From: Ascoidea asiatica JCM 7603
Taxonomy: Eukaryota > Fungi > Ascomycota
Direction: 5' to 3'
Assembly: GCA_001600695.1 (NCBI GenBank)
Contig: BCKQ01000016.1
Span: 117,151 to 181,150, forward strand
DNA length: 64,000 nucleotides
The notes under the pieces were generated by a model. The model was not told the DNA's origin. It did not search any database and saw nothing but the letters and a program-made list of their open reading frames with translations. Below are positions 1-64,000 of this stretch, one piece after another; position 1 is the stretch's first letter; each line of letters opens with the position of its first letter. A program made the translations under genes and the position numbers.

Positions 1-692
1 ATGAATTATTTATCTCATTATTCAATTTAATCAAATTTATTTTATTAAAAATTAAAAATTTCAGTTCAATTAAATTAAATTCCTTATTAGAAGAAATTTA
101 TAACCTAATTTTTGTATTATTGAAATTTAATAAATTTCTCCTATTTGATAATGAAGTTAAATTTCAGTTAATCTACAAAATTATTGAAAATAATGAAATT
201 ATTCTAAACTCAATTCAAATGCTATTGAAGTTTAAGCCTACTAATAATATTTCAGATATTAATTTGATTAATGTCAATAAATTTTCAAAACTTATTAATA
301 ATATAAGTGAAATTTTAGAAACAAATGTATTTAATCAAAGAGACTTTGATTATCATGAAATACAATCTACTTTAAAACTTAAAATCAAAAATAATTTGAA
401 ACTTGAAGATCTTGATGTTGATACGAGTGACGAGTATCAGAATTCTAATCAATCTAATATCCTTGAATATAAGAATGCAAAAAAAATTGCCAATAAAAAT
501 CAAAATAAAAATATAGATGAAAATGAAAATCTTAGTTTGGAATCGCTAATTCAAGATGACAAATTATTATTCAAAAATGAAAGCTTTAAGTATATCAAAA
601 AAGGTGATGCAATCTATTCAAATCAAAAAATCTCTAAGTTAAATGATTCTGTAGGTATTTTGATTCAAAACAATCATACTTTGTATAAGTGA
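1..692 (+). CDS. 3' part of a gene starting upstream of the window; possibly ARMH3/DUF1741-like helical protein
   Basis: The frame of the 120..692 ORF is open back to position 3 (ELFISLFNLIKFILL...), so the TTG start is not the real start. LFISLFNLIKFI and FLLFDNEVKFQLIYKIIEN weakly recall fungal ARMH3 C-termini; the family call is tentative. Confidence 0.55.
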   Translation, partial: ELFISLFNLIKFILLKIKNFSSIKLNSLLEEIYNLIFVLLKFNKFLLFDNEVKFQLIYKIIENNEIILNSIQMLLKFKPTNNISDINLINVNKFSKLINNISEILETNVFNQRDFDYHEIQSTLKLKIKNNLKLEDLDVDTSDEYQNSNQSNILEYKNAKKIANKNQNKNIDENENLSLESLIQDDKLLFKNESFKYIKKGDAIYSNQKISKLNDSVGILIQNNHTLYK

Positions 693-1569
693 CCCAGAAA
701 TAATTTTGATATATTTAGCTTGATACTCTTCACTATATCTTTATAGATTTTCATTTTTCTAACGTTTTTCTAAATTTAAAATAAATATTTTAGAGTTCAT
801 TAGCTTGCTTCCTACACAATTTGACATAAAGTATTTGATTCTTAGTTATAGCGATATCTCAGGATCCCGGATTTGCAAGACCTAAACAAAATTTGCACCT
901 GACTTGCTTCCCTCAAGATATTGATAGCAGATATGTAGAGCTTTTTTCCCGATGGCAAATTAACAGTAAAATTGGGCATAAATCTTACTTCAGTTTGCAA
1001 TTAAGTTTAAATTTACATGCATTAAGACGCTAAATCATGTGACGGATTGAAAACCAATTATGTGGGATTTCTGTGTAAACTGCTAAAAGTAAAAATACTC
1101 CATGGAACTTGCTTTTCACAACAAAACGCATCTTCCATTTTCAGACAGCTTCTTTAAAAGGAGTTGGTAATGGGAACGAAAATTCAGCTTTTCTATCTGA
1201 CTTGAACAGCGCAAATTTGATTTAAAAATTCCCGTCCTACAGGTTAAAGCGGGTTAGAAAATTAAAGTTTTTGTAACATTAGCGGAAATTCAAATAAACA
1301 ATCTCTCACATATTAGCTATTCTGTTATAAAAAAAAAAGTTTTAAAATGAAAATTCTTCAAATCTATTGTCATGCTTGTATCCCAGAAGAATTTTCCTCC
1401 AAATAATCCTTAAGGTCCTTAAGGTCTGCTTTCTGTAATAGCAATAGTAGCAAAAATGATTAGTTTATCTCACTCAGTAGGCGTTGAAATAAAACTAAAT
1501 CTTACAAATCCATTGGGACTTTCAAGTACGGTGTTTATTCAGTTTTCGGTATGTGCGGCCGATATAAGG

Positions 1570-1947
1570 TAAGGCTGCTTACTGTTGAGCCTTCATGCGT
1601 ATATGTGCTCCTTGAAATTGTTAGGCGTAATAGAGTTATCATTGCTGCGTAAAGAGTTTAAGCACTTATTGAGCTACGCTAGCATAGCACAGCATCTTAA
1701 CGAACAAAACTCGTTAACTAACGTATGTTCTTTTTTTTTTGTCCGTTAAGATATTGTGCTATGACAGAGTGTTCTGATCACAATTTCCCTACCAGTTAAC
1801 AATACAAGTCAGAGCACTGAAAATACTGTGAGACGGTTTCCCGGTAATTGTGATACTGAGCCGAAACAGGGAAATATACAAAAGTTTGTAAATAATACGG
1901 TACCATTAGTAGGATATTATTTATTTGAAACCTGTGTTCAGACATGA
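1570..1947 (+). ncRNA. Candidate structured non-coding RNA (class unassigned)
   Basis: Consecutive stems, several with G.U pairs on the + strand: 1683-1709/1737-1763 (24 of 27 Watson-Crick), AGTGTTCTGAT/GTCAGAGCACT (1767-1818), CGGTT..CGGTA/TACTG AGCCG (1834-1864), TAAATAATA/TATTATTTA (1889-1923). Ends AGACATG. A TATA-like TATAAAA lies at 1326. No ORF. Confidence 0.35.
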
Positions 1948-4900
1948 AGCAAAATTCAAGATTGTCAGCTTCATTTTTAATATAAAGAATACTCAGGTTT
2001 ACTCGTCACTATTATATTAGTGATATAGTATCAGTTTATCAAAGCTTCAACATGAATTTAGAAAGAACTTGATTTTTCGAGTCAATAAAAAAATATTGAT
2101 AACCACTAGTGGTTTTGTATTCAAAAAATAATCTAAATGTATTTATAACATACATAGAATTGTTTCTCCAAGTTCAATGAATTAACGTCTGACATAAAAG
2201 TAACGTTACTTTTCAAAAAATGAAATGAAAAAAAGTATTATAAAATTGATAGGTGCTATAAATCTATTTATTTGAACATTCATTTTCTTGTTGCTACATG
2301 CTCTTAGACTATAATATCAACAAACCTATAATCTTTTAAACACCTACTTCCGAGGATATCTTTCATAATTACAAAATAATAATTCGAGCATCCTCATACA
2401 AAATCAAAATCAATGCAGCAAACATCAGTTAAGGGTAGATTTCCTTCTCTGTTTCAATTAACCCTGATACCTTCCATTTTGGGAGGTCTGTTACGGTTGA
2501 AAAACTTTTGGTTTTGTGTTATCTTCAAAGATGCAAGGATTAATACATGGGCAAACCCGAAATGAAACACAGCGGTGGGTTCCAAAGATAATTACCAGGA
2601 CTACCATACCTTTCCCGTAGCTAAAGGTATGATAAGGAAATATATTTCCCATAAAAAAGCCCAGTCCATGATCTGGGAATTTAAAGGGGATTCTTTTTAC
2701 ATTTTTGCAGAGTGGATAGTTTCTAAGAGGAAAGCAGATGTAGATTGGAGTAAATTCTTTCCACATTTTCTCATGGTAGATAATTTCAATTGAAGGAAGT
2801 ATAGGTAGAGTGGAGGGAATCAAAAAACAAATATTTTTTCAAAATCCCAAAAGTAGAAATGAGAATAATATTTTGAAACATTAATCAAAGTTTCGGAAAA
2901 CAATAATTATCATACCCTTCGATTATAGAACATTATAAAAAAAAAAAAAAAAAAAATGAAAGTTTTGCCCAGAAACTACAATATATATTGAATTAAAAAC
3001 GGAACTTACAAGCATTTTTGGATGCGAGCAAATGAAGCAAGGGTATTCCATATTCGTAAACTTCGTCCAAGTACTTTTGTGAGGTTATTATGTCAGAAAA
3101 TTCAGTATTTTGCAGATATGATCTGAGATCAGTAGATCAATCTCAGAATCTTCCCTAACAGCTTTAAAATATAATGCAGTTTAAAATATAGTACTTTTAA
3201 TAACATCTGTTTACTGAATTATACAACCGTGTAATGTAAACTTAAAACATGTTACTAAAATTAGCTGGCTGTTATATAGTTTTAAACTCTGCTAGGTAAA
3301 ACTTAAATACAAGCAATTAAAAGAGCGTACCGTGAAATGCAGTTAGGCTAATATTGAGAGTCTTGTTTACTTCACTGAGGAAAATCTACAAGTAGATGCA
3401 AAGCTTTGGTAGGATGCTAGTCACAGGCGTTGTCTTTCTTTACACAGAAAACTGCATGTAAAAATATGAATACAGATATCTACATATAAATGTGAACATC
3501 TACAGTAATGGATTCATGCTGGTAAACACTAATTATCTGTGTCAGTAATAGCTATAGCTATTACCATAGTGTTATCTCCAAGCAATGTTTTGATAGTAAT
3601 TTTTTTGGTAAATCATAACATTGGAGATAGAGTTAATAAGCATGCTTGAGTTGTTTGTAAAAGATGGATGGACCTCGATTCCCATTTTGAATTTTTTAGG
3701 ATAACGCATATTCGACACTATAGTAGTACACTAGTGTACAGCACAGTAGTTTCCCGATTTCATACTTTTTATAAATTTACTAATAGTGAATGTACTCTAC
3801 TGCAGTAGAGTGCTACAGATTAAAAAGTTATTTTGTAACGTTACTGGAATAATTATACCGTACTGTTATCATACACTATATAAATTCCTGGGGAAATTTT
3901 TGAGATTCGCAGACTGGATATATGATTTATACCATAGATATAAAATTTATTGAAAAACTAAATAGGTTAATAAAAAAAAAATTTGAAAAAATGGCAGATA
4001 CTATATTTCCGTAATATTTAGGAATACTTTTGATAGCGTTATTTAATTTAAGTACAATCAGTAGTAATTGCTATTCATGCTACTTTATTAGTAGTCTATA
4101 AACTATTACACATTTTTAATTATACTCTCTCCAAAAGTTTTATCTAGCATTCCATTTTCAATTCTTTTTCTTTAAGAAAGCTTTAGTAACTTATTGCTGT
4201 TTGTTTCAGTGTAACTAATTTGTGTTTAAATGCCAGACACACTCGTCGTTTAAAATTCAAAAGTGAAGCAGAACAAGTTGTACAGTAAATTTTTTTCTTT
4301 TCAAAAAAAACATGTTAGAATTTTAAAATTAATGATCATTCCTCTTTTCAACAGAACAACTAATACACAATAACAGTGGGAGTTCTTCTGCATAAGTCAG
4401 TACAACTCAAGCAACGTTGGAGGAAAACACGCTCCAATCCCACCGATTACGTCTTTTCTTAGATAAAAGGATAATACACCTTTAGTTGAGATCTACTGTA
4501 CTTGATCACAAAATTCCCTTTTTCTAGTTGTTTATCTTAAAAAAGTACAGCATTTTCTTGGAAATGTCCCAATAAAGAAAAACAAAAATATGCAAGTACA
4601 CGATGGCTAACGACAGCTACAGTCTTGAGGTTTCAAAGTTAGAAGTGTAATATAAATAATTTACAGTAGCTTAAAAGTATAAAGTCTAAAAACATTTTCA
4701 CATGATAGACACAGGAAGAACACTCCCGGCTAACTTTAATGATACATAACTACAGACTGCATGGAACCCGCTTAAAATTACTCTGTACTAATTATTTGAA
4801 AGGCTGCGATATTATTTAAGTTGAATTATTATACTGCTAGAAACGGTTAGAATCATATTTACACAGCATGAAGCTTGATCTTGCAAGCAAATCTTGTCAA

Positions 4901-5782
4901 CACACTGCGGTGACTTTGATTAATCTGATCATGAGACTTTGTAGAAATAAATATACACTAGGAAATTTTGAGTAAAAAAATACCACTATTACAGCACTTA
5001 CTGCCAAACACTCTGGAAAAATAATAAGAAACTCAGATGCTCAATTTTGAAAATTTTGTTCCGTTTTAACTTTGTCCATTCGTATCATATAAAGCTTTTA
5101 CTAATATAGTTCTGCAAATTCCAGACTGTTCTCCAGTAATGGATAAATTTGTGATTCCGTTCAGTGGAATACTAGTAGTAAATTTCTGAGAGTTGATTAA
5201 TGCCTATTTTTACTGTACCAAACATTAGTAAACTTACCAACTGAGATTCATGCAAAACATTTTAATACACAGACTCCTGCTGCACGACATTTTGATTGCT
5301 CCGTAGCAACCAACATAACCATCCGAAAAAAAAATTAAAATAACTTTCTTGGTGGAGGCATATATGTGCACATACGTAGAGATGTATAACAAAATATGTA
5401 AACTTGAAACTAAAATAGCTGCATCTACAGTAAATAACTTAAAGTTCTTCTACATGAACCTTAGCTTTGCAATATTGAAAGTTCAAAATATTCATGATTC
5501 TTTTTGACTTTCTTTTCTTTTTGATTAGTCTACTGTACACCACCGGCAACACTAAAGAGCCAAAAGACTAAAGAATAAGAAAAGAATAAGCATAAAATAA
5601 TAATTAAACTGGATTTCGCAAACTCAGAACTTCTTTCCCACAAACTGATAATTTTAATTTCAACATTCAGACTTCCACTTTACTTTACCATTTCAACCAC
5701 TGCCCAATGCCTCAGCCGGGATATTTCTTTAACTGCTGGTTGTATAAATAAAACCTCTTTTATCCTTTCACTTGATTTTCTT

Positions 5783-5837
5783 CATTTCTTCATTTCTTTA
5801 TTTCTTTATTTCTTTATTTCTTTATTTCTTTATTTCT
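5783..5837. repeat. 8-bp tandem repeat (TTTCTTCA/TTTCTTTA)n upstream of TPR gene
   Basis: Directly visible tandem units. Confidence 0.8.
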
Positions 5838-6451
5838 TCTTTCTGCCTTTTTTCTTTTATTTTATTTTGCTCTTTTTTTGAAAAGCTTGAACATTTTTTT
5901 GCTTACATTGATATACTATTTAACTATATTCTACTATTCAACTAGACAACTTAATATTCTATTTTCATTTAGATATATATATATATATATTGTATATGTG
6001 ACTTATAGTATAAAAATTATATATAATATATTACACCATTTCAAATACTTTATACTACTAGTATATATATGAAGTAAAAACTGGCATTTATATTATCAAA
6101 ATTCTAGGTCCAATATACTGTATTTCAATATTTGATGAATTTTTATTTAATATAATTCTCTGATAAAAAAAGAACAATAATAATAACATCAACAATAGCA
6201 TCAACAATAGCATAAACAATAGCATCAACAATAGCATTATTAATAAAATCAACGATATCATCAACAATAGCATTAATAATAACAAAAATATTATCCATAA
6301 TAATATCTTACACTCAATATTGCTACTCATTTATTACATACAAATATCCTGATCTATTATAATAACATAATAACATAATAACATCATAACATAATAACAT
6401 AATAACATAATAACATAATAGTATAACAGTATAGTAGTATAGAATTTCATA

Positions 6452-8615
6452 ATGGCTCCCAAAAGATTACTGCTTGATTCTCCCCTTCCACCTCAAGAAA
6501 GAATTAAACGCTCTCATACTTCAAATTCATCAACAATGAGTAGGAATCATCAAAACAAAAATTATATTTCATTACCTCGTCCTCCTCCATTACCAATTCC
6601 TATTCAGAATCCACTTTCTACTCAAGCACAAATACAGCCTCAACTTCAACCTCAACATCAGCATCAACCTCAGCATCAACTTCTGGACCCAAATATTCCA
6701 TTACCATTAGAAACTCCTATTCAAGGCTCAATTCAGGTTCCAATACAAAATCAAATACAACCCCCTATTCAAGCTCCGATGCAAGATCCCACCCAGACTC
6801 CAATACAAGGTGATATTCAAAAGGCCATCAGGGCTGATCCTTCTCAAATACCTTTAAAAAGTTCTATCCAAGCTCCAATTCTTGTTTCTGAAAGAAACTC
6901 AAATAATATCACTCAAAATAAAACAGAAAACTCTTGGGCATTTAATGCAACTGAAGCTTGGATTTGCTTCGCTTCCACTGCTCTTTCTATGGAAGATTAC
7001 AATCTCACAATTTCTTGTACAGAAAGGGCTTTAAAGCACGATCCTGCTTCTTCTCAAGCATTTTGTTTGTTATCTTCTGCAGTAAGATTAGATTCTTCAA
7101 AAGTCAATAAACAACAAGAATGGTTAAGAATTGCCTCAAAAATTACTGATTCAATAGTTAAATATCAAAATTTATCTTTTGATTATAAGATATTTGTTGA
7201 ATTAGGTAGAGGGTATTTAATCTCTGATGATATTAACCAGGCTGAAGCTGCTTTAAATAAAGCTCTACAATTAAACGATAATGATCCTGAAATTTACTTT
7301 CTTAAAGGTAAAGTGTTTATAAATCTAGGTATGAAAGCTGATGCTTCAGAATCTTTTAAAAGTTGCTTAAGTTTTTTTCCAAATGATCCTAATTTTATGA
7401 TGAAAGAAAAACAATCTTGTATTTTAGCTAACTCTTGTCATATTGAGTTAGCTAATGTATATGCATCGGATGGTAAAACAAATACTGCAATTGAAGAATT
7501 AAATAAAATTTATATAAATTCTGCTATTGAATCAAAATTAGATAATCTAGTTGATTTATGGTGTGCATTATGTGTTGCAAAAGATCGTTCAAATGATTCA
7601 CAAGGCGCTTTATATTGCTTACGTCAAGCTCGAGAAAAAGTTCCATCAAATAGTAGTGCGACTTATAGATTGGATTTATTGGAGTCTTTCTTTCTATTAA
7701 AAGATCCTAATTATAGTAATCCTGATTATGTTGTTCAAATTCTTCTAAAATATATTGAAAATAATCCCCAATTTAATGAAGATTTTCAATCAGATTTTCT
7801 ACCTTTCTTTTTTGTTGGGTATTCTAGTTTAGTTACAAGAAATATTAACTTTGCATATAAAATGTTTGAATTCGTTTTAAAAAAGTGTTCAAATTCTCCA
7901 TTACCTTGGTTAGCAATGGGTGCTGTATATTTGGAAATTGGACAGTTAAAGGACTCTTTATATGCTTATTCACAAGCAGCTCAAATAGAAGATAATATAA
8001 ATGCTTTAGCTTCAGCTGATGCTTTATGTAGTGCATGGCAAGGATTATCAGCAGTTTACGAAAGATGTGATGACCAATTACCAGACGCAGCAGATGCTTG
8101 CCATCATGCTGCTACTCATGCCAGACGTTCAGGTCAAACGGAAGTTAGTATTAATCTTAGTGCAAGAGAAGAAGCTTTGAAAGCAGCTCAATTGAAACAG
8201 AGGCCTGCTCCAGCTCCTTCAAAATATCCTCCGTTACCTGTTATAATGGTGAGAGAATTAACAGCCTTGTCTTTTCGTGATAGAGTCGCTCTTGCTACCA
8301 AAGAATCTTTGCTACCCATGAAACAATCAGAGGAACAGAGAAGACTTGTTAATGAAATACCTGTCTCAATTATGTATCAACAAAGAGAAGAAAATTCCGT
8401 CGTTACTCAACTACCTTCCCTTCCTCAGGTACAAGCAAGAGTTCAATCTCAAGACCATCATCAAACGCAATCTCTTCCTCAAAAACTACAACAAGTTCCA
8501 ATTGATGTACAGTCTCCAACTCTTAATCAAGGTCCAGTACCAGCATCCTTACAATCCCATCCACAACAACAACAACAGCAACAACAACAACAACAGCAAC
8601 GACAGCAACAACAGC

Positions 8616-8655
<40 letters not shown>

Positions 8656-8657
8656 GC

Positions 8658-8701
<44 letters not shown>

Positions 8702-9517
8702 CTACTACAACAACAACTACGTTCTCAGTCACGACTTCCTCCACAACCCCATCAGATTCCAATACAGCAAATGCAACCAATGCTGAGAATTCAAAGTCAG
8801 CCAATGGCCAATCCACAATTTGGGCCTCCACCACCACCTATCCAAGCCCTGGCACCTCCATCTATGCAGCTTCAAATGCAAATGCAGATACCTATTCTGC
8901 CACCAATGCAACGCATAGCTCAAGGTTCCCCTTCAAACTCACTTCCCACTCCTTCTAGATCAAGAGAAGCATATCCACCATATCCTCCTGGAATGAACAT
9001 TAATCGTCCTCCAGGTCTTCAACCTCAACCTCAGGTACAAATAGAAATAGGACAAATCCATGAACAACAACAGCGCCAACAGCAGCAGCAACAACAACAA
9101 CAACAACAGCAACTTCAACATCAGCAGCTTTCAATGCAACAACAACAGCAACACCGCCAACAACAGCCTTTAATACAACAACAACATCAACAACCATTAA
9201 TTCAACAGCTTCCAATGCAATCACAGCAACAACATAATCGTCAACCACTACCTCCTCCACCACTGCAGCAACAACGTCATCAAGCTCTGTTACATCAACT
9301 TCCACATGGTCCAATGAATCCTCAGATGCAACAACCTCGTATGGTTCAGACTTCAAATCTCCATCAGTCACCTAATTTACAACAGCAACAACAACAACCA
9401 ATTCCACCTCCACCTCCACCAGTATCTCAACACCAGCAGCAAATTAATGGGTATCCTTATGGCTCATTTTATCCTCCTATTCCTCAACCAAATGGCCAAT
9501 ACCCAAAATGGAGGTAG
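6452..9517 (+). CDS. Divergent Ssn6/Cyc8-like TPR corepressor protein (Candida Tcc1-like), with Pro/Gln-rich termini and long polyQ
   Basis: 1021-aa ORF. TPR segments parallel Ssn6: EAWICFASTALSMEDYNLTISCTERALKHDP; PWLAMGAVYLEIGQLKDSLYAYSQA; WQGLSAVYERCDDQLPDAADA. These are far more divergent than expected for a true CYC8 orthologue. Confidence 0.75.
8563..8702 (+). repeat. (CAA/CAG)n polyglutamine tract
   Basis: About 45 Gln codons interrupted by one Arg (CGA). Explains the spurious poly-N and poly-V overlapping ORFs. Confidence 0.95.
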
Positions 9518-10451
9518 ATCATCGTTCAAATAATGGGTTCTTTATTCTTTATTCTTTTTTTTATATCTTTATTCCATATTTTATACGCTATTTTTTTTCA
9601 CCTTACTTATTTTTTTTCAAGTTTTTCGTTCTAATTTTGGAATGTGTCTTCTTTTCCATTTTTCAGCTTCGTTTTATCTACTCTTTTTGTTACTTTTATA
9701 CAAACTTCTATTCTTTTTCTTTCAATTTGTATCTTTAGCTTCTATAAGTATATTTACTTTTTTATTTCTTGGTTTAATAAATTCAATACCAGTTTGGGTC
9801 TAATTAATTGCTTCAATTGGCTATTTAATATTTTTGATTAATTTTTCTTCAAAATTTTAATATTATTATTCGTCGGTTATGCCTTCCAGTTTACATTAAT
9901 TTTCATCTTTTTGCAACCTATTAGTAGGTTCAACGAAGGTTATACAACACACTCTTTGAATATTATATTGTAAGCATATTTCAAATCAATTATCTGCATT
10001 ATGGATTGGCAATTACTACATTCAATTATGATATACCTTTTTTTAAAAAGATAACAGTTCCGAGACATCATTGAATGTATGATAGATACATATTATACTG
10101 ATCTTCATTTGTAAAGTTTATCAACATTAAAAAATATAAAGATTTCTCGCAGAAATACAAATGTACTAGTTAAGCTTTGCCAAAAAAGATTAAAAGTCTA
10201 TTCTATTTGCATCATCATTCTATCAATGATATTATTCTTTTAGCAAAATTGAAATGAATCGGATCCATGAAAAAAAACAAGGTTAGTTATAAGTGAAATA
10301 ATAATTGAAAAACTAATCAAAAAGAAGCCAACAAAAAGTCTAAAAAGAAGGGTAGAAAAATTGAGGCTTTGATTTATTTTAATTATATGTATATATTATT
10401 TACAAAAATGCTAAATTAAAAATAGATTAGTTTTATTTAAAAACAAAAATT

Positions 10452-12080
10452 CTATTTAGTCCATTCTAAATATTCAGGATTGAATTCATTTGGTTTTGTT
10501 TTTCGTTGTAAAATATTTTCAATTTTCCATCTTAAACCAATCTTATTATTATATTTAGAAGTGAATCTATTCAATACTTCTTTTTTCGATACAGCAAAAT
10601 CTCTACCAGAACCATCATTTCCAGTTATATAATCCCTGACTTCAGATTCAGTTGGCAAACCATAATTGGAAATATAAGAATTATATTTAATAAACTGATT
10701 ATTTTCAGGAGAGTGAAGATTGATCAAGTCTTTACTTATTAATGAATCTTTGATTGTAGCATCAATACTCGAATTTTTTTCTGGAGATAAAAATTTCAAA
10801 ATATCTGAAGCACTAATATCTGTTGGTTTTTTGAATAACCAGTTTGGATTATTTTTTTTTGTAATTAATTTGTTTGAAACCCCTTCGTTAAAATCATTAT
10901 TTTTTGAATCTAGCATTAGTAATTGAGCTGAAGTTAATTCCTGTTTGATTGAATCATAATTTGACTGATTTTTATTCTTTTTCAATAATTCATAAGCTAA
11001 CTTCAATGAAATTGAAGATTTTTTACTTAATTTTTCAACTATTTCGGTGATAAAGGATTTTAATGAGTCTGAATTTAATGATGACTTTAATTCTTTTTCT
11101 AAATTTATTAAAATTAAATCTATTGAATTTTTATCATTTAATTGAAAAATTCTTTCTATTAAATTGATCTGATCATTTGAATATTTCATATTATGATCAA
11201 TTGGGATTGGATCTGTAAACTCTTCAATTGTTTGATTTATAATTGAATAAAATTCTTTAACTTGATTTGAAATATTCGAAATATTTGAATTTGGATTGAT
11301 ATTATGCAAATAATCATTAGGATAGGATAAATCTGACAATCTTTTAGTTAAATCATTTAATCTAACTTCAGGTACATAATGGGTTGCATTACCAATTAGT
11401 AAATTATCAATACCTTTGATTTTATCACCAGTTAAAGCTAAATAAAGACCAAGATTATTTTCCATTCTAGATAAATAAAATGTAGTCCCAACATCAGGAA
11501 AGAAACCTATATCCATTTCTGGCATTGCAAAATTGGTTGATTCAGTTGCAATTCTGAAAGGATTATGAATAGATAAGCCAACACCACCACCCATTGTAAT
11601 ACCATTCATATAAGCAATTACTGGTTTTGAATAAATAGATAAATAATAATTCAAAGAATATTCAGTTTCAAAAAATTTACAGGATAAGTCTTTTTTATTA
11701 TTTAAGTTATTTCTAGCACATTCAGCAACATCACCACCTGAACAAAATGCTCTTGAAGATGAGGAGTTTATTATTATTAAGTTATTTAAATTTGATTTTG
11801 AATATTCAACTAATCTTGAAGATATTTTTGAACACATATCTGTGGTTAATGAATTTAATTTTTTAGGTCTATTCAATGTTATAATTCTTGCACCACCTTG
11901 ATGAGAAACTAAGATTTCTTCTTCAGTGATTGGTTGCGACATTGTTGAATAGAAATTCTTAATATTTGAGTTATAGGTATTAACAGATCTTAACTGTTTT
12001 AAGTAATTTGAAGAATTTAAAGATTTTATATATCTTGGAGATTTAAATGATCCTAAGGATCGATTCGTAGCTAAGAACAT
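10452..12080 (-). CDS. EHD3: 3-hydroxyisobutyryl-CoA hydrolase / mitoribosomal protein mS47
   Basis: ITLNRPKKLNSL, FCSGGDV, MGGGVGLS and FAMPEMDIGFFPDVG crotonase-fold motifs. The N-terminus is Arg/Ser-rich with no acidic residues (mitochondrial presequence-like). The C-terminal extension YGLPTESEVRDYITG is typical of fungal Ehd3. Confidence 0.93.
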   Translation of the reverse strand: MFLATNRSLGSFKSPRYIKSLNSSNYLKQLRSVNTYNSNIKNFYSTMSQPITEEEILVSHQGGARIITLNRPKKLNSLTTDMCSKISSRLVEYSKSNLNNLIIINSSSSRAFCSGGDVAECARNNLNNKKDLSCKFFETEYSLNYYLSIYSKPVIAYMNGITMGGGVGLSIHNPFRIATESTNFAMPEMDIGFFPDVGTTFYLSRMENNLGLYLALTGDKIKGIDNLLIGNATHYVPEVRLNDLTKRLSDLSYPNDYLHNINPNSNISNISNQVKEFYSIINQTIEEFTDPIPIDHNMKYSNDQINLIERIFQLNDKNSIDLILINLEKELKSSLNSDSLKSFITEIVEKLSKKSSISLKLAYELLKKNKNQSNYDSIKQELTSAQLLMLDSKNNDFNEGVSNKLITKKNNPNWLFKKPTDISASDILKFLSPEKNSSIDATIKDSLISKDLINLHSPENNQFIKYNSYISNYGLPTESEVRDYITGNDGSGRDFAVSKKEVLNRFTSKYNNKIGLRWKIENILQRKTKPNEFNPEYLEWTK

Positions 12081-13021
12081 TCTTGAATTGAATTCACCTA
12101 AAAGTACGAAATATTTAGTAGGATTCTTTTCAAATATAAATAAGTATCTAGTAAGTAGTACTTTTGAAAGTTAATTGTCTCTCCTCTTTTTTCTTCTCCA
12201 AAAAAATGAAGCACAAGGAGTGAATTAACTGGGTAAATCTAATTGGATTCATTTATCTTCAGATGAAAAGGTTCATTTCTTTCATCCACCGAAACAAGGC
12301 AAAACGCAAGAAAAATTTGACCGACAAAGAGAAGCGCAAAGCAAGTCACGCTGCCCGTACCAACTCCACTATTTCAGCACCGCAACAATTTCACTTTTGC
12401 GACGAGCTTTTGCGCTCTTGCCTCTGAATTCGAGGTTGAGGAATGGGGGTTTGAGTTTTTGGGGTTTGAATTTTTTGGGGTCTGCAAAAACAATTTTAAT
12501 TCGATTTCACAATAACGTTAAAAATTAATTACTTAACGTTTAACGGTTAGTCAATTAACAATCGTCAACGGTTTTGTAATTGAATCTAATTAACTCAATT
12601 AGTCACTTATTAATCACTTATTAATCACTTATTAATCACTTGATAAATAAGTCAATCAATGAATCAAAGAAAGCGAGTGAATAAAAATCAGAAAAACATA
12701 ATTAGTTCAATTCAATATTTTGGTTGGAAAAGTTACTCAGTTGATTTTTTCACATTCATTTTACTAGAACTACTCTAAATTTTGAATAAATAATGGTAGA
12801 CAAAACTGTATTAAAATATCATTGGTCTCTAAGAGTAAAATAAGAATTTACCAAAACAATAAAAAAATGAAACAAAAAAAAGTCATAAAAAGTCATTAAC
12901 TGAAATGAAATAGAACAATCTATTCCACATGCAATAAATAAAAGCATTGATACCGGCATTAATAAAATAAGTAAATAAAAGCAAGAAATGAAAGAAGTGT
13001 TTTTTTTTTCCTTCTCTAACA

Positions 13022-14623
13022 CTAAACTGACATATTAGAATCATTAGATGTTTCAGCTTTCAAATTGGAATTAAATTTAGCTAATTCATCAGCATGATCT
13101 TTATTAAGTTGCTGGGTTTTTTCTAAACTTGGTTTGAAATTTGATGATTGCCATGCATATTTATATTCATCATACATTACATCAACATCTTCTAATGTCA
13201 TGTTTTTAGTTTCATAAATTGTTAAATATGCAAATAAAACACATAAAACATTGCATCCACCCCAAATAAAATAAACTCTAGTTCCTAAATCTGCATTACC
13301 TTTACCAGAATCAATCATATATGGTGTAGCATATGCAATACCAAAATTCCATAACCAGTTTGATGCTGTTGCCATTGAAACTGATTTTGCTCTAGTTCTT
13401 AATGGATAAAGTTCTCCAACAATAACCCAAGCTACTGGACCCCAAGTTGCTGCAAAAAATGCAATAAAAATACATGCAAATGCAATTAAACAATTATTTG
13501 CAGGACCAGAATTTGCACATTCACCAACAATTGCAATAATAAGATCTGCAATTGACATACCAACTGCTCCCCAAATTAATAATGGTCTTCTACCAACGAC
13601 TTCAATCAAATAAATACCTGGAATTGTCATAATCATATTGACAACATTGGTAATAACCGTAACTGTAAATGCGTTTTTAATACCTGCATTACCAAAAAAA
13701 GTTGTACCATAATAGAATATAAAATTAATACCTGTTAATTGTTGAAACATTTGTAAAGAAGTACCTGTAATAAGTCTTTTTAATTGAGAATTTGATTTTT
13801 TAAAACAGTCAAACCATGTGGAATCTCCAATTGAACATTCATAATCATAATTTGCTTTAATTTCATCGTATTCTTCTTCAATTTCTTTATGACCTAAAGG
13901 TAATTCTCTTAATCTTGAAAGTGATTTTTTAGCTTCTTCTTCATTACCTTTATGAATCCAAAATCTTGGAGTATCTGGTAAAAAAATCATACCAATACCT
14001 AAAATTAATGACCATAAAAATTGTAAACCGATTGGAATTCTATATGAACCAGAATTATTTTTATTTTGTGTACCTTTTTCAACACATGCAGCTAAGAAAA
14101 TACCAATAGTTATAGCAAATTGATAACAGGAAACAATTGCACCACGAACTGATTTGGGAACTGTTTCTGATTGATATAATGGAATTGTGGCAGAAATAAA
14201 ACCTAAACCTAAACCTGCAATTGCTCTACCTGCAGCTAATAATGCAATTGAAGTTGAGGCAGTTTGAAGAATAACACCAAGATTAAAAATAAAAAATGAT
14301 GAAAGAATTAAGGTCCATCTACGACCTAAGGTATCAGCAAGTAAAGGAGCTAATAATGAACCAAAAAAAGTACCAGCAGATAATATAGAAACAATTAATG
14401 AATGTTCAGAAGATGAAAAATCTGTATGATTGCTTGGAAATGTCTTTTTAACATAATCCATAGCCATTACACCTGATATTGAACCAGTATCATATCCATA
14501 AAGAATACCACCAAATGAAGCAAACAAACCAACTAATATAGAAACTTTTAAAGAAGCTTCAGATGATTTTTCAGGTGGAGAATAGAATTTTGTCCAGAAT
14601 TTGGAATTAATAAATTTTTTCAT
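13022..14623 (-). CDS. MFS sugar porter, high-affinity glucose transporter of the Snf3/Rgt2/Hgt-related group, without a sensor tail
   Basis: GGILYGYDTG, DTLGRR, PLYQSET, QQLTGINFIFYYG, ELYPLRTR and YETK motifs; about 12 hydrophobic segments; short C-terminus. Confidence 0.92.
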   Translation of the reverse strand: MKKFINSKFWTKFYSPPEKSSEASLKVSILVGLFASFGGILYGYDTGSISGVMAMDYVKKTFPSNHTDFSSSEHSLIVSILSAGTFFGSLLAPLLADTLGRRWTLILSSFFIFNLGVILQTASTSIALLAAGRAIAGLGLGFISATIPLYQSETVPKSVRGAIVSCYQFAITIGIFLAACVEKGTQNKNNSGSYRIPIGLQFLWSLILGIGMIFLPDTPRFWIHKGNEEEAKKSLSRLRELPLGHKEIEEEYDEIKANYDYECSIGDSTWFDCFKKSNSQLKRLITGTSLQMFQQLTGINFIFYYGTTFFGNAGIKNAFTVTVITNVVNMIMTIPGIYLIEVVGRRPLLIWGAVGMSIADLIIAIVGECANSGPANNCLIAFACIFIAFFAATWGPVAWVIVGELYPLRTRAKSVSMATASNWLWNFGIAYATPYMIDSGKGNADLGTRVYFIWGGCNVLCVLFAYLTIYETKNMTLEDVDVMYDEYKYAWQSSNFKPSLEKTQQLNKDHADELAKFNSNLKAETSNDSNMSV

Positions 14624-14897
14624 TATTGATTAAAATTTTTTAATAAAAGTTAGCTAGATTGAAATATTAAATATGTTAATAATTGAAAAATGATTGAAAA
14701 ATAATTGGATATTTGAAAGTATTTATAATTGAAAGTAATTATAATAAATAGTTTTTAGTAATAATATTTTGTAATTTTTTCTAAAAAATATAAAGTTTTA
14801 TAATTTATAATAGTAGAATATAATAATTTGATAATGAGTAAAAATGAAAAAAAAATCCTGAGAAAAATGTAAAATTTAAACAGAACTATCTGGATCA

Positions 14898-15554
14898 TTT
14901 TATATCAATTTCTGTAAACTAACCCCACAAGATAATTTATTTCCCCATATTTTCTCCAAATCATGGTAGGTGGCTGAAATCATAACAGTAGTGGTAATAT
15001 TTTTTTTTTTTTTTCCCCATAAAGAAATAATTCAGATAAAAATTATTATTAGTAAAAGCAGTTGTTAATCCAAACTCATGAAAATGGTAATGACCTACAA
15101 TTCAATGAGCTCTCAAATATTCAGGTTTGCAAAAATGAATATATTATACCCTACTGTTATTTCAAACCACAAGAACATGACCCCATTATATTATTTTTAC
15201 AATGAAAAAGTCATTGAAATTTCTAGTTTTTCCGCTCCTATAATATACATCTAAAGTTTCAAGCAATCGGAATAACCTATAGCGGAAGCAATTCGGAACA
15301 AAAAACTATTCTACCAATCACGGCTTTTCAGAACCCCTTCCACCGGGACATGCAGCGCAGTACAGATCAGTTTATGCAGATTGAGAGACCACGGATCATT
15401 CCTCGGATCATTCAGTTAAGAGTATTTGCATACTTTTGATGATGACAGGAAACTTATGATTTTGCAGAAAGCATAGTAAACTACTCAGTAGTATAATTAG
15501 TTGAGTGATTGGCACCTTATTTGACATGGGATATCTGAGAGAATACATATTCCG
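14898..15554 (-). promoter_or_regulatory. Glucose-responsive promoter of the transporter: Rgt1-type CGGANNA cluster, Mig1-type site, TATA
   Basis: CGGANNA on either strand at 15228, 15268, 15294, 15392, 15404 and 15548. CCCCAC plus an AT-rich flank at 14923. TATAAAA on the minus strand near 14900. This matches known HXT promoter grammar. Confidence 0.6.
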
Positions 15555-15838
15555 TTGAAAATAAATCTTGAAATAGTAAAGTTCATTCCAAAAAAATCAA
15601 TTTTTCAGTATTACTTTTGGTTCTATGTTTTGAACTTATAACTATTCTTTTTTGAATTTCCTTCAATACTGTTCACGAATCATAGAGCTAGTTTTACAAA
15701 AAGAGAGACAAAAATAAAAATAATTACAAACATAAACGATAGTGTCATTCTTTTTTTTTTGACTAGATTCTTTTTACCAAGGAGATCATGTAAGTATTAA
15801 AATTGAAAAAATAAGTTGAATTCAATTTAAAAAAAAAA

Positions 15839-15912
15839 TGATTTTGCCCAGGATCGAACAGGGGACGTTCTGCGTGTTAAGCAGATGCCATAACCAACTA
15901 GACCACAAAACC
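15839..15912 (-). tRNA. tRNA-Val (AAC)
   Basis: Reverse complement GGTTTTGTGGTCTAGTTGGTTATGGCATCTGCTTAACACGCAGAACGTCCCCTGTTCGATCCTGGGCAAAATCA is near-identical to yeast tV(AAC). A and B boxes are present, followed by a T-run terminator. Confidence 0.97.
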
Positions 15913-16022
15913 TTATTAGAAAGTCCAGCCGACGAACTAGAATTCTTACAAGACATGCCTAGACAAAATCATTCCAAGAAAAGGAAAAAAAACAAAAAAA
16001 GAAAGGGAGAAAAAAAGAAAAT

Positions 16023-16114
16023 TGAAACTGACAGGAATTGAACCTGCAGCCCTTCGATTGCAACTCAATCATTCAGAACTGGAGTCGAAAGCTCTACCAT
16101 TGAGCCACAGCTTC
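16023..16114 (-). tRNA. tRNA-Trp (CCA) with a 20-nt intron (16059-16078)
   Basis: GAAGCTGTGGCTCAATGGTAGAGCTTTCGACTCCAG[TTCTGAATGATTGAGTTGCA]ATCGAAGGGCTGCAGGTTCAATTCCTGTCAGTTTCA; canonical 37/38 intron position; T6 terminator downstream. Confidence 0.97.
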
Positions 16115-16343
16115 ATTTCTTGAACTTTGAGTTTGGTGATAACTTTAACAGAATTTAAACATGGCTGCTTGTAGCCCTGAAATGGGAGGAATAGTTAGTT
16201 CTTAGATACAATTGATGAATTTTTTCTTTTGAATTTGTTGTGTCTTAATTCTATTCTTAATATAAGTGAAAATTATCTATTAATCATCTATATTTAAGTT
16301 AGTTTAATAGTATTATTTAATAAATTTCTGGATTTTTTTTTAA

Positions 16344-17651
16344 TTACCTTGGAGTTATAATTATATTTTTACCAATTACTTTTCTTTTTGCATACTTCAT
16401 TATGAATCTATCAATTTTCATTTTTTGATTATTTAAATTATTAATTAATAAATCGTCAATAAATGGTTTAATTTCAACTAAATTCCAAGAATTTTTAAAT
16501 TGAAATAATTGTTTAAATCTTAATTTTGGATCATTTGATAAAATATCTTTTGAAAAAAATTTAATTTTATCATTATTTAAAATTATATAATAACCATTTA
16601 AATAATTTAAATTTATTGAAATTGAATAAAAATTAGGTATTAAAGATTTCCAATTAATTAAAAAATCTTGTTTATTTATATTAGATTTATTTGCAAATAA
16701 ATTTAAAGCTTTTAGTCCATAATATTTTGAGATTTTTAAATCATTAAATTTATATTTTATATCATTATTATTATCATTATTATTATCATTACTATTATGA
16801 TTTGAATTTCTTAATGCAAATTTATTCAAAATTGATTGAATTATATTTTTATTTAATAAAATTTTTTCACTTATATCATTTGATTGAATTAAATTGAAAA
16901 TTTGATCAATTGAAATATAATCATTATAAATATTATATTGATTAGTTGAAATTAATAATTTAATTAAATAATTTAAAGAATTAAAAATTAAATCATCAGA
17001 TAAAATTACAGCAATATTATTAATAGAATTATAACTTTTATCAACATCAATATTACAGCCAGATGATTCATACCAAAGTTTATTAAATTGAGAAATTGAT
17101 AAAGTTGATTGATTTTTAAATTGGTTTAAAGAAACTAAATTATTAGTTTTATTTTTAATAATTTCATCTAAATTATATCCATTAAATATTGGTAATATAT
17201 CAATATTCAAATTAAAATCGTTTTTCAAAATTAATTCAAAATGAGAAGTTAAGGAAGTAAATGAAATTAACGATTTTTGATCATTATTTTCCAAATCATC
17301 ATCACTATCACCACCATTAGCATTATCATTATCATTATCATTATCATTATCATTATCATTATCATTATCATTATCATTATCATTATCATTATCATTATCA
17401 TTATTTATAAATTTATTAACTAATAATGTATTAGAATGTTTTTTTAACCTCATTTGAAAAGTTTTTGAATTTGAAACTAAAACCATATCATCTAAATTAT
17501 TTGAAGATTTGAAAAATAATTTCTCATTTCCAGATTCAATTATTTCAATCAAATCATCATTCAATTCAATTGTTTTCAAAGAATTATCAAAATTCAAACA
17601 AGAATATAAATCGAAAGTTGATAAAGATGTACCAGAACCAATATTACTCAT
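16344..17651 (-). CDS. DCC1: Sister chromatid cohesion protein Dcc1 (Ctf18-RFC subunit)
   Basis: MVLVSNSKTFQMRLKKHSNTLL, FLINWKSLIP, LSNDPKLRFKQLF...WNLVEIKPFI and IDRFIMKYAKRK motifs of Dcc1. An SCB/MCB-like ACGCGAAA lies upstream at 17827. Confidence 0.9.
   Translation of the reverse strand: MSNIGSGTSLSTFDLYSCLNFDNSLKTIELNDDLIEIIESGNEKLFFKSSNNLDDMVLVSNSKTFQMRLKKHSNTLLVNKFINNDNDNDNDNDNDNDNDNDNDNDNDNDNANGGDSDDDLENNDQKSLISFTSLTSHFELILKNDFNLNIDILPIFNGYNLDEIIKNKTNNLVSLNQFKNQSTLSISQFNKLWYESSGCNIDVDKSYNSINNIAVILSDDLIFNSLNYLIKLLISTNQYNIYNDYISIDQIFNLIQSNDISEKILLNKNIIQSILNKFALRNSNHNSNDNNNDNNNDIKYKFNDLKISKYYGLKALNLFANKSNINKQDFLINWKSLIPNFYSISINLNYLNGYYIILNNDKIKFFSKDILSNDPKLRFKQLFQFKNSWNLVEIKPFIDDLLINNLNNQKMKIDRFIMKYAKRKVIGKNIIITPR
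17322..17402. repeat. (ATTATC)n hexamer encoding an Asp-Asn repeat inside DCC1
   Basis: Perfect tandem hexamers, about 13 units. Confidence 0.95.
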
Positions 17652-18000
17652 TTTATCAATTTAATAATCTAAAATAAAAAAAATACATTAACTAAACATT
17701 GAATAAACTAAAGCAATCCTTTTCGAATAATATCATAAATTGTATTGAAATTTGTATTGAAATTTGAATTGAAATTTGTATTGAAAATTGCCAAATTATT
17801 GATTTAATTTATTTTAAACAGAAACAACGCGAAACTTTAAATTTCCACAAACAGAAGATCCTTAAACCTGGCGACAATAAAAGAGACCCGGAATTCTGGC
17901 GACATTTTGAGTGTAGAATGAGGTAGTAAGAGGCGTGGAAATGCACCCACTTTAGTGGTTCTGAAAATTATTAGAAAAACAAAGATCACATGTATTGTAC

Positions 18001-18195
18001 TAGGGCTCTGCCTTTGAATATTTTTTTTTGAATGATAGTTTGAGAGAAAGCTAGAAATGTGCCCTAGGTTTCTGGCTGCGGCTACCGTGACTTGTTTCTG
18101 CTGTTCCACGTGCTGCTGTTTTTTTTTTGTGTTGCTCAGCTGCATTTGTGGGCAGGGCTCCGGCGTGGAAGTTCTTGGTGTGGGCCAGAGCCCTG
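18001..18195. promoter_or_regulatory. Tbf1/Cbf1-type ribosomal protein promoter elements in the DCC1-RPL13 divergent promoter
   Basis: Inverted pairs TAGGGCT (18001)/GCCCTA (18061) and CAGGGCT (18153)/AGCCCTG (18189); CACGTG at 18107; IFHL-like TCTGCCT at 18007. Confidence 0.45.
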
Positions 18196-18432
18196 CCGTG
18201 GGCTGGATTGCAGTGTTGGATTTGTATTGGCCTGCGAAAAGCCTGCAAAATCCTCCAAGACCATGAATATTGAATATTGAATATTGAATATTGACTATTG
18301 GATAATGAATTGATGAATATTGAAGAAGGTAATTTTCAATATCGTTGTTAATATATATTAAAATAATTTTGAAATACAATAGTTTTGGATTGAATTATCA
18401 AGTTGAATAAGTAAAAATTGGAATAATTAAAA

Positions 18433-19545
18433 ATGGGTATGTTCATATTCAAGATAAGACTTTGAATTACAATGAAATAAGGATTTAAAATCATGAATGA
18501 AAATAATTAAGCATTAAAGATTAAATTCAAATAAATAAATAAATAAATAAATCAATGAGAAATATTACAAATTAGAGATAAAAAAAAAGGATTGTTAAGA
18601 AATTTTAGTAACTTTACTTGAACTTTAATAAGTCAATCATTTTCAAAAGGTTTTTAAATTTTTTAAAATTTAGCAAATTTCAATAAAAAATTAGTTCATT
18701 TGTTTCAATATTTACGAAATAACAAACAAATCAAAATCAAAATCAAAATTAAAAAGAAAGAAAATGAAATAACTTAACTATTATTTATAGATTTCTTAAA
18801 TATATTTTTATTTATTATAATAAGCAAAAAAAGAATTTATTTTATTTTAATTTGATTTTCAAATTTTCAAATTTTCAAATATACTAACATATTATAACAA
18901 TTTTTTATTAAATTTTTTTTAAAAATAAATATAGCTATTGGAAAAAATTACCCACTTGTAAAAAATCATTTTAAAAAACATTGGCAGGAACGTGTCAAAG
19001 TTCATTTTGATCAAGCTGGTAAAAAAAGTTCAAGAAGAATTGCAAGAGGTAAAAAAGCAGCATTATTTGCACCAAAACCAATTGATTTGTTAAGACCAAT
19101 TGTTAGAGCACCAACATTAAAATATAATAGAAAAGTTAGATCAGGTAAAGGATTTACAAAAGAAGAATTAAAAGCAGTTAATTTTTCAAAAGCTTATGCA
19201 AGAAGTATTGGAATTTCTGTTGATCATAGAAGAAGTAATAAATCAGAAGAAGGATTTAAATTAAATGTTGAAAGATTAAAGAATTATAAATCTAAATTAA
19301 TTATTTTTCCAATTAATGGTAAAATTTCTAAAGTTGAAAATTCAATTTTAAAAAGTTCTAATGGATTTCCAATTAATCAAATTTCAACAGATGTTGAATC
19401 AAGATCAGTTGAAATTACTAAAGGTCCAACAGCATTTGAAACTTTAAGAAAATTAAGATCAGATAAAAAACATTTTGGTGTTAGAGTTAAAAGAGCTAAA
19501 GAAAAAGCCGAAGCAGAAGCTGAAAAGAAAAATAAAAAGAAATAA
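18433..19545 (+). CDS. RPL13: 60S ribosomal protein L13 (eL13), spliced: join(18433..18436,18935..19545)
   Basis: ATGG|GTATGT donor at 18437, TACTAAC at 18882, TAG acceptor ending at 18934. The spliced product [32 protein letters not shown]... matches eL13, with the same intron position as S. cerevisiae RPL13. Confidence 0.96.
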
Positions 19546-19775
19546 ATAAATAAATAAATAAATTAATTAATTAATAGATTAGTATATAATATATATATAT
19601 ATCAATTGTAATTATTTTTATATTTATATTTATATTTATATTTATTTTTAATTTTATTTTCAATTTATCAAATTTTTACATATATTTTAAATAAATATAT
19701 TTTCAAAGTATATTTTATATAAGTGTATTTTATAAAAGTAAACAAATGAATTTTTGAATCAGCAAAGTTATATAT

Positions 19776-19811
<36 letters not shown>

Positions 19812-19842
19812 TTATGTTGTTATGTTGTTATGTTGTATTGAA

Positions 19843-20568
19843 TTAGAGATGAGAAGTATTACTTTGATCATTTATCTCATTTTTGTCTTTATCATCTTTG
19901 TCTTTGTCTTTGTTGTCTTTGTCTTTGTTGTCTTTATTGTCTTTATCATCTTTATCTTTATCTTTATCATTATCTTGTATATCTATATCTATATCTACGT
20001 CATCATCATCATCATAATTTTCTTTATATTCATGATTAAGATTACGTTTATTATTATTATTATTATCATCATCATCAGATTCAGATTCGGATTCTTTTAA
20101 GAATTCATTAATTTTATTTGAATATTGTAAATCTAAAGGAGATAATTTACTTGGATCATCATCATCATGATTTTTATATTGTAACCAAAATAAATTTTTT
20201 GAACCAGAACTTAAATAAGATAAACTAAAAACTCTACCAGATTTACAAGATTTTATATGTTCCCAAACTGAATCACCAGGAATTAATAATAATTCATTAT
20301 CACTATCATTATTATTATTCTTTTTGTTTTTATTATTTTCTTTTGTAATGGAATTAGAAGATCTTGGAGACCAATTGAATTGAAACCAATTTATACTTTC
20401 ATCATCAGGATCAACAGCAGCATTATCATCATCAAATTCTTCAATATTATGACATTTAGTTATAGTAATTTTACCTTTAATTGAAGAAGGAGTACAAATT
20501 TTTGAATTTTCATCATAATTTACTTTACCAGCAAAAAAAGATATTATTGGAGGAGATTGAGAAGTCAT
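19843..20568 (-). CDS. RPN13: Proteasome ubiquitin receptor Rpn13 (Pru domain) with an acidic D/K low-complexity tail
   Basis: FFAGKV, CTPSSIKGKI, FNWSPR, LLLIPGD, CKSGRVFSLSYLSSGSKNLFWLQ Pru-domain motifs. Confidence 0.92.
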   Translation of the reverse strand: MTSQSPPIISFFAGKVNYDENSKICTPSSIKGKITITKCHNIEEFDDDNAAVDPDDESINWFQFNWSPRSSNSITKENNKNKKNNNNDSDNELLLIPGDSVWEHIKSCKSGRVFSLSYLSSGSKNLFWLQYKNHDDDDPSKLSPLDLQYSNKINEFLKESESESDDDDNNNNNKRNLNHEYKENYDDDDDVDIDIDIQDNDKDKDKDDKDNKDNKDKDNKDKDKDDKDKNEINDQSNTSHL

Positions 20569-20712
20569 AATGAATAAAACTGAAATGAAATAAAAAGTAT
20601 TGTAATAGTATTTAATTACTTTAACTTAAATGAATTTAATTGAATTATTATATTATATTATATTGTTTATTGAATATAATTATTGAATATACAGTATTTG
20701 TTTGTTATTCAT

Positions 20713-20721
20713 ATTGCCACT
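20713..20721 (-). promoter_or_regulatory. Rpn4/PACE-like element upstream of RPN13
   Basis: AGTGGCAAT on the minus strand, about 145 bp upstream of the ATG; a variant of GGTGGCAAA, in the expected gene class. Confidence 0.55.
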
Positions 20722-20947
20722 AAGATTTAATTGAAATAAGAACGGAAATAGAATGTAATGTAATATAAATATTGAATCCTTAGCGCGGTAGATGCTTACG
20801 TTAACACGGATCTATTTACTTGGTAAATCAATTGCTTACTTTGTTATTCAGTTATTTAGTTATTTAATAGATAATTGGAAAGCGAATTGGAAAGTGGTTG
20901 GTAAGTGATAAGTGAATTGAAGAAACAAAGAAGAAACAAAGAAGAAG

Positions 20948-21469
20948 ATGGAGTTTCCTGGAGAAGATATTAAAGAGATAATAATAAAAATTGGAAATAT
21001 ATTAATAGAAAGAAAAGAAAGTATTGCAATTTCAGAAGGAGCATGTGGTGGATTAATGTCAGCATATTTAGTTTCATTACCAGGAGCATCTAAATATTTT
21101 CAAGGAAGCACATTATTGTATAGTTTGAAATCCAAATTAAAGATCAATGGATGGACAAAAGAAGAAATCGAAAATTACACAGGACCAAGTTTAAAAGTAG
21201 CAAGAAGATTGGCCAGAAACTTGAGAATAGAACTTGGATCAAGTTATGTTTTATCAGAGACCGGATTTGCAGGAGCTTCAGAGGAGATTGAAGAAAGTGA
21301 AGTGGGAACAGTTTACCTCGCAGTGGCCGGGCCTGGTGGCGAAGAGTCCGTTGTGAAACAGACGAAGACGAAAGACCGGTCGCAGAACATGCAGCAGTTT
21401 GCCAGGTTGGGGCTTCTTTTCTTTCTCCAGGTGTTGGAGCAGCAGCAAAAGAAGCAGAAGCACAAATAA
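20948..21469 (+). CDS. Stand-alone CinA C-terminal/PncC-like domain protein
   Basis: ESIAISEGACGGL, PGASKYFQG...YS and SETGFAG...VGTVYLAVAGP motifs of the CinA_C/PncC fold. Confidence 0.88.
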   Translation: MEFPGEDIKEIIIKIGNILIERKESIAISEGACGGLMSAYLVSLPGASKYFQGSTLLYSLKSKLKINGWTKEEIENYTGPSLKVARRLARNLRIELGSSYVLSETGFAGASEEIEESEVGTVYLAVAGPGGEESVVKQTKTKDRSQNMQQFARLGLLFFLQVLEQQQKKQKHK

Positions 21470-21885
21470 AATAGTTACAGTCACACTAGTTACACTAAAT
21501 AGCGACACTGACACTAACAGTAATCTGGTCAATTGCAATTGCAGTGGTTCTATTTCAGTGTGTTTGATCGAGTGCGGTGCCACGTGACCGTAGCCTCTCC
21601 CTTGGTGGCGTTATGCGCTTTGTTCTCTTTGTTCTGTGCTTTGTTTGTTTTTCTGGTCCTTGTCTGCGTGTGGCGTGTGGCGAGTTTCTGTTTCGTGTGC
21701 TTCGTCCTCTGCTTCGTCCTCTGCTTCTTCTGCTGCTGACGCTTCACTCACACTTTCATTCTCCATTGCTATATATATCTCTCTTTATCCCCTTTCTCTT
21801 TCTCTTTTTCTCTCTTCTCATTTCCATTTTATTCATCATTCACTTCACTTCTCTTTTCTTGAATATTCATCGTTGTTTTCTCAAA

Positions 21886-23172
21886 ATGACAATGCCAAAT
21901 ACAACTTCAAATGAAAATACAAATCAAATTAATAATAATATTAATCAATTACCAACAAAAGAAGAATCTTCAAAAAAAATTGCAAAACAAATTTTAAATA
22001 ATTCAAGAATTGAAGATATTATTCAATATGAAAATATTTTAAAAAGAAGAGGTTTATCAATTAATAAAGCAATTAATTTATCCTCAAATTTAGATAATCC
22101 AATTTTAAATAATTCAATTTTAAATAATTCAATCTCAAATCAATTAAATTTAGAAAATAATAATCAAAATTTAATTAATGATAAAAATAATAATATAAAT
22201 ACAGAACCTAATTCCCAATCAAATTCTAATTCTAATCAAAAGGTTAAAGTTACTTTACCAATTCAATATAATTCAAATTTTTTAAACATTTTAATTAATA
22301 ATAATTTTATAAATTTAATTTTATTTTATATTTATCATTTTATTTTAATTTCTTTAATTTTTACATATTCAATATTTAGAATTTTTCAATTTTTTAAAAA
22401 TAAATTAAAATTATTATTCTTAAAAATTTCTTATAATAATTTAAATAATTCTTCAAAAATTATTAGAAATGATATTTTAAAATTAAATAAATTACCAAAA
22501 AAAATTTCAATTATACTTAATGAAAATAATAATATTAAATTAATTGATAATTCATCAGATTTTATAATTTGGAATTTATCTTCTGGTATAAAATTTATCT
22601 CAATTTATGATCAATTTTCAATTCTTAAAAAAAATTTAAATATTTTAAATTTAAAATTATCTTTAAATAAAAAATTATTATTAAATTTTAATATTAAAAA
22701 TTTACCAAATTATATTATTAAAATTCCTTCTTTAAATTATATTTATTCTTCTTCAAATCAATTCATTCAATTATCAATTGATGATAATCAAGAAGAACAA
22801 CAACAACAACAACAAAAACTTTATTTTAATGATTCATTACCTTTAATTGAAATTACTTTATTAAGTGAAATTGATGGTAGAAATACAATTGTAAATTTAA
22901 CAAAATCTTTGGCAAAATTAAATAATAAAAAAATTTTAAATTTAAATGATATTAATGTAAATTTAATTGATAATAAATTATCAAATTTAATTGGTATTGA
23001 ACCTGATTTATTAATTTTATTTACTCCATATTTAGATTTAAAAAATTATCCTCCATGGCATTTAAGATTATCTGAAATTTATTATGAACCTGATAATAAT
23101 GATTTTAATTATTCAATTTATTTAAGAGCTCTACAAAAATTTTCAACTGTTAAATTTAATATCGGTAAATAA
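21886..23172 (+). CDS. NUS1: Dehydrodolichyl diphosphate synthase subunit Nus1
   Basis: IIRNDILKLNKLPKKIS, SIYD, LLSEIDGRNTIVNLTK, EPDLLI, YPPWHLRLSEIY and C-terminal NIGK. The likely start is ATG 21886 (or 21892); the ORF-track GTG at 21577 runs through promoter sequence. Confidence 0.92.
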   Translation: MTMPNTTSNENTNQINNNINQLPTKEESSKKIAKQILNNSRIEDIIQYENILKRRGLSINKAINLSSNLDNPILNNSILNNSISNQLNLENNNQNLINDKNNNINTEPNSQSNSNSNQKVKVTLPIQYNSNFLNILINNNFINLILFYIYHFILISLIFTYSIFRIFQFFKNKLKLLFLKISYNNLNNSSKIIRNDILKLNKLPKKISIILNENNNIKLIDNSSDFIIWNLSSGIKFISIYDQFSILKKNLNILNLKLSLNKKLLLNFNIKNLPNYIIKIPSLNYIYSSSNQFIQLSIDDNQEEQQQQQQKLYFNDSLPLIEITLLSEIDGRNTIVNLTKSLAKLNNKKILNLNDINVNLIDNKLSNLIGIEPDLLILFTPYLDLKNYPPWHLRLSEIYYEPDNNDFNYSIYLRALQKFSTVKFNIGK

Positions 23173-23296
23173 TTTATATTCTTGTCTTTTGTCTTTTGTC
23201 TTTTGTCTTTTGTCTTTTTGCTATTTATTAATTTTTAGCTATTGTATTATAATTATTCGCTTATATATCTATATAATCTATATATCATATAAAATA

Positions 23297-24544
23297 TTAA
23301 ATATTTAAACCTTTTTGAATAGTGAAATCTTTAATTAATTCAGATGTTGTACCAACTTCTAAATCTTTACAAAATCCATTAATACTTGCAGAAATTAATA
23401 AATTATTAAATCTTGATGGTTCATTTGGTAATTTAAATATTGATTTCCAATCATTTTCTAAATCAATATTATTATTACTACTATTACCCTTTTTATCTAA
23501 TAAATTTTCTGCTTTAGATTTAATTTTCCATTGTTGAATTTTAATTAATTCTCTTGATAATTGTCTTTGATAATAATTAAAATTATTTAAATCATAATTA
23601 AATGAATCAATTGAATCAAATAATTTATCTATAATTGTTGGTAAATATTTACTATTTGATAAATTTAATGTATTAAAATTATCTTTAAAAATTTCATTAT
23701 TATTATTACTTTCATTGTTAAATTCATATTCAAATTCATTTCCATTTTTATTATCAATTTCATTATCATTATCAAAGTTATTATTATTATTATTATTGTT
23801 GGTATTACCATTATTAATACTCTTATTATTTAAATCATGTAACATTAATGAAATTAAATTTGAATTTTTAATTTTAACTTTTAATTCTTCAAAAATATTT
23901 AAATAATTTAATTCATTTTTTAATAATATTTCACTATTAAATTTATTTGTATTATTTAATGAATTTTTATAAACATTTAAAAAATTTAAACTTAATCTAA
24001 AAGCTCTAATTGATAAAATTCCATTATTATTCATTTTTGAAGAATCATGAATAATTAAAATTGAATTTGGATTAATATTTTGTAAAGATAATAAACTATC
24101 AATAATTTGATTATTAAAAAAATTTGTTGAAATTGAACATTGATACCATCCAATAAATTGAGATGGTACTCCAGTATCTTTTAATAAATCAAATAATTCA
24201 TTTTGAAATTTTTGATTTGATCTTAATTTAAATGAAGAACCTTCATTTGAATCACCATATGTTAAATATGGAAAAGCTTGAGAAACGGATAAAATTTTAT
24301 CATTATCTAAACCTAATAAAGGACCAGAAACTGGTGTTGGATAATGATCTGCTGCATGTTTAACAATCTTTAATGCTACACTACTTTCAATTTCAACAAC
24401 TTTTGTAGTTGCTGGTAAATATTCTTTTAATCTATAAAAATTTTAAAATTGTTAGTTATATTTGATGATAATTTAATAATACTAAAAGTATAAGTTTAAA
24501 AAAGTACCTAAAAAATATTTAACATACTGTTTATTGGATGACAT
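23297..24544 (-). CDS. Eukaryotic translation initiation factor 3 subunit H (MPN domain), spliced: complement(join(23297..24431,24528..24544))
   Basis: ATGTCATCCAATAAACA|GTATGT donor at 24527, branch AACTAAC at 24457-24451, TAG acceptor at 24434-24432. The product MSSNKQLKEYLPATTKVVEIESSVALKIVKH...GPLLGLD...GWYQ...LIIHD...LSIRAFRLS...YYQRQLSRE...EPSRFNNLL is eIF3h-like. Confidence 0.9.
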
Positions 24545-25940
24545 CTTTCTTTTTTATTATTTGATAAGCTTCAACTGAATATAAATCCTTTCTTTCCAAT
24601 AAAAACTAGCACTATTTCTTGCAATACTTCTTTCACTTAAAGTCTTTCTTGATTTATTATTTCTTGTTACTTTCAGTGTCCTTTAATTTTGATAAATTTT
24701 CAGACTTTGTTCACTTTTTCAAATTCGCAAATTCGCAAATTCGCAATTTTCAAAACCTCACAAAATCTTCCAGCGGCACGTGACGGCTAAATCCAAAAAT
24801 CCAGAAGTGTGGATTCAATGCAATAAACACATTAATGTGCATTGTATCCACTGAACTGGTTAAGACCAAGTTCATGGATGTGCCCGTGGACCGGATATTT
24901 ACCAAGGAATTATATATTGTATAAGGTTTACAATCCTTGGACTTTTTCCATAATTCCGTGCTGTTTCCATGCTCTTCCGGTTTTTTCCGGATATTTTTTT
25001 TGTTGATTTTTCGGGCTGCCAAAAGTTGCCGACGGCTGCCGTTCTTGGCGCACAAACACGCGCTGAAAGGCGCAAAACAATGCAGGATTACTCGGACCCG
25101 CTGCCGAGCGAGTATGGAAGTCTGCAATCAGCCCTCTTAATTCAGTACATTATTCTTATCAATTTCAATGTTAGTACTGTAATTCCCCTGCTGTATTCAA
25201 AACATTTCTTTTATCCTCCATCCTTCCACTCAAAACATTTCTTAGGGTCTTTTTTTGTTTTCACCAAATCCAACAATTTTATTTTGTGTTGGTTTTGATT
25301 CGATTTTGTGAAATGAAAATGAAAAAAAAAAAAAAAAAAATTTCATCGAAGAAGCTAAAAACAGACAAAAATCTGATTCAAATCTGATTCAAATCTAATT
25401 GAAATTTAGAAAATTTCATTTATTTGGCTTTGATTTGTTCCATTTGCTGCTAGTCTTTTGAAACTTGACTGAATTCCAACAATTAGAATTAGAACTAGAA
25501 TTGAAATTGGAATTGGAATTGGAACTCGAATTGCGAGAGCCGAATATAAAGAAATAATTCAGCGAAGAAATACTGGAAATATTATTATTATTTTCAGGTT
25601 TGTAAATGAATGACAACAAACTTCTTTACTCGAGATTATTCGAATAATCTCGACTGAGCTTGGATCAAATTCCCAATCAGTTCAAAAAGTGTCGTATCAA
25701 CCTTAATCTCGTTTCTGGAAATTTGTTCCTATTCAATTTCAACCTTTTTTAATTGTAATATTCTCTTGTTATAAAAAGCTGGAATTTTTCACTTTCATTC
25801 AATTCAATAACTGAATTTATTATTTCTCTTAAACCCACCCTGCATTTAACTGTATAAATACTCTTAGAACTCTTCATTCTTTTAAGTATTTGATAAAATA
25901 AAATATATAAAATATATATTCATTTATAAATTCAATTAAA

Positions 25941-27113
25941 ATGTCGAATTCTGAGTCAAATTTAAATTTATCCTCTTCAAAACACAATTTAAATTTCTTT
26001 CTAGGAAAACCAACTAAAGAAATTTGGAAATGGCCAAAGGATATTGATTATCCATCACCTCCATATCCATTAAATTATAATAATTTAACAATTTCAATTT
26101 ATAACTTTTTTTTAAATTCAAAGACTCCAATTTCAATTGCTTTAGTTTATTTCACTTCTGTTCATTTAATTAATAATATTATAAGAAAAAAACAATTGAA
26201 AAAATTTAATAAACTAAATAATAATAACATTAATAATAACAACAATAAAAATCTAGATTTAAAAAAATTACCAAGTGTTCCAAGTAATTTCAGTAAAACT
26301 AAAACTTTCAAAGTTTTAACCATTTTACATAATATTTTCTTATGTATTTTTTCAATTTGGTCTTTTTATAATATGTTAAAAGTTATAAATTTCTCAAAAA
26401 AAAATGTAACTTCAATTTTTCAAAATTTAATCAATTCTGCAACTACAACTACAACTACATCTGCATTTTCAACTGATTCAAATTCTTTTTCACCTTCAAC
26501 AATAACTTCAAATATTAATAATGTATTCTGGACTGCAATTTGTGATTTAGATCAAGGTATTTGGAATATTAATTCAAAAGGTTTAAATTTTTATGCTTTT
26601 TGGTTTTATTTATCTAAATATTATGAAATCTTTGATACAATTATAATATTATTAAAAGGTAAACCTTCTTCATTATTACAGTCTTATCATCATTCTGGTG
26701 CAATGTTATCAATGTGGGCTGGTGTTAGATTTGCTTCTCCTCCAATTTGGATCTTTGTTGTTTTCAATTCTTTTATTCATTCTTTAATGTATTTCTATTA
26801 TACTTTATCAATCTTAAAAATTAAAGTACCAAAGATTTTTAAACAATCTTTAACAACTTTGCAAATTATACAATTTATCACCGGTGGTTCTTTAGCTTTC
26901 TTACATTTCTTTGTAAATTATAGAGATATTTCAAATAATATCAAAGAATTCAATTATTGTATTAAAGATGGTGCTCAAGCAATGGCTCTTTGGATTAATA
27001 TTTTTTATTTATTTCCTTTAACTATTTTATTTGCAGCTTTTTGGATTGATAGTTATGTTCGTCGTCAATCAAATCCAATTCGTGTAAGTAATCAAGAGAA
27101 AAAAAAACTATAA
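25941..27113 (+). CDS. GNS1/SUR4 (ELO) family fatty acid elongase, QxxHH subtype
   Basis: FYLSKYYEIFDT, LQSYHH, NSFIHSLMYFYY and TTLQIIQF motifs; C-terminal KKKL ER-retrieval-like signal. Confidence 0.92.
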   Translation: MSNSESNLNLSSSKHNLNFFLGKPTKEIWKWPKDIDYPSPPYPLNYNNLTISIYNFFLNSKTPISIALVYFTSVHLINNIIRKKQLKKFNKLNNNNINNNNNKNLDLKKLPSVPSNFSKTKTFKVLTILHNIFLCIFSIWSFYNMLKVINFSKKNVTSIFQNLINSATTTTTTSAFSTDSNSFSPSTITSNINNVFWTAICDLDQGIWNINSKGLNFYAFWFYLSKYYEIFDTIIILLKGKPSSLLQSYHHSGAMLSMWAGVRFASPPIWIFVVFNSFIHSLMYFYYTLSILKIKVPKIFKQSLTTLQIIQFITGGSLAFLHFFVNYRDISNNIKEFNYCIKDGAQAMALWINIFYLFPLTILFAAFWIDSYVRRQSNPIRVSNQEKKKL

Positions 27114-27661
27114 CTTATAATAGATAATTGATTCCATCAATTTATCTATCGATCTATTTTCATGTTTAATTCTATATTCAAATTAAATTTTTCATATTCA
27201 TTCAATTCATTTATATATGCTAAATAAACTATGAATTGACCTTATTTTTTTTTCATTTTTTTCTTTTACAGTCTCATTTTTCATTTCTATCTTCATTATT
27301 CAATATACAAGTATGATTGTATTTGGACTTTATCATTAGTTTTCTAAAATCAAAAAAAAAAACGTTTTTTTTTTCTTCAATACATATTTTATACAAGCAC
27401 TCATTAAAACTTTTCTTCTTGCCAAAATAAAATCTCAAACTTTCATTCATATAATAATAATCAAATTGTAGTCAAACCACATACTAATATGAAATCCAAT
27501 ATACTGTAATTGAATATAGAGATGCAATTATATGTATTCTCTAAGAATACAGTCTTGACATAGCAAAAATTTCAAATTTGAAATAATGTTAGTAAAAAAA
27601 ATAGATACATACTTACCATTATTCGGATATCAAAATGTAAAGATATCACAACAAAATTATT

Positions 27662-30587
27662 CTATTTGCTTTGTCCAATTTCTTTCTGTTTTTTAACTTT
27701 TTTCCTTTCAGAAACTTTATTCAATTGCGCCCAATCAAGAAATAAATTTGGTTTCATTTTTTCTTTTCTTAATTCGGCTATTGACTCAAGTAATTTTTCA
27801 CATTCATTATTCTCATTTTTGTACAATAAAGTTTTAAGTTTACTTTTGTACTCATTAATTTCCTCTTTATTTCCTTCAGGAACACATTTTACAATTTCTG
27901 TTATAGTTTCTCCAACTAAATTAAAAGTATAATTATAATTTCCAAAAAAAAAATAAAAAAAATATTAAAGAAATGATAAATAACAAATAATTTGAATTTA
28001 AAAAAAAAACCAAACCATTCATTATTTTAATCAAAAGTTAAATATGTTTAAGTAAGTGTAAGGGGTTTTGATTATTGTTAGAAAAGTTCAACTTTTTTAT
28101 TTAAAAAAATTTGATTAAACATACCATTTAAATTCATTTCTTTGAAATGTTGAAAATTGCAAGAGGAATCATTACAGTTACCTCCACTTGACTCATTAGG
28201 ACATAAAGGTTTATCTGGATCAATTTTATTATTCCATGTTTTAGAAGTTAATTTATCTTGAAATAATGGACTAAATCTATAAGATTTAAAAACTCTTAAA
28301 GATGATTCATATGGTTTGAACTTTTGATTTTCAATCTAAATTCAATTTGTTGATGTTATATAAATTTTTTGACAAAATTTTTGTTGAAATTGTTTGGTTA
28401 GTAATTTTGAAAATCTTATTAAAGTACTAAAATCTTGATTTCATATTTTTAAGGGAAATGATGAATAAATAATTTAATATTCTTTTTATCTAATTTACTA
28501 TCAGAGATAATTGAAAAGAAAAAAAAGAGGAAGAATAAAAAAAATTAAACAAGAGGAACAGAAATACAAACCTTTGGAATATCTATCTCGAAATTTTCAG
28601 AATTATAGTTACTACTATAGTTATCATTTGTACATAACAATTCATCTTCAAACCCTTTTAAATCTATTGTACCCTTTGATATTGTATCATTTTTATTTGA
28701 AATCATTTCATTTCTAATAATATTTTCATCTTCTGAGGTTTCCTGGATTTCATGGATTTCCTCATCTTTTGGAAGTATTATTATATCTAAATCATTGTCA
28801 TTTGATTTAGATATACTTTGATTATTCATAGTTTCATCCTTTATCTTACTCATATCCTGAGAAACTTTTGGTTTAAACTCATCCATTTCTTCATCTATTG
28901 AAAGAATATATTCTTCATCACTAATAGGATGAGCTATTGAATGATTTTCTATTACTTCAGATACTTCAGATTTTGAATTTATATTAAAAGTTGAATCAAT
29001 CATTTGTGTATGTATATTTTTAATTGTACCATTTAAAACAACATTTTTATTAAAATTATGATGATTATCTGTATTAACTAAGTTAATTTTACTAGTTTCA
29101 ATTGGAAAAGTTGGTGAAATTGAAGAGTTTCTATTTATTTTTAGTATGGATAAATTTAAATCAAGATTATTAGATTTTATTTCATTTTGTTTTAGTTTTT
29201 GAATTTTTTTTCCTATTTCTTTTTGTTTAAATTCAAGTAATTTTGATTTTAATAAATTTTTTTTTAAAATTGGTAAATTAACTGATTTTTTCTTATTAAT
29301 TTGATCAAGTTTTAAATTTAAATTATTTAAAATTTTTTTATTATATAATAAGCTTTCATTTAAATTTTTAATTTGTAATTCAATATTATTAATTAAATTA
29401 ATTTGAGATTTAATATTTGAATTAATTTCATTATATTCATTTTCAATATTATTTATTTTCTCGGTTATTTCAATTGATGAATTTTGATTTAAATTTTTAA
29501 TTGGTAATTCCGGTTTTAATTCAATTGGAGAATTTGGCTTTTTATTTTTTTGTAAATTTAAAATTGATTGTCTTAATCTTGCAATTTCTAATTCTTTTTT
29601 TTTCAATAAATCAAAGCTGTTATTATTATTATTATTATTAGTAGTATTATTAGTAGTAGTATCACTTTTTTCATCTTCAATATTTATATTCTTTTCTTCA
29701 TATTCATCTTCCTCTTCATTATCAGAGAAATAGATAATTAAATTAGATAGCCAATCATCATTTCCTAATTGTCTAAATTTTCTTTTTAAATTTATAGAAT
29801 TTACATTTTGAGTTTTTATATTGGATTGGTTATTAATTGAAGAATTAACTAATTGATCAGAAGATGATAAGTATGAAGGTTGTTGTAAAATTTCATATAT
29901 ATTTTGATTAATAGATGAAGATGTTTTTGTATTTGGGTTCAAGTTTAAATTTAAATTAGAGTTCGAGTTGAAATTTGAAGTAAAATTTGAGTTTGGATAA
30001 ACCAAATTATTAAAGTCTTTATTATATTCAGTTTCTTGTCTCATCTCTTGGGTATCCTGGATATCTTGGATATCCTGAGTTTCCTGAATATCCTGTATGT
30101 TTTGCATGTTTTGTATATCCGGATAATACTGATCATCTTGATCATCCTGATCATTGTTAAATTCAAAATTTTCTGTATTTTCTGTATTTTCCATATTTTC
30201 TTGATCATTTTCATCAATAGAAGATTCATAGTCAAAGGGCAAATTTAATTTCTTAAAACAATAAATTAAAGAATTTTTATCTTTTAAATTACAGTATTGT
30301 AAAATATGATTGAAATCATAACCTAAATTATATAAATCTAAAACTGCTTCATAAATTGGGTTTCTCAATTGTCTTTTTTTTTTGAATAAAATAAGATATG
30401 GATTATTTATTTCTGATTGTGATGATATATTCAAAGAATTATTAATATTAACTGTATCAGTATCATTGGAATAATTAATATTTGAATTATTGATATTTGC
30501 AGTGTTTATAATATTTCTTATGTCGGCGGTTAAGGAATTATGATCAGAATCGTTAGCAAAGTTTAAGTTTCTTGAAAGAGTATCCAT
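27662..30587 (-). CDS. Red1/ZFC3H1-like zf-C3H1 protein, spliced: complement(join(27662..27915,28125..28335,28572..30587))
   Basis: Intron 1: GTTTGT(28571)...TACTAAC(28403-28397)...TAG(28336), phase 0. Exon 2 encodes YESSLRVFKSYRFSP...KIDPDKPLCPNESSGGNCNDSSCNFQHF. Intron 2: GTATGT(28124)...TAG(27916), phase 1. Exon 3 stays in frame to TAG at 27664-27662. Confidence 0.8.
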
Positions 30588-30806
30588 TGGGAGTAAATTT
30601 GAAAATGTTATTACTGATTGATAGGATTGTTTGAGTAGTTCATTATAGTGTTTTCTATGTAATTTTTAATATTAAAAGCAAGAGAATAAAGAAAAAAAAA
30701 CTAAAGAAATTAAAAAATCAAACGATTTAATCTATTATTTAATTATTTTATCATTTTATTATTTTATCCATTTATAAAATTGAGTAATTTAAAAACTCAA
30801 AAGCGG

Positions 30807-30928
30807 TCACATGACGTATCATGTGATTTGTGATTAAGTAATCAATTACCTAATCCGATTATATAATTCATTACGTAATTTGATTACATAAGCAATTACG
30901 TAACACTGCTTACTAATCCCTTACCTAA
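30807..30928. promoter_or_regulatory. Inverted TCACATGA pair followed by a periodic TTAnnTAA (bZIP/Yap-like) array
   Basis: TCACATGA-CGTA-TCATGTGA (30807-30826), then eight TTA(N1-2)TAA units starting at 30834, 30846, 30859, 30871, 30884, 30896, 30910 and 30921. Confidence 0.55.
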
Positions 30929-31802
30929 TTTTGCATCAGGGTCGGAATAAACAGTTGTTTCCAGCAGGGAGTGAATCTGAACACGCCCTGCTTCTGCTTT
31001 TTCTTCTTCTCCTGAGCAAGAGTCGAGTAACAAACTCACCTTTCACTATGAAAACAAGTGCTGAAGCGAAGTGACTAACCGTAATCAATCAATAAATCAA
31101 TACTAAATCAATTAACCACTCCAAGCAAGTGTTTATTTAAACCTTTATTTATTTATTATTTATTATTTATTATTTATTATTTGCTATTATTCATATATTT
31201 ATTTCTTTAACACTGTATTGATTGACTGATTGACTGATTGATTGATTCAAGTTTTTTAAAGATATTTATTCAAAATCCAACAATTTTATTTCAGATTCAC
31301 CAAATAAATATTATTCGATTATCCTTTTTATCCTTTTTATCCAATTTATCCAATTTATCCTATTAATCTTTTTATTAATTTAATATCTGATTTACTTTGA
31401 TTTTAACATAGTAAAAAAAAATTGATTATTTCTGATTTTCTCTAACAATTAACTACAATTAATTACAAATAATTACAAATTCTCCAATTATTCAAGTTCT
31501 TTTTCATTATTTCAATAAGTAATATAATCTGAATCAAAATTGCGACTGTAGTTGATATTATCAATATTACTTTCTGAGAAAAGGGGTATTCAATTCAAAA
31601 ATTAACAATAATTTACAATAATTAAGATAATATCTTTCATATCTATTTCCAATTACAATTAATATTCCAATTACAATATCAATTAAAGTATTAGTATCAA
31701 ATACAATTAAAATATTAATATTAGAATCAATATCAATATCAATATCAATAATAAGATAAATCTCAATCTTTAAATTCCACTTATTCTTTCAATCTTTCAA
31801 AA

Positions 31803-32332
31803 ATGCCATTAGGTTTAAAAGTGCCAAAGCTAACTTGTATGTTTTAAATATTAATTTACTATTAATTCCTCTTCCTTTAACATTATTTGTTACTACTATT
31901 ATTATTACTATTATTATTATTAACATTAGGTATTCAATTATTTAGCTAAGTATTGATACCTATCCTTATTTTATTATTCTACTACTTTATTATATCATAT
32001 TATTATATTATTATATTATTTATATTATTACTATTATATCGTATTATAAAATTATAATACTTTACCAAACTTACTTACTTTATAACTTTACTACTCTACC
32101 TCTTTCATTATTTTTATATTATTTAATATTCTTTTATCCTTTTATAAATTATCTTACTTTTTTTCATTCTCCATTTTTCTTTTTTATATTTATATTTATA
32201 TTTACATTTACATTTACATTTACATTTACATCCACTTCATTTATCTTTATATTTATATATATATATATAAATATTTTCAAATATTCCTTATTATTTGAAC
32301 ATTTAAATAATAATAATAATAATAACAATAAC

Positions 32333-32367
<35 letters not shown>

Positions 32368-33960
32368 CAATTACAAATTAATTAACATATTTGATTTAAA
32401 GTCAATTTTACTAACAATCTCCTAATTATGTTTTCATTTATGCCTTCAGCTATAACTTCATCATCATCTTCTAAAATTGATAATTCAAATACAAATACAT
32501 CTTCATCCAATTCAAATATAAATAATAAAAATGATATTAATAATAATATAATCAATAGTACGAATAATAATCAAACTTTAAATTCAAATAATATTCAATC
32601 TGATAAAAAAATAATATTAAATGATGAAGAAATAAATATTGATGATATAGATGAAATGGATGATCAAGGTCAATCAATTCTTATGGGTATTATATCTCAA
32701 TTAAGACCAGGTTGTGATTTAAGTAGAATTACTTTACCAACTTTTATACTTGAAAGAAAATCAATGTTAGAAAGAATTACAAATCAATTACAAAATCCAA
32801 ATTTAATTATTCAAGCTTCAATTACAATTGATCCAATTGAAAGATTTTTATTAGTACTTAAATGGTATTTATCTGGTTGGCATATTGCTCCAAAAGCTGT
32901 TAAAAAACCTTTAAATCCAGTTTTAGGTGAATATTTTACTTCTTATTGGAATATTCCAATTGATAATTCAAATAATACTCAATCTGCTTTTTATATTAGT
33001 GAACAAACTTCTCATCATCCTCCAAAATCTTCTTATTATTATAGTATTCCTGAATCTCATATTAGAGTTGATGGTATTTTAATTCCAAAATCTAAATTTT
33101 TAGGTAATTCTTCTGCTGCAATTATGGAAGGTTTATCAATTTTAAAATTTTTAAATATTAAAAATAAAAATTTTAATAATCAATCTGAATTTTATACTTT
33201 AACTCAACCAAATGTTTATGCAAGAGGTATACTTTTTGGTAAATTAAAATTAGAATTAGGTGATCATTTAATTTTAAAATGTCCTTATAATAATTTAACT
33301 GCAGATATTGAATTTAAAACTAAAGGTTTTATTTCTGGAACTTATGATGCAATTTTTGGTTATATTAAAGATACAAAATCAAATAAAAATTTATTTGAAT
33401 TTTCTGGTAAATGGAATAATGTTATTTTTTTTAAAGATTTAAGATCTCCTTTAAATAAGAAAAAAATCTTTTTAAATGTTAATAATTCAATTAATTTAAA
33501 ACCAAATGTTAGACCAATTAATGAACAAGGAGAATTTGAATCAAGAAGATTATGGTTAAATGTTTGTAATGCTTTAAGTAAAAGAAATCATGAATTAGCA
33601 ACTGATGAAAAATTTAAAATTGAAAATGAACAAAGAGAATTAGCTAAAAAAAGAATTGAAGATGATATAGAATTTCATCCAAAATTATTTAAAAAAAATA
33701 CAAATTTTAATCCAGCAGATTTAACTTCATTTTCTTCACCAACTGATAATATTGTTACTAATAATGATCCATTAAATGCTATGGAATATATTTTATATAA
33801 AAATATTAAAGATGATGATAACCCTGAAGATCAAATTAAATCAATTTTATCAGTTGCTCCAATTTTACCTGGACAAACTTTTAATCCAGAATTTGAAATA
33901 CCAGCATTTCAAAAACATACCAATGAAAATCAATTAACTGAATCAAAGGTATTAAATTAA
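31803..33960 (+). CDS. OSH7: Oxysterol-binding protein homologue, Osh6/Osh7 type, spliced: join(31803..31836,32450..33960)
   Basis: Exon 1 MPLGLKVPKLT+T|GTATGT (31837), TACTAAC at 32409, CAG ending at 32449; the frame is restored. QLRPGCDLSRITLPTFILE, KKPLNPVLGE and EQTSHHPP motifs. OSH6 vs OSH7 naming is arbitrary in pre-WGD yeasts. Confidence 0.9.
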
Positions 33961-34909
33961 TTAATATAAATATTAACATAAATATTTTTTATTAAGCTAT
34001 TTATAATATTCAAATAACTAACTATTAATATCATTTTAATAATATAATATATAATAGACCAACCTAAATTAAAGCTTGAAGAGAGTTCAACAAAAATATT
34101 TATTTCAAATATTAGATAATGTTTTTGAAACTTTTTTAAATCATTAAACTACTAAACTACTAAACTACTAAACTACTTTTTTAACTACTTTTTTTTGACC
34201 AATTCTTTTTTTTTTTATAATTGTTTTTCTAATTTTGAGTTCAAATGTTTTTGTTATTTAAATTTCGATTCTCTCTTTTTTTTTTAATATATAAAGAATT
34301 ATTTATTGTTTTATTTTTGAATTATTTTATTACTTACTTACTATATCTAACTTTTTCTTTGAAAAATAATCTTTTTAGTTACTTTTTTTTTTTTTTTTTT
34401 TCTTATATAAACTTATCTACTTAGTAATTGAATATATTATAATATAAATGAAAAATTAAAGCCAAAGTCAAAAAAAAAAAATAAAAAACGTAATGTTAAT
34501 GCTTTAGAATCAATTGAATTTTAGATTTTAAATTTTAGATTTGAATAATTTAGGAGAGTTTCGAAATGATTCTGAGTAAATAAAAAATAATATTAAATGT
34601 AATAAATGTAATAAATATGCTTTATCGTAACGTTTAGGAAATTATTTAAATAAAAAATCCCCTTTTTATAAAATTGTTGAGTAAATTGAAGTTAAAATTG
34701 AAAAAGAAACAGAGTTAATTTTAAATTGTAATTAATTTATTACTTTTTAAAAAAAAAAAATTAAAAAGAAGTAAGAAGTCAAATAAATTATGAATGAAAT
34801 TTGAATGACACTAGACTAATGAATATATATATATATAAATATACTGTAGATAAAGAATATAAATTTATAAGAATGATTTTAGACATAGATTTTGTTTATT
34901 TAAAAATAG

Positions 34910-36091
34910 TTATTTTTTGGGAGGAGTATAACCTAATTGAATTAAAGTATCTTTAATTGAATCAATTGTTAATTGAATATCATTTCTTGAATCATCCATT
35001 ACAGATATACCCATATGACCAATTCTAAAATAAGTACCAAGAATATCTTTATGAATACCACCAGCTAAGATAATATTTTTTTCATTAGACATTTTTGATA
35101 AAAATTGATTACCATTAATATTTTTTGGAAAATAAATAGCAGTTAAACCATTTGCAGAAGAATTTTTATTTGAAACTAAATTTAAACCAAAATTAATTAA
35201 TTGATTTTTTAAATAATTTGAAGAAATAATATGTTTTTGAAATCTTTTATTTAAATCACCAATTGATAAAATTTGAGATAAAGAAGTATTTAAAGAATTA
35301 ATTAATTGACAAGATGGAGTTGCAAAATATGAAGGTTTATTATTTTCATAATTTTTCATAATTGGAGTCCATTTTTTTAAAGAACAATAAAAATTTAAAT
35401 TTTTTTTTTTATTTAAAGATAAATTTATTGCTCTTTCAGAAATAAATAAAATTGATAAACCTGGAGGTACACCAATTGCTTTTTGAGAAGCAGTTAAAAC
35501 AAGATCTAAATTCCAATTTGTAAATTGAATTTCTTCAACACCAACAGAACAAACACCATCAACAATAATTAAAGTTTCTGGAGATAATTTTTTAATTAAA
35601 TTTGAAATTTTTTTAATATTTGATAAAACACCAGTTGAAGTATCAACATGAGTTATAGTTATAATTTTAAAAAATTTTTCATTTAATTTTTTTTCTAAAG
35701 TATTTAAATTAATTTCTTCACCAATTTTTTCACTTGAAATTTTTTCAACATTTTTAAAATTATAAAAATTTTTAAAACAATCAAAAAATGAATCGGAGAA
35801 AAATCCAGTTGATAAAACTAAAATATTATCATTTTCAGGATCTTCAATTAAATTTGAAGCAACAATATCCCAACCTAAAGTACCAGAACCTGATAAAACA
35901 TAAGCTTGATCATTTAAATTATTTGAATTAAATAAAATTCTTAAATTTTTTAAAACATTTTGAAAAATTGAAATAAATGGTTGATGAGTATGAGATAAAG
36001 ATGGAGAAGCATTTGATAATAAAACTTCATTTGAAACTTCAATTGAACCGGGGATCATAAGAAGTTGATGATTAGCTTGTTTAAAAGACAT
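34910..36091 (-). CDS. AGX1: Alanine:glyoxylate aminotransferase (class V PLP enzyme)
   Basis: LLMIPG, GSGTLGWD, THVDTSTGV, VDGVCSVG, TASQKAIGVPPGL (PLP lysine), YFATP and FRIGHMG. Confidence 0.93.
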   Translation of the reverse strand: MSFKQANHQLLMIPGSIEVSNEVLLSNASPSLSHTHQPFISIFQNVLKNLRILFNSNNLNDQAYVLSGSGTLGWDIVASNLIEDPENDNILVLSTGFFSDSFFDCFKNFYNFKNVEKISSEKIGEEINLNTLEKKLNEKFFKIITITHVDTSTGVLSNIKKISNLIKKLSPETLIIVDGVCSVGVEEIQFTNWNLDLVLTASQKAIGVPPGLSILFISERAINLSLNKKKNLNFYCSLKKWTPIMKNYENNKPSYFATPSCQLINSLNTSLSQILSIGDLNKRFQKHIISSNYLKNQLINFGLNLVSNKNSSANGLTAIYFPKNINGNQFLSKMSNEKNIILAGGIHKDILGTYFRIGHMGISVMDDSRNDIQLTIDSIKDTLIQLGYTPPKK

Positions 36092-37296
36092 TTTTATTTA
36101 ATTGCTACTTAGTTATTATTTAGTTGTTATTTAGTTGTTATTTAGTTGTTATTTTAGAGCTATTTTGAAAATTTATTGAATAATAATACAGTACTAGTAT
36201 AATAATAATAATTAGAATAAGAAGAATATGGAATAAAGGAAGAAGAAGGCAAATAAAACAAAGAAGAAAGAAAATGTAATTTATAATAAAATGAAGCTTC
36301 TTTTGATAATATTCGACTAGTGATCAAGTTCGATGAGCATGAAATAAATGTAATAAAAGAATTAAAAGAATTAAAAGAATTAAAAGAATTAAAAAAATAT
36401 TAAATTGAAATAAAAAGGTGTTTTAAGCCAATGAAAGCCAAGGAAAGCCAAGGAAAGCGTGAGAAACAGGCAAAAACAAGCAAAAACTGGGAAAAACTGG
36501 GAAATTGTGGAGGAAGGAAGATTTCAGCGGGCAGCAGCGTCGAGTTTCTGCTTCGGGGAAAAAGAACAGCGCTGCAGCACCCCGCCAGAAGCAGACGGAA
36601 ATAAGGAAAAAAAGAATACACGTGGCACGGCTGACTTCCGAGGGGGCTTGGATTTTGAACCACTGCAATGGATCATGTACATGTATGTGTTTCTAGGTGC
36701 ACGTGCTATTTAGAGACCATGATGTTGGGTGCCGTACTCAAACGTATGCTAGACATACGCATACATGATCCGTTGTTCTGGATTTTAAAATATTGACGCC
36801 GGATTTGTGGATCTTTTTATGTAATCCGGATTGTGATTTATTTCCGTGCAAGGACTGCGATTTCCATTTGTAATCCTTATTTTCTCCTGTTTGTTTACTG
36901 AAACGATCAAAAACTTTTTTGTTTTGTTTTGTTTTGTTTTGTTTCTTTGAGTAAATTGAAATTGATTCAAATCCATCATTGAATTGAATTGAATTGAATT
37001 GAATAAAATAATATCATTGATGAAACTGATATAATCAAGCATTCAATCATCTATAAATATTGAATCATTCACAGTTGCTTCAATCCTATTCTTCTCAAGT
37101 TGTCTGAAACTCATTCCATGTGAAAATAACAATCTTTCATAAAATGATTGATCTTTTTTTTCAATACAATCTCTAAAAAATGTGATTTTACTTCACTATT
37201 ACTGAAATGATATATATATAGGATGTTTTCTATTCAAATTCAATGCTTCTTACTTAAATTCAATCACTTAATCATCTATAAACTCAAATATTACAA

Positions 37297-39204
37297 ATGT
37301 TCTTACAAAATTTTTATTTCCCATTTCTTATAATAACCTCTCAAGCATTAAAAATTCCATGGATTTCAAGTAATGATAATATAAAACCTAAAAATGATTT
37401 AAATAACTTACCAAATTCAAATTATCAAAAAGATATTGATTTGAATTATAATAATGAAATTATAGATCAATTATTACAAAGACAAGAACTTTTACTTAAT
37501 TCAAATAATGACTTCAATTATAATGATAATGATAATAATAATGATAATGAAAATATTAATAAATTTAAATCAATTGAGAATTTGGAAATTTTTAAAATTG
37601 AAAATTTAAAAAATAATTTCAATTTAGAATGTTCAATAAAATTCTTAAATCCAATTTTAAATAAATGTTCTTATAATTTTGAAATTATAAATAATAATAA
37701 TAATTTAAAAAATTTTATTTCTTTAAATTTTGCAATTTGTCAATTAATTTCAAATGGTATTCAAATTCCAAATTCTTGTAATAATTTATTAATAAATTCA
37801 AATCAAAAAAATTATTTCTCAAATAATAATAATATTGAAAATAACAATAATAATAATAATAATAATAATAATGAAAATTTTGAATTATTGATTAATGATT
37901 ATTCTTTAGATAACTTCAATAACAAAAACCAAAACCAAAACCAAAACCAAAATGGAAATGGAAATGGAAATGGAAATGAAAATAATGATATGTCATTATG
38001 TATGAAATCAATGTTTAAATCTCCTCAATATTGGACAACTTATGATTCATGTTATAAAGTTGTGAATTACGGTTGTATTCAATCTTCAATTCCATATGAA
38101 AAAAATGAAATTTTAAAATTACATTTAAATGTAACTAATTTTTATAAAAAATTTAATAATGAATTAAATTTAAATTTTAATAATTATTTAAAATTTAATA
38201 AAAAATATAATGAATTAAATAAAAAATTTTCAAAAGAAATTGAAATTTCAATTTTAAATAAACTTAATTTCTTAAATTATTCAATTAATAATTCAATTAA
38301 TAATTCACTCTCTGATTCAATAAATTTATCAAATAATTTAACTAAAAAATTAACTTCAAATTTAAATTTAAATTTAAATAATAATTTAAATAATTTTAAA
38401 TTTGAAATTAATGAATTTTTATTTAATGATTTTTTACCAAATTTTTATTTAAATTTAAATGAAATTTCAAATGAATTTAAAAATGAAGATTATTTAAATC
38501 AAATTAAAAATTTTAAAGAAAATTATATAAATGATTTAAAAGAAATTTCAAATTATTCAAAAAATGAAATTAATGAAATTAATTTAAATTCTATAAAAGT
38601 TTCAAAAAATTTTAATAAATTTATAAATAATTTTAATAATTCAATTGAAAATATTAATAATTTAACAATTAATCAAAATTTAATTTTAAATAATTTATTT
38701 AATAAAAGTTTAAATGAATTTGAAATTAAAAAATTAAATTTTGAAAATTCAACAAATTTTTTCTTTAATAAAATTTCATTAATCTTAAATGAATTCAAAT
38801 CAATTGAAGATAATAATGATAATAATGATAATAATGGTAATAATGGTAATAATGGTAATAAATTTTCAATATTGATAATAATTTTTAAATTTTTTATAAG
38901 AAATTTAATAAATTTAAGTTTAATTTTAGAGAAATTTATAAATGGAATTAAATTAATTTTTAATAATATATTAATATTTATAATTTCAATTTTAATTATA
39001 TATTATATAATTTATTTTAATTTAATTAAACCAATTTTAAATAAAATTGAAAATAAAATATGTGATAAGAGAAAATGGAAAAATTTGATAAATAAAAATG
39101 GAATTAGAATAAGTAAAATTATTATAATTATAATTTGTTTAAATATTGGAATTATTGGAGGTAAAGAATTTTCTAAAAAAATGAATGATTTATTATTTAT
39201 ATAA
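37297..39204 (+). CDS. KAR5: Nuclear fusion (karyogamy) protein Kar5/Tht1
   Basis: Signal peptide; Cys-rich domain (C...C...FAICQL...IPNSC...CMKSM...QYWTTYDSCY...C); coiled coil; C-terminal transmembrane segments. Confidence 0.85.
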   Translation: MFLQNFYFPFLIITSQALKIPWISSNDNIKPKNDLNNLPNSNYQKDIDLNYNNEIIDQLLQRQELLLNSNNDFNYNDNDNNNDNENINKFKSIENLEIFKIENLKNNFNLECSIKFLNPILNKCSYNFEIINNNNNLKNFISLNFAICQLISNGIQIPNSCNNLLINSNQKNYFSNNNNIENNNNNNNNNNNENFELLINDYSLDNFNNKNQNQNQNQNGNGNGNGNENNDMSLCMKSMFKSPQYWTTYDSCYKVVNYGCIQSSIPYEKNEILKLHLNVTNFYKKFNNELNLNFNNYLKFNKKYNELNKKFSKEIEISILNKLNFLNYSINNSINNSLSDSINLSNNLTKKLTSNLNLNLNNNLNNFKFEINEFLFNDFLPNFYLNLNEISNEFKNEDYLNQIKNFKENYINDLKEISNYSKNEINEINLNSIKVSKNFNKFINNFNNSIENINNLTINQNLILNNLFNKSLNEFEIKKLNFENSTNFFFNKISLILNEFKSIEDNNDNNDNNGNNGNNGNKFSILIIIFKFFIRNLINLSLILEKFINGIKLIFNNILIFIISILIIYYIIYFNLIKPILNKIENKICDKRKWKNLINKNGIRISKIIIIIICLNIGIIGGKEFSKKMNDLLFI

Positions 39205-39226
39205 AGAGTATATATTGTATATATAA

Positions 39227-40156
39227 TTAAGCAAATTCTTCAATATATTTATTTATATCAATTAAAGATAATTGAAAAGTTGAAGAATTAAAAGAATTTG
39301 ATTTGTTATTATTATTATTATTATTATTTAATTCAATTCTTTTTAATTTTGAAAATGGACCCCAACCAGATATTGGAGGATTTAAATCAAAAGGTAAGAT
39401 AAAATTATTTAAAATTTTAAAATTTTCAGTTAATTTATAAATTTCTAAAATTAAATCTTGTAAACAAATTACATTAATTGAATTACCAAATTTTTTTTCA
39501 ATTAAATTATTATCATTTAAAATTATTGAATTTTTTTTTTTAATATCATTTGGATCTAAAATTTTAGATCTTTTAAAAATTAAATTTTGAACAGTATTTA
39601 AATTTGGATTACCAATTAAAATATATGGAGAAATTAATTTTAATAAAGGTATAATTGATGGAATTAATTTTATAAAAACAGCTTGATTTGAATGATATAA
39701 TCTTAAAGTTTTAAAGATTTGAATAACTTTTAAAGGTAATTTAGTTTTTATATTATTTGATTTAATTCTAATTATGAATAATAATTTTGGAGATTTATTT
39801 GTAACATTTAAAATTTGATTATCATCATTTGAGATATTATTATTATTATTAATCTTATTATTAATAGTGGTTGAAGTGAATGAAGTGGATGAAGTGGTTG
39901 TAGAAGATAATCTTGATAATCTTATTTTTTCATTATTATTTGTAATATTATTAATTAATAAAGATTCAGCTCTAATGAATTTATTTTTATTTTTATTTAA
40001 TCTTTTTTGAATTAAATTATTTAATTTTTTATCTTTTGATTCTTTTTGTTTTTGTAATTTTAATTCTTGTAAATTTTTTCTTTTTTTTAATAAAATTTCT
40101 GGTTTTGAATTTTCATCTAATTTTTGTCTAATTTGTTCACCAATAGCATCAGACAT
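39227..40156 (-). CDS. RLP7: Ribosome biogenesis protein Rlp7 (uL30-like)
   Basis: PEILLKKRK, KFIRAESL, KLLFIIRIK, LNDNNLIE and PFDLNPP. RRPE-like AAAAATTTT runs upstream at about 40312 and 40374. Confidence 0.92.
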   Translation of the reverse strand: MSDAIGEQIRQKLDENSKPEILLKKRKNLQELKLQKQKESKDKKLNNLIQKRLNKNKNKFIRAESLLINNITNNNEKIRLSRLSSTTTSSTSFTSTTINNKINNNNNISNDDNQILNVTNKSPKLLFIIRIKSNNIKTKLPLKVIQIFKTLRLYHSNQAVFIKLIPSIIPLLKLISPYILIGNPNLNTVQNLIFKRSKILDPNDIKKKNSIILNDNNLIEKKFGNSINVICLQDLILEIYKLTENFKILNNFILPFDLNPPISGWGPFSKLKRIELNNNNNNNNKSNSFNSSTFQLSLIDINKYIEEFA

Positions 40157-41357
40157 TTTAAATATTAATGAATTATTGAATATTATTATATATATTATAT
40201 GAATTTATAATAAAGATAAAGTTGATAAGTATATAAAAATAGATAGTTGAATAAAGTGAATAAAGATAAATAAATAAACAAATATTTCAAATTTATTGGA
40301 AATTGTATTAAAAAAATTTTCTTCAAAGTAGGAAAACCCAGAAGAACCGCAAACGTGGTCTCTTGAAAAAAAAAAAAATTTTAAAAAAATAGTTCACGTG
40401 ATTAAACAACTCAAGGCACCCTCCATTAAAAGTCACATGACTTATAAGATCCTGTAAATTGGACACTAATGCGCACGTGCAAATGAGGCTGTGTCTCCGT
40501 GTGGCTGTGCACGGAGGTACACGGAGGACTAAGGAGCATCTCGGAGCAGTAGCGTCAGACCGCGCTGCAACCGCAAAGGAAGTTGCCTATTCGGGACTGC
40601 AGCAAGGAAATTGGGTTATGCGTCACAGCACTGTATTAGGCGTTCACGTGAACGAGTGGATTCATTTGATTTCCTAAACGGGACTTCCCAAGTCGCAGAA
40701 GCTTTTGGATTTGTGTTTGGAATTGCAATTGAACAAGAAGCAGCAGAGGCAGCAAAGGCAGCAAGAGCAGCAGGAACAGCAGAAACAATGATGGCAGCTG
40801 TGAAGAAAGAGTTTGCTGCTTGTGGCTCTTTAGCTTCTGTTGCAGTGCAAAAGAACAGAAAGAAGAAGAAAGACAGTTGAAAACAGGTGAAAAGGTCTCG
40901 AGAAGCTTGAGTGAACAACTCCAGAGAATAAATAACTTCCATGGGCACTTTCATTCTGTTCTGGTTTTCGGCTGGAGTAAAAATGCTGGGCTAGATCTGT
41001 TTTACTTCTTTTTCAATTCTTTTCTATTTCTCTTTTGTTCTTGTTTGTTCTGATCTGGTTCTGGAAGGGGAAATTGCCAGTGATTTTCACTTGCAACTGA
41101 AAATGACTTCTGCTTTCTTTTCCCACCTTTTCACAACTTTTCCCAGCTTTTCTTTTAGTTTCAGCCCATTTTTGAACTTAACTTCTACATTCACTTTGTT
41201 TACTGCTAGTTCACTGCTAGTTCACTGCTTAGTTACTTACCTAGTTACTTAGTTACTTACTTCTCTGGTGCTTCTTTTCTTGTTATCTCCCTGCAAAACT
41301 TTTCAGAGCCTGAGCGAACTTTAATCCGGCCTCACATTTTGCTTACTCCAGTCCACT

Positions 41358-41393
<36 letters not shown>

Positions 41394-42289
41394 ACACTAC
41401 ACTGCTAACTAATCACTAACTAATCACTAACTAATCACTAACGCTGAGATCCTTCCTTTAACTAACTGAGCATTAAGTAAGCAGCTCTTATTAAATACTT
41501 TATTATATTCCATTTCATATACTATAATTATTATATTACATTATATTATATTATATTCTTATATTATATTATATTATAGTGTATTATATTAAAATATATC
41601 ATATTATCATATTCTATTATATTCTATCATCTATATCATTTATCATTTATCATCTACTCATCTACTCATCTATTCATCCATTTTCATTTTCATTTTCTTT
41701 TTCTTTTTCTTTTTCTTTTTCATTGGATTCTCATTTCACTTTCAATTCTCTTTCTTATACCTTTTATTTCAATTCTTCCATTCATAACTTATATTCATAC
41801 TTCAATATATCAATATATTCGTCCAATATATTAATATATCCATATATCACATTATCACATTATCATATTATCATATTACCATAAATTAAGTATTTATTCA
41901 TATTCACTCACATTCAACACTCGTTTTCTACTTCAAAATCTCAAATTTTCAAAATTCAAGATTTAAAACTCAAAGAAAAACTAAATTTCAAAGGAAAATT
42001 AAACTAAATTTTTAATACAAATTTTTCTTTCACATAAAAATCTTATACAATAATCATCTTTATATTTCCATTTCAATTAATCAATTAATAAATTAGTTAA
42101 TAAATTAGTTAATACATTATTATCCATTCAATTAAATGTTATTCAATTCATAATTATATCAATATTCATAATAATAATAATAATTTTAAATATAAATATA
42201 AATAAAAGTTTTAATGGAAATTTATTATTAAAATTTGATTTCAAATTTAATTTTAATTTTAATTTTAATTTCAATTTCAATTCTAAAAT

Positions 42290-43102
42290 ATGTTAAATAA
42301 TAATACAAATAATACTATAAATAATAGTATATCCAATAATAACAACAATAATAATAATAATAACAACAACAACAGTAATAATAATAAAACTAATAATAAT
42401 ATTCAATATCTATCAAATAACTTTCAATCTTTATCTGTTCCTTTACAATTACCTGTTCCTAATACTGCTTCTGCTCCTGTTCAAGTCCAAGTTCCTACTC
42501 AAATTCCAACTCAAATTCCAACTCAAATTCCAACTCAAATTTCAACCCAAATTCCTGTTCAAGTATCTTTACCTTCTTTACCTTCTTTACCCCCATTATC
42601 TTCTCTATCAAATTTATCAAATTTATCAAATTTATCTAATCTATCAAACTTACCAAATCTTTCTAATTTGCCAAATTTACCAAACTTACCTAATCTACCT
42701 CAATTATCCCAAGTTTCTCAAGTTTCTCAATTACCTCAATTACCTTACTTAAATTCTTCAACTTATCAACAATCTCATTCTCAATCTCATTCTCATTCTC
42801 AATCTCAATCTCATTCTCATTCTCAAAAACATAATCAAAAACATAATCAGCCTGACTCACATCCTCCAATTCAATCCCAATCTCAATCCCAATCCTCAAT
42901 TCAAAATGATAATGAAAATCAATCTCAAATTAATAACAATAATAACAATAATAACAATAACAATAATAATCAAATTCAGTTAGATTCTCAAAATCAAAAA
43001 AATGCTGTTGCTGCCGCTGCTGCTGCTGCTGTTTATTCTTCTGCCGCCGCCTATACTTATCAACAACAAGTTCAAGTTCAAATACAAGCTCAACAAATTC
43101 AA

Positions 43103-43133
<31 letters not shown>

Positions 43134-46100
43134 AACAACAACAACAACAACCTCAATATTTATCCTTACAAGATTATAATTCAAATCAACAAGTTCAACA
43201 AGCTCAGCAACAACAACAACAACAACAAATGAATGTAAATTATGCTAATAATCAATATTTTCAAAGCTTTAATCAAACTTATTTAAATCAACAACTGCAA
43301 AATCAACAAGTTCAACAAGCTCAAGCTCAAGCTCAAGCCCAAGCACAAGCACAAGCACAAGTTCAAGCACAAGCACAAGTTCAAGCTCAAGTTCAAGCTC
43401 AAGTTCAAGCAATGAGACAAGCTCAAAATCTGCAAAATTTTCAAAATTTACAAAATCAACAATTAAATCAACAATCAAATCAACAATCAAATCAAAATCA
43501 AAATCAAACTTTTATTAATTCATTCAATAATACTATAGCTAATACTTTAAACAATTCAATGAATAACTCAATGAATAACTCTTTAAATAATACAATTATT
43601 CATAATACTAATAATTTATCTTCTTCTTCAGCTTCTTCAATTCTTAATCCAAATTCAAATTTAAATCAAAAAAATAATATTGATCAATCTATTTTAAATA
43701 ATCAAAATTCAATTCATAATTCAATTCAAAATTCAATTCAAAATTCTTCTACTTCTTTAAATTTATTAAATATTCCAAATCAAAATGATAATATAAATAT
43801 GAATATGAATACAATTGAAAATATAAATAATTTAGCTACAATTAACAATATAAATAATTTAAATAATACCATAAATAATAATATAAATAATAATATAAAT
43901 AATAATATAAATATAAATAATAATATAAATAATAAAACTGATAATAATCTGAATCGAAGTAAAAAAAAATTAAAAAGATCTAATTTTTTAATTTCAAATT
44001 CAACTTTAAACTCTATTTCCGATTTAAGAGATTCTGATGAAGAATTAAAATTAATTTCTATATCTTTAAAAAATTTACCATTATCAATAATTGCAAAAAA
44101 AATAAAAGATGTAGAACTTGAAGATAATTTTCAAAATTTTAAAAGAGAATCTGATCAACAATTTATTTCAATTAAAAATATTTTAGATAAAGATAAATCT
44201 TCAATTGATAATGAATTTTTAAAAAATTCAGATTATTCAATTTCTTTATTAAATGCAACTTCTAAAGAAAAACAAAGACAAATATTTGGTATGGTATGGT
44301 TATTAACTGCTTGTGAATCTGCTCCAACTGCTGTAGTCCCAAGAAATAGAATTTATGCTAGATATGTAACTCTTTGTGCTGATGATGCAATTAAACCTTT
44401 ATCTCCTGCTTCTTTTGGTAAATTAGTTAGAATTATTTTTCCAAATATAACTACAAGAAGATTAGGTATAAGAGGACAAAGTAAATATCATTATTGTGGT
44501 ATAAAATTATTAATTGGTGGAAATATTAATAATAATGGAAATGTAAATGGAAAACGTTTAAATATGTTAAATACAAATATGATAATGAATTCAAATTCAA
44601 ACTCAAACTCAAATTCTACTGTTAATACTCCAAATATAACTTTTAATGATTCATCTTTTATTTCTGGAACTTCTTCTTATAATAATTCAAGACCAATAAC
44701 TCCAATTGATTTTTATTCTACTTCTCAACCTCATTCTCAATTAGCTTCACCACCTGTTAATATTAAAGCAAATAATTCAATTAATTCTACTTTGGATAGT
44801 TCAAATGATAATTTCAATGATACAGGTTTTGCAAATTTAAGTCATACTACAAGTAATACTTCTATTGAATCAGATTCTAAAACATATCTGCAACTAAAAT
44901 TTTCTTCTTTATTGATTGAAGAAATTTTTGCTACAAGAGATTTAAATGATTATAGTTCTGCAATTCTTTTACCTTCTATTTATCCTTATTTACCACAAAA
45001 TGTTGATTTTGATATTGCTGATACTCTTTATTCTTTATATAGATCTCATTGTACAAGTGTTTTTGAATCTTTAAGATATATGCAATTGAAAAAATTATAT
45101 GGAGATTTAACTTCATTTCATGGATCATTAACGGCTCCTGTTTTTAAATTGTATAATACTGAACCTGTAATGAATTGGGTTAATCAATGTGATCTAATGA
45201 TGTATAAAGAAATTATAAGAATGTTAGCAAAATTAAGTTTACAAGATGTACCTGAAGATATTTTAGATCAATTAAGAATAATGACTTCAGCATATCCTGA
45301 AAGATTATTACAAAGTTTGAATAATTTAATACCAAAATATGGAATTAAAAAATTAGGACCAGCTAAACAATTTTGTGCTATAATTTCAAGATTAATTAAA
45401 GTTTGTGAAACAGCTAAACATGCTAGTAAAGTTTTAAATGATAAAAGTGATAAGAAAACAATGTTTGAAGATTGGAAAAAAATAAAAAATATAGATGAGA
45501 TTATTTTAACAGAATTACCTTGTGAAGAATCAAATATTAAAAGAGCTATAGATGCATTTCAGAATGATGTTCCTGCATTATTAATGACAGATCCAACCAA
45601 GGTAATAATGAAAATGAAAAATGACAATGAAATATCTAAGAAAGGCAAAAATGAAGAATATAAACAATTAAATACTAACAATAACTTTTTGGTTTTAAAA
45701 CATTGGGCTGAATACTTAATAAGATTACCTAATTCATTTGAAATAAAAGTATCACCTAAATTATTTATTTTATCAATGAATTCATTAATTAGTTGTTGTC
45801 TTCGGGAAATTTCATTATCAGGTGGAACAAGTTTTGGAGCTTGGTGGGTTGTGAAATGTTGGACAGATGAGTGGATGAGATGGTTTTCTGAAACTTCTGG
45901 TTTTTTATTCAATGATAATGAACCGAGAACTAATATAAATGAGAATTTGAACAGGCAGAAGGTTCTTAATCAGACTAATAAAGATGATGGATTATGTTCT
46001 AATGGATCATTTGAAGTCAAGAAAATTTCCACAAAAGAAGCCATTCAGAAAGAACATGAAAGAAATAAAAAGTTGGATACTAATATTGATTCTAGTTCTA

Positions 46101-46783
46101 ATAGATCTTTGAATGTAATTGATATTAATAATCCAGATAACAAAGCCAAAAAAAGGCTAAATAATAGTCGAGGTAGGGGTAGGCCGAGAAACGTTTTTAA
46201 GAATAGTGGTAAGATTACAACTAAACTAAAGTATAAAAATAATATTTCTAACAATAAGAAATCTAAAATGAATAGTAATAATACTGCAAAAGTTTCAACT
46301 AAAAATAATCACCCATTACAAAGTATAGAAAATTGTGGAATATTGACACCTAAAGTAAACAACCCTCCAAATTTCAAAAATTCTTTTAAAACATTGATGA
46401 CAGTTGAAGAAAATATCAAAGATGATTATAAATTCAATGATAATAATAAAGAAAATGGAGTACCTCAAAGCCGTATAAAAAATATCAACATTAATTCAAA
46501 TGTTAATGCAATAAATTTAATTAACAATAATCCAAATAATAATATGAGTGTAAATAATAATATCAATAATAATAATAAGAACAATAATATTCATAGTAAT
46601 AATAATTCTCCAAATAATTTTACAAATTTCTCAATAAATAATTTGAATAGTCAAATTCTCAGACCAGCAGATTTCAATAGTATGAATATGAGTGGAAGAA
46701 ATTCTAATGAAACTGATCCAAGATTACCAATTAAAGGTTTGCTTTACAAAACATCAAAGGCAAGTACAAATGGTCAAACGTAA
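42290..46783 (+). CDS. RFX-family winged-helix transcription factor (Rfx2/Sak1-like) with a long Q/N-rich N-terminus
   Basis: QIFGMVWL...VPRNRIYARY...PLSPASFGKLVRIIFPNITTRRLGIRGQSKYHYCGI RFX DNA-binding domain; LYRSHC and SFGAWW dimerisation-domain motifs. Confidence 0.93.
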
Positions 46784-47387
46784 ATGATGTAATATAATGA
46801 TTGATTCAATACATCAAAATTAGTGCTTTTTTTAATATAATATTTTTTTTTCAATTATTTTTTCATATTTTATATTTATCTTCTTTTTCTTTTGCTAGAT
46901 TATTTTTCTATATATTTACACTTCTATTTTTTTATCACAAAATTTCTAATTCAGAGGAAAAGCATTTTATTGTTTATATAGAATTTATACCATAATATAT
47001 TATGAAATGAAAGGTTTTACGGTTATTTAAAACTCATTGATTGTAGAAGAACATTTAGCTCTTAATCATTATTCTCCTTCTCCATTTCTTTTACTCTTTG
47101 TTTATTTCTTTTATTATTTCACTAAAAGGTTTAAAAATATTTCGTTTCGGGAAAAACCGCATTATCGGAATATAAATCCGTTGCGGAACAAACAAATCCG
47201 CCTTAGCCGTTTTTTTTTGTTTTTGATTTATTTTTTTTGGATTTGAGCATTGAAAGAGAAATGAAAGAGATTTGAAAGAGATTTGAAAGAGATTTGAAAT
47301 GAAGTAAATTTGAAAAGAAACTGAAGAGAAACTAATCAATTGTTGTCTGTTGATTGTTGATTGTTGATTGTCGGTGAACTGATTATC

Positions 47388-49403
47388 ATGACTGAAGTGC
47401 AAAATCATCCAAAGAGGTCTTTGGTGCATGGAAATAGCATAGCTTCTAAAAAAAGAAAAACAATTCACTTTGGATTTGATCCAAGATATCGTTTTAGTTA
47501 TATGCATAAATCTCCAATAGTATCTATAATATCTATTAAAAACTCATTGGGAGATATTATTATTATTACAAGTTCAATTGATGGAGCAATCAAATTCTGG
47601 AAAAAGAATTCAAATTCTGGTGGTTCACTTGAATTTATTAAAGAATTTAGATCAAATGATAAAAGTCCATGTTTAGTTGAGAATATTTCACATTCTGCAA
47701 ATAAGTATTTTTTATCGTTTACTAAAGATTCTAAGAAAATTAAAATATTTGATGTTGATTTATTGGATGTAATTAATATTTTTGAATTGGATTGCCTACC
47801 GGGGGTAGTTTGTTGGTCTAGTTATATGAATTCATTAAATTTGATAGTAACAGATAGTCTTAGCAGTGATATATATATAATAGATCCATTTTCTGATAAT
47901 AAAAATGGTTTTGAATCAGCTAAAGAAAATAAAGATGAAATAAATGATATTGATATAGATATTGATGAAAATCTCGATGATTTGGAGAAAAATCCTGAGG
48001 ATGATGATAAAGATGATGATGAAGATGATGGTAGTGATTTTAAATCTCTCAATAAGGAAAAAAAATATAATCATTATTTATATAAAACCAATTCCATTCA
48101 TAAAAATCCAATAATATGTTTGAGTTATAATAAAAAATATGAATTTGTAATATCTTGTGATTCAAAAGGGGATATAGAATATTGGATACCAAATCAATCT
48201 TTTGATAAACCAACAAATACTACTTTTAAACTTAAATCAGAAACAAATTTATTTGAATTTAAAAAATCAAATTCAATACCAGCTGTTATAAAATTTTCAC
48301 ATGATTTCAAGAAATTTGTAATTATTTCATTTCCAGATAATATAATTAGAATTTTTAAAACCAGTAGTGGAAAATTAATTAATAAATATGATGAATCTGT
48401 TAAAGCTTCAATAAAAAGTTATGAAATGAATAAAAGTAAAATGGAAAAACAAAAAAAACAAAAAAACCTGAAAAGTTTTGGACCAAAAGATGAAATTATT
48501 TTCAATAATAAAATAAGTTTTGAAAAAGAACTAAGTCATAAAGAAAATATTAATATAAATATTGGAATATTATTTGATAAATCTGATTCATTTATAATAT
48601 ATCCATCAATGAATGGAATTAAATTTTTAAACTTAACAACCAATAAATTAAAAACTCTTGGAAAAGATGATGTAAATGAATATTCAGAAACTGAGATTAA
48701 TACTCTTCGATTTTTTAATTTATGTTTAAATGAAGATGAAGAATTTCCAAATAATTCATTATTATTAGCAAGTTGTTATACAAATAACAGATTTTATATT
48801 TTTAATAATATTGAAAAAGAAAAAAGGGAAAACTTTGATGATTATAAAAATGAAAGAGATATTCAAAATGAAGAAGATGAACTTAAATTAATTGATAAAG
48901 GAAAATCATTGAATTATAAACTTAAATATAGAGGGTCTAATGTAACATTACATACTACAAATGGTGATATTCAATTAAAATTATATCCAGAATATGCTCC
49001 ACTTGCAGTTGAAAATTTTCTTACACATTGTTCAGAAAATTATTATGATAATATTATATTTCATAGAGTTATTCCAAAATTTATGATTCAAACTGGAGAT
49101 CCAAAAGGAGATGGAACTGGTGGTGAAAGTATTTGGAAGAAATATTTTCCAGATGAATTTAATGAAAATACAAATTTTAATAAACCATTTATGTTAGCAA
49201 TGGCTAATTCTGGAGAAAATACAAATGCATCTCAATTTTTTATTACTACTGGAAAAGCAGAATGGCTAAATAATAAACATACAATATTTGGAGAAGTTAT
49301 TAATGGATTTGATGTAATAAAAGCTATAGAAATGACAAAAGTTGATGAACATGATATGCCAGAGGATCCTCCAGTAATAATAGCGACAACAGTTGAAACA
49401 TAA
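47388..49403 (+). CDS. WD40-repeat cyclophilin (PPWD1/Cyp15-like spliceosomal PPIase)
   Basis: RYRFSYMHK, SIDGAIKFWKK, IEYW and KSETNLFEF WD motifs; cyclophilin motifs FHRVIPKFMIQTGDP, NASQFFIT and WLNNKHTIFG. First ATG at 47388. Confidence 0.93.
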   Translation: MTEVQNHPKRSLVHGNSIASKKRKTIHFGFDPRYRFSYMHKSPIVSIISIKNSLGDIIIITSSIDGAIKFWKKNSNSGGSLEFIKEFRSNDKSPCLVENISHSANKYFLSFTKDSKKIKIFDVDLLDVINIFELDCLPGVVCWSSYMNSLNLIVTDSLSSDIYIIDPFSDNKNGFESAKENKDEINDIDIDIDENLDDLEKNPEDDDKDDDEDDGSDFKSLNKEKKYNHYLYKTNSIHKNPIICLSYNKKYEFVISCDSKGDIEYWIPNQSFDKPTNTTFKLKSETNLFEFKKSNSIPAVIKFSHDFKKFVIISFPDNIIRIFKTSSGKLINKYDESVKASIKSYEMNKSKMEKQKKQKNLKSFGPKDEIIFNNKISFEKELSHKENININIGILFDKSDSFIIYPSMNGIKFLNLTTNKLKTLGKDDVNEYSETEINTLRFFNLCLNEDEEFPNNSLLLASCYTNNRFYIFNNIEKEKRENFDDYKNERDIQNEEDELKLIDKGKSLNYKLKYRGSNVTLHTTNGDIQLKLYPEYAPLAVENFLTHCSENYYDNIIFHRVIPKFMIQTGDPKGDGTGGESIWKKYFPDEFNENTNFNKPFMLAMANSGENTNASQFFITTGKAEWLNNKHTIFGEVINGFDVIKAIEMTKVDEHDMPEDPPVIIATTVET

Positions 49404-49425
49404 ATTTTTTTTTTGATTATATTAA

Positions 49426-50580
49426 TTATTTATTGAATTTTAATAAAATTTGAATCATTTCTTTTAAATTTATATAAACTATTTGATTCTGAAAATTATC
49501 ATTTTTAAAATCACTGTCAATAGTTGATTGAGAAATAATTGAACAAAAAACTTGATTATTTAGTTTAGATAAATTTATATTATAATCTAATTTTTGATTA
49601 TCTTTATATAAACTTATATTATTTATCCAATTAACTTTATTATTATTTAATAAGATTTGAATATCTTTTAAATCATTAAATTTAAAATTATAATTAGATA
49701 AATTTATATCAATTAAACCAGTACCTAAACATTTTGATAAACTTTCTTTTAAAGACCAATAAATTGATAATATTTGTTGATCTAAATTAATAATTTTATG
49801 TTGATTGATTTTATTATTTTTGATAATAGAATTAATTAAATTGAATTCATCAGGATGAAAAATATCTTTAAATTCTTCAATTAAATCTGAGTTTATATCA
49901 AAATTTAAAGTAAGGGAATCCCTATTACTTTTTTTCAAGGATATATCATTGATATCAGCCAAATCTATTCCAATTTGATTATTTGAATCATTCAATACAA
50001 GAGAAGTTAAATTGATGTCATTATAATTATAATTACAATTATGAAAAGATTTATTGGAATAATTTAAGAGATATGAATTTGATTGATTAAAATTATATTG
50101 AATTAAATTAGAATATGGTTTACCATTAAAACCATTTTCAATTGAATTTTTAATTAAATTTAAATCAATTTTTTTATTAATTATTTCATTAGTTGAGAAA
50201 TTAGAAGAATCTAAGTAAAGTAATAATATTATAAATATGTTTAATAAATTATTAGATAATCGATTGATTTTAATTTTAAAATTTTTAATTGAATTGATTT
50301 TATTTTGTTTGATATAAGATAATAAACTTAAAGAAATTTGAAAATTGAATTCATTTAAATAAAAAATATAGTTTTTATTACCATTATTATTTAAAGTAGT
50401 AAATTGATTTCCTAAATTTGAAAGATCAATTAGAAATAGAAATTTCCTTGGATTTAATCTAAAGTCTTTAATCAAGTTTAAATATTTCTTCAATAGAATT
50501 AAATATTCAGAATCAGAAAGTTCATTTAAATCATAGTCTTCACTATTAGCATTCTGATCATTATCACTTGTCTGATTCAT
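49426..50580 (-). CDS. LYS5: Sfp-type 4'-phosphopantetheinyl transferase (activates alpha-aminoadipate reductase)
   Basis: NGKPY, IGIDL and YWSLKESLSKCLGTGL PPTase motifs. First ATG at 50580 (the ORF track uses an upstream TTG). Confidence 0.85.
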   Translation of the reverse strand: MNQTSDNDQNANSEDYDLNELSDSEYLILLKKYLNLIKDFRLNPRKFLFLIDLSNLGNQFTTLNNNGNKNYIFYLNEFNFQISLSLLSYIKQNKINSIKNFKIKINRLSNNLLNIFIILLLYLDSSNFSTNEIINKKIDLNLIKNSIENGFNGKPYSNLIQYNFNQSNSYLLNYSNKSFHNCNYNYNDINLTSLVLNDSNNQIGIDLADINDISLKKSNRDSLTLNFDINSDLIEEFKDIFHPDEFNLINSIIKNNKINQHKIINLDQQILSIYWSLKESLSKCLGTGLIDINLSNYNFKFNDLKDIQILLNNNKVNWINNISLYKDNQKLDYNINLSKLNNQVFCSIISQSTIDSDFKNDNFQNQIVYINLKEMIQILLKFNK

Positions 50581-51265
50581 AATTATAGAATTGTTATTGA
50601 TCCTAATAATTTCATTTTGATTGGCATTGATAATAAAAGAAATACTGAATTTGTATTTCAAACGTTTATTTTCTTTCAGGAAGCGAAATAACTTTAAATT
50701 CAAATCTAAATAAAAGTAATTACCACTGGGATGGTATTAATGCATGTGTTGCATTAACACACTGAATCCAATTTTATGGGTCTAATGCATACTCCGCGCT
50801 CCTACACATAACATTACATTAAACCCACAGATGTGGATATATGCATTACTCTGTCTATTTTACCTTTTTTAACATCAAATCACGCTGTCCCACCTGCACT
50901 AACACTGTTTCACCTTTGCCCGCCTCTCGGAAACAGTCGGAAAACAGCCGGGAAACAGCCGTCCGAACGGGCCAAAGTCGTTTTGTGGAGGGGACCAGGC
51001 CTGGAGACGAGTGACGCTGTTGCTGCCAGTGCTGGATTTGGTGCTTTTGCTTCTGTTCAAAGGAGAGTTTTGCAAATGATAAAGAGACTGAAACTCTTAC
51101 AGATAAGAAAGAAAGATGGGTGAATAATTGAATTGAGTTGGTATTGGAATTGGAATTGATAATGAAGTGATAATGAAATGATATAAATTGGGAAAATAGT
51201 TCTATAATTAATGATTATATTCTTCATTTCTTCATTGAGTGATTGGATTATTTTGGAAAATAAAA

Positions 51266-52696
51266 ATGGTGGATGATAATATAGATTATTTTGATGAAAA
51301 CAGATATAGAAACAATGAAGAAGAAGTAGTTTTTGAAACTGTTAACAGTGTTAAGATTATAACATTGAATAGACCAAAGAAATTAAATTCGTTAAATTTT
51401 AATATTATTGAGAAGTTATTAACAAATTTAATTAAATTTGAAAATGATAATAAAGTTAAATTTATAATTATTAAATCATGTAATCCAAAGTTTTTTTGTT
51501 CAGGTGGTGATATAGTTGAAGTTATCAGGAATACAAATTCCAAAGATGAAAAAATTAAATTTAAATCATTTAAATATTTTCAAAATGAATATACATTAAA
51601 TTATTTATTAACAATTTATTCAAAACCAATAATAAATTTTATTAATGGAATTATTATGGGTGGTGGAATTGGTATTACTTCCCATAATTCTTTTAGGATA
51701 TTTAGTGATTTTACAAAATTTCAAATGCCAGAAATTAAAATTGGTTTTTTCACAGATATTGGAATTTTTTTTAATTTTAAAAATAATAAAAGTTTAATTT
51801 TTGAGAAAAAAAATTTTTCAAATTTTTTATTATTATTTAATGAACCAATTATTGGTGCTTTAGATAATTTAATTTTAGGTAATGCAACACATTTTATTAA
51901 ATCTGAAAATTTTAATAATGTAATTAATCAATTAATTAATATATATAATGAAAATGTCGACAATGATGATGAGGATGATGATGAGGATTGCATTTATAAT
52001 AAAATTAATAAAATTTTAAATAAATTTAATGAAAAAATTCCAAAAAATTATAAATGTTCATTTAATTTTAAAGAAATTGAAAATTTATTCAATTTTAAAA
52101 ATTATAAGAATTTCATTGAATTTTTAAATAATTTAAATGAAAATTATTTAAATAAATTAAATTTAATAGATAATTCCAAATTTTCAATAATTTTAATGTT
52201 TTATTTAATAAAAAACTTTGATGAATTAAAAAATTCAATTAAAAACTTCAATTCAAGTTATGAAATTCTTAAAAGAGATTTAATTTTATCACAAATTTTT
52301 TTAAAAAATCTAAAATTAAATGATTTTAATGAAATTATTAATAAAAAATTTATATTTAAATTAAAAGATTTTAATAATTATAATTTAATTTATAAAAATT
52401 TTAATGAATTTAATTTAAAAGATTTTGAAATATATTTAAATTATAACTTAAATGATTTGGATATTCCTTTTAGAGAATTGAATTATAATAATCAAATTGT
52501 TCAAAAAAATATTTATAATTATAAATATAACTTTAATTTACCTTCGGATAAAGATATTGAAGCAGTTATGAAAAGTTATAATTTATATTCAAATACATGT
52601 GAATCAAGAGGTGATTTGATTTCTGAAATTGCCAGTCATTTACCAGAAAACACAAACAACTCCTGGAAGATTAATGATTATTTATCCAGGAAATGA
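51266..52696 (+). CDS. Second, divergent 3-hydroxyisobutyryl-CoA hydrolase (Ehd3-like paralogue)
   Basis: ITLNRPKKLNSL, FCSGGDI, MGGGIG, FQMPEIKIGFFTDIG and LGNATHF are shared with the gene at 10452-12080. The N-terminus is acidic. First ATG at 51266. Confidence 0.88.
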   Translation: MVDDNIDYFDENRYRNNEEEVVFETVNSVKIITLNRPKKLNSLNFNIIEKLLTNLIKFENDNKVKFIIIKSCNPKFFCSGGDIVEVIRNTNSKDEKIKFKSFKYFQNEYTLNYLLTIYSKPIINFINGIIMGGGIGITSHNSFRIFSDFTKFQMPEIKIGFFTDIGIFFNFKNNKSLIFEKKNFSNFLLLFNEPIIGALDNLILGNATHFIKSENFNNVINQLINIYNENVDNDDEDDDEDCIYNKINKILNKFNEKIPKNYKCSFNFKEIENLFNFKNYKNFIEFLNNLNENYLNKLNLIDNSKFSIILMFYLIKNFDELKNSIKNFNSSYEILKRDLILSQIFLKNLKLNDFNEIINKKFIFKLKDFNNYNLIYKNFNEFNLKDFEIYLNYNLNDLDIPFRELNYNNQIVQKNIYNYKYNFNLPSDKDIEAVMKSYNLYSNTCESRGDLISEIASHLPENTNNSWKINDYLSRK

Positions 52697-53229
52697 TACA
52701 ATAAATAATAAATAATAAATAAACAATAAATATTCTGTAAATAAATGAGTATATATACAAATTAAGGTAGAAATGAGACCAGGGCAGCGGGACTGCTTCT
52801 CCTCCGGAACAAACCTCCCCGGAACAACTCTCCGGAACGCCGCCGGCTGCAGCAGGTGATTACTCAGCAGATCTCGGAGATAAAAACGAGCACGAGCAAC
52901 GGGAAAGGAGATAAAACTCAATGGCTGCTGACAGCACAAAAATAGCAAATAAAAAGTATATGGAAATGACAAATTGTTGGAATACTCCTTGGAATACTCC
53001 TTGGAATATTCCTTGGCTATTACGACATTATATAAAGAGCTCGAATATTGTTATTATTCTTATTCTTTTAAATTGTTCATTTTATTCAAGTCAATTTAAC
53101 TAAATTCAAGTCAATTCGATTCTATTTAACTTATTTTAAGTCTTTATTCAAGTCTTTATTCAAATCAAGTATCTCAATTATCTCAATTATCTCAATTATC
53201 TCAATTATCTTCATATATTATTTTACAAT

Positions 53230-54186
53230 ATGTCTTCAACTTTAGGAAAAGACTATCTTATTTTACCAGGAACTAAAGATAAAATTCCTGCAATTGGTTT
53301 TGGTACCGGAACTAAATGGTTTAAATATGGTAAAGATGAAATTGATGAAAAATTAATGAATTCAATTATTAAAGCTGTTGATTCAGGTTTTAGACATCTT
53401 GATGGTGCAGAATGTTATAATACTGATATTGAAATTGGTAATTCAATTAAATTATTATTAACAAATGATCATTTAAATAGATCTGATTTATTTATTACAA
53501 ATAAATATTTTGCAGGTGATTCAACTTTTACAAATAAATCAACTGATAAAAATCCATATGAACAAATTAAAAATTCTTTAAATAAAACTGGTTTAAAATT
53601 TTATGATTTATATCTTTTACATTCTCCTTATATTACTGAAAAATCGCATGGTTTTAATGTTAATCAAGCTTGGAATTATTTAATTCAAGCTAAAAATGAA
53701 GGTTTAGTTAAAAATATTGGTGTTTCAAATTTCACAATTGATGATTTAAAAAAAATTATGGATGATGATTCAATTAAATTTAAACCACAAGTTAATCAAA
53801 TTGAATTTAATGTTTATTTACAAAATCAAACTCCTGGAATTGTAAAATATTGTCAAGATAATAATATTTTAATTGAAGCTTATTCTCCTTTAGCTCCTTT
53901 ATATAAATTATCTGATTATGATAAAAAATTTGATAAATTATTACCATATTTGGATCAATTATCTAAAAAATATAATAAATCTCAAACTCAATTATTATTA
54001 AAATGGGTTATTCAAAATAATATTGTACCAATTACAACAACTTCAAATGATAAAAGAGCTTTAGAAATGAATGAAATCTTTGATTTTGAATTAACTAATG
54101 AAGAGTTTAATCAAATTAAATCTTTTGGTACTAATAAACATTTACGTCAATATTGGATTCCAGAATATTCCAAATATGATAAATAA
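53230..54186 (+). CDS. Aldo-keto reductase (YDL124W / conjugated polyketone reductase-like)
   Basis: IPAIGFGTGTKW, HLDGAECY, LFITNK, DLYLLHSP, IGVSNF, VNQIEF and EAYSPL. Confidence 0.93.
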   Translation: MSSTLGKDYLILPGTKDKIPAIGFGTGTKWFKYGKDEIDEKLMNSIIKAVDSGFRHLDGAECYNTDIEIGNSIKLLLTNDHLNRSDLFITNKYFAGDSTFTNKSTDKNPYEQIKNSLNKTGLKFYDLYLLHSPYITEKSHGFNVNQAWNYLIQAKNEGLVKNIGVSNFTIDDLKKIMDDDSIKFKPQVNQIEFNVYLQNQTPGIVKYCQDNNILIEAYSPLAPLYKLSDYDKKFDKLLPYLDQLSKKYNKSQTQLLLKWVIQNNIVPITTTSNDKRALEMNEIFDFELTNEEFNQIKSFGTNKHLRQYWIPEYSKYDK

Positions 54187-54711
54187 ATAAATAAATAAAT
54201 AATTAAATTATTTTATAACAATTACAATAAATTGTAAACACATGGGGTTAATTTAACTCCATTTTCTAACTTTATTTAACTTTATTTTGCTACTTTATAA
54301 TAATAAAAAACTATATTAAACTTAAATATATAGTAATTGTATTGAATAGTAAATATAAAAAAAAAAAACATATTTGTAGAGGAGAACATTGATCAATGAA
54401 AATTAAAAGGATATATTTATTATATAATACAGTAAATTTTATGAAATAAGAAAAAAAATATGAAACAAATGAAAAAGATAAAAACAAAACAACTCAAAAA
54501 AAAAAAAAAAATGACTTAAAAAAAAAATTAAATGTACAGCATAAGTAGCAAAATATTAATAATATAAAATAGGAATAAAATGAGGAGGCATAAAGAATAA
54601 AAAAAGAAAAAAAAATTTAGATAAATAAAAATATTGTTATAAATGAATAACATATTAAATGGAACAAGGATAAAAAAAATAATGAAATAATAAAAGAAAA
54701 TTTAAAAAAAT

Positions 54712-57420
54712 TCACACACTTATCCAACGAGGATTTGCCCACCCTTTAACGGTAAACTGAACATTGTTTTTCATCATACCACATGCTTTGAAATCATTTA
54801 TGTCTTCATTATTTGAATCTAAACTTATATTATTATATAATGCATTAGTTTTCTCATTAATAATTTCATTTTTCTTATTTATACTTGAATCAAAATTAAT
54901 TAAATTTTTTTTGAAATCTTCATCATATTTAATCCATGGAATCATCCCATTACTTGTTCTTCTATTATTAAAAAACCTATCTTCTTTTTCTTCTTCCACT
55001 TCAATTGTTTGTTGATTTGATTCTAATTTTGAATCCAACTTTTCATTAATAATTTCATTCTTTACATTTCCAATAAATATATATTTATTTTTATATTCAT
55101 AATTAGGGATATCATTTCTAGGTGGTAATTTCATTAACTTCCATAATTTATTATATGCAGTTAAAGCTAAACTATGTTTTTCATTCAAAGAATTATTATT
55201 ATCCAAGTCATTATTAATATTTTTATTCTCAATAATTTGAAAAAAATCTTCACTCAAAAAATTTGGTATTAAATCCTTACATATAGCAGTATATTCATTT
55301 GCATAAATTCTTAAAAATGCTGGATTTCTTCTATAAGATCTAGATTTAGTTAACATATATAAAACTTCAGTTGTCTTAGGAGAAGATGAAGATGAAGATA
55401 AGGATGATGATGATGATGGTGATGATGTTAAATTAGTACTGTTATCATTTGAATTGTTATCTTTTTCTTTAGATACACCTCCAAATGGAATTTTATAAAC
55501 TCCAAAAGTTTTTAATTGAACATCTTTTTTTCTAATATTGTTATTATTATTAATTTTATTAATACTATTGTTAGATCTTGAAAGAGTTGATAAATTTAGA
55601 TGAGAAGGATTAATTGGGGGATAAGATAAATTAAAAACAGCTCTATCATCAGTCATTCTAGGAGTAAAAGTAAAAGAAGAAGCAGCAGCTAGAATTATAT
55701 CATTTTTGATTAAAATTGAAGAAGTTGCAACTTTTTTTAGATTTTTAAAAGATTTTGTTAAATTAGATACAAAACTTTTTCTTTTTTTCAAGGATTTGGA
55801 ATTTTTCAAAGATCTTTTGAAAGTTTTATTAAAATTGAAATTAAAATCTATGTCATCATTTTCATTGCTATTAATATTATCATTATTGTTGTTATTGATT
55901 GAACTAGTTGATAATAAAAGAGAATTTTTGAAACTTGAAGTTGAAAAAGATGGTTTTATTATAATATTATCATTGAGAGAAGTTGTTGAAGATGAAGTTA
56001 AATTTAAGTTTGTAGGAAATGAATTTTTAGTTAGATTATTATTGTGATAATTAACTTGATTTATTATTTGATTATTATTGGTATTGGAATTATTATTATT
56101 AATGTTAATGTTGAATAAAGTAGAAGCTTTGAAACTTAATTGAGAGTCATTATCATTATCATTATCATCGTCATTGTTATTGTCATTGTCATTAATATTT
56201 GTATTGGTAATAGTATTGTGGTTATCGGTATCAATATCCGTGAGATCATTATTGTGAAAATGAGAATTATTTGTAATTTTATTTTTAAGATTATTAATAT
56301 ATTTTTCTTTAACAGTAATATTATTATTGTTATTATCGGATAAAGGATGAGAATCAATTGATTTTACATGAATTAAATTTGAATTTGAAGTTGAACTTAA
56401 ATTTAATGAGGAATATGGAGAATATAATGGATCGGAGGAATATCTTAAAGAGTTAGTTAAAGAAGAATAATTATTCAAATTATTATTTAAGTTATTATTA
56501 TTATTATTATTATTATAATTTAAATGATTTTTGATAGGAGAATTTGAAGAATAAGAATAAGAATAAGAATTTGAGTTTAAGTTTGAGTGTAAATTTGTAT
56601 AAGAATATGAATATGAAGAAGATGAAGATGAAGATTCTAAATTTGATTTTGAAATTGAATTAGAAAGTAAATTTGAATTATTTAAATTTGAATATGATAA
56701 ACCAGATCTTTTTGCTGATAATATTGAAGCTAAAGAAGGAGTTGCGAAAGAGGTAGCAATAGTATTTATACTATTAGTACTTAAATTATTATTATTATTA
56801 TTGTTGTTGTTGTTGTTATTTGAATCAAAATTTGAAGAAATATCAGATAATATGTAATTATTATTATTATTATTAGTAGTGTTATTTATATTAATATTAG
56901 GTATTGGATCATAAATGAAAGAATTTTTATTATTATAGGAAGTTAAAGAGGTTGAAATTGAATTTAAAGAAGAATTTGAAGATATTAAAGAGTTTGAAAG
57001 TGATTCATTATTATCTACATCAACATCAACATCGACATCATTAGAAATTTCATTATTAGTTTCGTTATTATTATTAAGTTGTTTTGATTGTTTGATAGTT
57101 GATTGAGAAGATAAATTAGATAATTGTTTAATTAACTTATTTGAATATTTATTAAGATAAGTTATATTATTATTGTTATTTTTATTATTATTATTATTGG
57201 TGTTGGTATTTTTATTTATTGAATTAGATTGAATTGTATTTGGAATTGGAATATATTTTGAATTACAATTTGAAGTTGAAAGAGATGTTGAAATTGTTGG
57301 ATTTGAATAATGTATAAAATTCATATTATTAAATTCAAGTGAAGAGTTTTGATTATTTATTGAGATTTTATTAAGAGATGAATCTGGGTTCAAATATATA
57401 TTATAATCTAACATAATCAT
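54712..57420 (-). CDS. Asn/Ser-rich protein of unknown function with conserved-looking C-terminal motifs
   Basis: 902-aa ORF, mostly low complexity. Islands FIYDP, FTPRMTDD, RSYRRNPAFLRIYANE, KLPPRND, IPW and QFTVKGWANPRW look like family motifs, but no name could be assigned. Confidence 0.75.
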   Translation of the reverse strand: MIMLDYNIYLNPDSSLNKISINNQNSSLEFNNMNFIHYSNPTISTSLSTSNCNSKYIPIPNTIQSNSINKNTNTNNNNNKNNNNNITYLNKYSNKLIKQLSNLSSQSTIKQSKQLNNNNETNNEISNDVDVDVDVDNNESLSNSLISSNSSLNSISTSLTSYNNKNSFIYDPIPNININNTTNNNNNNYILSDISSNFDSNNNNNNNNNNNNLSTNSINTIATSFATPSLASILSAKRSGLSYSNLNNSNLLSNSISKSNLESSSSSSSYSYSYTNLHSNLNSNSYSYSYSSNSPIKNHLNYNNNNNNNNLNNNLNNYSSLTNSLRYSSDPLYSPYSSLNLSSTSNSNLIHVKSIDSHPLSDNNNNNITVKEKYINNLKNKITNNSHFHNNDLTDIDTDNHNTITNTNINDNDNNNDDDNDNDNDSQLSFKASTLFNININNNNSNTNNNQIINQVNYHNNNLTKNSFPTNLNLTSSSTTSLNDNIIIKPSFSTSSFKNSLLLSTSSINNNNNDNINSNENDDIDFNFNFNKTFKRSLKNSKSLKKRKSFVSNLTKSFKNLKKVATSSILIKNDIILAAASSFTFTPRMTDDRAVFNLSYPPINPSHLNLSTLSRSNNSINKINNNNNIRKKDVQLKTFGVYKIPFGGVSKEKDNNSNDNSTNLTSSPSSSSSLSSSSSSPKTTEVLYMLTKSRSYRRNPAFLRIYANEYTAICKDLIPNFLSEDFFQIIENKNINNDLDNNNSLNEKHSLALTAYNKLWKLMKLPPRNDIPNYEYKNKYIFIGNVKNEIINEKLDSKLESNQQTIEVEEEKEDRFFNNRRTSNGMIPWIKYDEDFKKNLINFDSSINKKNEIINEKTNALYNNISLDSNNEDINDFKACGMMKNNVQFTVKGWANPRWISV

Positions 57421-57568
57421 ATTAATATACTGTATAATTTAATAATGTATATATAATAGAATAGTAAAATTTTAAAAATCAAAAAAAAAAATAAATAATT
57501 ATCATAATAATATTGATTTATATTGATATTGATATTAATTAATATTGATATATTATTATATATATAGA

Positions 57569-57599
<31 letters not shown>

Positions 57600-60500
57600 A
57601 TATTTTAATACTAAATTAATATCATATAGAAATTTTATTGATTACGTATTAACTACAAGATTCTTAGTTTAATATAATTTTATTGTATTGTATTGTAAAT
57701 TAGGAAATAATTTTGATAATGAAATATTTGAGATTTGAGATTTGAGATTTGATAATTAATATTTGATATTTAAATTGTTAAAAAATAAATCTAAAAGTTA
57801 TACAAATTTCGTAGATTAAGAAAGTAAGATTATAAATAATTATTGGTGATTAGTTTATGATAAATATTATTGATAGTGTAATGAAATTGTAAATCTGAGA
57901 AGAGAAGTTTAAAGCTTTCTTCATAAATGATGGATTAAAATTACAGTAATGAAATGAAATGAAATGGAATAATGCTAAAATGAAATAAGTGTATTCTAAA
58001 AAATGTGAATATTTGAGACAAGTTGACTTATCAGTGAGTTTCAGAAAAGGAAAAAGAAGAAAAAGAGGAAAAAGAAGGAAAAAAAGAAGAAGAAGAAACA
58101 GAAGAAGAAAGAGGAAATCCAAAGGTATTTAAATCAAATGAAATTGGATCAAATGAAATCGAATCAAATGACTTCTTCGTCTTCTTCACCAGAAGCTTCT
58201 CTCCCGTCGTCTTTTCCCTTCTCTTTTTCAGTCTTTTCTCTGTTTCTGGTCTTTTCAGTCTTTTCAGTCTTTTCCTATTGTTATCGTCACATTACAGAAC
58301 AAATGTTGCAGAGTTGTAGGCAGTAATTGTTCCGCTGATAAGAATCAAAAGAAAGTCACGCACAAAGCCAGTTAACCTTATAAATCTGGTCTAATTGGTA
58401 CTCTGCTGCAGCTCTGATGTCGCTCTGTAAAAGGTTATCCTCTCTGGCAAGGTTCCGCTTGAGGCCATTGCTCCCAGGATCAATGCGCGCTCCTCGACAA
58501 CGCTCTGGGCCAGATCTCCTTCCCAACCCAGAGCTGCGTGTGCTGCAATTTGTTGTTTGGGAAACAGCTCGTCGCAGAGGGCACCCTTCTAAAACCCCAG
58601 TAAGTCACGCGTTTGTGTTTGGGAATCACAATTTATATGCCTAAACACCAGGTGATTTGATATGGTAAGTGATAATATACTAACCCTTCTAGGACTGGAA
58701 CCATGCATTGTTTTTTGTTTACTGATAATATGCACAGCCTTGGGTCAGATCAAGCGCAAGGATACAGATCTACCAACAGCTGCCACCTTCCGCTTCCAGT
58801 TTGGCCCACTGCTCTAAGGTTACTACCAAAGAAACTAAAAGACCTGTGTCTAAATGCACCGCCACACACCGGCACCAAGAGGCCGTGGAGGCATTCGCTG
58901 CTGACATGCTGATGAAATCACTGCTACTTTTATCGTTGTATTGCGCGCATTATCTGCTACAACTTTACTACTCCACTCCACGGACACAATTCCTAAGAAA
59001 AGGGCTTCACTGCCTGTACACAACAAAGCCGCTGAGAGAAGGGAGATTTTTAATCCGGATGCGACGACCGTGCCTCGTTCTTAGCTAAATGACCATTTCC
59101 GTATACTCGCCTCGGTGCTCCGTAACTTCCTAGTCGCTAAAGTCTTTGTTTTGGTATTTTTCATTTGATTCAATCCAAATTTGTGTTTGAATACTGACAA
59201 TTCAGCACCGATTATCAAACTGATTACGTAACACTGTCATTTTTTTTTATTACCATTCTGGTGGTTCATTTTAGACGGCTAGTATTAAAAGAAACCATAA
59301 GTACGGGTCTAATAACAAAAATATATGTACCATAGCTATTTATTATCCTTTTTTATTTATCATTACAATTGAAGAGACGAATCAGTGAAAATATTTTTAA
59401 TTTGAATTTCCAAGTTAAAAATTAAAAATAAAAAATATGAAAAAAAGACTCCTTTTGAATAAATGGAATTGATTAGATCTGAAGATTTCTCGTATCTGTT
59501 ATTATCAATACGAGTTTCTTTATTCAATCCTAAATTTTTATATTTTGTCTAATTCTTGTCTTAAAAAATTAGATATCTTTCATTACCATGTACATTATTT
59601 TGTTAAAAAAAATATAATCATCAGGTTTCAAAACTCGTAAATTTTCTCAAATTATTTAGTCAACTTTTCAAATATCAAATACAAATACAAAAAAACAATG
59701 TTCAAAAACTCGTAAATGATTTTTACTTCTTTATCATATGCCTGACGTATTCAAATCCAAATTAATTCACCACCTTAAATAAACGCAAAAATGCTTACTA
59801 CTACATTTGCACTATCAAATACTAATAATAATTTACAATTCTTTAATACACATACCAAACATTATAAGTAACTTTACAATTATAATATTTGTTAATTTAG
59901 CATCTTAGCCTATCGATTTATTATTTTATAAATCAAACAGTATAATTCATATATTTCCTATTTTCCTATTTCCTACTGTAATTTTCTACTTTTCAATGGA
60001 TTTCAATTTCCTTTTAAGTAACTTAACATACTATTTCCTCACAACTATAAATATTCATGAAGTTGTATTATTATTAGTAATCATTTCGCCAAATAAATAA
60101 AATAATATTTTCTTCTTCGGTTAAATATTTCTCGGATCCCCGATACTTTTTGTTTTTCTTCCGTTTTTTTCCATTATGAAAAGGGTAACACTGCGGGGGT
60201 GTCCGGTGCAGGTCTCGCAAACTTACATTTAGCCGTTGTATAAACCGTTGAAAACTTTATTTCTGACTTTACCAAACTTTCAAAATTAAATAATCTAAAT
60301 TAAATAATCCAAATAAACTAAAATAAATAAATTACTATAATTTACTATAAATTACTGAGTAATTGAGGAAATGAAATAATTTAAAATTAATAAAGAAAGA
60401 AAGGAAGAAATAAATAAACAAAAAGATATACAAATGTCAATAAATAAACTCACTCAATAAATTATATAAAATCAAAATAATAAACATTAAACGAACACTT

Positions 60501-60650
60501 AAAAAACAATATACTAATAAAAACAAAATACTAATTAAAACAATCAAAACAAACAAAACAGTCAAAAAAATAAAAAAAATAAAAAAATTTTGAACTTAAA
60601 AAAACTTATTAAAAATAAAACACGTATAAAATAACTTCCTATTATTAATT

Positions 60651-63600
60651 TTATTCCGTTATATTCCTAGATTGTCTCCAATTTAATACTGATCGTTTAG
60701 CTAATGAATTTTTATGATTACCGGAATTTGTTGAATGTGATCCAGTAGAATCTGTAGCTGATGAAACAATAGATTCTGTTGGTGCTATTTTATTATAATC
60801 AATATTTCCATTTCCATTTCCACTTCCATTCATATTAATATTTCCATTACTACCCGGGGTACGAGGAATATTTAATGATGGTGCCATTGATTGAATCGGT
60901 GTTGACATTAATTTATTATTATTACTATTACCATTAGTATTATTACTATTCAATGCTCCACTACTAAAACTTGTATTAAGACTTAAATTACTACTCACAC
61001 TCATTTCAATTAAATCATTTGTAATAATTGCATTTCTATTAATTTCTTCTTCAAAATTTCTTTGAAATAATTCAATTAATGATAAATGTGATTCTTTTAA
61101 AGCTCCAGGTACTAATTTTCCATGAATTATTAAACATCTTTTAATTGTATGAGCTAATTCTCCAAATGATTGTTTTAATAATTCTAATTGAGATGTAAAT
61201 TGAGGATTTTTTGTAAATTTTTCATTTACAAAAAAAATTCTATATTGTCCAATACCTCCATTAACTGGTGCATCAATTGTACCTGCTAATTGTCTTGACA
61301 ATTCACTAAATATTGAATTATAATCTTCTTTATCTTTTATAGCTTTATTTGCCATTGTTTCAAGACTTATTAATTCTTGTGTCTTTGATGATAAACTTCT
61401 TAATGAATTTTGTAATGGTGATAATTTAACTTTAACTGCTCTTTTAATCTCACTTCTATTCATTAATGTTGGAAATGTTGTATATGTTTCATATGTTGTT
61501 TCTTCAACCCATAAATCCATTACTGATGTAGATCCTGGTAATCTTCTTGCACTTGTAAATTGACATAAATTTTTATTTTCAAGATAAAATCTTGCTCCAA
61601 CTGTTATATTAACTGCATTTGAGGGTAAATTCATACGTGGTTCAACTGTAGTAATATGTAAATACCTACCAGTTGGTGTAACTTCGTATAATCTACCTGC
61701 TTCATCATCATTTGAAATGATTGTTGCACCTGGATGTAATCTTAATAATCTATCATGAATTGACGTAATATGTTCAAATGGTAAACCTTCATAAATAAAT
61801 TGTCTACCTCTAACTGATTTTGGAAATCCAAATCCAATAAATGAAATTCTAAAATATGTTGGAGTTAATCTATCAACAGTTTCTAAATCCAAATAAAGTT
61901 TTGATAATTTTTGATGAACAAATGATAAACCTTTAAAATCATAAGAAAGTGTATCATAAACTTGTGATAATTCTTTATAAATATCAATAGCCTTTTCATA
62001 TGCATTACCTCTAACAAAATCTTCTGCAATTAATTTATATAACATTTCTTTTCTTTGAAATGAAGATTGTGCTGGAAACTTAGGTTTAACACAAAGTGGA
62101 AGTTTGTCTTCCATATCCCAATTATATGTAGATGCCAATAAATGATAACTTAAACCTGCTTGAACATAATTATTCTTTTGGATATTATCTTCAACCATTT
62201 CATTGATAAAAGAATGTAATAATTCTGGCTTATCAACATGTTTCAAGAAACCATTGATATTAATTCTATGAAATGTTCTATCATCATCAAATTCAGGTCC
62301 TTCAGGAACATTTTCCAAATCATTCAAAACTTCAAGGAATTCAGATAAATTTTGAATTAAACCATCAATTGCTGGAAAAGCCTCATCTTCTGGATCAATT
62401 TTTATAGCCATTTTTAATCTTCTTATAAAATTCCTTTCTTCATATTGACCAGGTTTATATTTATTAGTATGGAAAATATCATATAATCCAAGAATACACT
62501 CTTTTTCAATTTCATTAAAGTTTCCATTTAATAACCATTCTGAAATGACTATTGTATGTAACATTTTAACACCCAATATTTGACAATTAGAATGTCTTTG
62601 TAAACAAAATAACATTAAATCTTGCAATACACCATAATTGAAATTTATAAACTCAACTTGATAACCACCAAATTTCTTCAATTCGAATCTTATGATATCC
62701 TCTTCTAATGCGTCCCAAGCTAAGGCATCCCATACTTCATTAATTAATAAAGCAGCTCTGTTACGAACATCCCCTGTTATTTTCCAACAAGCTTTTCTAG
62801 GAACTTCAGCTAGATGACAAATTGAAATTGGCATTGCTGTACCGAATTTTAGACAAGTCTTTAAAAAATTTCCCCAAAGAGATCTATCAAAATCATCCAT
62901 TTCATCAACTGATGGAATATAGTCTTGAATCATAATGTATTTAACAGATTCAAAAGCGCTAACTGCACTTTCTATTACCATGGCATGAAGAGATAACCAT
63001 TTAGAAGCAGGATAGCATTTACTGGAAATCAATAATTTTGCCGTACTAATTAATGTAAGAATATCTTTTTTAGCTATTTTTTTAGCAAAATGTCTTGAAG
63101 AGTTGAACATTGTATCTCCTTTACTATCTTCAATAATTGATAGAAAACCGGCTGAACCTTGAATATTTTTGATAATTTTTATAGTGTAGGCAAATATAGT
63201 CATCAATTCTATTAATACCTCAACAAATACTCCATCATTGACAATAGAATCCATTGTTATTTCAGGGAAAGGATACTCACAAGGAAATAAAGGAGTGAAT
63301 GTTCTTTTTGGTTTAAATAGAGAATGAGTTCTTGCAAATTTGTTATAGCTATTTAAAATATCACAAATTGTTGGTATTAATCTTGCAACACCACGACATA
63401 AATAAAAATCTTTTCTGTTATTATTTTTAACAATATCCCAAGTGAGACTTAAAACAGAAATTAAAATACCGTTTGCCAATCTTGCAGCTTCCACATCTGC
63501 ATTTGCTAGTAAAACTTCTAGTGACCAGTTTATCGAAGCAACTATTAATTGATCACGACATACTGGGTTTTCTACAACCCACGAATGCAAAAGACGACGG

Positions 63601-64000
63601 ATAAGCAATAATTTTGTTATAACAAATCCAAACACTTTATCATTTATTTTTGAATTTAGGCCATTTGGAACACTTGAGGTATATTCCTCGGGTTTACTCA
63701 ATCCTCTAACTCCAACAGAATCAATTAAAATAATACCAAAATTCAAAATATCTTCATCAACAAAAATTGTTCTTAAACTTTCTAGCCAAAGATCAATAAC
63801 TTCTAAAACATTTGACTGATCTGATGTAAATTTTTTATCCTGAGAAGATAAAAAGTTTGAAATTGAGCGAAGAAATTTTTCCCAAGAAAGATTAAACTTA
63901 TCGACGGTCTGTTTTTTTGTGGTTAGAATTGATAACTTTAGCATCAAAGTTGAGATTCTGCAAACTGATCTATTCAAATATTCCCAAGAAGTATTGAAAG
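60651..64000 (-). CDS. DCK1: DOCK-family Rac/Rho GEF, 3' portion (gene starts beyond the window)
   Basis: The frame is open to the window end. DHR-2 motifs YFRISFIGFGFP, FIYEGLPFE, LWVEETTY, FPTLMNRSEI and LAGTIDAPVNGGIGQYRIFF. Confidence 0.93.
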   Translation of the reverse strand, partial: FNTSWEYLNRSVCRISTLMLKLSILTTKKQTVDKFNLSWEKFLRSISNFLSSQDKKFTSDQSNVLEVIDLWLESLRTIFVDEDILNFGIILIDSVGVRGLSKPEEYTSSVPNGLNSKINDKVFGFVITKLLLIRRLLHSWVVENPVCRDQLIVASINWSLEVLLANADVEAARLANGILISVLSLTWDIVKNNNRKDFYLCRGVARLIPTICDILNSYNKFARTHSLFKPKRTFTPLFPCEYPFPEITMDSIVNDGVFVEVLIELMTIFAYTIKIIKNIQGSAGFLSIIEDSKGDTMFNSSRHFAKKIAKKDILTLISTAKLLISSKCYPASKWLSLHAMVIESAVSAFESVKYIMIQDYIPSVDEMDDFDRSLWGNFLKTCLKFGTAMPISICHLAEVPRKACWKITGDVRNRAALLINEVWDALAWDALEEDIIRFELKKFGGYQVEFINFNYGVLQDLMLFCLQRHSNCQILGVKMLHTIVISEWLLNGNFNEIEKECILGLYDIFHTNKYKPGQYEERNFIRRLKMAIKIDPEDEAFPAIDGLIQNLSEFLEVLNDLENVPEGPEFDDDRTFHRININGFLKHVDKPELLHSFINEMVEDNIQKNNYVQAGLSYHLLASTYNWDMEDKLPLCVKPKFPAQSSFQRKEMLYKLIAEDFVRGNAYEKAIDIYKELSQVYDTLSYDFKGLSFVHQKLSKLYLDLETVDRLTPTYFRISFIGFGFPKSVRGRQFIYEGLPFEHITSIHDRLLRLHPGATIISNDDEAGRLYEVTPTGRYLHITTVEPRMNLPSNAVNITVGARFYLENKNLCQFTSARRLPGSTSVMDLWVEETTYETYTTFPTLMNRSEIKRAVKVKLSPLQNSLRSLSSKTQELISLETMANKAIKDKEDYNSIFSELSRQLAGTIDAPVNGGIGQYRIFFVNEKFTKNPQFTSQLELLKQSFGELAHTIKRCLIIHGKLVPGALKESHLSLIELFQRNFEEEINRNAIITNDLIEMSVSSNLSLNTSFSSGALNSNNTNGNSNNNKLMSTPIQSMAPSLNIPRTPGSNGNINMNGSGNGNGNIDYNKIAPTESIVSSATDSTGSHSTNSGNHKNSLAKRSVLNWRQSRNITE

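Follow-up and report, generated by a model that had tools for sequence, protein, structure and literature searches.

The window (the whole stretch of DNA analysed, 64,000 nucleotides) almost certainly carries, to judge from its sequence, a three-exon gene on the minus strand whose 826 amino acid product is an ortholog of Red1/ZFC3H1. The preferred reading, held with less assurance, is that this protein acts as an adaptor of Mtr4 and the nuclear exosome without a direct CBC-Ars2 cap arm, and by analogy with its characterized relatives it may well serve as a multi-partner RNA-surveillance scaffold. No new mechanism is involved; what emerges is a wider range for the family, with a single module altered, and the absence of the Ars2-binding motif is the new observation made here.

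Exon 1 (28572..30587; aa 1-672; minus strand, as are all features below) specifies an Asn-rich, mostly low-complexity predicted scaffold, exon 2 (28125..28335; aa 673-743) a predicted Mtr4/Mtl1 arch-binding segment and a C3H1 zinc finger, and exon 3 (27662..27915; aa 743-826; 84 codons) a predicted three-helix bundle with a basic tail of about 22 residues. Computed splicing joins the three in frame into a coding sequence of 2481 nt with one stop codon, at 27662-27664. The initial annotation had taken the 680 amino acid open reading frame for exon 1 only and had proposed two downstream exons that splice in frame; its coordinates proved exact. Exon 1 gave no match in a Pfam scan. It possesses a helix-turn-helix (HTH)-like block, a Pla1-site-like motif and coiled coils, and lacks an Ars2-binding motif. 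Two exon 1 motifs, at aa 283 and aa 328, had been likened to filamentous-fungal Red1, a resemblance borne out by the collinear alignment of 57 homologs and by a family HTH profile matching 7QUU.

Exon 2 matches the zf-C3H1 family of Pfam (PF10650; score 43.1 bits, cut-off 20.9, E-value=3.4e-11), as had been anticipated, and the crystallized Red1 peptide (PDB 6YFV/6YGU; E-value=6e-11). These two matches, together with a shared intron position and collinear modules, uphold the earlier proposal of Red1/ZFC3H1 orthology. The C-x8-C-x4-C-x3-H finger lies at aa 717-735 (ligands C717, C726, C731 and H735) and is followed by Phe736; all four zinc ligands of C. thermophilum Red1 are kept. When the interface was scored on the 6YFV/6YGU alignment, with residue numbering from PMC8187409, 14 of the 16 named Mtr4-arch residues were found to be retained, nine as identical residues (Y1017, S1019, L1021, F1024, F1033, S1043, T1045, I1050 and F1075) and five as conservative changes (F1027, V1037, Y1046, M1056 and I1078), while P1020 and L1061 are both replaced by Ser. 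The U-shaped wedge is four residues shorter than in C. thermophilum Red1. Mutation of I1050, the equivalent of which is Ile710 in the window protein, abolished arch binding in C. thermophilum Red1, which binds Mtr4 itself at 115 nM (PMC8187409); an Mtl1 paralog would therefore not be needed. The window protein is probably able to bind Mtr4.

The C-terminal domain aligns at 103 bits to a profile of the 57 full-length homologs, the alignment running over the exon 2-3 junction. A single-sequence model of exon 3 contains helices at residues 4-9, 16-32 and 35-51 (mean pLDDT 64), and exon 3 alone ranked second of 1103 six-frame segments with a family block profile, at a weak E-value of 1.9. Foldseek returned nothing at E≤0.001 for this model or for that of the HTH block.

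Exon 1 is collinear with the same 57-homolog profile and presents its modules in the order seen in Red1. A three-helix block (30237..30362; aa 76-117) is, from sequence and modelling, a likely ortholog of the helix-turn-helix by which S. pombe Red1 binds Iss10 (residues 192-236). A family profile including this block matches 7QUU_B (E-value=1.1e-5), the block is 39% identical to its counterpart in the Logan protein P0091 (E-value=1e-5), and its model shows helices at 18-28, 33-40 and 45-54 with pLDDT values of 84-91. Comparison by eye with the 7QUU chain, at the residues named in PMC9402713, found L205 and A201 identical and the positions of A198, V208, V210, F215 and I220 still hydrophobic; the polar Iss10 contacts N194, Q195, E218 and E221 are not kept. 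Structural matches of the model to HTH folds were weak (Z 4.1-4.8, rmsd 2.0-3.0, 44-50 aligned), and 7QUU was absent among the 25 chains listed for it by Foldseek. The block alone gave only chance-level matches to PDB sequences, a two-sequence yeast-only profile did not match 7QUU at E≤10, and a filamentous HTH profile did not place the window among its best five segments (pairwise E-value=0.017).

The second module is a hydrophobic strand followed by an acidic patch (29712..29768; aa 274-292), which its sequence suggests is likely equivalent to the beta-0 strand (V312-I314) and D317-D320 patch of S. pombe Red1, the Pla1/Pap1 site. The motif is present in 42 of the 57 full-length homologs and in P0091, and the segment ranked first of 1103 six-frame segments, yet at a weak E-value of 0.47; its shuffle rate (23/20000) is not a clean test because the motif pattern was written after the sequences had been seen. 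Equivalents of W298 and F305 are not evident, the F305 position being occupied by Leu; both residues are essential in S. pombe according to PMC9922296, from which the roles of the Pla1-site residues were taken. Against PDB sequences the Pla1-site stretch found no match, and exon 1 only chance-level ones. A short conserved coiled-coil helix (29544..29609; aa 327-348) ranked first of 1103 segments with a homolog block profile (E-value=0.058) and occurs also in P0091. The long predicted coiled coil (29172..29474; aa 372-472) stands at the position of the Red1 dimerization coil and is collinear in the full-length profile alignment; it was not ranked by a block profile of its own, and its coil character was judged by eye. 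A homodimer prediction (score 0.04), in which the controls were unfolded too, has no bearing either way.

The reading frame, family match, retained interface residues, ancestral intron position, module order and missing motif were all observed in the sequence; the mechanism proposed is carried over from work on the S. pombe and C. thermophilum proteins. The segment ahead of the finger would wedge between Mtr4's stalk and its KOW domain, the three-helix bundle would cap the finger, and the coiled coil would dimerize, with the HTH binding an Iss10-like protein and the strand and acidic patch touching the Pap1 RRM. An Iss10-type partner, together with the poly(A) polymerase, would likely serve to bring in polyadenylated RNA. 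Since the Ars2 motif is lacking, capped transcripts would presumably not be recruited by direct CBC-Ars2 contact, which would leave substrate choice to the poly(A) arm and the HTH arm.

A different reading, rather unlikely in our estimation, is that arch binding was kept while the MTREC partners disappeared, the protein having taken on a new job such as competing with Nop53/Air2-type adaptors, tuning the helicase, or connecting Mtr4 with a route of the spliceosomal or Nrd1-Nab3 type. It would account for strong conservation being confined to exon 2, the exon 1 blocks scoring weakly, for the lost Ars2 motif and for the Pla1 aromatic pair not being evident; moreover Red1, Red5, Rmn1 and Ars2 were lost together in S. 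cerevisiae, according to PMC4455066. However, the window protein and P0091, both compact and very distant from each other, keep the HTH, the strand with its acidic patch and the short coil in order even though their remaining sequence has diverged, and, since the HTH of S. pombe Red1 is unfolded without Iss10 (PMC9402713), its retention here suggests a remaining partner. A Pfam scan of the 20 other long open reading frames of the window found none of the MTREC partners Iss10-Mmi1, Red5-Pab2-Rmn1, CBC-Ars2 and Pla1.

The Ars2-binding motif, [DE][DE]GE[ILV], occurs in 53 of the 57 full-length filamentous homologs and not in the window protein. Neither its strict nor a relaxed form was found in the 826 residues or in three frames of the 1.7 kb upstream. 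On the gene strand, the stretch up to the next gene upstream has no perfect branch point, and P0091 is likewise without the strict motif. All of this argues against retention of a complete MTREC/PAXT, cap arm included, in which Ars2 would join by way of a 5' exon that was overlooked, a motif in degenerate form or a different subunit, for instance Red5. Such an arrangement is improbable, even though the other modules are in place and human ZFC3H1 is thought to reach ARS2 indirectly via ZC3H18 (PMC8187409). The initial annotation proposed a reduced MTREC/PAXT-like pathway, which this yeast may have; the word reduced gains support from the loss of the Ars2 motif and none from length, the protein having 826 residues against 712 in S. 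pombe Red1.

Under the preferred reading, that of an adaptor without the cap arm, the protein was set beside known systems. It shares with S. pombe Red1, the MTREC/NURS scaffold (PMC8187409, PMC9402713, PMC9922296 and bioRxiv 10.64898/2026.08.18.745603), the order of its modules, with a likely HTH, part of a Pla1-like site and a coil-like segment ahead of the helicase-binding segment, the finger and a predicted three-helix bundle, the spacing of the finger with its following Phe, and a comparable size. The differences are the Ars2 motif, the W298/F305 pair and the polar Iss10 contacts, as described, as well as Asn-rich linkers and the basic C-terminal tail. C. thermophilum Red1 (6YFV, 6YGU; PMC8187409) similarly has a stalk/KOW-binding segment and then a C3H1 finger, and is distinguished by its longer wedge and by P1020 and L1061. 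The filamentous homologs are longer (1062-1576 aa, median 1247) and differ in the Ars2 motif, and the chytrid and Mortierellomycota matches have a long C-terminal extension (519-789 aa past the finger) which is missing here. Human ZFC3H1, the PAXT scaffold, belongs to the same zf-C3H1 family and was compared by description only; an ARS2 motif, a coiled-coil dimer and a predicted three-helix bundle are reported as common to it and Red1, and the window protein is without the first of these.

The Red1/ZFC3H1 family is pan-fungal, and the family search returned 626 representatives at E≤0.001, of which 476 were not among the matches listed. The Logan proteins P0091/P0152 (488 aa) end at the same intron, the tail exon lying outside the record. 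P0091 is a second compact, yeast-like homolog already in public data: like the window protein it has the HTH block, a Trp-containing strand motif, the short coil and a shortened wedge, although over the finger region the two are only 42% identical. In a tree of 32 rows and 133 columns P0091 groups with the window protein (support 95/82), the window branch is long, and the pair attaches beside one Dothideomycete row; because long branches dominate, the tree was not used for questions of transfer or order of events. Word-seeded searches gave two matches of 55 candidates for exon 2, none of 7993 for exon 1, and only two of its own members among 7993 for alignment A1, so that no named yeast homolog was obtained. 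A metagenome scan with exon 2 alone produced 173 pattern matches, none confirmed; eight window proteins had no exact match in the protein collection, P0091 fell below the recognition mark in the ESM Atlas, and the ortholog-table supplements of PMC6425859 and PMC4479816 contained no Red1/PF10650 term.

Intron 1 (28336..28571; 236 nt, phase 0) has a GTTTGT donor, TACTAAC at 28403 and a TAG acceptor which is the first AG past the branch point. Among the 14 candidates listed in 28400-29500, the donor at 28571 is the sole phase-0 GT with at most two mismatches to the consensus and G at +5, and T content rises across it from 0.31 to 0.62. Of 37 homolog loci, 26 show a phase-0 acceptor pattern at a distance of 30-54 nt ahead of the same Tyr, the distance in the window gene being 24 nt. 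Since the donor is a variant one in a poorly conserved linker, its position is less certain than those of the remaining three. Intron 2 (27916..28124; 209 nt, phase 1, codon His+8) has a GTATGT donor, a TAG acceptor and a distant variant branch point. No consensus branch point falls within 120 nt of the acceptor; the nearest branch-like sites are TTCTAAC (28083) and ATTTAAC (28043), with no AG between these and the TAG.

The codon and phase of the intron 2 donor are shared by a GT donor in 32 of the 37 fungal homolog loci, and these 32 yield the helical tail only if spliced (55-113 bits), a count that overstates independence because the loci were found with fragments ending at that intron and include near-duplicates. 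Four others read through without an intron and one is without the motif. Of 151 homolog proteins, 148 were classified as spliced- or unspliced-type; the residue at His+8 is Gly in 75/80 of the unspliced type and Asp in 49/68 of the spliced type. Judged from these sequences, the position of intron 2 is ancestral and a mark of Red1/ZFC3H1 orthology.

An intron-like element (27541..27616) starts 46 nt past the stop codon, with signals GTAAGT (27616) or GTATGT (27612), TACTAAC (27594) and AAG (27554) or TAG (27541); it may be an intron of the 3'-UTR or may offer the intron 2 donor an alternative acceptor. A conserved 3'-UTR intron was rejected, as the loose pattern was found in 5 of 26 distinct homolog 3' flanks at varying positions. 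A hairpin between the intron 2 branch site and acceptor is not claimed (-19.1 vs -13.3 +/- 2.9 in mononucleotide shuffles, about 2 SD).

It is very improbable that the 826-residue form is a minor product, through retention of intron 1 or skipping of exon 3, or that the gene is a decaying relic. The alternative forms would be of 680 aa without the finger, or of 750 or 768 aa with the finger and no bundle, via the branch point at 27594. The variant donor of intron 1, the lack of a near consensus branch point at the intron 2 acceptor when a perfect one is found at 530 nt from the intron 2 donor, and the long branch in the tree are compatible with this; yet none of the three exons is interrupted and their phases agree, exon 3 resembles an exon in composition, can be aligned with the tail of the family and is modelled as helices, the intron 2 donor is at the ancestral position, and the 3' part of intron 2 has no AG where about three are expected.

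A bolder view, possible and put forward tentatively, is that of a budding-yeast lineage with a working cap-independent MTREC, its Red1 keeping the HTH arm and those for Mtr4 and the poly(A) polymerase but not the Ars2 arm, a living intermediate in the change from MTREC to Nrd1-Nab3-Sen1/TRAMP, with an unrecognised Iss10-like partner and a splice switch in its own transcript. If true, this switch would oppose the weak, distant intron 2 branch point to the strong one just past the stop codon, and could expose the Red1 mRNA to the very pathway it serves or give rise to an isoform without the bundle.

Neighbouring genes and splice signals suggest that the host is probably a budding yeast outside the Saccharomycetaceae. 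The neighbouring Rlp7 matches 322-residue Rlp7 chains, presumably of S. cerevisiae origin, with an E-value of 1e-44, far above other L7-like chains, and Rpn13 in the window matches yeast chains ahead of human ones. Window introns are of the GTATGT/TACTAAC type and few per gene, and the codon and base make-up of the Red1-like gene matches that of the window. CTG accounts for 20 of 11992 codons and is thus rare, as are CTC, TCG and GCG, so its scarcity does not place the host in a CUG clade; the Red1-like gene has no CTG, and its translation is therefore independent of CUG-clade decoding. A host outside the Saccharomycotina, or acquisition of the gene from a filamentous fungus, is scarcely credible: 13 of the 22 homologs looked up were named, all from Pezizomycotina, chytrids or Mortierellomycota, and the tree attaches the window protein and P0091 beside a Dothideomycete, but that tree has few columns and long branches, and the neighbours, introns and gene make-up just described point the other way.

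A Red1 relative in a likely budding yeast is of interest in that baker's yeast reportedly has no such protein. In PMC4455066, MTREC is treated as missing from budding yeast, with Nrd1-TRAMP proposed to take over, and S. cerevisiae is stated to lack Red1 and to use Nrd1-Nab3/TRAMP, in agreement with the initial annotation. ORF-only annotation fails to pick up the diagnostic finger, which is encoded by a 211-nt exon following an ancestral intron, so the range of the family in yeasts may be under-counted. A Saccharomycotina Red1 with the helicase clamp and no cap link would date the loss after the origin of budding yeasts and would suggest an order of disassembly, with the Ars2 arm going first. 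It would also give a system in which the MTREC and Nrd1-TRAMP routes may coexist and be compared by knockout.

Two short open stretches lie downstream of the 680 amino acid ORF at 30587–28545 (minus strand), which had been read in the initial annotation as merely the first of three exons. This proved correct in that the predicted joining of 30587–28572, 28335–28125 and 27915–27662 (minus strand) gives 2481 nt, one frame of 826 amino acids and a single stop. In intron 1 the donor reads GTTTGT, the branch motif is a perfect TACTAAC, and the first AG 3' of that motif serves as acceptor; TACTAAC occurs in perfect form just eight times in the window (both strands). The intron 1 donor at 28571 is the sole phase-0 site with G at +5 among the 14 donor-like GTs (≤2 mismatches to the consensus) between 28400 and 29500, and the T content rises across it from 0.31 to 0.62. 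The donor of intron 2 is a perfect GTATGT, and the closest branch-like sites lie 168 and 128 nt before the acceptor, with no intervening AG where about three are expected. This branch-to-acceptor stretch (27916–28083, minus strand) is unusually long and contains a modest AT-rich hairpin; the window's eight perfect branch motifs are followed by an AG at 8–61 nt.

The identity of the zinc finger, proposed as zf-C3H1, was borne out by Pfam: exon 2 scores 43.1 bits against PF10650 (cut-off 20.9). It also matches the crystallised Red1 peptide of the Chaetomium thermophilum Red1–Mtr4 structures (6YFV/6YGU; E=6e-11) and 626 cluster representatives, the best 150 of which were listed. Classification was possible for 148 of the 151 stored homologues. 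The eighth codon past the finger His specifies Gly in 75 of the 80 lacking the helical tail and Asp in 49 of the 68 possessing it; this Gly is what reading through a G|GT donor gives. Since the 37 metagenome loci were retrieved with fragments that stop at the intron 2 position and include near-duplicates, the 32 with a GT donor at the same codon and phase, which yield the family tail only if spliced, show that the position is common to homologues and not its frequency; four read through intronless and one lacks the motif. Applied to the window, the same script chose the acceptor of intron 2 originally annotated. In 26 of these loci a phase-0 acceptor pattern is seen 30–54 nt 5' of a conserved Tyr (24 nt in the window), a pattern match only, within a variable linker, from which intron 1 may be ancestral too. 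Several loci (L001–L003, L008–L012) carry two such patterns, approximately 45 and 123–147 nt before the Tyr, which suggests that a micro-exon precedes the one encoding the finger. The hidden gene is real and well supported.

The joined protein aligns in order with a profile built from 57 full-length homologues, the C-terminal domain scoring 103 bits and extending into exon 3. The C. thermophilum interface numbering was placed on the exon 2–Red1 peptide alignment and checked at the four zinc ligands. Among the 16 Mtr4-interface residues named in PMC8187409, nine are identical, five similar and two (P1020, L1061) changed, and the wedge is four residues shorter. I1050 (S. pombe I612), mutation of which abolished arch binding (PMC8187409), corresponds to Ile710. 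A Phe following the finger is described as mimicking an arch-interacting motif, with a three-helix bundle behind it (bioRxiv 10.64898/2026.08.18.745603); here this residue is present as Phe736, and exon 3 models as helices with modest confidence (mean pLDDT 64).

In exon 1, residues 76–117 align with a conserved homologue block, the family profile of which matches the HTH of S. pombe Red1 in its Iss10 complex (7QUU_B; E=1.1e-5). The model comprises three helices (pLDDT 84–91) with weak matches to HTH domains (Z 4.1–4.8). By eye, all seven hydrophobic Iss10 contacts described in PMC9402713 stay hydrophobic, L205 and A201 being identical and the counterpart of I220 following a one-residue insertion, and the four polar contacts are not kept. 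The first exon-1 motif of the initial annotation fits the β-strand (312–314) and acidic patch (317–320) of the S. pombe Pla1 site, but W298 and F305 have no clear counterparts (PMC9922296). On the other side, each exon-1 block is weak by itself: among 1103 six-frame segments, two blocks give E=0.06–0.5 and the HTH and long coil go unranked; a profile of the window protein and P0091, a 488 amino acid homologue, fails to reach 7QUU. The case for these blocks comes from their order, their survival in the distant compact P0091 and the family profile.

Red1 of S. pombe and that of C. thermophilum have been studied in depth, and homologues were found in Pezizomycotina, chytrids and Mortierellomycota. 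According to PMC4455066, Red1, Red5, Rmn1 and Ars2 have no S. cerevisiae homologues and MTREC is missing from budding yeast. No paper on a Saccharomycotina Red1 was found among the open-access literature searched, although the supplementary alignments of PMC8187409 (Figs 4–7) may show a yeast sequence; orthologues in other non-model yeasts are probably present, unremarked, in public databases. P0091 and its 488 amino acid companion P0152, probably from another yeast, end at the same intron and carry the HTH block at the extreme N-terminus. Four chytrid and Mortierellomycota homologues (P0079, P0107, P0129, P0143) continue for 519–789 amino acids past the finger, unlike the Dikarya type.

The Ars2-binding motif of Red1 (described in PMC8187409 and PMC9402713) occurs in 53 of the 57 full-length homologues. 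It is absent from the window protein and from three frames of the 1.7 kb upstream; its strict form is also absent from P0091 and P0152. Because of this one tested departure from the canonical MTREC/PAXT scaffold, the protein is classed, on sequence, as a Red1/ZFC3H1 orthologue and not as such a scaffold. Foremost among the alternatives to the scaffold role favoured below, if distinctly less probable than it, is a pared-down adaptor that has taken on a new function; a full complex linked indirectly to Ars2 is improbable. In S. pombe, breaking the Red1–Ars2 contact produced no measurable change in meiotic mRNA or PROMPT levels (PMC9402713), so that a Red1 without it could stay functional.

Beginning 46 nt 3' of the Red1 stop, a candidate intron-like element (27541–27616, minus strand) carries a pair of overlapping donors together with a perfect TACTAAC. 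It is possibly a short 3'-UTR intron, in which just 22 nt separate the donor from the branch motif, or possibly an alternative acceptor skipping exon 3 to give 750 or 768 amino acids. A loose version of the pattern occurs in one of 20 other ORFs, and the pattern is not conserved among the homologue loci. That the gene is a relic, or that its chief product is some other isoform, is improbable.

The neighbouring Rlp7 matches 322 amino acid Rlp7 chains in the PDB at E=1e-44, better by about 19 orders of magnitude than any other L7-like chain, and the neighbouring Rpn13 matches yeast chains ahead of human ones. The host is very likely a Saccharomycotina yeast from outside Saccharomycetaceae, and a wrong host or gene transfer is very improbable. 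The window's introns are few and of the GTATGT/TACTAAC type. The eIF3h gene (23297–24543, minus strand; Pfam) was listed as a 245 amino acid ORF which is its 3' part only; the N-terminal part comes from a first exon, itself short, that precedes an intron with GTATGT at 24527. No eIF3h is known from S. cerevisiae. Nor is the spliceosome-associated class of WD40–cyclophilin proteins (PPWD1/Cyp15 type by domain make-up), a member of which is encoded at 47388–49403 (plus strand; Pfam domains) as a further ancestral RNA-processing gene that has been retained. The ECH_2 (3-hydroxyisobutyryl-CoA hydrolase-like) family is represented by two distinct genes within 40 kb (10452–12080, minus; 51266–52696, plus), and long ORFs of 635 (37297–39204, plus) and 902 amino acids (54712–57420, minus) match no family in Pfam at E≤0.05. 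The 519 amino acid ORF at 21613–23172 has a weak prenyltransferase match only, and its CTG-rich first 45 codons suggest a wrong start.

On balance we favour a nuclear scaffold which would grip the Mtr4 arch, competing with other adaptors, and hand unwanted polyadenylated RNAs to the exosome. These RNAs would be recruited through an Iss10-like partner of the HTH and through Pap1, with the Ars2 arm missing and direct CBC–Ars2 contact not used.
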